From Carcharhinus amblyrhynchos (lineage: Eukaryota), in contig OZ336873.1 of NCBI GenBank assembly GCA_965287045.1, positions 55,986,001 through 56,050,000 on the forward strand: a stretch of DNA of 64,000 bases, written 5' to 3'. Under the pieces are notes generated by a model. The model saw only the letters and a list, made by a program, of their open reading frames with translations, was not told where the DNA came from and ran no database searches. This document shows, one piece after another, positions 1 to 64,000 of this stretch (positions within the stretch are counted from its first letter, which is position 1; each line of letters opens with the position of its first letter). A program made the position numbers and the translations under genes.

Positions 1-162
1 GGAGATGCCGGCGTTGGACTGGGGTAAACACAGTAAGAACTCTCACAACACCAGGCTAAGGTCCAACAGGTTTATTTGCCAAATAAATGATTATTTGCCA
101 GATAAATAAATATTTGCCAAATAAATCTGTTGGACTTTAACGTGGTGTTGTGAGATTTCTTA
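1..162. mobile_element. Short fold-back (palindromic) Penelope-like terminal-repeat fragment
   Basis: gtaagaactctcacaacaccaggctaaggtccaacaggtttatttg (~33-78) is the imperfect reverse complement of caaataaatctgttggactttaacgtggtgttgtgagatttcttac (~118-162). The same motif ends the Penelope element near 10820-10900. Confidence 0.7.
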
Positions 163-1244
163 CGGAATTAAAGCCGCAGATCCTGGCGCGGGATTGTGTT
201 TGGCAGCAGTGACCTCGATTCAGATTCCGGTCCGAATGTATCAGACAGGGAGCACCAACCAGTCGGCAAGAACATTGGGTTCTACTCGGGTTTTTCTGTA
301 AGAATCATTGAGGTATTAAACGTTGTGTATTCGTTTGAAAAATGACACACTTCCAATATTTAATGTTTCCAAACGTATTTTGTTTTACTGATTAACGTTA
401 AGACGAGTGAAATCAAAATACCTCCGATATCGAAATTGGCTCCAGGCAAGATATAGTTATATGTATAGATTAAAACCTGTGAGTTACCATTGACTACACA
501 ACATTTCAATGTCAAGGTTTTAGATCGTGCATCTTTCACCAAAACATCTTTCTGGGGGCGGGATGCGAATGTTGGAATATTTTGCAAGCCAGGATAATTT
601 TTGATGATTATATATCGCTATGCAGATCACAACACCCAGGAACTAATTCCAGAGATAAAAACAGGCCATGTTTGGTAAACTCAGCTGGTTTGACTGAGTT
701 TTCATTTCAGATTTCCAGCATCCGCAATATTTTGCTTTTATTTGACTGGGTAGTTTGCCCTTCTGCAATTTTACTCGATCTGCTGAGCGCATTTTGTCTG
801 GAGAAGATTCTGCTTCGAACAGTCCAAAGTTACAATTTTCTGATCTGAACCGCTCTATCTATCTGTCCACTCTATCGGTCTTCTAGCTCAACATCCTTCT
901 GTTCATGGGGACTGTATACAGAAGTAATGAATTACATATACCAGGTTTATAGAAATGTTCGGTGGTATCCATTCCCCTCTTTACCAGTTGTGAATGCATC
1001 ATAGAAAGTCCAGTTGGCGCACCCCAGAAGTTCAAACAAGGGCATCGGTCACTTGAACTGTCCTGTGAAGTCCACGACCCAGGGTTGGAAAGATCAAAAC
1101 CCTCCTTCTCAGTGGGTTGTAGGATTCCATTATGGAAAGACCTTGGAATTTCAAACAAGTTACTAATGGACACAACTACAACTTATAAACCTTTATCCTA
1201 GGAACAGGGTCCCATTCATCCCGACTCATTGTGCTCTGGCAACC

Positions 1245-1545
1245 TTGGTGATAGTGATTGGCACTGCTATCTCACGACGCTAGGGAGCCGGGTTCAATTC
1301 CGGCCTCGGGTCGGTGTGGAGTTTGCACGTTCTCCCCTTATCTGCGTGGGTTTCCTCCCAATGCTCCGGTTCCCTCCCACCGTCCAAACATGTGCTGATT
1401 CGATGGATTAGCCATGCTAAATTGCTCCTTAACGTTAGCAGGATGAACACGTAAGGTTAGGGGGATGAAAGGTGAGGGCCTTTGTGCGATTGTTGTCGGT
1501 GCAGATTCGATGGGCCAAATACTGTAGGTATTCTATGATTCTGCC
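1245..1545 (+). mobile_element. tRNA-derived V-SINE (HE1-like)
   Basis: B-box-like gggttcaattcc, V-domain core gtgtggagtttgcacgttctcccc...tctgcgtgggtttcctcc, and CR1-type tail gatgggccaaat...ttctatgattct. Confidence 0.8.
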
Positions 1546-2389
1546 TGATCTCTAACTTAACTCCATTTGTCCGACTTAATTCATTCTTAGCAAAAATCAT
1601 CCCGTCGCAAATTTAATGCAATGACGTAAAGAAAGTGTTACATCTGCAATTTCGAGAATGGGCGGAAAAGGAATCTGATTTCGGAAATACTTGTTGCAGT
1701 ACTGGGGGAATTTTCACCTACATTTATTATGAAGGCACTGAGAGTAAGGGTTCAGAAAAGATTTGTTGGAGATTTATCAGAGTCAAGGGACTTAGGTTAC
1801 GTGCAGAGACTGAAGAAGCTACGGTTGTTCTCTTTCGATCTGATTGTTTTAAGAGGAGGCCAATTTTGATAAAGTCAGTAAGCAGAAAGTGTTCTCAGTG
1901 ACCCAAGGGTCGGCAACCAGAATGTGTTTGGCAAAAGAACGCAAGGATTCTGATCTTTGAGTGAAACGTGATTACAGTCTAGTCCCTGTTATTGTTACCA
2001 TGTTGTTCAGCTTAAATCGCGAGAAATGAGTGTAGGGATCCCGATTGATTATCGCTTCCTGGTTAGATCAACTAACTCGGCAGACCGCGCATTTCGAAAC
2101 GGCCCTCAACAACCTGAAATGCCGTGAATAACCGCTCTTACTTTCCTCAAAATCTTCTTCTTGCAATCACCTTTGCGGAGGAAGTGGGGGGGGGGGGGGG
2201 TTGATGTGTTACTCCGTGCAGTTCTCGCCTCGCACGCCGCCAATATTCCTTTCTCTTTGATGTAAATTAAATGATCTTTGAAGTTTTGTAAATGATTTGA
2301 CCTGGGAGGTATTAAGATTGCTTACATTGTTCAGTTGTGACACCATTGTGGCGAGAAAGAACCAGACCCTGACATTCCATTACAACATC

Positions 2390-2600
2390 AATGCAAAATA
2401 CTGCAGAGGCTGGACATTTGAAATACAAACAGAAAATATCGGGAATGTTCAGAGTTCGGGCAACATCTGTGTAGAGAAACTGAGTTAACGTTTCGGATCA
2501 TTTCATCATCAACAAGAAAGCTTAACTTTGTTTCCCTCCACAGAGAGAACTGACCTGATGAGGTTATTTCGTGTATTTGCATTGCTTAATTTCAAAATGA
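2390..2600. repeat. Degenerate hairpin repeat (aaaatactgc...cagcatctgtggagag family, probably Penelope-associated)
   Basis: Same family as the clearer palindrome at 34880-35077 and the copies near 580-860 and 45045-45160. Confidence 0.55.
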
Positions 2601-2749
2601 AAATATCCACTATGCATCGAGGTCAGTGGAAGACAATCTAGTGCTCTGTAAAAAGAATTCGTTAAAACCAGCTTTTCCTCCAGTGATAAAAAAATCAATT
2701 TGCATATATGGCGCTGAGCTGAAATCCTCCCGTTTACAATCACACTTAC

Positions 2750-3055
2750 CGTACACAGTAAGCTGGGTGCCAGTTCCATTTTCATTAGATTTTTCTAGAT
2801 ATTTCACTTTACAATAATACACTCCGGAATCTGCAAAAGTCACATTCAGCAATTCAAGCGAACTACTTCCCTTGTCCGCAACAAATCGCTTTCTGCTGTC
2901 TGGTTCGAGAAAGGATTGCTCTCCATGTCTCCACCAACGAAGATCGGGCACATCTTGAAATAAGGGAAATGTGCAGAGCATGGAAGCATTCGCGCCTCTG
3001 CTCACATTCAAGTATTCAGGGATCTGAACCACTTTGTTCCAAGTTACTCTGGCGG
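2750..3055 (-). CDS. Gene A exon 2: Ig V-set domain with J-like G strand (SIRP-like/VJ-type IgSF receptor)
   Basis: Acceptor ttcctgacAG|CC and donor TACG|GTAAG; 306 nt, phase 1-1. Encodes AARVTWNKVVQIPEYLNVSRGANASMLCTFP..LRWW..DSGVYYC..NGTGTQLTVY with canonical Cys, Trp and DxGxYxC. The following C1 exon would lie beyond position 1. Confidence 0.93.
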
Positions 3056-3240
3056 CTGTCAGGAAATAACAAAGGCGGTGATATAACAGATAAAGAACAA
3101 TAAATGAGAGAAGTAAATTATAAAAACAAGTAATCGAATGAGAGAAGCAGTGTCCAATTTTACAGTGGGTAACAGCTTTAGAGACTTTTAAATTCGGATT
3201 TGTTATTGTGAAACCGGTAGCATCTAATAACTAAATGTAC

Positions 3241-3289
3241 CTGGCCAAAACACGCCCAGAAGAGCCATGTAGTGAACATGTATCGACAT
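3241..3289 (-). CDS. Gene A exon 1: signal peptide
   Basis: ATG at 3289, MSIHVHYMALLGVFWP plus 1 nt, donor CAG|GTAC at 3240. Phase 1 matches the V exon; homologous to the gene B leader. Confidence 0.85.
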
Positions 3290-3777
3290 GTTGCATTTCG
3301 TTGGCTACTTACTGCAAATGACAATGCTATCTACGATGGTTTGCGTAAGTAAGAGATTTCATCGTTAAATGTACGAAACGTGTGACCATGACATGAAAGA
3401 TCACATGAATGAAACAGCGTATTGTATTCGTTTACATTGGGGTTGGGGGGCGGGAGGTCGCGGTAGAAGCTGACGTCGTAACTGCCGCCGGAAGGCTATC
3501 ACTTAAAGATCAATTTTTTGCGGCCACGTTCGGAACACTTCGTCCCCGATTTTCTTTGTCAATACCAGACTTTGATTCTTCACTTAATCCTGAAAATAAT
3601 GATGCCCGCTGCGGGCGGCCTTCCAGCACTTCATCTGAGATATTCTTCTTCCTGTAGGAGCACAAAGTCCGCAAATATTTAGACCTGAGTACTTTGAACT
3701 TCCAGCCATCTGACTTGTAGCAGAATCATTGGACAACCATTCAGATTAACAATCTCTCTATATTAGTTGCACTCCAC

Positions 3778-3814
3778 TCACCTGATGAAGGAAGAGAGCT
3801 CCGAAAGCTCGTGA
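3778..3814 (+). ncRNA. Minimal type I hammerhead ribozyme motif within a Penelope-like terminal repeat (repeat extends to ~3863)
   Basis: tcac-CTGATGA-aggaagagagctcc-GAAA-gctc-gtga: stem I TCAC/GTGA, conserved core boxes, imperfect stem II, palindromic AGCT stem III, CUC cleavage triplet. Confidence 0.65.
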
Positions 3815-5387
3815 TACCAAATAAACCTGCTGGACTTTAGCCTGGTATTGTGAGACTTATTACATTAATTCCAAAGTTGTTGAGGCCACGTTTAACCTCA
3901 TAGAGCCAGACATGAAATCTTAGCCCTATATCTACATGTTTCCATTTTACAGTCCAGCAGATCTGATGCGCAACAAGTGACTGTCGTGGGAATAACAATA
4001 GCAAAATACCACGGATACCAGAAACCTGGAAAAAGAAACCCAGAAAGCGCTGTAAACAACTCAGCAGGCTTCTCAGTACCTGCAGAGGGAGCAAACCAGT
4101 TAAAATTTCGAGTCGAATATAACTTTATTCGGAAGGAAGGAATTTTTGCGGTGTGTTGGGTGATTTCCGCAGATGGAATTGCCAGGAGAAGAAAACTAAA
4201 TCAACCCTCGTCAAGCTGGTTGCAAAGGGGAAAGACATCTCAATAAAAGTAAGGCCGATTATTCGCAACGTTGAGTTTGTGATGGGTTGCAGTTTTCAAA
4301 TCCGCTCTTTTGTCGAGTTCGTTGATTTGAATCAGGGGAGAAATTCAACCAGGAATCCTGTTCCTCGCTGCCGCCCATTGCAGCTGCAGGCTTGGTAAGA
4401 ACAGGATGAGACTAGACTGTAACTAACTTCCATCTGTCCACCCGAAACCTCTGGTCGTTTTGCCAATCACCTTAAATCTGTGTTCTATTTCCCGATGTGT
4501 GTGTTACTGGGAACACTTCTTACTTATTTTATCAAAATTGTTCATAACTTAAAGGTCGCAATGCAGCCTCGTTTTAACCTTCTGGACTCTCAGGAAAACG
4601 ACCATAGCTTCTCCGGCTTTTCCAACTAATCCCAATCCCCAACTTTGGCAAATCTTCAACAAATCTGCGCCATTTCTAAATCCCCGACGAGCAGAGTTGT
4701 CCAACTCAAGCTGAACTGGTAGTTTATGAAGGTTTAAAATAGCTTCCTAACTGCATTCTTCTCGCTGTTAAAGAAGTCCCGTGTTCTCAGCAGCTTCCTC
4801 ATTTGTTCCGAAACCTTCAAATATCGCATATTCACCCCGAGATCTTTACTTTCGTTGAAATCTCCTTTCTCTCTGCAATCAGTAAAATGCGATTATCTCA
4901 GTTTCTCCTCATAGTTCTATATTTACAGAGGATAGCAAAGGTGACAGATCTTTAGTAAATATAAATGTAAGTGAGCTGACATCTGAGCTAATTAGATGCG
5001 GGTTAGCCATACAATTACTTCTGTTATTTGGTGACAGTGAATGCAAATTCAATCTTGCCGTGAGACATATAATAACGAAATGGAATAGATAGTATTTCTA
5101 TTTACTCCAGTCTGTTCTAAAGGAGGGAACTCTTGGTAGCAGCTTGATTAGCGAAGAACAATTGTCCGCCTCAACTATCCTCCCTTACTGAATCCAATAT
5201 TTGCCCAACGCTTCGCCCCTATAGAGGAAGCTGCTATCCCGCGGGGATTTACAAGGAACAACTAAAATAAAAAAAAGAATCATGATGGTCAACATTGAAA
5301 CAGCTCCAGAACGCCAAGCTCAAGAATGTCATAATTGTTTGTGATCCTTCTCGTGACTGCTCCTGAATTTTTCAAAGGGAAGAAAGC

Positions 5388-5710
5388 GGCGGCACGGTGG
5401 CACAGTCCCTCTACTTACTAACCCACTGCTGCCTCACAGCGCCAGGGACCCGGGTTCGATTTCAGCCTTGGGTGACTGTGTGAAGTTTGCACATTCTCTC
5501 GATGTCTGCGTGGGTGTCCTCCAGGGGCTCCAGTTTCCTCTCACAGTTCAAAGTTTAGGTGGACTGGCCCTTAGTGCCCCAAGTGTGAAATTTAGGGTAA
5601 TTGTGTGGGGTTACAGAGATGGGGACGGGGTTGTTTGGCAAAATGCTCTGTCGGAGATTCGGTGCCGATTCGATGGGCAAAACGGCCTTCTACCGGATTG
5701 TAGGGATTCC
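5388..5710 (+). mobile_element. V-SINE (HE1-like)
   Basis: ggcggcacggtggcacagt...actgctgcctcacagcgccagggacccgggttcgat head, V-domain core and gatgggcaaaacggccttc tail. Confidence 0.85.
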
Positions 5711-6454
5711 AAAACTGCTGCATGACACTTTCCATTAGAAGCGCCTGCAGTGGTGAGTAAACCATAAGAATGTGTCACAGACTAAAATTTTTAATTGAAC
5801 AGAACTAGAATCATGAAAACAAAATTGATGAATGTTGGAAACATGAAATTAAATATCAAATATTCGAAATGGAATTCAGAGGTCCCGGCTTCTGTGGAAA
5901 AAGTCAGGAGTCACAGAGAGACTGATGTACTCCTGCAGATTGAATCATATGGCCTTATCCATGTAAGGTGAAATGACATTGGAACAAGAGTCGCGCTCTT
6001 TCGCCCCTATAGAGGCAGTGAATGGGAGAATCAGAGGAGGGAAGCGGTGAATGGGAGGGGGTGAGAGGGAAGCAGCTAATGGGAAGGTTAGGGCAGCGAG
6101 CGGGAAGTTTGGGAGAGGGAAGTGGCGAGTGGGAGTTTCAGCAAGTGGGAAGTTTAAGAGAGGTGGTGAGCAGATGGGTCGGGAAAGGCGATAAGAGATG
6201 AGAGTGGTGGTGAGCGGAAGCTTCGAGAAAGCAGCAAGCATGAGAAAGGTAATGGGGTCAGTAATTTATGTGGAGTTAACAAGTTAGTTGGAGTATTTTT
6301 TTGCCAGCTAGCTTTAAAGTAGCACATAGAATCTTTCAATCAGCTCTATATAACAATGCTGAGTCTCTTAGAGAGAGATGGCATTTGGATTTATTTGACG
6401 ATGGTAAACAAACGTGTCAACCTAAGCTCATTAGTAGTACTTCAATTCTTGGCT

Positions 6455-6690
6455 TGGATCGCTGTCTGTGGAGTTTCCATGTTCTCCTTGTGTCTGCGTG
6501 GATTTTCTCCGGGTGCTCCCATTTCTTGCCACAGTCCAAAGATGCTCAGGTAAGGTGCATTGACCATGCTAAATTCTCTCTCAGTGTAACCAAACAGGCG
6601 CCGGAGTGTGGCGACAAGGGGATTTTCACAGTAATTTGATTGCAGTGTTAATGCAAGCCTACTTGTGACACTAATAAATAAACTTTAACC
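6455..6690 (+). mobile_element. 5'-truncated V-SINE with alternative 3' tail
   Basis: V-domain core followed by ...gcctacttgtgacactaataaataaactt instead of the CR1-type tail. Confidence 0.75.
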
Positions 6691-7869
6691 TTAACACTTT
6701 CTCCATGCGCCAAAGGTGATGGGCTCTATTCCCACTCCAATAAGATCAACACAAATTCTAGCAGCACTGATGAAGAACTGCTTGACAGATGATGAACTAT
6801 TTTGGAAGAGACGTTAGAACAGGACTCCCCCAGTCTCCAACGGTGCATGTAAATAATGCCGAAAGACAATTGGAATAAGTGCAGACTTCCATGCAATATT
6901 TATCATTTGTCCCTTAAAAGTAATTGGCCTGACTTTTTCGGTCCTTGCTCCTGCAAGTGAAGGCGGAAAATGTGGCGCTCAGCCAAATGCCATTAACTGC
7001 AGCAAAACCAGAGAATCCCGCTGGCATGAATGCCGGAAAATATCTCTTATTTATCCGTGTTGTTTGGGGGACTCTGTTTTGCTCAAATTGTTGTCTATTT
7101 CCAAAAACAGTGACTGCATTTTGAAATGTACATCATTAGTTAAAACGCTCTGGGAGATTTGTATAGCTTGTATAGACTTGCTTTCTTTTCTTGAAGGTGC
7201 CAGTCGCACCTGCGGATTCCCTGATCCGTTGCAGCGATCAAAGATTTGGTTCAGTGCCAAATTCTCCTTCCTATCTGCCGCAGGGCGAGAACAGCCGGAA
7301 AATTACGATCACGCGGCCTCTGTACGCGATGCATATTTTTCTAATGGGCTTGATGTGGAAAACAAACTCCACCAATTTAACTAGAATTGTTGTAAGTAAA
7401 CGGCTGGGCATTTTGCTGCACTGTGAAGGATTAGATCAGATATATCTATAGTACTAAAAAGGGATATGTTGTTGAAGCTTTTTCTTTTGTACTGATCAGG
7501 CAAAATGCAAGAATATCATATTTCAAACCAGCAGAAAAAATTACGCCACAGGAGATTGCTTTACAAGTCAACTCTGATTGGCCAAAATATTGCCATGAAG
7601 AAAGCAACTGGGAACTATAGGTGCTGCAAGCTTCCAGGCAATTCAGAAAGATGCAGAGCATGTTCATTTTGTTTGCAGAGAACCGGGCCCTGAATTTGAA
7701 CGGAGGTTATAAGTAGTATGTGTAAAACAGCCATGTTACTAACTTGACTAATTACTTTATTTGGTTGTTAGTATATATAGCACAGCCACAATTGTTCAGC
7801 AAGTATTGCCAAGTCACAAAATCACATCTAACAGTAGATGTTTGGTTTGGATTTTGCAACCATGGCCTG

Positions 7870-8782
7870 TAGACCATAAAGACCACAGGATATGGGAGCA
7901 GAATTAGGCCATTCAGTCCGTCAAGTCTGCGCTATCATTTGATCATGACTGATACGTTTCACAACCCCATTCTCCCACCTTTCCCCTCAACCTTTGATTC
8001 CATTAACAATCAAGAACTTATCTTCTCTGTCTTAAATAAACTCAATGAGCTGGCCTCCAAAGCTTTCTGTGGCAATATATTCCACGGATTCACCATCCTC
8101 TGACTAAAGAAATTCCTCCTCATCTTTGTTGTAAAGGGTTGTCTCTTTATTCTGAGACTGTGCCTTTGGATCCTAGTTTTTCCTACTAATGGAAACATCT
8201 TCTCCACATCCATCCTATCCAGGCCTTTCAGTATTCTATAATTTTCAATGAGATTCCCCTTCATCCTTCTAAACTTCATTGAGTACAGACCAGAGTGCTC
8301 AAATGCTCCTCATACTTCAAGACTTTCATTCCCAGGATCAAACTCATGAACCTCCTCTGGACCATCTCCAAAGTCAACACATCCTTCCTTAGATACAGGG
8401 CCCAAAATTGCTCACAGTATTTCAAATGTGACCTGACCGGAGTCTTATAAAGCCCCAGCAATGCGTCCCTGCTTTTGTGTTCCAGTCCTGTTGCTAACAT
8501 TACATTTGCCTTTCTAATTATCAACTTAACCTGCAAGTTAGCCTTATGAGAATCCTGAACTAGGATTCCCAAGTCCCTCTGTGCTTCTGAATCCTGAATG
8601 CTTTCCCCATTTAGAAAATAGTCTATGCCTCTGTTCCTTCTACCAAGGTGCATAACCTCACACTTTCCCACATTGTATTCTGTTCGCCATTTCTTTGTCT
8701 ACTCTCCTAACCTGTCCAAGCCTTTCAGCAGTCTCTCTGTCTCTTCAATACTACCTGTATCTCCACCTAAATTTGTATCATA
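7870..8782 (-). mobile_element. Older CR1 LINE, 3' part of ORF2 (frameshifted)
   Basis: ORF fragments GKCEVMHLGRRN..QRDLGILV..YCEQFWALYLRKD and RRMKGNLIENYRILKG..RRNFFSQRMVNPWN. Confidence 0.9.
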
Positions 8783-9093
8783 ATAAGAACATAAGAACAT
8801 AAAAAATAGGAGCAGGAGTAGGCCATCCAGCCCTTCGAGCCTGCCCCGCCATTCAATAAGATCATGGCTGATCTGTCGTGTCTCAGTTCCACATTCCCGC
8901 CCTCTCCCCATAACCCTTAATCCCCTCGCTTATCAAAAACCCATCAACCCGTGTCTTAAAAATATTTAGCGAGGTAGCCTCCACCACTTCAACGGGCAGA
9001 GAATTCCAGAGATTCACCACCCTTTGAGTGAAGAAGTTCTTCCTCAACTCCGTTCTAAACTGCCCCCCCTTTATCTTGAGGCTGTGCCCCCTC
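8783..9093 (-). mobile_element. Young CR1 3' fragment abutting the older CR1
   Basis: Nearly identical to 57005-57303; has a (ttcttatg)n-type tail and RGHSLKIKGGQFRTELRKNFFTQRVVNLWN. Confidence 0.9.
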
Positions 9094-9831
9094 TTTGCCA
9101 CAATGTTATTATCCATTATAGCTGAAAATAAAGCAGGCTGTACGCAAAGCTCGTTCTGGAATATTCTCAGAAAAACAGCGACATTTCTCTAAAATTAACT
9201 ATATTTTAACATTCAATCTGATTTCAAGATTTTTGGTTCGCATTTCAGTTTTCAGAGTCAGCACACCGGGGATCGCAAAACATATTTACAAATGTTTTGT
9301 TGAGAGATGCAAGGTTTCAAATTAATGTCTTAAGTTATTCTTCATCTCAACTTTGAATGAGTAACACAGGCATTGTGCAACTTGCAGGTCCTAAGATGGG
9401 CGCAGCATCTGACCACAAGAGTTTCCATTGTACCATGAGCAGAATCGCTGTGCAGTTCTTGCAATTTCCCATTAGCTTTACCTACCAGTGCACGTTGTGG
9501 TATCTAATGAGCTGACTGAAGAAATCAGCTATAAGCAGACACATTTTACACAGACATGTTGCAAAGATTCTCACTCAAGCAACAGCAATCGCGCATTACA
9601 AACCAAAATCTATGTCTTTGTAGTCTTCATCAGAATTGAACAAGTTATAAATAGGAAGAATTTACAAAGTCTAACAAATGGAAATAGGAGTTAAAGTCAC
9701 ACATAAAGACCAACCACACAGTCACACACATAGAACAAGTGATATTTATAATATGCCTCCAACGTAGTAAATTATCACAAGAACATTATCAAACACGTTT
9801 TAATACTGAGCAATGTTGGTGATTGGCAGAC

Positions 9832-10901
9832 TTTAAAGTCCAACTAGTTTATTTGATAGTAAATCCACAAGCTTTCAAAAACACTTTTCCTTTGTCAAGA
9901 GTGTGGAAAGTTCTGATCAGAGAAGGGCGTATAAAGGCACATACAGTTTACAGAATACTGATTAGAATGCGGGTCTTTACAGCTAAACTGCTATTCAAGT
10001 CTTAAAGATGCAGACAATGTGAATAGAGTTAGCATTAAGCATAGGTTAAAGAGATGTGTACTGTATCCAGGCAGGACAGTAAGTGAGATTTGCAAGTTCA
10101 GGCGAGTCATGGGGGTTAGAGATAGTGCGGCATGAATCCAAGATCTGGGTTGAGGTCATCAACATGTGTACGGAACTTGGTCATCAGTCTCTGCTCAGCA
10201 ACTGCACTGTCCTGTGTCATGAAGTCTGCCTTGGAGAACACTTACCCGTAGATCAGAAGCCGAATCCCGTGACTGCTGAAGTGTTCGCCAACAGGAAGGG
10301 AACAGTCTTGCCTGATGACGTGATGACAATGGATGAATGGACATCGCTCGACAATCACCGGACAAGACTGTTCCCTTCCTGTTGGCAAACACTTCAACAG
10401 CCACGGGCATTCGGCTTCTGATCTTCAGGTAAGCATTCTCCAAGGTGGCCTTCACGACACATGACAGCGCAGAGTCGCTGAGCAGAGGCTGATGACCAAG
10501 TTCCACACACATGAGGATGGCCTCAAACCGGATCTTGGGTTCATGCCACACTATCTGTAACCCCCATGACTTGCCTGAACTTGCAACATCTCACTGACCT
10601 GTCTGGAGACAATACACATCTCTTTAACCTATCCTTAATGCTACCTCCACTCACATTGCCTGCATCTTTAAGACTTGAATAGCAGTTTAGCTGTAAAGTC
10701 TTGCATTCTAATCAGTATTCTGTAAACTGTGTGTGCCTTTATATGCCCTTCTCTGATCAGAACTTTCCACACACCTGGTGAAGGAACAGTGTTTCCGAAA
10801 GTTTGTGGGTTTACTATCAAATAACCTGGTTGGACTCTAACCTGGTGTTGTGAGACGTCTTACTGTGTTTACCCCAGTCCAATGCCAGCATCTCCACATC
10901 A
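9832..10901. mobile_element. Penelope-like element arranged as a ~1 kb inverted duplication (GIY-YIG endonuclease C-terminus plus terminal repeat)
   Basis: + strand from ~10333 reads MNGHRSTITGQDCSLPVGKHFNSHGHSASDLQVSILQGGLHDT*QRRVAEQRLMTKFHTHEDGL..., typical of PLE GIY-YIG. ~9832-10315 is the reverse complement of ~10355-10840. Confidence 0.88.
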
Positions 10902-10980
10902 AGACTTTAAAGGACGACAGAGAGGAGGTTTGGGGATGGAATTCCAGAACTTAGGCCCTTTGCAGCTGGCATGACCACCA

Positions 10981-11710
10981 ATTTTGATTTTGATTTGATT
11001 TATTATTGTCACATGATTTAATATGCAGTGAAAAGTATTGTTTCATGCGCACTGTGTAGACAAAGCATACTGTTCATAGAAAAGGAAAGGAAAGAGTGCA
11101 GAATGTAGTGTTACATTCATAGCTAGGGTGTAGAGAAAGATTAACTTAATGCAAGGTAAGTCCATTCAAAAGTCTGAAAGCAGCAGGGAAGAAACTTCTT
11201 GAGTCACATTGGTACGTGACTTCAGACTTTTGTATTTTCTTCCCGATGGAAGAAGGTGGAAAAGAGAATGTCCGGAGTGTGTGGAGTCCTTAATTATGCT
11301 GGTTGCTTTGCCGAGGCAGTGGGAAGTGTAGACAGAGTCAATGGATGGGAGGCTGGTTTGCATGATGGATTGGGCTGCATTCATGACTTTTTGTAGTTCC
11401 GTGCATCTTGGGCAGAGCAGGACCCAGCAAGATGTGATACAACCAGAAAGAATGCTTTCCATGGTGCATCTGTAAAAGTTGGTGAGTTTTGTAGCTGACA
11501 TGCCAAATTTCCTTAGTCTTCTGAGGAAGCCGAGGCGTTGGTGGGCTTTCTTAACTATAGTGTCAGCATGGGGGGACCAGGACAGGTTGTTGGTGATCTG
11601 GACATCTCGAAACTTGAAACTCTTGACCCATCCACGTTGATGTAGACAGGGGCATGTTCTCCGGTACGCTTGCTGAAGTCAATAACAATCTCCTCTGTTT
11701 TGTTGATATT
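10981..11710 (-). mobile_element. Rex1/Babar-type LINE 3' fragment
   Basis: LTNFYRCTMESILSGCIT..LPSIDSVYTSHC..IIKDSTHSGHSLFHLLPSGRKYKSL, ending in aataaatcaaatcaaaatc repeats. Confidence 0.8.
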
Positions 11711-13514
11711 GCCTGCCAATGGCAGAGTGATGAAAATTGGAGATGGAGCAGAGGCTACAACTAAAGTAGACTCAAGCTCCTAGAGGTTTTTGAAGGCTAG
11801 GTTGCGAATTTTAAACTAATGGTGCTGTAGCACCGGAAGGCAACGTTGATCAGCAAGTATGGAGTGATGAATTCACAGGACGTGGGATGGGTTATATACA
11901 TGTACACAAATTCATATATGCACACACAATACACATTCACAAATAACCACGTGCATGTGCAGAAACATAGGTATATTCACACTCACTCATGAATAGTCAC
12001 TTTGTCGTAGAAAACTTTAGAATTGCTGATGATATAAGTTGAGATGTGATATTCTTTTGAATCTGTCCTGGCAAGTTAAAGACAAAAAGCTTGAACAGCA
12101 TATTTCTTTTTCAGCAATGCTCATGAATGGAAAGACTTACATTTTTGCAGCAATTTGCATGACTTCAGGATGCCCCAAAACATTTTTCCAGCCAATGAAG
12201 AGTAACCACTGCTATAATTTTTTATTCATTTACAGCGTGTTTGCATCATTGGCCAGATCAGCATTTATTGCCCATTCCTAGTTGTCCTTCAGAAGATGGT
12301 GGTGAGCTGCCTTCTTGAACTGCTACAGTCACTGATCTGTAGGTACTCCCACAGTGCTGTTAGGAAGGGAATTCCATGATTTTGACCCAGCGGTAGTGGA
12401 GCAGTGATATATTTTGAAATCAGAATGGTGTGTGACTAGGAATACATTCGCAAGCTCATATCGACACAGGTACTCAAATAGGCATTCACACACATACACA
12501 AACTTGTTCATATATGTAAACATACACCCATCTGTAGACAGACATGCAGATATACAGGCAGGGAAATTGTGAAACACTTAAATGGAAAACAATGTATCAA
12601 TCTTCTTCCTTACTCAAACAGCATGTTTATATTCCCACATTCCTTCTGTTTTATGCACATTTTGTCCACAATATTTTGCTTGTTCAGGTTTCCATCCCAC
12701 TATAGCGACCCTGGAGAAGTTCACAAATGAAATTCTCTGTGCTGATGACTACACACCCTCTTCATTGCAAAGACTGTCTTCTATTACCCCTGTGATATTG
12801 TCAGCCGTCACCCCATCTCAATCCTCGAAGCTGGAACAGATTTGTATTTCCATTGCAGAAATACAAATCTGGAGAGATATGAAATGGACTGCCCACCCGC
12901 TTACACCACTATACACAGTGACAATTACACCAATGTATTCCTGGCTGACTTCTTCCACCCTGCTGACTTCCAGTTTGCATAAATATAATTTCTTGCACCA
13001 AGTCTTGTACAACATTTATTCTTAATCTGGCTGACCTACAATTGTTCCCCAAACCCTCGTGTCTCAAATGTAAAATTCTCATATTTAGTTAGATTTAGTC
13101 TTGACCGTGATCTTCCCCACCTCAGGAACTCGCCCAGCCAATCACCCCCCACCCGCCACCTCCCACCCCATTATTCATTCCCTATCTGCGGAACGTAATG
13201 CATTACCTAACCTCTTATCTTCATTGCCCAGACCTTATTCTCTTTCTAAACCTGTTTCCTGCACTTCTTCTGTTCTGTTAACATTGTCTTTATTTTCCAG
13301 GGCATAGAATCCCTACAGTGCAAAAGCCTATCCGGTCCATCAAGTCTGCACAGACTCTTCAACAGAGCAGTTTACCTAGGCCCTATCCCCATAATCCCAT
13401 GTTTTTACCCTGTTATTCCCGCTTACCCACACACCCTGGGACTCTGAAGGACTATTTAACAATACCAATCCACCTAACCTGTTAGAGCCACATCCTCAAT
13501 CAAACTTACTCACA

Positions 13515-14680
13515 GAGGTTGATAGCATGGAAACAGGCCCTTTGGGCCAACTTGTCCATGCCATGCAGTTTTTACCACTAAGCTAGTCCCAATTGCCCAC
13601 ATTTGGCCCATATCTCTCTTACCTATCTTACCCATGTAAATGTCTAAATACTTTTTAAAACACCAAATTGTATCTGGCTCTACTATTACCTCAAAAAGCT
13701 TATTCCAGATGCTCACCACCATTTGAGTGAAAATATTTCCCCTCTTGACCCTTTCGTATCTCTCCCCTTTCACCATAATCCTATGCCCTCGAGCTTTAGA
13801 TTTCCCTACATTTTGGAAAATATGTTGACTACCTATCCCCCTCATTATTTTATAGACGTCTATAAGATCACCTCTGAGCCCCCTGCGCTCTAGGGGTAAA
13901 AAGTCCCAGTCTATCCAACCTCTCCTTATAACTCAAACCATCAAGTCCTGGTTAGAATCCTAGTAAATATTTTCTGCACTCTTTCTAGTTTAATAATATC
14001 CTTTCTATAATAGGGTGATCAGAACTATACACAGTATTCCAAGTGTGGCCTTACTAATGTCCTGTACAACTTCAATGAGATATCCCAACTCCTGTATTTA
14101 ATGTTCTGACCAATGAAAGCAAGCACACCGAATGCCTACATCAACACCCTGTCCACCTGTGACTCCACTTTCTAGGAGTTATATACTTGTACTCCTAGAT
14201 CTCTTTGTTCCATAACTCTACCATTAACTGAGAAAGTCATGCCCTGATTTGAGCTACTGAAATGCATCAGCTCACATTTATCTAAATTAAGCTCCATCCT
14301 GCCATACATTAACCCAATAGTGTAACTGATCAAGATGCTGTTGCAATCCTAGATAATCTTCTTCACTGTGCCATTATGCCACCAATCCTAGTGTCATCTA
14401 CAAACTCACTATCCATGCCTCTTAAATTGTCATCCAAATCATTAATATAAATGATAAATTACAGTGGAACCAGCACTCGTCCTGAGGCACACCACTGGTC
14501 ACAGGCCTCCAATTTGAAAAACAACCCTCTACAGCTGCAGTCTGTCTTCTGTCATCAAGCTAATTTTGTATCCAATTGGCTACATTACACTGGATCCCAT
14601 GAGATTTAACCTTATGCAACCATGTGATACCTTGTCAAAGGCCATGTAGGCAACATCAACTGCACTGTCCTCATCTATCT
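13515..14680 (-). mobile_element. Degenerate CR1 LINE, flanked by V-SINE pieces (~13305-13480 minus, ~14675-14885 plus)
   Basis: KARGHRIMVKGERY..RGNIFTQMVVSIWNKL; decayed RT motifs; 3' tail gcatggaaacaggccctttgggcc on the + strand. Confidence 0.8.
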
Positions 14681-15409
14681 GTGTTGGCGTGGCTTTCCTC
14701 CGAGTGCTCCGGTTTCCTCCCAACTCCAAAAATGTGCGGGTTAGGTTAGTTAGCCGTGCTAAATTGTCCCTTAGTGTCAGGGGACTAGCAGAGTAAAGAT
14801 GTGGGGTTATGGAGATAGGTAGGACTGTGTCGGTGCAGGCTCAATGGGCCAAATAACCACCTTCTCCACTGTACAAATTCTATGACAAAGTGTTCTAATT
14901 GGGGGGTTAACTTATTGTTTCTTTTGACAGAAGGCGATTTGCCCATTGAGCATTTCCAATATGTTCTCTTTTACATTACATACAATTGCACTGAGTCTAC
15001 AGCAAATACAGACAATTCGGCCCAATTGATATATGCTGGCATTTATGCATCTCTCCCTCTCTTCAGTTATCCCGACCAACATATTTCCGTCTGCCTCATC
15101 TGCGTTTCATGCTTCTCTCTTAAATGTGTCTACACCATTCCCCTGAATGGCCCCTACTTCTACTGTGTTCCATATTCTTACCACTTACTTCGTATAGAAG
15201 CTTCTCATGAATTCTCGACTGGATATATTTATATCTGTTGTATGTTTCTATCCTCAGGTTTCGGATTCCCTCACAAGTGGACTCAGTTTCTCTACATCAG
15301 ACCTATTAACGCTGTTCATAATTTCAATGACCTCCGTCGGGTCTCCCTTTAGCTTCCATTTTTTCACTCATTTGCAATGCTTCCAGTGTTGGCCAATATT
15401 CACTGATTA

Positions 15410-15790
15410 ACACTCACTCCTCCCTGAGAAAGTTGTGTTTTCAAGCCGTACTCCGGGACCTGGCCACCAAGGATTTAGATTGACATTCCAGTGCAGTGCT
15501 GAGCGAGTGCTGCATTGTCCGAGGTGCTGTCTCCACAATGCGACGTTAAACCTAGGCCCCATCTGCATTCGTGGGTGACTGTTAAAGACGTCATGCCACT
15601 AGTTTGGTGAAGAGCAGAGTTATCGTCAGTGCTCTGATCAACTTCATCACTCAATCAACATCTCAAAAAAATAAGTTTTTTGGACGTTTGTTGTGCACAC
15701 GTTCCCTTATCACGGCAATGGCCACACTTCACAAGTTGTCTGCAAACGGCTATGGCAAATTCGGTTTAAAAAATTACGAATCATTCCCAG
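15410..15790 (+). mobile_element. Deu-domain SINE (SacSINE1/AmnSINE-like), degenerate
   Basis: tccagtgcagtgctgag...gacgttaaacctaggccccatctgc...aaagacgtcatgccacta...gaagagcag resembles the DeuSINE central domain as I recall it. Weaker copies near 6710-7190 and 45700-45930. Confidence 0.7.
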
Positions 15791-17522
15791 TTACCGAGAC
15801 CGTTGGTACTTGTTAATAACTGAAAAAATATCTAGCAGCTCTTTCTAGCGAAATCTTACCTACCTTAACAAAACATTTCTTCCCCAAGAACAGGGAGCAT
15901 CCTCCAAATATCTTCACAACACTGCTAACCCAGATTGACCAGAGGGATCGCTGTTTCCCACAAATTGTTGCTGGGCCGGAGTGATAATTGTCGGAATTGT
16001 ACACCGGATATTGCTCCGGAATATCTCATTACTCTCAATGTGTAAATTGTGGTCCAAATGTTCACCTTCAAATAACATTCATTTTAATCTCCTATCTGTT
16101 AATGTGAATTTGCACGCTTATTGTAAAATTTTGAATTGAAAAGCGATGTGCGCACTGGTGACGGACGTGTGTCTTGCCTTTGGCACTGTCACAGCTTGAA
16201 ATACTGCCCAAGAATGACCATCAGCATTATAACCAATAGACTCACTCAATACCGAGCGCTATTAAAGGGCAACGACATCCGGAGCGCCTGCAAACCAAGA
16301 ACAGTGGAGATATAAGGCCGTTAATATCATTACATCCAGCGAGAATACCAGGAATACACTGGATCCGAGCTTATCAGTGTAGTGACCATTTAACACAAAT
16401 ACTGAATGAAAAAAAAATCAAATTACTGCCTGCTGAAACAGTTCTCATTCGGACTAATACTTCATCAATGTAATAAAAGAATACAACAACTTCAATTGCT
16501 AATAACGTTCTAAAAAAAAGTTACTGGGTTATGAAACAGGACAAATGAACAAGAGTTTCCGAAAAAGAAGTGAACATTTGTAATTTACAAATTCGGATCT
16601 GAACAGAAAGAGGAGCCACTTCTGCGGGTTAATGCCGTATCTTTTAAAGGTGCTTCATACATGCCGACCGTCCTTCACTGTTTGGACCCTAGGTCCAATT
16701 TTCATGCTGTTTTTCCAGGAAAGTCGCTGAGAAGGATGGACAGAATTTACACTCCATCGAGTCAAGCCTCGGATGAATGGGGCGAATTTGGGAGGGAAGG
16801 AAAATGATTTTGTTTTTTAAATATTGATTACTATTTTATTTCAGTGGCCTATAATTTAGCACAAATGTTTAGGGCAGATCATCTAACATTGTGCCTCATT
16901 GGATCTTTTCAAATTTCTTCGTTTTCAAACATTATTTATCATGGAGTTAGAAATTAAATGGACCCCTGAACAGAGAAAGAGAAGTAACAGACATAAATGT
17001 GTATAGTAGAATCACTGGGCTATAGAGCATAGAGAGAAGTCATTTGGCCCATGTTGCCTGTGTTGGTTCTTTGAAAGATTTATATAATTGGTCTCACCAT
17101 TGGTCTTTCTCCAAAGCCCTGGATCTAAATTTTTAAATATGTATCCTAGTCCCAATAATAAAATTATTGTTGCTTCTTCCAGATAGGGAATTCCGGATCG
17201 TAGCATTTTAGCTCGGAAAACATTTTTTTCCCTTCCGATCTTGCTCTTTTGACCATTTTCTTGAATTTGGTCCTTTGGTTACTGAATCATAGTTTATCCT
17301 GTTACACAATCTGATGACCATACAGCGTAGGAATCCATTTGTTCAGTGTGTTAGGTTGATTCTGCAGATGTAATCCAGTTTGTCTAATTGACCTATTTAT
17401 TCATTTACCTTTAAAAAATATGGATAATCTTTTACAATAACAAGTTGTAAACTTAAATAGATGTTTGTAAATCGGTAATCTAACTCCAAGGCTGGCTGGA
17501 TATTGATACTAGATGCAAAACC

Positions 17523-17954
17523 CTATGCAGTTGTCTCATTCCTGCACTCTTCACTAATTCGTTGATATTTTACCACGTCTTTTGTGTAGTTGATCTCTGA
17601 AACATCCAGAACTTGCAACTCAAGGGGCACGAGGATCGTTGAGCCGGTTCCATTCCCAATTCTCCTTCCCGACAGTTTACTGACCTTATGGTCAGATTCT
17701 TTGAAAATCACAGTGAAGAATTAGAGGGCTTCGCCACACTTCTTGTTTGCAAGATTTATCTTTCGCTTCTGAGTCGTTCAAGAGTTCTTCGTTATCCTGT
17801 TGGGTCTTTCATTGATTCCTCTTGAAAATGCAGGAAGATGCAGTACCAGGCGATGTTTGTTTGCTTGAGTGCAACTTTAAGTGGAGAGGATTTTGCTAAT
17901 TGTGAAATCCCCCAACAGCCATGAGAAAGCCAATATAAATACGGAAATATACAT
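17523..17954 (-). pseudogene. Decayed paralogous leader+V(J) segment of the same IgSF family
   Basis: MYISVFILAFSWLLG, frameshift, SSPLKVALKQTNIAWYCIFLHFQ (cf. NASMLCTFPLFQ), stop, QKRKINL..*FFTVIFKESD (cf. LLNVTFADSG), KVSKLSGRRIGNGTGSTILV (cf. KIGDGSGSQLTV). The WW and YYC motifs are lost. Confidence 0.6.
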
Positions 17955-20074
17955 CTGTGGCAGTGCAATCCCCAGAATCAGAATACATTTGAAGCATTCA
18001 GGACAATTCAAGTTGACTGAATGCAAGCAACAAATGACATCCAATAGTTCGGATTTTGTGGGTTCAGACCAGAATAGGTCAGAGATCAGTGACATCGTGT
18101 GTAGAGTGGGGAGTTTTGCTGATGGTTGCACTACGTACAAAATCATTAACAACTCCTCAGGCACTGAAGCAACACTTGTCTATATGAGACAAGAACAGTA
18201 AAACCTTTGGGCTTTGCTTCATAAGGGGCAAGTGACATTTGCGCCACGCCTCCTGCAAGGCAATAATCATTTCCAAACTGAAATAATAAACCCATCATTC
18301 CTGAGTTTCAAGGGCTATACCATGGCATAATATCCCCCTCCCCCTGCCACAACCACTAAAGCAAACCCCAACTCTAACTATTGTGGATTGTTATTGACAA
18401 GAATACTAATTGACTCAGCCTTGCAAATACTGTGGTTACATGAACAGATAAGAGGCTGGGAATTCTGTGGCAAGTAACTCAACACCTGACATCCCAAATC
18501 CTCTGTATTATTTACTATACACAACTTAATTGTATGATGGAGATTGGCTGGATGAATGTGGTTCCAGAGGCTGGACACTATCAAGGACAAAGTTGTCCAT
18601 TTGATTGGCACCCCATCCATCACTTCACACATTCGCTTCCTCTACCATTTGTCCTAAGAGCAAAAACATCTACACAATGCAATGGGACAACTCGCCAAGT
18701 CTGCACAGACATCATGATCAATTCCAAACCCTATACCTTGACCACCTGGAGAACAAGAGCAGCAGATGCATGGGAATTCCAGACCTGTGCGTTCCTTTCT
18801 GAGTGAAACAACATCTTGACTTGAGACCATATCACCATTTTGTCTCTATCCCTGACCTTAACTCCTGGAACACCCTCCCACCATCACCTCGGAACACCTT
18901 TCAGGTGTTCCTTCATCATATGGACTGCAATGATTTAAGAAACAGCTCACTATCATCTTCTCAAGGGAAATTAGGGATGGATAATTAATGCCTGTTTTGC
19001 CATATCCCTTGAACCAGTAAAATATGTGATGCAACCAATAGAACATTTCCTGTTTTACTTTCAGATTTCCAGTATCCACATCATATTATAACTCAGAAGT
19101 GCTCCCTGATTGGTTGTCCCTTGTGGAGGAATTGTTTTTGGAATGGAAAACAGTAAGTTTGAAGGGCAATAGTGCTTAAAGGGCAAATTGGTTGTAAGGG
19201 GCTTATTAAATGGGCAATATGTTTGGAACATCATTGGTGACCAAGAATGAAAATGCCCTTTCTTAAAAAAACTATTTGTACTGCACCTTGTAAGATAACA
19301 ACCACTCCAGGTGAATCAGCTAAACTTTCTTCTCTGAATGCACAGCTTGCAGGCTTTGCATTTACAATGGCAGCTTTGGAATGAACGCTTGGCTTCCAGG
19401 CTCTTAGCTAAAGTCAGCAAAATTTAATCCATTTGTTAAGAACCCAGTTGATAGAAATTGCTAGGATATTCCAAATCCCAGAAGGCAAACCTGGGATGCT
19501 GGGTGTTTTTTTGCTATTTACTCTAATGCGTGAAAATCAGAGTAGAATACATCAGTCTTATTGTAAGAATCAAAATAAATGCTTATTAACAGTAATATAC
19601 ACAACAAAAAGACAACTGAAACACCAAACACTTAGCTACATTAATAGCCAATCACAATGCCTTTTAACTGATGCACGTTCAAATTTCTCTATTTTCCTAA
19701 CTTTATGGCTAAACCACTCTAAGTAACACCCCATAACTTTTAAAGTATAAGCAAAATCTAGCAATAGTTACCATTTCCAGCACATATATCTCTTGTGGGG
19801 TTACTTCCGAATTAGAATAGAGACAAACTGGCTGTTGAAAGATGTTTCCTCAGGCATTTCTATTATGGGGAGGAACACAACTCCCTGTTGTGTGTGGCTG
19901 TGATGTTCGACCAGTTTTCTGAATAGGATAAACTCTGTCATCGATGTATCACTTTTTCCTCTTGATCTTTTCTTATTTGTATTACCTGTCTTCGAGGTCC
20001 GTCTCAATGACCCTTTTAAAAATAAAGTTTGCCTTTCGCCCTCATCTCTTTTGAACTTTTACACATGGATTTGG

Positions 20075-20325
20075 GCCAGTGTCTGTGGGAGTTTGCGCAT
20101 TCTCCCCGTGCTTGCGTGGGTTTTCTCCGGGTGCTCCAGTTTCCTCCCACACCCCAAAGATGTGCTGTTAGGCTGATTGGCAGGAATAAATTGTCCCTAA
20201 ATCAGATTCCCTCAATCTGGATGGCCATAAAACATTAGACAGGGGTCGTGGGTGGAGAAGGGGACTGGTGGTGTTGAGATGGCGGCGGGGGCTTGTTGGG
20301 CCGAAGGACCTGTTTCCCGGGCTGA
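20075..20325 (+). mobile_element. V-SINE fragment
   Basis: gtctgtgggagtttgcgcattctccccgtgcttgcgtggg core and gggccgaaggacctgtttcc tail. Confidence 0.75.
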
Positions 20326-20849
20326 TTTTGTTCTTTAGTTTTGTTTTAATGCTTGAAATTCTATGCCCCATTGTTATCCACTTCCTGATGTTAAATATCT
20401 GTTGACATTATTACTTGGCTAATCTTCATATCCAAAACCTCAGTTACTTCAGTTCAGTCAACATGTCTTCCTAACCAATTCTCATTTAAATATAGTTTGC
20501 TCCCTTATAACCATGCTCCACCAGAACATATTTTGAATTATTAGATTCCTTATCTTTTATTTTATCACAACTCCTTGACACATTGCTGATTACAAGCTTA
20601 TTTCTCCTGTGAACTAGCTGTGATATAAATGGTTAAACAATAAGCAAGTGAACTATTAAGTCATTAAATTCTGCAGCCAATGCCTTGACCAATTCTCTTT
20701 GTCATCTTTCACCACCTGGTTGTTTTCATACATGGATCAAAGTCAGGTGCAAACGTGAATTTTTAAAATATATTTTGATCCACCCATTAACTTTTTTTAA
20801 AATCAGATTATTTGTTTTGGCTCTTGTGAAGGGGCATGTCTGATAACCA

Positions 20850-23410
20850 GAATAGAAACATCAAAACATAGAAACTGGAAGGAGGAGTAGGCCACTTGGC
20901 CCTTAGAGCCTGTTCTGCCATTCTTCATGATCATGGCTAATCATCAAATTCAATATATTGATCCCCCTTGCCCCCATATCCCTTGATCTCTTTAGCTCCA
21001 AGAGCTATATCTAATTTCTTCTTGAAGTCAGAGTTTTGGCCTCAACTACTTTCTGTGATAGTGAATTCCACACATTCACCACTCTCTGGGTCAGAATTTT
21101 CTCCTCACCCCTGTTCTGAAAGGTTTACCCTTTTCCTCAAATGATGCCTCCCAGTTCTGGGCTCCCCCATTGTTGTGAACATTCTTTCTGAATCTACCCT
21201 GTCAAACCCTATTAAAATTTTATAAGTTTCTAGAAGATACCCTCTTACTCTTTTAAACTTCAATGAATATAATCCTAACCAACTTAGTTTCTCCTGATAC
21301 ATTAGACCTGCCATCCCAGGAGTCAGCCTGATAAAACTTTGTTGTACCTTTGTTGATGCTATAACAAGAGCATCTTCCTTAGATAGGGATACCAGAACTG
21401 TACACATTACTCCAGGTGTGGCCTCTCCAAAGTCCTGTACAATTGCAGTTAAACATCCCTATTCCAATCATCTCGCTATGAAGGTCAACATGCCATTGCC
21501 TTCTTTACGGCCTGCTGTACCTGCACACATACTTTCAGTGACTGATGTATGTGAACGTTAAGGTCTGGAATATCCACTTTACTCAATTTACATCCATTTA
21601 ATTATTAATCTGTCTTCCTATTATTGCTACCAAAGTGGATAACCTTACATTTAGTCACATTATGCTGCATCTATCATGCATATACCCATAAACTCAACGT
21701 GCCCAAATCACACGGAAACATCTCTGCATTCTCCTCACAGCTCACCCTCCCACCCAAATTTGTGCCATCTGCAAGTTTGGAGACAGTACATTTAGTTTCC
21801 TCTTCCAAATCATTAATATATAATATGAACAGTTGGAGTCCTAGCAGAGATCCCTGCAGTAGTCCACTATTCACCATATGCCAAGCAGAAAAAGACACAT
21901 TTATTCCAACTCCTTGCTTCTGTCTGCTAACCTGCTTTTGATCCATCACAAGACATTTAACTGTATGTAATAGTCTGTTATGTGAGGCCTTGTCGAAAGC
22001 CTTCTGAAAGTCTAAGTAAGCCACACCCACTGGTTCTCCTCAGTCAACTCTACTACTTAAACCTTCAAAGTGTAGAAGCTAAAAAGTTCAGATTGAAGTT
22101 TCATAGTTGAAAGTTAAATTGTATGAAAGTTAAAATGTTCAAATTAAAGTTTTATGCTTTCTCCATACAGTAGTGAAAAATGTTTATCAGCTTACTGATC
22201 TTCAAAGGGAGTCAGTCTCTGCTATTTTTTCATAGGCCCCATAACATTTTCCTTTTTTGGCCCTCATCAGAAGGTGAACAATACCAGATTTTTTCCATAA
22301 CAAATACCAAAGGCAAGATATGAGGATATGCTATGCCAATGAACAATTAACAAAAGTCAATGTTTCATCGAATGAGAAAGGGTGAAAAGCCAGGAGCTTT
22401 TTCTTTGTGAACTCAGAACTGCCCTGGCCATTCCATGTTGGGTGGAGAGATTTATCCTTTGCACAAGTAATTAAAGACATTGCATTGGGTGCCTGTGTCC
22501 AGCGCTGTTTGTGTAAAGAGCCAATTGAACACCTTTAGATTGTTGTTACTCAGAGATTCTTTAAGCATGATTTCTCCTGTGTACATTCAAGCTGACTTAG
22601 TTTAATTTACCACAACCTTCCAAATGCTGAGTTATTAAATCCTTGATGAAGGACTCAAGCAATTTCCCCAGTACTAGTGTTTGGCTCACTGATCTACAGT
22701 TCACTGTTTTCTCTCTACCTTCCTATTATGTTTAATATTGGGCTTATATTAAACAGTAATATTGGGCTTATATTAGCTACCCTCCAATCTGTAGGAAACA
22801 GTGTAGAGTCCAAAGAGTTTTGGAAAATAACCACCAATGAACCTACTATTTCCATGGATAATTCCTTAAGCACACTGAGATGAAGATCATCAGGCCCTGA
22901 AGATTTACCCACCTTCAATCCCATCAATTTCTCCAAAGCCATTTCTCTACTCTTGCTGATTTCCTTGAATTCCTGACTGAAACTTGTTTCCTTGACCACT
23001 TCTTTGTTCCCTTTATGAGTTCTCCTGTTTCTGACTGTAAGGGGCCTACATTCGTTTTTACAATCTTTTTCTCTGTACATATCTGTAGAAACTTTTACAG
23101 TCAGCTTTTATGTTCCTCACTAGCTTACTTCCATACTCTATTTTCCACTTGTTAATCAATCCTTGGTCCTCTTTTGCTGAATTTTAAACTGCGCCCTATT
23201 GACAGGACTATTGCTTTTTCTTGCCAATTTGTATGCTTCTTTCTTGAATCTAATATTATTTCTAATTTCCCTTGTAAGCATAGATTGGCCACAGTTCCCT
23301 TACCACTCTTGCGCCAGATAGGAATAAATAGTTTCTGGGGTTCACCTATTCGTTTCTTAAATGCCTGCCATAATCTGTTCACTGTCTTTCCCTTCAGTAA
23401 TGTTTCACAG
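20850..23410 (-). mobile_element. Degenerate CR1 LINE ORF2, interrupted at ~22070-22560
   Basis: YLDFQKAFDKASH, SGLLQGSLLGLQLFILYINDL, SKLADGTNLGG, KSSGPDDLHLSVLKE, DWRVANISP. Confidence 0.9.
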
Positions 23411-23790
23411 TCTATCATGGAATGTAACATGAAGGGATAGAGTGTACCAATACAATACTGCACCAGCAAATGGGAGCAGAGTAGGAAACATGGTACAAGG
23501 ACAAAATTTGATATAATTGTGGTTTCCAAAGTAGAATTGGACAATTATCTGGCGAGAGAAAATGTAGGGCTTCGGAGAATAGTGCATGAAGTGGGACGAG
23601 GAGAGTTGCTCTTGCAAACAGCTGGCATGGACATGACAGGCAAAAGGCCCTTTCTTGTGCTTCAAACATTTTATTATATGACTCTAAGTGAATTTTACCT
23701 GAACGCATGAAAGATTCATTTCAAGGTAGATGAAGTGACGGCACGAGTAGAAACAAATTGATGTTACATGGTTATCTTTATGGAAACATA

Positions 23791-24873
23791 GGCTGTGATT
23801 CTCCCATCATGGCCCACAACTTTTCTGTTGGGTTGCAGTGAGAGATGTGTGTCATCATCATTGAACAGGGATTTGCACATGCGCCAGGAACACATGCACA
23901 TCTCCCAGAGCTGGCGAACAGTCACTGATCAGACCATGCAGGAAACCAACGGGAAGGCAGGTAAGTACTTAAATCTTTTTTTTATTTTGTTTTAAATATG
24001 TTTATTAGTTCATAATCAGGACCTTTCAGCTCCTGATTGAATCTCCCATCCCGCCAGGAATACTTCATTCCGGCAGGGTTCAGGCCAGCTCCCACGTTCA
24101 GGGAACTAGCGGGATGCCCTGCTGGAATGAAGGGGGGTGGGCACTTGGGGCTCCCCAGTGGGTTGGACGGCAGTGGATGGTGCCTTCTGGGCATGGGCAC
24201 ACTGGCAGTGCCAGCATGTTCCCCAGGGGGTACCTTAGCACTGCTAATTGAGCATCGGGCAGTGCCAACAGAGACGGGCTTATTGTGGGCAAGGACCAGG
24301 GGTCATCAGTGGGGGTAGGTGTCCCACTGCCACTCTGCAGACAGTATCAGTCTGGGATGGAGGGAGGGCAGTGATTGGAGTAGGATGGAGGAGGATGGTC
24401 TCCTGGGGTGGGGGGGGCTGCCTCTGGTGAGGTTTTGGGGGGTTGGGGTCTGCCAAGGTGAGGGGGCTGAGGGGATCGTCACTGTTCGGGAGAGGGGTGG
24501 CCTGTGCAACGTGCACTCCAGGACAAGGTTGTGGGGGGAGTGATGGTGGCCAGGGCCGGCATGGGAATTGTTGTGGGGACCACGATCGGGCTGTGGGGGG
24601 CAATAAGGGCAGTACAGGGCTGGCCAGAGATTGGGCTGTCTGGCAAATGGGTAGTCTGACAGATTGGAACAACTGTGCATGCGCAGAGTTCCAGAGTGGT
24701 CAAACTCTGGCATGAATAGGCCCTGCCCACCCCTAGGTTTTTAATGAGATTCACATCTGGAACTTCTGCAGTGCACAGAGTGTCGAGATTCGGGTGAGAA
24801 GCTGAACTGACAAAACAGTTGGGATTTAGAACACTTTTCCCACAAATTCAGCACTTCTGGGAGAATTGTCACC
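23791..24873. mobile_element. GC-rich non-autonomous element with short terminal inverted repeats (MITE-like)
   Basis: Starts ggctgtgattctccca and ends tgggagaattgtcacc; no credible coding frame. An internal segment recurs inverted at ~24950-25130. Confidence 0.6.
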
Positions 24874-25169
24874 ATAGTTGCAAGTTGACCCAGGCCAGGA
24901 ACATTCAGGAAATTTCATATTGTGACAGAGAAGGAAAAAAGGAAAATGAGGTGGGGTGATGCCACCCCACTGCCATCCAACCCACTGGGTAGCCCCAGAT
25001 GCCCCTTCATTCCAGCAGGGTCTCCCGCTCGTTCCCTGAATGTGGGAGCTGGTCTGAACCCCACTGAAATGAAATATTACTGGCGGGATGGGAGATTCAA
25101 TTGGGAGCTAAAAGGTCCTGATAATGAACTGAGATGGAGAGCAGAAAAACATGAACCATTTGGCTGAGC

Positions 25170-26095
25170 ACTTGCCATCAGAATAATGCTGGAATGCATC
25201 AATAAAGAAATAGTAGTAGAGAATTCATAAACTTATGGTACAACCAAGCAGAGACAACATTATTTTATATAAGAAAATAACGTTTGGCAAACGTTGAGGC
25301 ATAACAAGCAGGTCGGATAAATGGGAATTAATTGATGGAGAGTATTTGGAATTCCAAAAGGGATTCGATAAGTTGGCACAACAAAAATTACTTTACAAGG
25401 TGATGGCTCAAAGTCTTGATGTTAATTCATTAACATGGATAGAAGATTGTCTAACGGGAAACAGAAAGCATGAATAAATCAGAAATATTCAGGCTGGAAA
25501 TGGACTAACTGAATGCCAAAAGGGTTGTTGCTGGGGCCTCAAACCTCTCTGTGTTAACTAAATGGATGAAAGAACAGAATATATTGCTGCTAATTTTGCT
25601 GATAACATAAAGATAGATAGAAAAGCAATTGTGAAGAGGACATGAAAAGAGTCTGCAAAATTGTACAATAGTTTAGATGAGTGGGCTAAAATTTGGAAGA
25701 CATAATATAATGTGAGAAAATATGAGGCTATCCACTTCGGTATAAAGAATAGAAAAATTGGATATTATTTACATGGACAGAAATTACAGAGCACAGAGGG
25801 ATCTGTGTAATATTACATGTGAATTACAAAGTATTAATATGCAGTTAGACCAAGTGCTTAGGAATGCTTGGAATATTGCCCTTTATTGCAAGGATTGGAG
25901 TAATAAGCAGGGATGACTACAACTGCAATGACATTGGCGAGATAACACCAGAAGACACCATATAGTTTTGGCCTCCTTATTAAAGGAGCATATTCTTGCA
26001 CTGGGCAGGTTGGAGAAGGTACACGAGGTTGATTCCAGGGATGAAAGGTTCAACTTAGAAAGTTCGGGCCAGTTAAAGAGATTAATTAAAAACAT
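25170..26095 (+). mobile_element. Highly decayed CR1 RT fragment
   Basis: Remnants ttccaaaagggattcgataag (FQK.FDK), ttttgctgataacataaagata (FADN.KI) and tatgaggctatccacttcgg. Confidence 0.75.
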
Positions 26096-27919
26096 GGAGT
26101 CTCGTTTCTTTAGGCATTTAATTAATGATTGTTAAAGTTATATTTTAAATTGTTTTTGCACATAATTTCTATTTCCCTTTCTAATTTGCCAATTCTAATT
26201 CTCCATCTTTTTCAGCCCTTCATTTATTTCTCAATCTCTAAATATCATTGGTTCACATAAACTTTGCCCTGCTATGAACCAAAGCCTCAGAAGCCCTATT
26301 GCTTTTGTTCTATTTTCAGCTCATATCTATAGCAATATACAAGGCAAAGCTATTCAGCCATTACCAACTGCCATGTCAATAAAAGTGTGCTTGCACTACG
26401 AACAACTATGAGGCCCAACTTGCTGTTGTGAGTTTAATGAGCAATTAAACTGCAAATGCAACTGCTTCATCAAGGAAAAGGACTAAAGCTAGTGATTAAT
26501 TGGTGCAAAACCTCCATCACAGGATCCCTATCCCAAGACAATTTTGTTTAATGATTTTATTGCCGGGCCTCGCAATTTATTTCTGGTCAAGAGGTTTAAT
26601 ACCAACTCTATATGGAAGGTGTAACTGACTCTGGGGGGTATTCCAGTTCAGGTCAGGTTTGCTGCTTTGCGTACAATGATTACCCTCAAGTCCAAATTGC
26701 ATTGCAGTTTTAAACAACTTCATCCTTTAACGCATTTGTGTTCAAATGCATGGTTTACTCTTTAATGAAAAAACATTTATTTAATGTTCTGAGTAATGTT
26801 CTCATTTTTCAATGTATCTAGGGCTTCCTAGTTCTTCTTAAATTCTTAGCTTCAATTTTGTTTATAACTGAACATTATTGACATCCCTGACACAACATTA
26901 TGTTGGCCATGTAGGTCCAGATTCCCTGAACATCTTCAAACTGACATCAATCAGCCACAACCAATAAGCAATTCGTAAACAAAATCCATTGGCATTTTAT
27001 AGCACCTTCCCTGACTTGATTGGTGCCCAGTTAAAGTCCATACCATCATACAATGACAAAAAGTGTATTTTTTTCTTTTTTTATTTTATTACGTGGAGAA
27101 AAACATCATTATTTTTGAAGGTTTTGATTGAAATTTGTGTATTTCATTGTATTTTGCCCTGTTTATTTTCAGTTCCAAACTGTTATTGGTTGTAGCTGTA
27201 AAAACCTAGTTTTATGGATAATTAACTGCTGGATTTTGCTGCTTGATTTGTGTGGTGGAAACATGAAATATATCTTTCTCTGGCCTTTGGAACAGTAATT
27301 TTCTAGGCCAACTCCAGACTCCTATACTTTTGACATGGTTTACGATCTGCTCTCAACATTGACACTTTGCTATTGGTTCACATGCTAACTCTTTCCTGCT
27401 TACACTAAACACAAATGCTTTTTATGCTTCATACCATGTCATTAAGGCATGCAAATTATCTGGCTGTTGCTTACATATTGCTGGTTTATGGACCTGTCCA
27501 ATTTGCTGCCATGTTTGCTGAGTTCAATTTAAATTGTATGGGAGCAATTTTAAGCTGCAGAGAATTGAAATGTTCAGAATTAATGACTACAGTAAATGTC
27601 AGATTGTAGGCAGTCATTAGGCTTTAGGCAGATCTTCAATTCCAGTTGATATGCATTCATAAAACCATGGGTACAAATTGTTAAAGATAAAAAGTAAAAG
27701 AAAACTCATGTACTGTGAAGGCCGCTGGCAAGATGACATGTCTGGTTGCCCTTAAGAAGTGCTGCAATCCATGTGGTGTAGATGCACCCACAGCACTGTT
27801 AGGAAGAGAACACCAAGATTTTAATCCAGCTGAAGTGAGGGACTGGTGATTTAGTTCCAGATCAGAATGCTGTATGTCTTGGAGGAAGACCTGCAGCTGG
27901 TAATGTTAACATGGGAGCG

Positions 27920-30900
27920 ACCTTACCAAAAACAATTTAGTGCCAAATGATCAAGAAAATGGGAGACTTTTAGATTTTTTTGGGGGCGAGTTTAAAAATG
28001 CAGCCTTACATCACTTTGTGCAAAGAAGATGCACAATCTGTTTCTTGCCAGTAGGGGAGGGGTGGGTTCTAGGTTCACTTGAAAGTCGTCTGCTTCCACC
28101 TGAGGGTGCAATCGTGCATGGACAAACCTCTTGGTTCTGTGGAAGAGAGATCTGTCAAGCAACCCCTCCCCCCCTCCAAATATTGCTGGCCTGACTGGCC
28201 AATCGGCAACCCCCATTGACCAAATGATGCTGACCAAAACACCACCCCCCACCCTTCCTGCCCTGCTGGTTGCCCCCGAGACCTTGGCCCTGGCCTGGCT
28301 GAATGCCATTGCAGAGCAAGCAGCTCCCTCCCCCGCCACTTGCCCTTTCAGAGCACACAGCTTCCCATCCCAGCCAATCCCCATTGAAGGGTGCACAGTT
28401 TCCCTCCCCCAACTCCCTTTTGGCCTTGGCCTCATCATAGCCTTCTTCCTAATCTATGCCCCACCCCCTCAGGCACGGCCTTCTTGGCATTGAACCCCTC
28501 TGCCCTCCACCTCCCGGGGGCCTCAATAGCTTTTGGTCCCACCAGTGAGACCATCATGTCAAGCCCCTGTTGATGCTATTTAAAATAGATTTTAATATTG
28601 AAATTAGCCTCATGCCCCTTTAAGGTGCAAGACTGATCATGCTGGGCATCCAGGCGTGGTAAAATCGCAAATGGCGAGAAATCGGGAGTGAACCCAATCT
28701 TTTATCTCTTGCACAATCTTACCAGTTCATCCCACACTGTGATCAGCATGACAAGAAGGTGTTTGCTATCCTTACCCTTCTAGTGATTGAAATTTGTTGA
28801 AGGAGTTTTGCTGCAGCTGGTATACGGTACACATTGATGACACTGTACATTTGTAGTGGAGAGAATGAAATCTAAGATATCAGTGGATAGAGAATCCAGT
28901 TTTTTCCTGGATTGTGTTGTTGAGAGTTGCTGGAGTAACATTCATCCAGGTTAGTCCATCTCACTCCTGAGTTGTGTTGAGATGATGGTAGGAAGGCTTT
29001 GAGGAGCCTGAAAGTGAGTTGCTCATTGCAAAATTCTCAGTTTCTATCCTGTTCCTGTAACCACAATATTATATGGCTTGTCCAATTAAGTTTCTGATCA
29101 ATGATAACCCCTAGGTAATGTCTCTAAATGTGAAGGGGAGGTGGTTTGTTCTCCTTTGTTTGGGATGTTCATTTTTTGGCACTTCTGTGACACTTGCCAC
29201 ATATCAACGTACCTGAATATTTTCCAGGTCTTCCTGCACATGGACACTGACAATGACAACCTCTCCAGGTACTGAGGGGGGTGGGGGAGGGGGATGGGGG
29301 GCGGTGGAGGTGGTGGGAGAGACACTAACGAGCCCAGAAAATACCATTCTGGGTTTGGTAATCATACTGAAATTGGAACTTCAATATGGTAATCAGTCTT
29401 GCACCAATTTCCAGCACATGGCTGATTACTTTCAAAGATATTGCCTTGGAGACTGATGATCAGCCAGGCACCAGTCAGAAGTCCCACTATCGGCTTCCCA
29501 CTGATGTCTCCCTGCCTGGGCTACCCAAGCTGTGCAGCGGTCTGGGAGAATTGCCCCTGTGATGAATTAGACAATAGAGCTGCTAGAATCATCATGGGCA
29601 CAGCAATTCAAGGACAATGTGCACTGTAATCTTGTTGATGACAAATACAGCCTTGCCCACTCAATCCACATACTAAAAAGAATGTCTTGCTCTACTCTCT
29701 ACACTCATAGATTTAGAACTCTGACCCTTTTTCATGTTGTACATCTTGTGGCGCTGCACTTCATTTTGCCAGCACAATGTAATAGAACATAAATTGGGAT
29801 TCTCCTCACCCACTGTGTCTGGCCCATCATGAATCTCCCAGACCTGTTTTTGGTGTAATCTCCTCCATGCTGGAAATAGATCTGGGGCTAAGTAGCATAT
29901 TGATTTCAATTTCAGTATGATTAGCGGGCCCAGGATAGTTGATTCAGGGCATAGTAGGTTCTTCCCCAGTGTCAGGAGAGTTTCCCACCAGCAGGGTTTA
30001 TAACTGCTCCCCACCAATGGATAGAGGTGTGCTCAGCCTGAGGGTGGGGATGAAGCCATAGGTCAGGGGAGGAGATGCCCCTTGGGCATTGCTGGCTTGG
30101 TACCCTGGCACTGCCCATTGGGCACAATGCAGTGCCAAGGAGGTGGGGCCAGAGGAGAAGGGACGCACTAGAAAGGTGGGGTGAGTGCTGGTGGTGGGTG
30201 GGAACACTCTTCCACTGTGCAATGGGATTAATGGAGGAGGGATGAGGCAGTGATCGGGGCTGGTCATGGGGGAAGGACCAGGGCTAGCCTTAAGGGTTGG
30301 ACTGGTCGGCTATCAATCGGGGTGGGGGGATCAGGAAGGCCTGTGATTGGGAGAGGCCAGTGCCCATGTACTAATCTCCCCACTGACAGACTGGCACATA
30401 CGCAGTGGTCTGCTGAGCACTTTGCTGCTATACTCTCAGGTGGGAGTAGGCTCCCACCCCTAGTTACAAGCACAAATTTCATTTTGGCACTCTCTTGGAG
30501 AACAGTGGCTGAGATTTTACCGGTTTACTCTGCACATTGATGCCTGGGACGTTGGCAATGCCCATTGAGCACCAAGGGGGTGCAGCCCACGATAAGTGGG
30601 ACATGAAGAAATGGGACCTTTGTGGTAGGCCTTGAGTGGACTGGCCCCATGGTGGACAGAGACTGCGGGGCAGGGCATTTGGTGGTAATATCTGAAGGGA
30701 TGGGGTCTGAAGGGCCATGGGGGCGGGGCCTGAAGGAGACGGGGCCAGTAGGGTGGGGCCTGGAGGGGTGGGGTCAGACTGGGGGCATTTCAGGGAGAAT
30801 GGGGCCCTGCTGTGTACTCTAAAGCTATGACAGTGAAGCCCACTGCTGCTCTGAAGCTGTGATCAGTGGGGGCGGGAAGGAGGGCCGGTGCACAGTCTGC

Positions 30901-31240
30901 ATGCGACCAGCGGGAGTGGAATCGGTCTAGGCGGCGAGGCGGGGGCTATATTTTCAGACAGTGTGGGACTTGTCATTGACCTTGGGTCTCTGTGATTGTG
31001 TTAGCGGGTGTGGCGGGTGGTGCTGTGTTGATGCCTATCGCTGTTAGGCCTCTGCTGTTGGAATTGCGTATATGCAGGCAAAGAGATCTGTGCATGCACA
31101 ATAGCTCCCTCTGCTTCCTGATTAGACTGGTTGGTGTGTTCAGTCCTGTCCACAGCCTGTAATAGCTAGAAACAGTCTGGCCCATTTTATGATTCACATT
31201 CAGCATAACATTGGGAGTAAAAACTCGCCCCAAAAATGGA
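27920..31240. mobile_element. Cluster of GC-rich MITE-like non-autonomous repeats mixed with decayed LINE sequence
   Basis: Several G- or C-skewed blocks with shared motifs (ggcagtgcc, ggagaattgccc, gggattctcc). 29250-29420 and 29880-30010 are related in inverse orientation; similar to 23791-24873 and 58845-59405. Confidence 0.5.
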
Positions 31241-32806
31241 TTTGCAACTCTCCTATTTTAACGCTAGTTGGATGGGGTTAGATTGGAATTTTACCGTCCC
31301 ACTGGCCAGGGGAACCAGAAACTGAGTATTGCAGGGGCGAACCATTGGTGTCTGGCAAATTCGGCAACCCAAAAAGAATGCATAAATAGCTGCTTACACC
31401 TCTTCCTGTTGCCACTTGCTTCCCCATAACAAACCTGCTAAACTCGTAGCAGGGAATTGATGGTTGTAGCCTTCTGGAATTTCAAAATCAATATTTTCCA
31501 CCATTTATTGTGCAATTCTCACAAATGCATGAAAGTTTTGTTCTTGAACTCTATAGAAAGACCCTCAGTCTATTGGTATTAGTAATCTTACCTTTCTGCA
31601 GCCTAAGCCTTATTGGACTCAACTAACTGGCACATATTACAACGCCACAGTGAAAACTGCACAGCCCTGAATCACAAGAATATGGACATCAGCCACAATA
31701 CCTGTGCTATCTCATTTTTCCTGTTGGATCTCCAGGATTTGTCTCCAAGCTATGCTCCCTTGGAGTGGCAAGGAATCAATTTCTTCCATTTTACAATGGG
31801 ACTGCCTGTACTGTTTTCTCCCGTTCATTCCATCCCATCTAGTACAGATTTGATACAAACATGTGGGCCCGTATTTCATTTTCCAAGTTAATTTTGAGTA
31901 CCACACTACATTAAATGTAATTGAAAATAATTTATTGGATCAGCCTCTGGTCTATATTTCTGTAGCACTCGGGGCAAATGGGAACAAAGTTATGGGGAAA
32001 AACAGGATTATGCTATTGAGTTGGATGATCAGCCACGATCGTAATGAACGGCGGAGCAGACTCGAAGGACCAAACGGCTTCCTTCTTCTATGTTTCTGTG
32101 TGTCCTAGTGATCTTTCCTCCCTAACAGTAGAACCTGTGTCCCTGGGCAGATTAGCTTGTCTGTCTCTCTAATGGAAATGGGCTACTTTAAAGAATAATT
32201 TTGGAAGCAGCTTCAGTGCGTTTTATGAAGTTTCGGGTGCAGACGCTTTCCTCATCCCTCTCTATCCTGTGACCGAAAAGACCGTGATTCAGATAGTATT
32301 TACAGCGAATGACTGCCGTCGCCTCAGGCAGTCACTCGGTGACAATGGACTTTCAAAGGCAACTGTTAAATTTGTTACACAATGGAAGTTAATAATCATT
32401 TTTTAAAAGTTGAACCGATTGACATTTTCTTGAAGTTCAAGCGACTCCTCGTGAAATTGTATGACACAAACCATGCACGCTGCATTTTAAGAACGATCAC
32501 AAGTTGACATTGCAAAATGTTGATGCCAATTAGTTGCTAATATCACAAGAAGATCATCCTGCACATTTGAAATCCGGAAGATTTTCAACTTGTCGACAAC
32601 CTCAAACTGGTTTTGGAAATCTTGCCTTGGTCACGGAAAGCACCCGATATTGCATTGGTTCTATAACAGTCCAGCGAGCAATTCTGCCAGTTGTGATGTT
32701 CCGGATAGTTAGTTAGCCTGGCTACAATCAATGTAAACAGTAGTGGATGCATTTTAAGGTTTATAATCGAATAGTCTGATCCTGCACTCATAAATATCTT
32801 ACATTC

Positions 32807-32944
32807 TCAACTCCTTTCTTTCTTTGTCACGTTCACTTCAGCATATAATGCGCGTTTGTTTTGTTTAAGTTTTGATGGGTCCTTGGAATCAGCAAGCTGC
32901 AAGGCGGCATAAGCTAGCTTGTTATCTCCACCTCTTTGTTTAGT
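32807..32944 (-). CDS. Gene B exon 8: terminal cytoplasmic exon with ITIM
   Basis: Acceptor tactttcacAG|ACT, phase 0; TKQRGGDNKLAYAALQLADSKDPSKLKQNKRALYAEVNVTKKERS* contains ITIM LAYAAL and ITIM-like ALYAEV. Not in the supplied ORF track. Confidence 0.85.
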   Translation of the reverse strand, partial: TKQRGGDNKLAYAALQLADSKDPSKLKQNKRALYAEVNVTKKERS

Positions 32945-33531
32945 CTGTGAAAGTAATATTTAATATCACCGTAAATCCATTGTCCAATCATTATTGAGAC
33001 AGTTGACACTTTAACGAAAGACTTATGGAATTTCCTTTCATTAGTTCCAATTTCAGATTGTAATCGGATTTTGGACAGGCTTCCTTTCCCTTCTCTGCAG
33101 CCCTCCCCCAAATCTTGTTGAAATTCCATTTGAACTTCCATCTAAAATGAGTTCGTTTGTTAATATAGCTCATTAAAGAAAGCAGATTAATTATTGACCA
33201 AAATAGAAAAAGTATCTATGCTGCTCTGTTAAAGCTGTTGGGAAAGCTGATATTACACAACATTGATTTAAGGCCCAATTGTCTGAACAGCGACAGCCGC
33301 AGTGCCCTGCTTACCCCACGGGGGAAAGCTCTAGCTCACATTTTTCAATCGCCTTACCACCATTCCCACTAATCTCCCGATCTCTGGGACATGAGGCAAA
33401 AATGACGAACTTGTTTGCAAACAGCCGACAGAGCACAGTTGGTAGATTAAGCAAGAACCTTCCCATTTCCTGCATCTCAATGTCGTAACCCATAATATTG
33501 ATGCCATTACAGTAAAAGACTAAAGATGTAC

Positions 33532-33636
33532 CTGGGAATATACGATATTCTCCTCCCTCTGTCTGGGGTTCGCCTTCTTCCTGGTGTCAATCTTGACTGT
33601 GGCATAGGCCAGGCTGTTGTCGGTGCCGTGTTCTGT
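33532..33636 (-). CDS. Gene B exon 7: cytoplasmic ITIM exon
   Basis: Acceptor tattttacAG|ACA, donor CAG|GTACAT; 105 nt; TEHGTDNSLAYATVKIDTRKKANPRQREENIVYSQ with ITIM LAYATV. Confidence 0.85.
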
Positions 33637-33942
33637 CTGTAAAATAGATATTTTCCACATGTAGTTGATGAATTTCTTGTTTGGTAGTTTGGGACAAGCA
33701 TTATTCCAGGCAGACCCGAAAGAGAAACGTGGATAATATTGACTCTGTTTTTGTGTAAAACCGACCACGAGCCCGCAGCCCGATTTGCATCTGTTCAGAT
33801 TGCTATTTCCAACCAAGTCAGTAGGAGGAATGCCAATTATTAAGGACTTGTTGTAATCTGTCCTATAAAGACAAAACTTTCCCCAACTCGCTCAGATTCT
33901 GAACAATTAATCAATTTCACTCTGTCATGTATGGTCATATCG

Positions 33943-34227
33943 TAGAATCCATACAGGGCACAGGGAGACCATTCGGCCGATAGAGCCTGCACCGACCACA
34001 ATCACACCCAGGTTCTATCCCCTTAAATCCACCTAACTCCCGCTAATCCCTTGGCATTAAGGGGTAATTCACTTAACCTGCACATCTCTGGAGTGTAACC
34101 AGAGTACCCGGAGGAAACCCACGCCAACATGGGGAGAACATGAATGTCCAAACTCCACATAGACAGTTACTCGAGGCCGTAATTGAACCCGGGTACCTGG
34201 CGCTGTGAGGCAGCGGTGCTAACCACC
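33943..34227 (-). mobile_element. V-SINE (HE1-like) in gene B intron 6
   Basis: Minus strand ggtggttagcaccgctgcctcacagcgccaggtacccgggttcaatt head, V-domain and CR1-type tail. Confidence 0.88.
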
Positions 34228-34264
34228 TAGTTTGAGTATTTTTCGCCTCATCCCTCAGTCGTAC

Positions 34265-34375
34265 CTGAGAATAGATGGTGTGCTCTTTCTTGTGTCTCGG
34301 TTTGGAGGGTCCTTTTTCTTCTCGCAGGCTCAGAGTAGCGTAGGCGGCAATGTTCTCATCTGGCCTTTGTCTAGC
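34265..34375 (-). CDS. Gene B exon 6: cytoplasmic tyrosine-motif exon
   Basis: Acceptor ttgttattacAG|GCT, donor CAG|GTACGA; 111 nt; ARQRPDENIAAYATLSLREEKGPSKPRHKKEHTIYSQ with ITIM-like AAYATL. Confidence 0.85.
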
Positions 34376-34879
34376 CTGTAATAACAAGACACAAAATATT
34401 GAAAGCGGCGAGTCTGTCTCTATAGCCAGCTCCTGTCAATTCTAATTAATTCTATCGATGTAAATGTGCACATAATAAACGATAAAATTAGGTTGCAAGT
34501 GCACGCTCTCCGTTCCCGACTGTTGTATCCAATACCGAACCAATAGGGTGGAGAGTATTTGTTTAATGAGTTCAAGGGATGTTGACAGTCGATAATTGCC
34601 CTTGAATCGCTCCAGTCGATGTGGGGTACGTGCGTCCCTGGTGTTTTTAGGGAAGTACTTCTAGGACTTTGACCCAGCGACAGTGAAGGAACTGCGATAT
34701 TTTTCCAAGCCAGGGTGGTCGGTGGTTTAGAGGGGAAGTTCAACGTGGTATTCCCATATATCTGGCAGCTTTGAGATAGAGCGAGTTGGTGCTGCTGGAG
34801 AGAGAGATCAGTCGGAGAGAAAAGCACAACGTCTTCAGAGAAGCATTCCTGGAAGTGTCAGTGAAGTAAACACGAAGAT

Positions 34880-35077
34880 AAAAGCAAAATATTGCAACGC
34901 TGGAATCTGAAACAAAATCCGAAAACACTGGAAAATCTCAGTAGGTCTGACAGCATCTGTGGAGAGTGAATAGAACGTTGGCTCTATTCTGTTTCCACTG
35001 ATGCTGTAAGACCTGCTGAGATTTCCAGCATTTTCTGTTTTTGTCTCAGATTCCAGCATCTGCAGTATTTTACTTTT
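34880..35077. repeat. Palindromic short interspersed repeat (hairpin)
   Basis: aaagcaaaatattgcaacgctggaatctgaaacaaaa...cagcatctgtggaga pairs with tttccactgatgctg...tttttgtctcagattccagcatctgcagtattttacttt. Confidence 0.8.
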
Positions 35078-35459
35078 AGGTTTTGCGCCGTATATCTGTT
35101 GCCCTTGTCCTTCTCGATGACAGTGGTCGTGAGTTTGGAAAGTGCTAGCTAAGAAACCTTACTGAGTTCCCACAATGTATCTTGCAGATGGTATACACTG
35201 CTGCCACTGTATGTCGGTGGTGGAGGAAGTTTTCTTTGTGGGTCGGTTGCCAATCAAATGCCCCCTTTGTCCTGGATGGTGTCGAGCTTCTTGATAGTTG
35301 TGGAACTGCTCTCATCCACGCAAGTGGAAAGTATTCCATCACACTCCTCACTTGTGCCTTGTAGATTGTGCACCTGCTTTGGGGAGTCAGTAGGTGAGAT
35401 ACTCTCTGCTAGATTCTTAGCCTCTGGCCTGCTCTTGGAGCTGCAATGTTTATGTAAGA

Positions 35460-36650
35460 ATATAATAAACATAAGAACATAACAACTAGGAGCAGGAATA
35501 GGCAAGTTAGCACCTCGAGCCTGCTTTGTCATTCAATATGATCACGGCTGATGTAATTTCAGCCTCATCTGCACCTCCCCACCCATTCCCCATAACCATT
35601 CATCAGAGGGAGCAAACCATGCGACACACTACTAGTTTGCTAAACAGAAAAAGAGGCATTGTTCCCATTCTCTGTTTTCTGTTGGTTATTGAATCCTCTA
35701 TCCAAACTAATATATTACCCCTAACCCCATTTTATCCTCTACATCAACCTTTTGTGTGGCATCTTACCAAATGCATTCTGAAAGTCCAGATATACGATAC
35801 TTGTAGAATCTCCCTTATCCACTGGTTACATCTTTGAAGAGTTAGTTAAACATAATTTACCCTTCTTAAAAAAAATCTTGACTCTGATGGATTGTATTTT
35901 GATTGTCCGAATGTCGTTTTACTACTTCCTTAATAATGAATTCCAGCAATTTTCCAATGACAGACGTTAAACTAACTGGTTTATAGTTTTCTACTGTTTA
36001 TATTTCTACATTTTTGAACAGAGGTGTTACATTAGCCTTTTCCCAATCTCCTACAATCCCTACATTGGAGAAGAAGGCCATTTTGTCCATTGATTTTGCA
36101 CCAAGTCTCTGATAGAACATCTTATCCTGGCCCACCCCCATTCCTATTCCCGTAACCCCATTTATTTACCATGCTAATTATCCTAAACTACACATCCTGG
36201 GACACCCAGGGGCAATGTAGCATGCCCTATCCACCTAATCTACTGGAACTTTTCCAGAATCCAGGGAATTTAGGGACTTCAAACCAATGCCTCCACTGTG
36301 TCTGTTGCCACCCCCTTTAAGATGTAAGTCATCATGCCCTGGAGAATTGTCTGCCTTTAATCCCAATAGTTCACTCAGTACTTTTTTCCTAGTGAAGCTG
36401 ATTATTTTAAATTCCTCCTTTTGAACAATCACCGCATTACCTGTTAATATTGGTATGGCTGTAGCCTCCTCCACTGTGAAAACCAGGACAAAATATTGAT
36501 TTAGCGCCACTACCATTTCCATGTTCCCCATTATTAATTCCCCAGTCTCCTCCTCTACGGAACCAACGTTGTCTTTAGCTACTCTCTTTCTTTTTATGTA
36601 GTTACAGAATATTTTCCTCTCTGTTTTATATTTGCACTGGATTTGCTTCC
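35460..36650 (-). mobile_element. Fragmented CR1 LINE with a SINE tail inserted (~36060-36240)
   Basis: KIFCNYIKRKRVAKDNVG..LNQYFVLVFTVE..KADNSPGHDDLH; CR1 3' tail aacataagaacataacaactaggagcagg at ~35468. Confidence 0.8.
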
Positions 36651-37891
36651 ATGCAGACATATGGCTGGTTTAGTTCAGTTTCTGGCTAATGTTCTAAATA
36701 TGGAACCCAGAGCGCTTGATACATTTATCTGCATTTAAAATTGTGACTATTTGGAACACTGCTTATAATTATATAATTAATAATCCACATTTTTAATTTT
36801 CCAATTACCTCCAACTGCTCCCCCCACCCCCACCGCATCGAAGTAACCACTGTCTTTTTATTGCAACCTATTGGAAGACTTGACTGCGGTGCCTGAGTTT
36901 GTCTTCCTTTCACTTCCAGAAACTACCATCCCAAAGTGGAAATCAACAGCCCGGATCCTGGCAAACCCTCACTCCTAACGTCACTCCTCTCCCTTTGCCT
37001 CCCTTACCTCGACTTCCATACGCCACTATGCACTCTGGAGAGGTTTCAGGCCAATTAAGGTACCAGTAGCAGTATTCCAGCCTGGCTTAGCCAATGCACC
37101 CAAACCTGGAAACTTCCTGTTCTGTCTACCTGTGTGAATAATGTCTATATTAAGCACCTGGACATCTGGAAATATCCTTATTTTGAAATAAATTTAAGCT
37201 TCAAAGGAGGAATCAACGGGATATAATTGTAAATGTAAATAGTTATCTGGTTCTTAACATAAAGAAATAGAATGGAGAAACAAACAATACTTTCAAACTA
37301 GCCAGGCCTCAACTGGAAATTGTGTCCCACTCCGGGACCTACAATGTGGGAAGGATGTCAAGGTTTGGAGAGGAGATTTACTGGAATGTTACCAGGGCTG
37401 AGGGACTTCAGTGATGTGTGGGAAACTAAAGAATCTATCATTGTTCTCCTTACAGCAGGGAAAAAATTCTCAGAGGTTTAGTTCGAGCAAACGAGGCAAA
37501 ACTGTTACTCTCGGTGGTTTGCTCGCTAACCAGGGGATTCGGATTTTGATAAATGGGGAAGATAAGGATTTTTCTGCAACTTGCTGTTGTAATCTGCAAT
37601 GCCCTGACTGAGTAGCGGAAGCGTATTGAACAGTAACTTTCAGAAAGGGGATTGGAGAAACGTTTAAAAAAGTGTCTTTTGTAGATAAAGCGTATGGGAG
37701 TGGAACTCGCTGGGCACTTATTTCAAAGAGGAGGCACAGCTACTTTCTTTCCATACTATAAAATTTTATGGTTATTTTAAAACTAATTGGTATCTTCCCG
37801 GCTGAATATAGAATTTCCTTCTCACTGCCGCCCCCCATTCATCCCCTCACGCCACGTTTTTATAATACAAAATAAGACATTGCCACCCTAC

Positions 37892-37935
37892 CTGTTCTTC
37901 TCTCTGAGCTGCTTCCACTGAATTTTTATTACCGC
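37892..37935 (-). CDS. Gene B exon 5: short juxtamembrane cytoplasmic exon
   Basis: Strong acceptor tcttctttctcctctAG|GC, donor CAG|GTAGGG; 44 nt (GGNKNSVEAAQREEQ) converts phase 1 to phase 0 exactly as needed to join TM to exon 6. Confidence 0.82.
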
Positions 37936-38355
37936 CTAGAGGAGAAAGAAGACATGAGCAACTGAATCAGTGCATCAGCGAAACCAGTATCGTGCTTTTG
38001 ACGCTAAATAAATTGGTATGAATTAAGGAAACCTGAATGCTGAAGTTGTTGAGCAGTATCAACCGCAGTATACTGTGCATTACCTTCTCATTACCCGCAG
38101 TAACCCGCGGTACACAAGGTCTACTCAAGTCTTTGCACAATGGCGCGATAACACTTCGACAATTTCAAGTTTTCAAAATCCGCTTTACGTTGCCATTCTC
38201 AAGTCTCAATCACATAACACTCGTGTGATATCACCTTAATTCTTTAACGATTTTGCAAATTGGTCTTTATTCCTCTATAATGAATCTATGTGTTTTAACA
38301 GCATAACCGCGCATGAGAAAATAAAAATATGCAGTGAAATGTTAAAGGTACTTAC

Positions 38356-38460
38356 CAGCTGATGGCTTTAATTTGAGTCTCCTCAAAATAATTATCAACA
38401 GTAAAATAGCTAATGCGCCGCCTGCACATCCGAAAATGAGCGGAAGTTTGCGACCATCAT
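38356..38460 (-). CDS. Gene B exon 4: transmembrane segment
   Basis: Acceptor tttgttcctgtAG|AT, donor CTG|GTAAGT; DDGRKLPLIFGCAGGALAILLLIIILRRLKLKPSA, an uncharged TM followed by basic stop-transfer residues. Confidence 0.92.
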
Positions 38461-39599
38461 CTACAGGAACAAATGATTGAAATGAGAAACTGCGCAACTC
38501 ATACACACGGGCAAATGTGTCACTGAGAATAATCGCTCCTACTGTCAATGGATCTCAACCGCTTTCACTTGTGTGTTGTAGCTGAACAAGGATCACAACA
38601 TTTATCAAATCACGTAAACTGCACATTAGTAATGCAATTTATGGAGGAAACTCGTTTCATTCCATAACAGCGCAGTAAGCTTCTCATTGGTAAGAGTGGG
38701 GGAATGTACATTTCTTTCACCTTGACGCGCTACACCAGACTGCTGCGAATTGTCACAACAAGTGGCAAAGGCTTTCATTCTTCAAGCAACCATCCCCAGC
38801 CTTACCAGAGCACGTTGTTTTTGGGAGATAACAAAAGCAACTTCCATACAAATCAGGAGCCGGAGGAGGCCATCCTGCCCTGCGACCCAGCTCCTCTATT
38901 TGGCTGATCCGATTGTGGCCTCAACTCTAATTTCCTCTTTATCTCCTATAACTTTTAACTCCCTTGTCAATCAAAAATCTATCTAACTCAAACTTAAAAA
39001 ATATTCAATGACCTCGCAACACAACTTTCTGGGGAAGAGAATGCCATAGACTGACCACGTCTTGAGAGAGAGAAAAAAAAAACTCCCCGTTTTAAATGGG
39101 AGGTCTCTTAATGTTAAAGATTTTCCCCTAACATTAGCTCTTACAAGAAGAACCATTTTCTCAGCAACCATCCTGTCAGGTTTCCTCAGGATCTATGTTC
39201 TGGTTAGATCACCCCCATTCTTCTAAACTCCACGGATATATGCCCAACTTCCCCCATCTTCCCTCATAAGATAACATGTTTGTTCCAGGAATCAGTGCAA
39301 TGAAATTGCTTCTGAAGAAATTGCATCCTTTCTTAAGTAAGAAGACAAAACTCCAGATGTGTACTCCAGATGAAATTTGCATTTATACAGAGTCTTCAAC
39401 GAAGTAAAACCTCGAAAGACATCTCACGGAACATTATCAAACAGACCTAAATACCGACTCACATCAAGTGAGAGCAGGAGAGGTGGCGATGGGGTTCAAG
39501 AACAGTCTTAAAGGAGCCAGAGCTGGAGAGGAGGGAGGTCTCCGAGTGCAGGATGTAGACTGCTGAGAACAAATTATTTTATTTTGTATTTTAAATCCC

Positions 39600-39890
39600 A
39601 AGCAGAAGGACGCCATTTGGCTCATCGTGTTTGCACCGACAACAATGCCATCCAGGCCCTATCCCCGCAGTCACACATATTTACCCTGCTAATCCACTTG
39701 ACACTAAGGATCAATTTAACTTGGCCAATCAACCTAACCCGCACATCTTTTTGGGAGGAAACCGGAGCACCCGGAGGAAACCAAAGCAGACACTGGGAGG
39801 CTGTTCAAACTCCACACAGTCACCAAAGGCTGGAATTGAACATGGGTTCTGGCGCTTTAAGGCAGCAGTGCTAACCATTGTGTCACCGTG
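39600..39890 (-). mobile_element. V-SINE (HE1-like)
   Basis: Reverse complement of cacggtgacacaatggttagcactgctgcc head; ggaggaaaccggagcacccggaggaaacc core. Confidence 0.85.
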
Positions 39891-40261
39891 ATAATAACAA
39901 TAACAATCCCATATATTGAATTGAAATGCTACAGTTGCATGATATAAAATTTAACCTTTAAGAACCGATCTATTTATCTATGTCATTTGGCAAGAATTTG
40001 GCGCGGAATGAACTTTCAGTCTTAAACAGTTTTCACATCAACCTGCCGACCCAGATCTTTTCAAGCAAATATTCTCCCTCCTCTGGTTCCAAACCACCTT
40101 GATTATTTAAATACATTCCCGTTGAAGTGGCATTGAGATTGAATAAGGTCCACATTCACCCTATAATTTTAAGTTTGAACAGCTACCCAGCTACATGTCC
40201 AATAAATAACTACAGGTTGGAGCATTTCCCCGTTCACTGCTGTAAATGTTTTAAATCTTAC

Positions 40262-40558
40262 CTTGAATGGCGATATAGCTGACACTGGCGGGCACCTTCA
40301 GGGAAATATGAGATGCCAGACATGTATAAACTATTCGGCTCGGGACAGGCTGTTCCTCTTCCAAAGAACTGGTGACCTCAAAAAGACCATCCACTGTCTT
40401 GTTTCTCACAGTTTCTATTCCGGCCAGAGTTTCCACACCATCTCTTAGCCAGGAGATTTTTAAATCCTCCGGGTAAAAGGCAGCCGTTTTACACTCCAAT
40501 CTCAGAGAAGTCGCGGAAATCCCTTCGACCTGAATGAGTTTCAGGGGGGTTGGGGGAA
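40262..40558 (-). CDS. Gene B exon 3: Ig C1-set domain
   Basis: Acceptor ttctctattaaAG|TT, donor CAAG|GTAAG; 297 nt, phase 1-1; LRLECKTAAFYPEDLKISWLRDG..NKTVDGLFEVTSSL..VYTCLASHISL shows the C1 signatures CxxxxFYP, W and YxCxxxH. Confidence 0.95.
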
Positions 40559-43100
40559 CTTTAATAGAGAAATATAAGGACAATTAATTGAGCACATTCT
40601 AATTCATCGACCTCCATTATGTTGTTATATTCCTAACGTGAGAATAATTGTCCGTGGTATCGTTTTTCTTAAACATGAACTCCGGTCTGCATTAATTTTA
40701 AATTTTTTTTCGCCGCACTCAGCAAATTGTTCGGATGTATTGCAAACTGTGAGGATGAATCGCCCAGACTTGGCGACAATTGATAAAGCACCTGTCACTG
40801 TTCTGAATGGAAACACAGCTCCTGGGATGAGACTAGTTTTTGCAGCAGAGACCCTGAATGAGATTCCTTGTTCGAATCTATGGTAAACCAGGCACGATCC
40901 ACGGAATTCTCTCACATTTTTCTGCAAGAGTCGTGGTCGTAATAAACATTCTTATTAAAAATCAATTGTCCGAATATTTCATGTATTGTGAAACATATTT
41001 CGTTTTAACAATCGATATTGAGAACATATGCGTAACTGAAATGTACAAGATGCACTGCAGGAACTCAAGGTTCCTTAGGCAGCACCTTCCAAGCCATAAC
41101 GACCACCATATAGGAGGACAAGAGCCAAGGAGGTTCCCCTCCAAGTCACTCACCATCCTGACTTGGAAATATATTTACACCAGGGATTGCACCGGTTCAA
41201 AAAGGCAGCTCACCGCCGCCTTCTTAAGGGCAACTAAGGATGGGCAATAAATGCTGGTCCAGTCAATTTTCCGTAAATTAATTCTGAAAAAGTATGCCCA
41301 ATATCTGTAAAGGTCCCAGACAACATATTACTTTATTTATATATAAAAATACATGCTTTTATTAAACAACATTGCTATGGAAGGTGTTTCCGATCGTGTA
41401 GCATCCACAAAAGGAACTGTTCCCAGAGGGGCGTCCGAGGGCGAAAGCAAATTTTTAATCAGGAAAGGGCTTTATTGTTAATTCTTCATGGGTGTGTAGA
41501 TCACAACATCCATGCAGAGTGAAGACAAAGAAAAAAATCTTTACTCAGAATGCATGTGTTATATAATTCCATGGGTTTTGCCCTTCTATAATTTCATTTG
41601 GTCTATTGAACACGCTTTGCCTAGAGAATTTCCTCTCATTTCAATCCTACATTTAAAATTTACTGCTGTGACATTGTGTCCGCTCGTTCTATAATCACTC
41701 TTTAACTGGAAGTAAATTCCCTCATTAGGTTTACATACATTTGCATATTATAATCAAGCTCCTTAATATATTTTATTTAGAATTCTACTTTGCCGACATT
41801 GCAGTAACAGCAATTCGTAATTCACACGCATTATTAATTTTTAGAATTATGCCAGTGTTTATTCCCAACAAAGCCTGAGAATTCCTCCATTATTTTCCCA
41901 AGGAACTGTTTTAGATACATACGAGACAGAATTCCCTCTGGCCAGAAATAAGTCAGTGTTCTCTCGGTCTTCTGCCTCAACTTCCTTCTGCACATGTCGA
42001 GTGTGCATGGAAATTACAAATACGGGACCTCAGACGTTCATAGAAATGTTCGATGATATCCACTTTACCGGTAGTGAGTGACTCAGAGAAAGTCTTTTTG
42101 GTGTACCCCAGAGGTACAAACAAGGGCCTTGGGCACCTTAACTGTCCTGCAAGGTCTAGGGCGGAATCCAGCATTGAGGACAAGATCAACATATCCCCTC
42201 TCACTAGTTTGTAGAATCTCGTTGTGGAAAGAGTTCAGAATTTCAACCAAATTATTAACGGACAGAATTGCAAAATACAAACTGCGGATATAGAAACAGG
42301 GGCCCATTCGGCCCCACTAGCTTACTCTGCCATTCCTTTAAATCATGTCTGGTCCATTTGTCCGACTTAGTTCGATTCTCTTGAAACCCACGATTTATTT
42401 CCCTTGATATGCATTGCAAATTTAGTACAACTCGATTATTCGATTGCAATTTTGAACAGGGGCTGACAAGTTACTTTGTGCATGGAATACTCATGACTGT
42501 AAGTAGGCAAGTTTTCGCCTCAATGGATACAAGAGGCACCTTATTGGGACGAATAAAATGGTCATTAATGTTGCAGAAATTAGTTAATTTAGGCGGTGTT
42601 AAAATTATTTCAATCAAAGGTCGTAGATCTGAAACCTTGACTCTGTCCACAGATGTTCAATGACTTGTTTTATGTTTTTATTTCAGGTTCCAAGCATATG
42701 AAACATTTTACTTTTGTACGAAAATTGTCCCCAGTGTCGAACTTTGGCGCCGTTATTTTGGTGAGATGGAATCTGACCACCTCATCCCATCGACTAATCG
42801 CAAACTGAGATTGCAACAGTAATCCCGCTTCATTGTTTTGGCGCAATAATAATTGCAACTTCACACATAGCACACATTGGGTGAAATGTTACGAGGACGA
42901 GAGTGGGTGAAATTGATCTTGAACAGTGGCACAAAGCGGGCGAGAGGGAATCGAGGGAGGGTCGTTCTATAACAAGGTCAAGGGAAAAGAAGTTGTAAGA
43001 TGAATCCATCATTATCAGGTTTTCATCTAGTGATAGAAGTTCAAATTACATAAATCACATATAGCTAAAAATACCCTTTCCCCGGTAGTTTGACACTTAC

Positions 43101-43406
43101 CGCACACAGTGAGCTGGGAACCACTTCCATCCCCAATCTTGTTATGTTGATGTTTTACTGAACAGTGATACATTCCGGAGTCTGCAACACTCGCATTCAG
43201 AACTTCAAATGAACTACTGCCCTTCTTTAGATAAATTTTCTTTCTGTTGTCTGGTTCCAGAACAGATTCCTCACCCCGTTTCCACCAAGAAACTTCAGGA
43301 TCGCTTTCAAGCATGGGAAATGTGCAGAACATGGAAACATTGTCACCCCTGGCAACCGTCAAGTGTTTAGGGAACTGATCCACTTTGCTCCAAGTTACTT
43401 TAGCGG
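43101..43406 (-). CDS. Gene B exon 2: Ig V-set domain with J-like G strand
   Basis: Acceptor tttgtattatAG|CC, donor TGCG|GTAAG; 306 nt; AAKVTWSKVDQFPKHLTVARGDNVSMFCTFP..VSWW..DSGMYHC..IGDGSGSQLTVC. Confidence 0.95.
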
Positions 43407-43596
43407 CTATAATACAAACAGTAAAGAACGGTGATAACTAGACAGAAAAATAACTTAACAGAGGAAAATAATAAAAAAAAGAGACATCAGCAGTCACATT
43501 GGAGAAGGACAGCATCTATTTTTACAATGCATACAGTTGTAGACGTAAAATACAATTTAAGCTCTTCTAAAACGGCGAAGTAAGAACTCAGGTTAC

Positions 43597-43651
43597 CTAG
43601 CCAAACCAGGCTCAGAAAAGCTATGTACTGAAATGTAACTCTCATCGACAT
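43597..43651 (-). CDS. Gene B exon 1: signal peptide
   Basis: ATG at 43651, MSMRVTFQYIAFLSLVWL plus 1 nt, donor TAG|GTAACC; phase 1. Confidence 0.87.
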
Positions 43652-46600
43652 GTTGACAAGTGAACAAAAAATGATATGGCTAATTTCTGTTCAGGAGGAG
43701 ATATCCTGAATGGTTTGGGCAGGAAATTGATTTCTTAGATAAATATATGAAACGGAGAAACCATTACATAGGATATCACATGACCGAATCGGCGCATTGG
43801 TCCCCGTTGTAATTGTGTATGAGAATCTGGAAAGTAGGAGGTCCCTTTCTAACTGCCGGCGAAAGATTTCCATCCGGAGAGCAATGCTGTTTCTGCAACT
43901 CTGAGGCGCGGGCTGTCCTCCAACAACTCATCTGAGGATTAGCTGACGCTTCTCAGTCCTTATATCATTCTAGTAAATCTGTGCTGTATCTATTGAAGTC
44001 CTTTACAACCTTCAGATTTGAACGGAACACTGAGGTTGAGCTCGCGATTTTCTAAAGGTTTAATACAACTTGCTTGCTGTATGCTACATGCCTTGTTTAT
44101 CCTATCACTTTCAAAATATTGTCCATGCGCCCCAGCCCACTACTTTCACTGACATCTCCATCAACTTGGAGATCAATAAAATGTGAGTTATTCTCTCCCT
44201 TTCGTCTTCTCATGGGTTGTGAGGATCGCTTGCAAGGCCAAGAGTGTTGCCCATTCTTAATTGTCCTCTTCAGAAGATTATGGCAAGCCTCAGAGTTCCA
44301 TCTTTCGCTCGGTTAGGAAAAGTGGCACATATTGGTCGTGGGCATAAAAGTGATCTAACACAAGAACTAATTAGGGATACAGTGGTGACAATTATACCAC
44401 TAAAATGTCCTCACAATATTATGGTGACATTGATTGATGAAGAGTAATGCCCATCTGAACTGTCCTCTCTTATTGACTCCTAGTAATTGACCAACTCTTT
44501 ATCACTAAGTGCGGAAGTCCTATTTACACAGCGACTTACAATGAATAACTTCTGAAGGAGCATGGGCCAAACTCTTCTCACAGGCGCAAATGAACGTCGC
44601 AACTATTTGTGATGTTTCCCGCCACTGTTACTGAAATTCTTCGGGGGAAGAACAAAGCTGCATAACAATTTCGATTAGGTTCGGCAGCAGTAGAAGGGAT
44701 AATAATAGACTACAGTTCAATGATTTCCCATGCAACAGTACTTTGGGACTGATGAGATTAAAATACTAAATGTTGGAAACATCAAATTAAATATAAAATA
44801 TTGACCTTAAAATGTGCGTAGAAAAATGAATCACATTACAGTTGGCAGGTCTATTTTGGTGGGTTCATGCTGACTTGATCTTGCGACGTCGCTCCTGTGA
44901 TGCTTAATAACATCAGAACAAATTCGGCCATTTAGCTTTTTCAGCATGTTCTACCATCAGTGAGACAATAGCTGGTCCGAAACCTAACACCTCATACCTG
45001 ACATCCCGTCATGTGACATTTGCCGACTGCTCGCAAATGTTACAAGAGCAAAACATGCGGGTGCTGACAATCTGAAATAAAGACAGGAAAGGCTGGAAAT
45101 GCTCTGCAGGTCAGGAAGCATCTCTGGAGAGAGAATCAGTAACGTTTCATGTGATCTTTGAACAGAACTAGGGAAACGGTTACAATGTAATATGTTTTGA
45201 GCAAAGGGAGAGTGGGGTGGATCGCAGGAGAGACTGACAGACGGGCGAGTTAATCGTGTAGTGCCATAGGGGACAAGAAAAATAAACAATAAGACGGAAG
45301 ATGTACCTGAAGGTGCTGTCCGAAAACAGGAAACTCCGAAATATGCAAAGAAAAGAAACAAAATGGGAGATCAATATTTGAAGTTGTTCAACTTAATGTT
45401 AAGCCCGGAAGTTCATAAAGTTCCTAATCTATAAATGAGATTCTGTTCCCGCAGCTTCCATTGAGTTTTCAATGGAACATGTGCAGCAGGTTGCTCACCT
45501 ACAGGTCAACTTGTGAGCAAGGTGGAGAATTAAAATGACTTCTATTAGTAGCTCGGGGGCATGTTTTCAAATATCATTGCATTTCCATGAGCTGTGCTTC
45601 TTTCAATCACCTAGCCAAGAATAAAATATTTGTTTTATAGTGAAGATGTCAATTAATTCAAAAGTGAATGTTGGATACCGTTTAAGTAAAAGCTGCTTTT
45701 GCTATGTTCATAGGGTATCTGGAGGAAAGTAGATTTCATTGCTAATATTTAAGCCCCATCCAACATCACTGAAATAAACCTGGCGAGTATCAGTATTTTG
45801 CGGGACTCTGCTGTGCACAAGCTGTGGATCATTTCCTACGACAGTATCTATACTTCAACAAGCACTTCACTGGCTGTGAAACGCTTTGTGAGGTCCCATG
45901 GTTAAGAAAGACGCTATATAAATGTTCTTTTCTTCATATCTTACATATGTAATGGGTATTTTTCAATAAATTTGATATGCAAATTTATTGAAACATCGCA
46001 CCATCCTCTCTGTAGCTTGAAACCTATCTACAAGAAGCACTGAATTGTTTATTGAAGACAGTATGTGACGGTAGCTATAACAGATGGAGATGTGTTTGAA
46101 TCCTTGGAATAAACTCAATGTTATTTTTCTTTCCGCTACATTGTTCTGTCCTTAAGTCTTCCACAGTGTGTTACTCGGCTCAGAAACAACTTGAGAGGCC
46201 AAGTTAATGTTAGGTATTTAAAATAGTAAAATGAAATGAAAATAGACCTCAATAATCGTCGATAAAGATTATTATATTTTATATTTCATTTTCATTTTAT
46301 ATTTCATAGAAAGTTTTATATTTCGTTTTCATTTAAGTGAATATTTTGATACTTTAGAGTTCATTTTGCAGCGTTCCTGTCACTTCTGGAAAGCTTTATT
46401 CCGCATGCATTGCTGCAGGTGTTCTTTTTACAAAGGCCCAACAAACCATGGATCTTTGCACCTCGTCAGATGGATTGCCATAGAGTTCTCTCGTTGTTCT
46501 GGCTAACATTATTCCCCCCAACCGGCATTACTAATTACTGATTATCACATTACTTTTCATGTGACCTTTCGTTCTGCTAATTATCTGTCATCTTTCTCTA

Positions 46601-47254
46601 GATTACAACAGCTGACAACTCTTCAAAAGTGTTTTATGGTTGTGAAGGCTCTGAGGAGTGGTTGTGTTGCTATACGAGTTGTTTCTTATTTTTCTAGTGC
46701 TATTAATGGGATTTTGCGATTAGAAATGTGTTTCCAGGTTTGTCTACTTCAAGGGCAATTAATGTGAAGCACATCGGGACATTTCAAAAGCGATATAGTG
46801 CTGTGTTTCATATGAATGCAGGTCGTTCTATCTTTCATCACGGAGGCATAGCTGAAAAAAAATGAAAAATTGACAAGAATTTGGAATTTTCAAGCATTCT
46901 TGGAAGTTAGTGAATCAAATGTTTGTAAAACACATTATGATGGTTCAGTCGAAGGTTCGTGGTTGATACCACAGCAGTCAGCAATAAGCTTTTCTCACTA
47001 TGAAAATAAAATTCCCACTTCTAATGAAAACCCAGAGCCCAGGCTCCACTGGATTCCAAAACAAGGATGGACGTTCTACTGCTGGGATTAGAGATTGTTT
47101 CCTCATTTGGGCGAGTACGGAGCTAGGGGGCACTGTTTTGAAATTCGGGGTCGCTCTTTCAGGGCAGTGATTAATTTTTTTCTTTCTCAGAGAGTTGTGC
47201 AACTTTGGAACTCCTTGCCTGAGAAGGAGGTGGTAGGGGGATCAAAAACAAAGA

Positions 47255-49910
47255 ACGAAGAAAATTACAGCACAGGAACAGGCCCTTTGGGCCTTCAAGC
47301 CAGCAAGGACCATGCTGCCCAACTGGAATAAAACCCTCTTTTATTCCGGGGATCATATCCCTCTATTCCTATCCTATTCTTGTATTTGTCAAAATCCCCT
47401 TAAAAGTCACTATCATATCTGCTTCCACTACTTCTATCCTGGGAGCGAGGTTCAAGCATCCACCACCCTCTGTGTAAAAAAACTTGCCTTGTTTAACCTC
47501 CTTTAAACTCTGCCCCATGCATCTTAAACCTATGCCCTCTACTAACTGACTCTTCCACCTGGGAAAAAGCTTCTGACTATCAACTCTGTCCACACTACTC
47601 ATAATCTTATAGACTTCTATCAGGTCGCCCCCTCAACCTCTGTCATTCCAGTGAGATCAGACCAAGTTTCTCCAACCTTACCTCATAATTAATGCCCTCC
47701 ATACCAGGCAACATTCTAGTAAATCTTTTCTGTACCCTTCCCAAAGCCTCCACATTCTTCTGGTAGTGTGGCGACCAGAAATGAACACTCTATTCCAAGT
47801 ACGGCCTAACCGAGGTTCTATGAAGCTGCAACATGATTTGCCAATTTTTAAACTTAATGCCCTGGCTGATGAAGCCAAGTTTGCCATTTGCCTTCTTGAC
47901 TACCTTATCCACCTGCAATGCCACTTTCAATGCCTATGTACCTGTATATCCAGATCCTCTGCCTATCAATACTCTTCAGGGTTCTGCCATTTATTGTGTA
48001 TTTCCCATTTGTATTAGACCTTCCAAAATGCATTACCTCACATTTGTCTGGATTGATCTCCATCTGCCATCTCACTGCCCATGTCTCCAACCCATCTATA
48101 TCCTGCTGTATCCTCTGATGGTCCTCACTGCTATCCACAATCCAACAACCTTTTGTGTCATCTGAAACTTACTAATCAAACCAGTTACATTTTCCTCCAA
48201 ATCATTTATATATATTACAAACACCAAAGGTCTCAGCACTGATCCCTGAGGGACGCCACTTGTCAGAGCCCTCCATTCAGAAACACCCTTCCACTGCTAC
48301 CCTCTGCCTTCTATGACCACGCCAGTTCTGCATCCGCCTTGCCAGCTCACCTCTGATCCCGTGCGACTTCACCTTCTGTACCAGTCTACCATGAGGGACC
48401 TTGTCAAAGGCCTTACTGAAGTCCACGTAGACAACACCCACTGCCCTATTCTCATCAACCACTTTCATCACTTCCTCGAAAAACTTGATCAAGTTAGTGA
48501 GAGACAACCTCCCCTTCACAAAACCATGTTGCCGCTTGCTAATACATCCACTTATATCCAGTGGGAGTAAATCCTGTCTCGAAGAATCCTCTCCAATAAT
48601 TTCCCTGCGACTGACGTAAGGCTTGCTGGCCTGTAATTACCTGTATTATCCTTGCTACCCTTCTTAAACAAAGGAAAAACATTGCTTATTCTGCAGTCCT
48701 CTGGGACTTTTCCACTACAGTAAGAAGTCACACAACACCAAGTTAAAGTCCAACAGTTTATTTGGTAGCACAAGCCACAAGCTTTAGGAGGACTGCCCCT
48801 TCATCAGGACTCACAAAACTCACCTGTTGAAGGGGCAGTGCCCCGAAAGCTTGTGGCTTGTGCTATCAAATACATTTGTTGGACTTTAACCTGGTGTTGT
48901 GAGACTTCTTAATGTGTTTACCCCAGTCCAATGCCAGCATCTCCACATCATGATCTCCCCTGCAGCCAGTGAGGATATAAAGATTTCTCTCAAGGCCCCA
49001 GCAATTTCCTCCCTTGCCTCTCTCAGTATTCTGTGATATATCCCTTCAGACCCTGGGGACTTGCCTACTCTAATGTTCCTGAAGAAACCCAATACCTCCC
49101 CCTTTTTAATCTCAACATGATCCAAAATATCCTTTTTTGGTTAATACTGATGCAAAGTACTAATTTATATCTCACCCATTTCCTCTGGCTCCACATGTAG
49201 ATTCCCTCCCCTGTCCTTGAATGGGCCAAACCTCTCCCTGGCTACCCTCTTGCTCTTTATATTTGTACAAAGAGCCTTGGGATTTTGCTTAACCCTGCTG
49301 GCAAATAACTTTTTGTGACCCCCTTTAACCCGCCTTACTCCTTGCTTAAGTTTCTTTCCACTTTCCTTGTATTCCCCATTTGCTTCATGTGTTCCCAACC
49401 TCCTAGCCTTGACAAATGCTTCCTTCTTCTCTTTGACTAGGCTCACAATACCTTTCGTTATCCAAGGTTCCCAAAACTTGCCAAACTTCTCCTTCATCCT
49501 TACAGGAATGTGCTGGCCCTGAATTCCTACCAACTTACACTTGAAAACCTGCCACATACCAGCTGTTGATTTGCCCTCAAACATCTGCCCCAATCTACAT
49601 TTTTCAGTTCCTGCCTAATATTGTTGTAATTAGCCTTCCCCCAATTTAGCTACTTCACTTGAAGACTGCATTTATCTTTATCCATCAGTACCTTAAAGCT
49701 TGCTGAATTGTGGGCACTTTTCCCGAATTTCTCACCTACCAAAACATCGACCATCTGGCCGAGCTCATTCCCCAATACTAGGTCTAGTATGGCCCCTTCC
49801 CTAGTTGGACAATCTACATACTGTTTCAAGAAGTCCTTCTGGATACTCCTTACAAACTTTGCCCCATGCTCGCTCCTAGCACAAAGTGAGTCCCAATCAA
49901 TAAAGTAGTA
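47255..49910 (-). mobile_element. CR1 LINE ORF2 (frameshifted), interrupted by a palindromic Penelope-like insert
   Basis: KSPGSEGIYHRILRE, GNYRPASLTSVAGKLLE, VYVDFSKAFDKVPHGRL, WQMEINPDKCEVMHFG. Confidence 0.92.
48718..48950. mobile_element. Palindromic Penelope-like terminal-repeat insert with two opposed hammerhead-like motifs
   Basis: ~48720-48808 is the reverse complement of ~48823-48911. Right arm cac-ctgttga-aggggcagtgcccc-gaaa-gctt-gtg; left arm on the minus strand ctgatga-aggggcagtcctcc-taaa-gctt-gtg. Confidence 0.8.
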
Positions 49911-52799
49911 TGCGGGTCATTGAATATATTTGTGGGCCACTTGAATATTTTTAAGGTAGAAATAGATAGATTCTTGTTAGACAAGGGAATCAAAGATAGA
50001 TGGGAATATGGAATTCGAAACACAAACTGGTCAACCTGTCGAATGGCGGAACAGGATCGATTGGCTGAATGGCCTGCTCCATTTCGTATGCATGAGGTAC
50101 ATGAGGATATTGATAATTATCCGGTTTGTCTTATTTTACAGAAAATAACTGTGTGCATGAAAAGGAGAGATGGGTTCCTCATCATATGATCCTGCATCAT
50201 GTTATTTGTGTCCTGCCTACCACGCATGTGGGAATGTGCTTGATTTCAATGAGTGCCTTACAATAGCAGCGTGGTGTTGAGAAGTTCAATGAACCTGAAT
50301 ATAAAAGTTTAACACCGCCCTGCAACATGTTGCTTGTGTCCTTGCTTATATTTACCTTTCAAACAACATCACTACAATAGATAATTTGTTTCTTACAATG
50401 TTTCTGTTTGTGGGTGTTTGTTGTGTGCGGCATTGTTAATACGTTTCATATATTACTACAATGATGACATGTCGAAAATTGGCTGTAAAGCGCTTTGAGG
50501 CCTCAAGGGGTCGCGAAATGCAGTAAAAAAACGTTTGTTTCTTTTATGAATTTACTATACTGTATTCTGCCGTAACAAGACCATCCTTCTTTTGAGAAAT
50601 ATAATCCAAAACACTGGACCACAATATGCACAATGTGAGCTTTCTGAATGATAACTCGAGAACAGCTGGGTATATTCGTCCATTTCCCCAAAACAAACCC
50701 TCACTTGATGCAATCTATTTCACGTTGGGAGGACTGCACAGAGCGAGATATTTCTCTGGATCTTGTCATTTTTACAGTGATTGCTGTGAAAACAAGTCAA
50801 ATGATTGATTGTACAGCGTGTTCAGAAAAAAAAGTGCACATCTCGAGTTAATTACATTTCACTCTGACTATTAGCTGATGAGGCTCGTTAACTCAGTTGG
50901 CCAGCGAGCTAGTGTGTAGTTCAAAATAACACCAACAGCGTGGGCTCGATTAGGTTTCTGGCCGAAACAGACTTGAGACTTTTAAGACCAGAAGTGCTGG
51001 AAAAGCTCAGCAGGCCTGATTGCATCTGCGCAGCGAGCAACAATGAGTCGAAATGTTGAGTCCAATATTGTGATTCTTGGTCGAAACGGCTGAATCTTCG
51101 CCATTGAAAGTGGGAAGAGATGGCAAGCGACTCACTTTCCATATTCTGTTACAATGGCAAAACCAGCGATTAATGAGTCAAGGATCTGCCTTCGGACAGA
51201 ACACTAACACTAATGATATCGGGGTGATTGCTTAATTCTTCAGAATCAGCATGCGCGAAATTGCTAAACATAGATTCCGCAGAACATCTATGGAAACGTT
51301 TGGATGACAGATACGAGATTTTAGCAAAATTTCTCAAATTCAGACCACCAGACGAAAAACAGCAGGTACTGTGAGACTTGCATGGCCTGAGATTAGCGCA
51401 ACCTCTAACCGCAAGTGTTTCCATTATGCCAGTGGCAGAATCGCCGTGCAGTTCTATTCTCTCCGAGAGTGCAATGCATAGCTAAATAAGGAAATCAGCT
51501 ACAAGATTAAATGTATTTTTATAGAAGTTGCAAAAGTTCACGCTTGAGCAACAGCAATCGCAAGTTAGAACCAACATTTAAAATAGGTGTTTCTGTGGCG
51601 AAAGGCCTTCATCAGAATGCAACACGTTACAAATAAGTTTTTAAAAAGGAACAGAACACGTGGAAGGGGAGGCAAACGCATGCATAAAAGACAACTACAC
51701 AAACACACAAGCACCCTCAACAATAACACACAATCAAACCCCCTTCAAACAGTAAGGCGTACATGGGCGCTTCACAGGGAACATTTCGGAACACATTGTA
51801 ACACTAAGCAATGTGAGATACAGGCAGCCAATAGCTTGGCCAAAAAGGTCAGAATTAAAGGAGGAGAAAGAGTTGCATGGTTTTGGGATGGAATTCTAGA
51901 GTCATAGTTTGTGAATCAAGGCCGAGTGATCAAAATTGGAAATGGACAAAGGGCCAGAATCGGAGGAGGAGCAAGATCCTGGCGGCATTTGAAAACACGG
52001 ATGAAAATGTTAAAATAAGTGCATTGGCGGATCAGATCAACGGTCATCAGGCGATAGTTCAATGGGTATCAGCACCTGATCTGCACGTACACAAACAGGC
52101 ATACACATAGGTATACTTAAGCACATACAGACGCAAATACACGCACAGCGCAAAAAGGCCGTTCGGCCCATCAAGTCTGCACCGACAAAAGTTACCACTG
52201 AAGTTGCGCGAATCCTATTTCCCAGCCCATGTCCCATATACTTGAATATTATGATGTTTCCCGTACTCATCCAAATGCTTTTTAAACGTTGGAAAGTTTC
52301 TAGCCTCGATTATCTTCCTGCATTCCAGATTCCTACTACCCTAGGCACGATTTTTTTCTCAAATCCCAATCCGAATTTCCTGCACCTTACACTAAAACTA
52401 TGTCCCCTCATGATTGGCCCATCAACCAAGGGGGAAAGCTGCTTCCTATTCACCCTGCACATACCCATCATAATCTTACAGACCTCACTGATAACCTCCT
52501 TCAGTCTTTTCTGTTCTCAGGAAAACAATCCAAGCCTATTGAGTTTCCCCTTGTAGCTGAAATGTTCAATCCCAGGCGATTATCAGCATCCACGAAAGAG
52601 TTCCGTATACACACAACACGTCAATAACTTGAGAGAACACAGAACACGGAAAATAGAACATTACAGCGCAGTACAGGCCCTTCGGCCCTCAATGTTGCGC
52701 CGACTAGTGGAACCAATCTAATGACCCTGTAACCTAAACTATTCCAATATTATCCATATGTCTACCCGAGAGGGCAAGTGAGAAGGAAAATCCGACTGA

Positions 52800-54450
52800 C
52801 ACATTGAGAGTATAAGAATTGAATGTTAGTTATCAGAAAAGAGCACTCAAAGGTCTTATATTGGCCGGTAAAGAGCAAGCAGATAGTAAGAGACCGTATG
52901 GGGCCTATTCGAGGCCTATTAGAGTGATGTGTGCTTAGAACTGTGGTGCTATACTTAATGAATACTTTGCCCCATGTTTAAAAAGAAGAAAATATTAACA
53001 AAACCTCGATAGAAGTGGAGATGGTAGAGGGAATAAAGGGTGTGAAAACTCATTGGTAGAATGTACTGCAAGTGCTGTTGACGCTAAGGTTGCTTAGTCT
53101 AGATAACTTCTCCTCCAGATTGCTGAAGGAAGTAGAAATAAAGAGAGCAGAAGGCCTTGTCATAATCTTGAAACTTTCCCAGATACAGAGAAGGAGCCAA
53201 AAAAATGGTGAGTCGAAGACATGACATCCTAATTCAAGAAAGTGGATAAGGGTCTGACTAGAAACTGATGGCTGGCCAGTTAACATTTAGAAGTGGACAA
53301 CATGTTGGAAATAATAGTCAATGAAAATTTAACAGGCACTTGGCGAAGTTAAGGGCTCCAGATAGATATGTAAAAGGCAGATCATGCTTGACTAACCTAA
53401 TTGAAATTTTATGATGAAATAACAGAGCTGGTTCATGAAGGGAATGTGACGACAATTGTTTGTGTAGAATTTAAGGAAGCATGTGACAAATTACCATGTG
53501 AAAGGTTGGCTTTGGAGATTGATGTTCATGGAATATGAGGATCATTAATTAGCCTAGGTAGAAAGCTGCCTTAAGGAAAAATAATACATTGTTTATATAT
53601 GTATGTATGCTAGGATATTGAAATGTAAAATTAAGCTTCAACATTTTAGGCTTGGTAGACCATGGGAATAATACCAAACTCATACAACAGGGCATGGATA
53701 GTCAAGATGAGTGGGCCAACTAGAGGCAGAAAGAATTTACTGCTGAGATGCAAGGTGATCCACTTTGTCAGAAAAGATAGAAAAAAGCCAACATTGACTT
53801 TATGATTAAGCTCTGAAGATTAAACAGTGACAGAAATACTTGGAGTTTCCTATGCCGGACGTATTTAGAGAGTAGTATGCAGAGTATATGGGGTTTTGGG
53901 TTTCATAAATAGAGTTTTTGATTACAAAAGCAAGGAGATTCTGGAAGATTTTAACACTCTGATTGGCCGTGAATTAGAATATTGCATTCAGTCCCTGTCA
54001 CCATACACTCAGAAGGAGCTCTGATCCTAGTGAGGGTGTAGAGGAGATTGATTCGAATGATCCTAAGGATGCAGAATTTTAGCCACAATGTTAGGTTGGA
54101 TAAACTGCAATTTTTCTTGGTGAATTGGAAATGGAAGGGAGATCGGATACAGGTAGACAAGGTATGATAGGTATAGATCAAGTAGATTAAACAAAGTTGT
54201 GTCAATTAGTTGACAGAACAAAGACTGAGGGCACAGACGGAAGGTTTTGGGCAAGAGATGCTGGGATATCTATGGAAGAACTTTATTGTGCAGTGAATGG
54301 TAATTGCCTGCAACTTGCTATACACAAGAGTGTTGGAAATGAAAAATGATCAATAATTTCAAAAGGAGATTGGGTGTATTCTTGGAGAAAGTAAGTTTGT
54401 AGCGCTTATAGAGATAAAGTAGGGGGATAGGCCAGGTTTGACTGCCACGA
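52800..54450 (+). mobile_element. Highly decayed CR1 LINE
   Basis: Remnants agatcatgcttgactaaccta (SCLTNL), gaatattgcattcagtcc (EYC.Q) and aagactgaggggcacag-like (TRGH) in CR1 order. Confidence 0.7.
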
Positions 54451-54566
54451 TGGCATTCACACACACTCACAAATAAGGGAAGGCTTCCATTTATGTCTTT
54501 CACAATCTCTAACATCCCCAAAATATTTACAGTTAATGAAGTGTAGCCAGTGTTGGAATTCAGGAA

Positions 54567-54600
<34 letters not shown>
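54567..54600. repeat. (CA)n microsatellite
   Basis: Direct acacacac... run with one interruption. Confidence 0.95.
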
Positions 54601-54601
<1 letters not shown>

Positions 54602-54704
54602 TATTTTGTCCTCTCTCCTCCCTTTGATCTATGGAATACAGTTTCACAAGGTGAAGGTAACCCTGACCCCCATCATTACACAGACTGCCTACCTGCCCAA
54701 TTCT

Positions 54705-54990
54705 ACCTTCGGAATATCACAGAGTCCAACAGTGCAAAAGGAGTGTCATATGTAGGCCCTATCACTGTAACCCATGTACTTACCCCATTAATCCCCATAA
54801 CCCACACATCTTGAAGCAATTTAGCATGGCCAATCAACTTAACTTGTATATCTTTTGACAAGAAGGCACCTGAGCACTGAAAGAAATCCCATGCAGACAG
54901 AAAGGACATAGAGGTGCCACACATAGCAGCACCCAAGCCAGAATTGAACCCTGGTCCCTGGCGCTGTGAGGCAGGAGTGCTAACCACCCC
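54705..54990 (-). mobile_element. V-SINE (HE1-like), degenerate
   Basis: gaattgaaccctggtccctggcgctgtgaggcaggagtgctaaccac is the reverse complement of the SINE head. Confidence 0.8.
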
Positions 54991-55777
54991 ATCCTCATCC
55001 CATCTTAACTCCTTGCAGCTAAGACAGTTAAGCCTACTAATGTTGACTTGCATCATTGATCAATGGGAGTTAATGTATCTGAAAAATACAGAAAAATATA
55101 AAAGCGATTGCCAACCCATTTACACCTCTGCATCTCATAATAACCCAATGAATTAAATCAAGATATTCCTCGCTATCTCCCCCATCCCACCAAACTTGAA
55201 CTTACAAACTGCCCCTGCTCATCCAAAACTCTGCTGTCCATATCTTATCACAAACCAAACTCCGATCTTCCTTCATCCCTAACCTGGCTGACCTACATTG
55301 AATCTCATTTCCCTATTGCCTGGAATTTTTAATTCTCATCGTAATTTAAATTTGTGCAAATACCTCGTCCTTCCCTTTCTTGGCAACTTGCCCAGCTAAC
55401 TGCTCCCAAATTTCTTATTTTTTTATCTGTGAAATATAATACATTATGCAGCCCTGAGTCCACTATTGCTTTAGCCAACATGCTCCAAAATTCTCTCTTA
55501 ACCTCTCTGCCTTGCCATCCCTTCTCCTCAATTATGATTGTCCTTGATAGCCACCCCTTTGATCAAACGTGCATTTTCCACATGGGCTACGGAAGTTCAA
55601 GAAATCTACTAGCCATTATCTTTTCAAGAACAACTAACGATGGGCAATAATTACTGGTCTAGACAGCAATGCTCATCTCTTCTGAAAGAATGAACTACAT
55701 CTTTCTTTGACTGAGTGCATTTTTCTTTTTGGTTAGACTTTTGGAAAACACTTCTGTCTGCTTTAAAGGAGTTATAA

Positions 55778-56032
55778 AGTAAAAGTAAAATAAAGTTTAT
55801 TAGTCACAAGCAAGGCTTACATTAACACTGCAATGAAGTTACTGTGAAATTCCCCTAGTCGACACATTACGGCATTTGTTCTGGCCAATGCACCTAACCA
55901 GCAGGTCTCTCAGACTGTAGGAAAAAACTGAGCACGTGGATGAAACCCACGCAGACACGGGGAGAACATGCAAACTCCACACAGACCAAGCTGTGAGGCA
56001 GCACTTCGAACCACTGTGCCACCGTGCTGCCC
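55778..56032 (-). mobile_element. V-SINE with alternative (non-CR1) 3' tail
   Basis: Head reverse complement ccactgtgccaccgtgctgccc, V-domain, and tail aaagtaaaataaagtttattagtcacaag as in 6455-6690. Confidence 0.82.
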
Positions 56033-56299
56033 ATTATGCAAATGTAAGTTTTCATTTGTAACTTCAACTTTATTTTTCAGCCTGCGTGCAGTATTAGGAT
56101 TGAACCATTAACCTGTCTTTTCATTTGACTGATGTTGATGGAGACACTTGCGTGGGGGTGGGGGGAGGGCGTAGGTGATCTTACCGAAAAAAATCTAAGT
56201 GGAAGATGAGCGTAAGAACAAGAGAAATTCACGCCATTTTTTGGGCAAATTAAATCTGTAATCTTACCTCGCTCTATCAAAAATAATGAAGCCAAACCT

Positions 56300-56870
56300 G
56301 TTCTTCCTCGTCAGAGGGTGAGGGTGGAGCCTACACTTGTCGAAGGCGGTAGAGAACAGCAGAGGGCGTAATTGAGTATGTTCAGATCTCCATGCTTGTG
56401 AACACAGAGATGTGTCGTTCACCGCCTCCCCCAGCATTGCTGGCCTACATGGCTCATTCCACACCCGCCACCCAACCCCCACTCCCGTCATAGAGAGGCT
56501 GATTGGCCAATTCCCCTCCTGCGCAAACTGATTGCCGCCCGGACCAATCGTCACCATCTCCAAAATTAGCCATCTAGTTCCCCGCTGCGTGGGCCTGTCG
56601 TAGATCTCCACGGCCAACTCTCCCCCAACCCACACACACGAATCGGCCAATCGCCGGCTGGAAAGCAACAGCGTATTCCCCGTGATCGCAAGAGCACGTC
56701 TTTACAACCGATTGCTGCTGAAAAGCGGCAGCGTGTCCCTCCTCCCCCAGTTGCAGCTGCAGAGCTGTAGCGTGTCTCTCCTATCGATCGTTGTTGCAGA
56801 GAGTTTCCCGTCTGATCGTTGTTGCACAGTGGCAGCGTGTTTCCCCAGATCGTTGTTGTATTTGTCTCTT
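56300..56870. promoter_or_regulatory. CpG-rich promoter-like region with clustered CCAAT boxes
   Basis: High CpG density versus flanks; ctgattggccaat (~56499-56511), gaccaatc (~56542), ggccaatc (~56645). Confidence 0.5.
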
Positions 56871-57002
56871 CGACAGCCCATCCCAAGTTATTCCTGTAAT
56901 ACTTTACAAGCACATGTCCTGCGCACCTTAAAAAAAATCCAAACAAAAGGCTCATCGATACCACCAATTCAAAAAAAAGCAGAAGAGGAAGGCAGAGGGG
57001 AG

Positions 57003-58842
57003 GACATAAGAAATAGGAGCAGGAGTAGGCCATCTAGCCCTTCGAGCCTGCCCCGCCATTCAATAAGATCATGGCTGATCTGTCGTGGCTCAGTTCCACA
57101 TTCCCGCTCTCTCCCCATAACCCTTAATCCCCTCTCTTATCAAAAACCCATCAACCCGCGTCTTAAAAATATTTAGCGAGGTAGCCTCCACCACTTCAAC
57201 GGGCAGAGAATTCCAGAGATTCACCACCCTTTCAGTGAAGAAGTTCCTCCTCAACTCCGTTCTAAACCGCCCCCCCCCCTTTATCTTGAGGCTGTGCCCC
57301 CTCGTCCTACTATCATTTCTGAGGGGGAAGGGTCTCTCCACCTCTATCCTATCCATCCCATTCATCATCTTATATGTCTTAATGAGATCTCCCCTCATTC
57401 TTCTAAACTCCAACGAGTACAAGCCTAATTTATTCAGCCTCTCCTCATAGCTCAACCCCCTCAACTCTGGCATCAGCCTAGTAAACCTCCCCTGCACTCC
57501 CTCCAAGGCCAAAATATCCTTGCGCAAGTACGGTGCCCAAAACTGCACACAGTACTCCAGCTGCGGCCTCACCAATGCCCTATACAGCCGCAGCAAGACC
57601 TCCCTACTTTTATATTCAATCCCCCTCGCTATGAAGACCAGCATCTCATTCGCCTTCTTGACCACCTGCTGCACCTGCAAGCCGGGTTTTTGCGACTCAT
57701 GCACAAGGACCCCGAGGTCCATCTGCACCGTCGCCTGCTGCAGTTTTTCACCACGTAAGTAATAATCCTTCCTACCATTATTCCTACCAAAGTGGACTAC
57801 CTCACACTTGCCAACATTAAATTCCATTTGCCATTTCCTGGCCCATTCGCCCAGCCTATCTAGATCCTTCTGCAGACTCTCTACACCCTCCGCACAATTT
57901 GCCGTTCCACCAATCTTGGTGTCATCAGCAAATTTCGACACCCTACACTCGGTTCCCTCCTCCAGATCATCTATATAAATGGTAAATAGCTGAGGCCCCA
58001 GCACCGACCCCTGGGGCACTCCACTAGTCACCATCCGCCAATCCGAATAGCACCCGTTGACCCCCACTCTCTGCCTCCTATTTGACAACCAATCCTCTAT
58101 CCACGCTAACACCCTACCCCCAACTCCATGTCCCCTGACCTTCTGCAATAACCTCTTGTGAGGTACCTTGTCAAACACCTTCTGAAAATCCAGAAAGACC
58201 ACATCCACTGGCTCTCCTCCATCCACCGCCCTTGACACATCCTCATAGAACTCCAGTAAATTTGTCAGACACAACTTCCCTTTAACGAAACCGTGCTGCG
58301 TCTGCTCTATCAAGCAATTCCCTTCAAGATGCCTCGCTATTTCCTCCTTGATGACGGATTCTGACATTTTACCTACAACAGACGTTAAACTAACCGGCCT
58401 ATAATTCCCTGCCTTTTGCCTGGCACCCTTCTTAAACAACGGCGTAACATTAGCCGTTTTCCAATCTTCCGGCACTTCCCCGGAATCCAGCGACGTCTGG
58501 AAAATAACCACCAAGGCATCTACTATCACCTCCGCCATTTCTTTCAGAACCCTCGGATGCGTTCCATCCGGTCCTGGCGACTTGTCCACAATCAGTCCCT
58601 CCAGTCTGTCGAGCACCGCCTCTCTAGTAACAGTAATGTCATTAAGACCCTCCAGTCCTACCACCTTTCCATCTCTAACACCTGGCAAATTATTCACGTC
58701 CTCCTCCGTGAAGACCGAAACAAAAAAGTTATTCAAGACCTCAGCCATATCCCCATCCCCTACCACTAAGTCCTCCTTCTCATCCTCTAAGGGACCAACG
58801 TTCACCCTAGCCAGCCTCTTCCTTTTTATATATTTATAAAAA
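57003..58842 (-). mobile_element. Young 5'-truncated CR1 LINE
   Basis: Uninterrupted RT frame, 3' UTR and ttcttatg tail; lacks ORF1 and the endonuclease domain. Confidence 0.96.
57090..58842 (-). CDS. CR1 ORF2 reverse transcriptase (partial, open frame)
   Basis: KSPGPDG, NYRPVSLTS, FLDFQKVFDKVPH, GVPQGSVLGP, FADDTK catalytic motif. The first ~28 codons of the listed 611-aa ORF derive from adjacent non-CR1 repeat. Confidence 0.9.
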
Positions 58843-59529
58843 AGGTCGAGGATGGGAAAGCTGGAACTCCACATTAGAGACTGGAATGCCGGGGGAGGGG
58901 GGGAAGAACGTCTGCAGATGAACATCCCTACCCCCCAGGCCTCACCCCTCCCACAGGTCCTGGCCCCTCAGGCCCCTTGGCACTGCCTGGAACCTGTTGG
59001 GTTCTGTCAGTGTGCCATTCTGACACTGTGGCATGCCTAGGGGGCAGTGCCAGTGCGCCAGGCTAACTGTGCAAGGCTGGCTGTATCCAAGTGGCAGCCC
59101 CCCAGTGGGATATCAATGGTCTTTGGTCCCACAGGTGATCCTCGCAAGACCGCAGAGGTAAATGAGCCAGACGATTCCGTGCTGGGTTCATTCAAAATAT
59201 TTAAATTCTATGTTGCATTAAATTTAGATATTACAATCAGCCTCCTGTCATTTTCAGGCACAAGGCTGATCTCGTCCAATATCCATAACAGGTAAGATTG
59301 TGAGGTGCGAGGAACTGGACAAGACCCTGATATCCCAGCTCTCTTTGATCTGAGCACCTTGCCTCATTCATTGGCTGGTGAGGTGCAATAGTAAGATTAT
59401 GGCCTGAATGTTTCCTATATGTTCCATTTCACATTACATAAAATCACATATGGTCTACAGCTCAAAAAGTGGACTATTTGGCCCAAGTGGTCTCTACTGA
59501 CTTTAATCTGCATTTAGATTGGGAGAGTC

Positions 59530-60450
59530 AGATTATCTCCAAATTTGCAGATGATACAAAGCTAGATGGGAGGGTGAGCTGTGAAGAGGATGCTTCAGTG
59601 TAATTTGGACAGGCTGAGTGCGTAGGCAACTGCATGGCAGATGCAGTATAATGTGGATATTTGTGAGGTTATCCACTTTCGTAGCATAATAGGAAGACAG
59701 ATTATTATTTGAATGGGTGTAAATTGAGAGAGGTAGACACTCAATGATATCTTGGAGCCCTTGTGTATCAGTCACTGAAAGTAAGCATGCAGGTGCAGCA
59801 GGCAAGAAGGCAAAAGTTATCTTGGCCTTCATACCGAGAGGATTTGAGTAGCAATGTTTTGCTGCAATTGTATAGGACATTGGTGAGACCACATATGGAG
59901 TATTGTGTGCAGTTTTGATGTCCTTATCTGAAGAAGGATGTCCTTGCTATAAAGGGAGTACATGAAGGGTTACCAGGCTGATTTTGGGGATGGCTCATCT
60001 ATCATATGAGAGACTTATTTTATTAGGATTATATTTATTGGGGTTTAGAAGAGTGAGAGGGGATCACATAGAAACTTGTAAAATTGTAACAGGTTTAGAA
60101 TGGGTAGATTCAGAAAGAATGTCCCTAATGATCGGGGAGTCGAGAGCTAGGAGTCATAGTCTGAGGATCAGGGGTAAACCATTTAGAACTAAGGTCAGCA
60201 GAAATTTCTTCATCCATTGTACATTCATACAATGAATGTATGGAATTCATTATCACAAAATGTTGTTGAGGCCAAAACATTGCCTGATTTCAAGAAGAAT
60301 TTAGATGTAGCTCTTGGGGCTGAAGGGATCAAGGGATATGGGAGGAATGAGGATCAGGATGTTGAATTTGATGATCAGCCATGATCAAAATGAATGGCGG
60401 AGCAGGGTCAAAGGGCCTTTGGCCTACTTCTGCTCCTTTTTATGTTTCTA
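59530..60450 (+). mobile_element. Degenerate CR1 LINE 3' part
   Basis: aaatttgcagatgatacaaag (KFADDTK), LSYERL..FRRVRGDHIET..RARSHSLRIRGKPFRT and a CR1 tail. Confidence 0.88.
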
Positions 60451-62267
60451 AGTTTATTGACATTTTTGCTCTGCTAAGCCCCATTCTGCAATTTTTCATT
60501 AGCTATATCAGCAATCTTTTTATTTGTTTCACCCAAACTTTCCCTTTAATGCAATTCATCTCCACTACTCCTTTTTTGTACCCTCCACATTCTTGTAATT
60601 AATTGGTTTAAATTCTTGAATTCACTTTTGTGTGTTTTTAATAACTTGCTTATGTGTTGTCCTCTAGCTTTGCTGTCCTTCACAATTAGGAACATTTTAT
60701 CTCAGTCCACCCTTTATTAATTTCTAAAATCTCAATCAGATTTTAGTGAGTCTTAGAATGTTCAATTGTTCCTGATATGTTTGCTTCTGGTGTCATCATT
60801 TTTGGCTTCTTTGCATGTTTTTTTCTGTATCCATTTTATAATATGGAGACCTGGAAATCTCACACATCACTTCAATTATGATCTAAGCAAGGGTTTTAAA
60901 ATAGAAATTCGCACTTTTGCTGACTGGGCCAGCATTTTTATTGTCCATGTCTAATTTCCCTTGAGAAGGCGGTGGTGAGTTGAATCACCTTCTCGAACCG
61001 CTGCAGTCTATGTGGTGTAGGTACACCCACAGTACTGTTAAGATGGAAACTACAGAATTTTGATCCAGTGATAGTGAAGGAGCATAGTTATTTTTCAAAG
61101 TCAAGATGATATGTGGTTTTGAGGATGACCTACAGCTCGTGCTTTTCCCAAGCATCTGCTGCTCTTGTCTTTCCAGGTGGGAGATGCCAAGAATTTGGAA
61201 GATGTTGTTGAAAGAGCTTTGGTGAGTCGCTACAGTGCATCTTGTAGGTGATATACACTGTGGTCATGATCATTGTTGGAGAAAATTAAAACTGAAGTTA
61301 TCAGATGGGGTACCAATCAAATGGGCTGCATTGTCCTTCAAACTGTCAAGCTTCTTGAATGTTATTGGCGTTGCATTTATTCAAGCAAATCATACTCCTG
61401 ACTTGTGCCTTTTAGATGGTGGGCTGGCTTTGGAAAGTCAGGTTCTGAGTTGCTTTCCATTATTAAACATAATCCCAATTCTGCTGTCACCAGTTAGCTC
61501 GGCAATGCTACAGATTCTTTAAATACCAAGTTAACGTTTCAACTTTTCTTAACGAAGTTAAAATCCAAAAGAAAAGAATATCATTTCAACATCCAGGCCA
61601 GGCATTCAGAGTGAGACAGAACATTTTTTTTAACACAGAAACGTGTAGGAATCCAATACTCAAATGGCAGCATTGATCGCCGTTGATCACATTGCATAAA
61701 CTACAGTGTATACACCCGCCATCAATCTTATTCATTGGACATGTCTACACATGTATTGGACTTCATATCAAAGTGTATCCTTAATGATCAAGTAACTTTA
61801 GATTATTGAATTCTGAAAGTGTACTGGACAACTTCCGTCACACAGCTGGGGGAAATTCCCTACATTTATTTTGACGTGGTGGCGCATGTACCCAATGGAT
61901 CGCAAAACCAAGAATGCATCACTCAATGCCTTCATTGTGGAGTTTGCAATCTGGAATGTGAAAATGAGTGCGTGTGGACGCGGGGTTGCTGTTCCTTATC
62001 AAATATTCGATATTTTACTACGATCCTGACTGCTGTTAATGCTTGACAAGTCAGATCCCAGAGTTGAACCCGCTTGATGCATCCCAACTTTGTTTTCTTT
62101 TCATTAAAATGTGGAAGTCAGATACTGAACACAGTCACGAGCTTAAGGGAAGTGAATGGGCTAGTGGTGTTACCGCTGCACTATTAGTCCAGAAACTCAA
62201 CTAATGCTCTGGAGATCCGGGTCCGAATTCTGCCACTGCAGGTGGTTTGATTTGATTTGATTTTTTG

Positions 62268-62540
62268 GGCGTCATGGTGGCACAGTGATTAGCATTGCTG
62301 CCTCGGGTCACTGTCTGTGTAGAGTCTGCACATTCTCCCCGTGTCTGCGTGGGTTTCCACCGGGTGCTCCGGTTTCCTCCCACAGTCCAAAGATGTGCAG
62401 GTTAGGTAGGTTGACCCTAGTGTCAGGAGATTTAGTAGGGTAAAAGTGTCGAGTTACGGGAATAGGGCCTGGGTGGGATTGTGTTCGGTGCAGACTCGAT
62501 GGGCCAAATGGCCTCCTTTGGCACTGTGGGGATTCTATAA
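62268..62540 (+). mobile_element. V-SINE (HE1-like), preceded by another tRNA-like SINE head (~62155-62255)
   Basis: cattctccccgtgtctgcgtgggtttccaccgggtgctccggtttcctcccacagtccaaagatgtgcaggttagg core and gatgggccaaatggcctcct tail. Confidence 0.88.
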
Positions 62541-64000
62541 TTCTAATTAAAACAACGAATGATAAGTTTATTATAACAGGAAAATAAACTATATTACACG
62601 AAATAAAATGTCGGAAAAATTTCAATATAAATATCAGAAAATGATGCAACCTCGCATCATTCCTTTAAGCTAGCAATGCCCTTACAGATATATTGAGCAC
62701 CACAGATCCTAATTTAAACATAGCTGGACTTCAAATTTCTCGTACTTCCAATTGTACCATTAGAAGTTCATTTATAAAATAATATTCACAATAAACTGAT
62801 TTTACCGTTTTCCTTTCAGGAGAAAAAGGAGGTAGATATTGACCTTGTGACATTACAAAAGGTCTATAAGATAGCGCACTGGATCTGCAGCAATGAGACG
62901 GGATATAAGAGTGGACAGGCATGACACGTTAGCTTTAAAAAAAATCAATTCAAGTACGATGGACATTTTATTAAAGGAATATTTTGAAGTTCGGCTACAA
63001 ACTCCTGCACAAAGGAACGATCGTATCTCGATAAAAATCAAAATGATAATAGTTGTGATACAGTCAGTGAAGCACATAATTATTATACCTGGATACCTGG
63101 TAATACAGAAAACAATGTTTAGATCTTGACTTCATGCGATAGTGTAAGATGAATGACAGTGATTAACAACACGTCTTATATTCCTCCTCAATTTTTATTC
63201 CCATTAAACTATAATCCCAATCCCATTGAAATAAAACTTCGGAGAGATGTAAAAGGTGCTGCGAGTTGTCTATCACACTACCGCACAACGTCCAAATCGA
63301 CCCCCATCACATAGCAAGGTTTGAGAGCCATACTCCGCAGAGAAAACCGATTTCGCAATTTTCTTGCGGTAATTTCCATCACAGTTTGTCATGTTCCGGA
63401 CAGTTGTTTCCTGTGTGACCTGCTAAAGAAGCATAACATTTGATACTAGCAGTGGATTGAAATATCCACTTCCAAGTCCGCACTCTGATATCTCACCTAA
63501 CAGAGCAATTTTGAATGATAGGTCTAAACTGTAAGAGATATAAATTCATCCTGGGCGATGGTGCAACGCTCGCGATAGCGAATTGTTTTCGAATTTCGCC
63601 TGATTTGCTTTCCCACTTTCTTTCAATGAAAAAGAGTCAATCCGACCGAATTTAAAACGAGCCACCGATTTGTTTATATCCCGAAACTTGATACTATGCA
63701 AAACTAATTTCTATCTCTTGAGTGTGGACAGGGTTTGCTCTCAGGTGGAAGGAACATCACTGCCTAACACTAGCCTGAACTCCACACATGAAGAGGAGTC
63801 ACCAACTATTTAAGCAAGGTGTTTGCCGCGGCTGATTTCACCCTAACTGGATAAGAAAAAATAATGGGATCCTACTGCCCTACCCGCTGATCTTTTAGCA
63901 TAGCCCAAGTATGGAATGTAAGATCTCGCCACTTTCCACATACAACATTTGACAACAAGGCTATCAGTTATTGTGTTTTTTAAAACAAGAAACACAAATA

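Follow-up and report, generated by a model that had tools for sequence, protein, structure and literature searches.

The 64,000-nucleotide stretch of Carcharhinus amblyrhynchos DNA analyzed here (the window) carries on its minus strand an eight-exon gene for a SIRP-like receptor of VJ-C1-TM organization, with exon phases that are all consistent and a spliced product of 386 amino acids. Two exons of its cytoplasmic tail end inside tyrosine motifs. The most probable explanation, to which we assign a probability of about 0.55, is that the gene encodes an inhibitory receptor that is spliced by default, in which the valine that read-through would add at these boundaries is forced by the GT of the donors and the tail would be varied mainly by exon skipping.

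A receptor gene with a three-unit tail

The comparison set comprises 22 annotated proteins, cited below by P numbers, from four shark species (horn shark, two catsharks and smooth-hound); 17 of them contain 25 junctions of the kind considered here. The exons of the window gene are:

43597..43651, minus strand: exon 1, signal peptide, assigned by its match to the N-termini of P0009 and P0010
43101..43406, minus strand: exon 2, V-set Ig domain with a J-like end, GSGSQLTV
40262..40558, minus strand: exon 3, C1-set Ig domain
38356..38460, minus strand: exon 4, uncharged transmembrane segment
37892..37935, minus strand: exon 5, 44-nt cytoplasmic exon whose phase-0 donor likewise reads Val (an internal control)
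34265..34375, minus strand: exon 6, tail unit 1, AAYATL ... TIYSQ|
33532..33636, minus strand: exon 7, tail unit 2, LAYATV ... IVYSQ|
32807..32944, minus strand: exon 8, terminal unit, LAYAAL ... ALYAEV, then stop
31931..31936, minus strand: candidate poly(A) signal, the first AATAAA past the stop codon

Pfam detects V-set (E 1.5e-9) and C1-set domains in the protein, and its V-C1 portion matches the non-rearranging VJ-C1 proteins UrIg2 (E 6e-14) and B7H6 (E 3e-10) in the PDB, a likeness confined to the Ig domains. There is one C1 exon, as in P0009 and P0010. Exons 6, 7 and 8 align as homologous copies of one two-tyrosine unit, with Tyr spacings of 23, 22 and 22, which bears out an earlier description of the tail exons, made from the sequence alone, as duplicated units. 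The six tyrosines of the spliced tail lie in AAYATL, TIYSQT, LAYATV, IVYSQT, LAYAAL and ALYAEV. By the strict ITIM definition, (S/I/V/L)xYxx(I/V/L), LAYATV and LAYAAL fit and IVYSQT, AAYATL and ALYAEV do not; the two strict ITIMs are present whether the tail is spliced or read through.

This organization resembles that of SIRP-alpha (SHPS-1) in its VJ-type V and C1-set domains, its uncharged transmembrane segment and its tail of tyrosine pairs. The names that automatic pipelines give to the shark relatives are SHPS-1-like or B7H6-like, with several horn-shark proteins assigned to the SIRP-alpha (SHPS-1) type, and the top atlas clusters for the catshark relative P0009 are SIRP-alpha, with scores of 0.97 and 0.96. 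A further likeness is that neighbouring genes share near-identical ectodomains but are without tail units. Mammalian SIRP-alpha has two C1-set domains after V, whereas the window gene has one, and the three tyrosine pairs of the window gene occupy one exon each, with the second motif cut before +3. The Tyr spacing of 22-23 compares with 24 in the SIRP-alpha ITIM1+2 peptide given in PMC3958483; the second motif of that peptide is complete (TEYASI), whereas it is incomplete in spliced pairs 1 and 2 of the window gene. Judged by this resemblance in domains and spacing, the window receptor likely works like SIRP-alpha, albeit with a single C1 domain.

Three duplicated tyrosine-pair exons build the tail, and an old phase-0 intron cuts each internal one before the +3 position of its second tyrosine. 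The intact ITIMs would likely recruit SHP-1/2, their putative partners, and so inhibit; SHP-2 is predicted to bind the spliced T-x-Y-x-Q-T weakly, and SAP/EAT-2 may bind it nonetheless. Variation of the tail would likely come mainly from skipping of whole exon units, at isoform levels that are presumed. Retention of intron 7 would cost the terminal unit. The tail would then have two units, the second of them ending in a complete motif, and so would carry fewer motifs and no new kind of signal.

Two donors inside tyrosine motifs

The features that bear on the exon 6 and exon 7 boundaries are:

34259..34267, minus strand: donor of intron 6, CAG|GTACGA; exon 6 ends TAT TCT CAG|GTACGA
33520..33534, minus strand: donor of intron 7, CAG|GTACAT, with the read-through V-H-L-stop; exon 7 ends TAT TCC CAG|GTACAT and the stop occupies 33522-33520
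34254..34258, minus strand: CTGAG at +7..+11 of intron 6, kept in distant paralogs; it appears to resemble a GTGAG donor 6 nt downstream minus its first G
34073..34264, minus strand: intron 6 read-through frame, 63 codons and a stop (the frame of L002, an intact sister gene, has 5 codons)
33939..34226, no strand assigned: dispersed repeat in intron 6, with many 72-77% matches on other contigs
32959..32964, minus strand: ATTAAA, the sole poly(A)-like hexamer of introns 6-7, with its first base 20 nt upstream of the exon 8 acceptor

Both exons end at YSQ|GTA, as verified in the gene model. Translation of the spliced and unspliced sequences gives TIYSQT and IVYSQT in the first case and TIYSQV and IVYSQV in the second, with IVYSQV running into HL and a stop at 33520, and exon 8 carries YAEV at the matching position; on each of these points the sequence-only reading was correct. 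The valine is nevertheless uninformative, because GT at any phase-0 boundary encodes Val. The exon 5 donor does so too, and the catshark model P0002 ends in a Val-type read-through at exon 5. If default splicing holds, the creation of YxxV by read-through is automatic at phase-0 donors and should carry no evidential weight.

Among the 25 junctions in the 17 annotated proteins, which are related models and not independent transcripts and come from sets that under-record retained introns, 21 pass straight to Thr, four carry Val-Gly and none ends in read-through. The Tyr-bearing junctions read Q|T in 19 of 19 cases. Whole tail units are skipped in models P0005 and P0018, and the TM exon is skipped in P0004 and P0008. 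The spliced form, with TIYSQT and IVYSQT, is likely the normal product of the window gene.

Donor strength was approximated by duplex energy with the U1 5' end, a rough stand-in by which the exon 6 and 7 donors score -7.1 kcal/mol each against -9.5 to -11.2 for the V, C1, TM and exon 5 donors. The V, C1 and TM donors are GTAAG, and the statement that both tail donors are weaker than these three thus stands in terms of energy. It does not extend to the whole gene, however: the leader donor (-6.4) and the median decoy GT (-2.1, n=109) are weaker still, and each tail donor matches consensus at seven of nine positions, a count shared by the V and exon 5 donors. The energies of homologous donors in the paralogs range from -6.7 to -13.7 kcal/mol; thus, the weakness is real in the window gene but is no family trait.

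Read-through from exon 6 is not short in this copy, since its 63 codons extend into the dispersed repeat; six of the eight sister copies, which are one base longer here in the alignment, stop five codons in. Under the exon-junction rule of nonsense-mediated decay (NMD), exon 6 read-through with intron 7 spliced would be a target; of the two introns, intron 7 alone, being the last, could be retained in a stable transcript. The window gene has no in-frame GT before the intron 7 stop or within the first 37 codons of intron 6, so a complete YSQV could arise there only by intron retention. Neither AATAAA nor ATTAAA occurs in the 628-nt intron 6, and the ATTAAA of intron 7 probably belongs to the acceptor region, because several paralog introns have ATTAAA at that place; a transcript that keeps the last intron would in any case require no intronic signal.

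These observations bear on the proposal, made from the sequence alone, that reading through the exon 6 and exon 7 boundaries of the window gene toggles the receptor between phosphatase and SAP/EAT-2 signalling. The read-through TIYSQV does have the hydrophobic -1 residue that SAP requires (PMC12151841), T cells of the bamboo shark express an sh2d1a-like gene (PMC11372145), and, the leader aside, no donor of the gene is weaker than these two. However, none of the 25 annotated junctions (19 of them with a Tyr) reads through, intron 6 is without a poly(A) hexamer, the window gene has no second donor in frame, and strict ITIMs remain when the tail is spliced. Exon 6 read-through would moreover require that both introns be retained, or that intronic cleavage occur without a signal, and it enters the repeat. 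The motifs themselves also argue against such a switch. The spliced TIYSQT departs from the ITSM consensus, TxYxxV/I, which read-through alone would give, and in that sense splicing does erase an ITSM as had been claimed; yet the spliced motif already matches, by sequence, the SAP preference TIYxxV/I/L/T stated in a review (PMC12084948). We therefore consider this switch very improbable.

In the accessible text of PMC12151841, the SH2 domains of SHP-2 prefer only I/V/L/F at +3, with Thr excluded. Since Thr at +3 fits the SAP preference but not those of SHP-2, the likelier effect of a switch at this position would be to adjust SHP-2 binding, not to enable SAP. PD-1, in which an ITIM and a T-x-Y motif act jointly on SHP-2 (PMC12151841), offers a likeness for such an arrangement. 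The SLAM family offers another, in that the read-through TIYSQV fits the older SAP-site consensus TIYxxV/I (PMC2212903, PMC2213098), but there SAP and phosphatases compete for one motif with no involvement of splicing, and the window ectodomain is V-C1 and not V-C2. The KIR genes are similar in that exon skipping, alternative 5' sites and intron retention alter the presence of inhibitory motifs (PMC6288254); they differ in that frame changes retain or remove the tail as a whole, and the accessible text of that source describes no boundary inside a motif. Splice control of inhibitory tails is thus already known, by whole motifs kept or dropped, and a boundary that chooses a single SH2 specificity residue would, if true, be a finer control.

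The boundary across paralogous lineages

The same boundary was found in seven lineages of this genome (A, to which the window gene belongs, B, D, E, F, G and H), scattered over a tree of 20 V+C1 sequences that covers own-genome paralogs only and in which the V rows of lineage E carry a mis-called V end. The exon ends are TIYSQ|, TVYSQ|, TVYAE|, TVYVL|, TDYAQ|, TAYAQ| and the Tyr-less TPCIQ|. Because a boundary three codons past the Tyr is inherited across the family, the exon 6 and exon 7 cases represent one old event and not two. The boundary survives loss of the Tyr, as in TPCIQ|GTAAGA of L020 and APHIQ|T of P0017. Internal units of lineage D end YAE|GTA AAT CTC or YAE|GTA ATT CTC, near the terminal YAEVNV, which is compatible with the origin proposed in the sequence-only reading, namely that the donor arose where a duplicated unit had its Val codon. 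After splicing, the +3 residue varies among T, A and I across lineages; it is Ala in lineage E and L045, outside any SH2 consensus, with T-V-Y retained there.

In one lineage the corresponding junction is annotated in two forms, which counts against default splicing as the whole story. A single horn-shark gene has isoforms X1 and X2 (XP_067906078.1 and XP_067906079.1) that differ solely by Val-Gly at this junction, which points to a second donor 6 nt downstream, and Val-Gly is present in four of the five horn-shark models of lineage F. The own-genome counterpart, L050/L061, keeps the Tyr in TDYAQ|GTAGGT|GTGCAA, in frame with the terminal exon, and use of the +6 donor would convert TDYAQT to TDYAQV. 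Such cases raise a family-wide alternative, which we regard as doubtful but worth weighing, in which completion of the motif is regulated: the default splice would leave a weak site, the +3 Val and with it a tandem SHP-2 site would be restored through a +6 donor in lineage F or, in lineages A, B, D and E, by keeping the last intron, and donor strength, tuned per gene, would act as a dial on inhibition. The second donor of L050, however, pairs poorly with U1 (-3.7 vs -13.7 for the first), and because His replaces Tyr in all five horn-shark F models, the Val-Gly choice persists there without the motif.

Conservation just inside the intron bears on the same alternative. Positions +7..+11 read CTGAG, CAGAG, CTCAG, TTGAG, GTGCA, CTGAG and CCGAG in the seven lineages, with a pairwise identity of 0.61 (20 pairs) vs 0.27 and 0.26 further into the intron. 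The same measure is lower at the C1, V and TM donors (0.43, 0.31 and 0.20, with the V-donor control excluding lineage E, whose V end is mis-called) and at the exon 5 donors (16 of 50 by hand count). A shuffle over any 5-nt window on six lineages, applied post hoc and ignoring descent, gave p = 1.5e-4. This conservation of xTGAG (0.61 vs 0.27 identity) is left unexplained by default splicing. The element looks like a GTGAG donor minus its G, and its conservation counts in favour of the regulated alternative; against this, it is absent after exon 7, it is retained also in the lineage without the Tyr, and in the window gene +7 is C in place of G.

The element could instead be a relic of a GTGAG donor. 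This belongs to a further reading, in our judgment improbable, in which the second tyrosines of internal units are leftovers: the donor would have taken the Val codon or slid 6 nt upstream, so that only the first Tyr of each unit and the terminal unit would signal. Consistent with this, lineage H, the horn-shark F genes, two of five D copies (by a stop) and P0006, which ends at TV, all lack the Tyr, and the spliced +3 residue is not constant. Yet T-x-Y is retained in six of the seven own-genome lineages, and in lineage E and P0011/P0012 it has outlasted the first Tyr of its own unit. A neutral xTGAG relic should also have decayed, because the intron past +12 is at background identity between lineages.

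Variation of the donors themselves fits tuning in one lineage. In seven intact B genes (L016, with a broken exon 6 end, being excluded), donor positions +3..+6 vary at four of four sites vs 22 of 145 downstream sites (Fisher p = 8e-4), a comparison that, like the +7..+11 test, was chosen after the data were seen, uses few related sequences and leaves descent and gene conversion outside its model. The V and C1 donors of these genes are invariant (7/7), as are the TM donors (6/6 called); the exon 5 row was unused, three B genes being called 3 nt early (GAG|GTG|GTAAGA). None of the four positions varies in the decayed A copies (n=7), and all nine A copies pooled show no excess (1/4, p = 0.66). 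At +4, both donors have C in both intact A genes and G in the decayed copies (7/7 for exon 6 and 6/6 analyzed for exon 7, where the count left out L007 and L006 is mis-registered). Separately, exon 5 of the B genes L011, L013, L014 and L016 ends GAG GTG GTAAGA, with two GT 3 nt apart that form a possible tandem donor.

For retention, the regulated alternative draws on the short last introns of lineages D and E (141 and 108 nt), on an AATAAA at +126 to +129 in four of seven B introns, and on L045. The 141-nt last intron of L045 has no in-frame stop, such that retention would yield TVYAEV and keep the terminal unit; its sisters L043 and L044 have a stop. In L047-L049 the 108-nt last intron follows TVYVL| and has AATAAA at +13, and the first Tyr of the unit is Cys with the second kept. 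At L079:4838-5300 a unit ends TAYAQ|GTGCGT, and the next exon is an Ile-first, frameshifted and decayed terminal unit.

Two further signs were considered and rejected. Intron lengths divisible by three (141, 108, 189, 936 and 1032) were discounted, since the A introns (628, 587, 613 and 586) and four of seven B introns are not divisible. Coding selection on the read-through peptide VRLR, found in three lineages with synonymous differences only, was set aside: codon 2 is shaped by the G at donor +5, codon 4 alternates between Arg and Ser with its AG conserved, and the terminal units are variable at +5.

The surrounding receptor genes

VJ-C1 genes are known in elasmobranchs (PMC10751288), and to these the present locus contributes a large cluster, SIRP-like and modular in its tails, from a cartilaginous fish, which we did not find described. 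The literature searches, in which most hits were judged from their listings and PMC10751288, PMC12227049 and PMC11599192 from passages, brought up no paper on this cluster, its tail units or a donor inside an ITIM or ITSM; supplements of shark genome papers, outside the search, may list the genes.

The V exon of the window gene has 57 matches on its own contig. Nine copies of the A tail lie within 0.5 Mb, two of them in whole genes (the window gene and L002). The other seven (L003-L009) are A-type tail cassettes downstream of B genes, five of them with a TM exon; they were not counted as functional because none comes with its own V or C1 and every one carries damage (a stop, a frameshift, a lost Tyr or a lost donor). 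Five of L003-L009 begin exon 7 with Ile, and splicing would there complete TIYSQI. Interleaved with these are eight B genes with a two-unit tail, seven of which have an intact exon 6 end. The V exon of an adjoining B gene lies in the window at 2748-3050 (minus strand), with its C1, TM and tail just beyond the window.

At 56.40-56.61 Mb of G000:C4 (plus strand), six genes (L024-L029) closely resemble the A and B receptors in their C1 domain and in their V domain, the latter by up to 99%. Their TM exon differs, starting SRHVL and ending IIVD/NH, and tail units are absent in the 10 kb examined; by these features they are possible short-tailed partners in a paired-receptor cluster. A second cluster of the same family, with about 25 V-C1 genes, lies 8 Mb off at 64.03-65.11 Mb of G000:C4, and some of its genes have an extra C-terminal VIY motif. 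Elsewhere in the window, a 625-codon open frame at 57093-58967 (minus strand) is LINE reverse transcriptase-like by inspection, and many decayed copies of it are found at other window positions.
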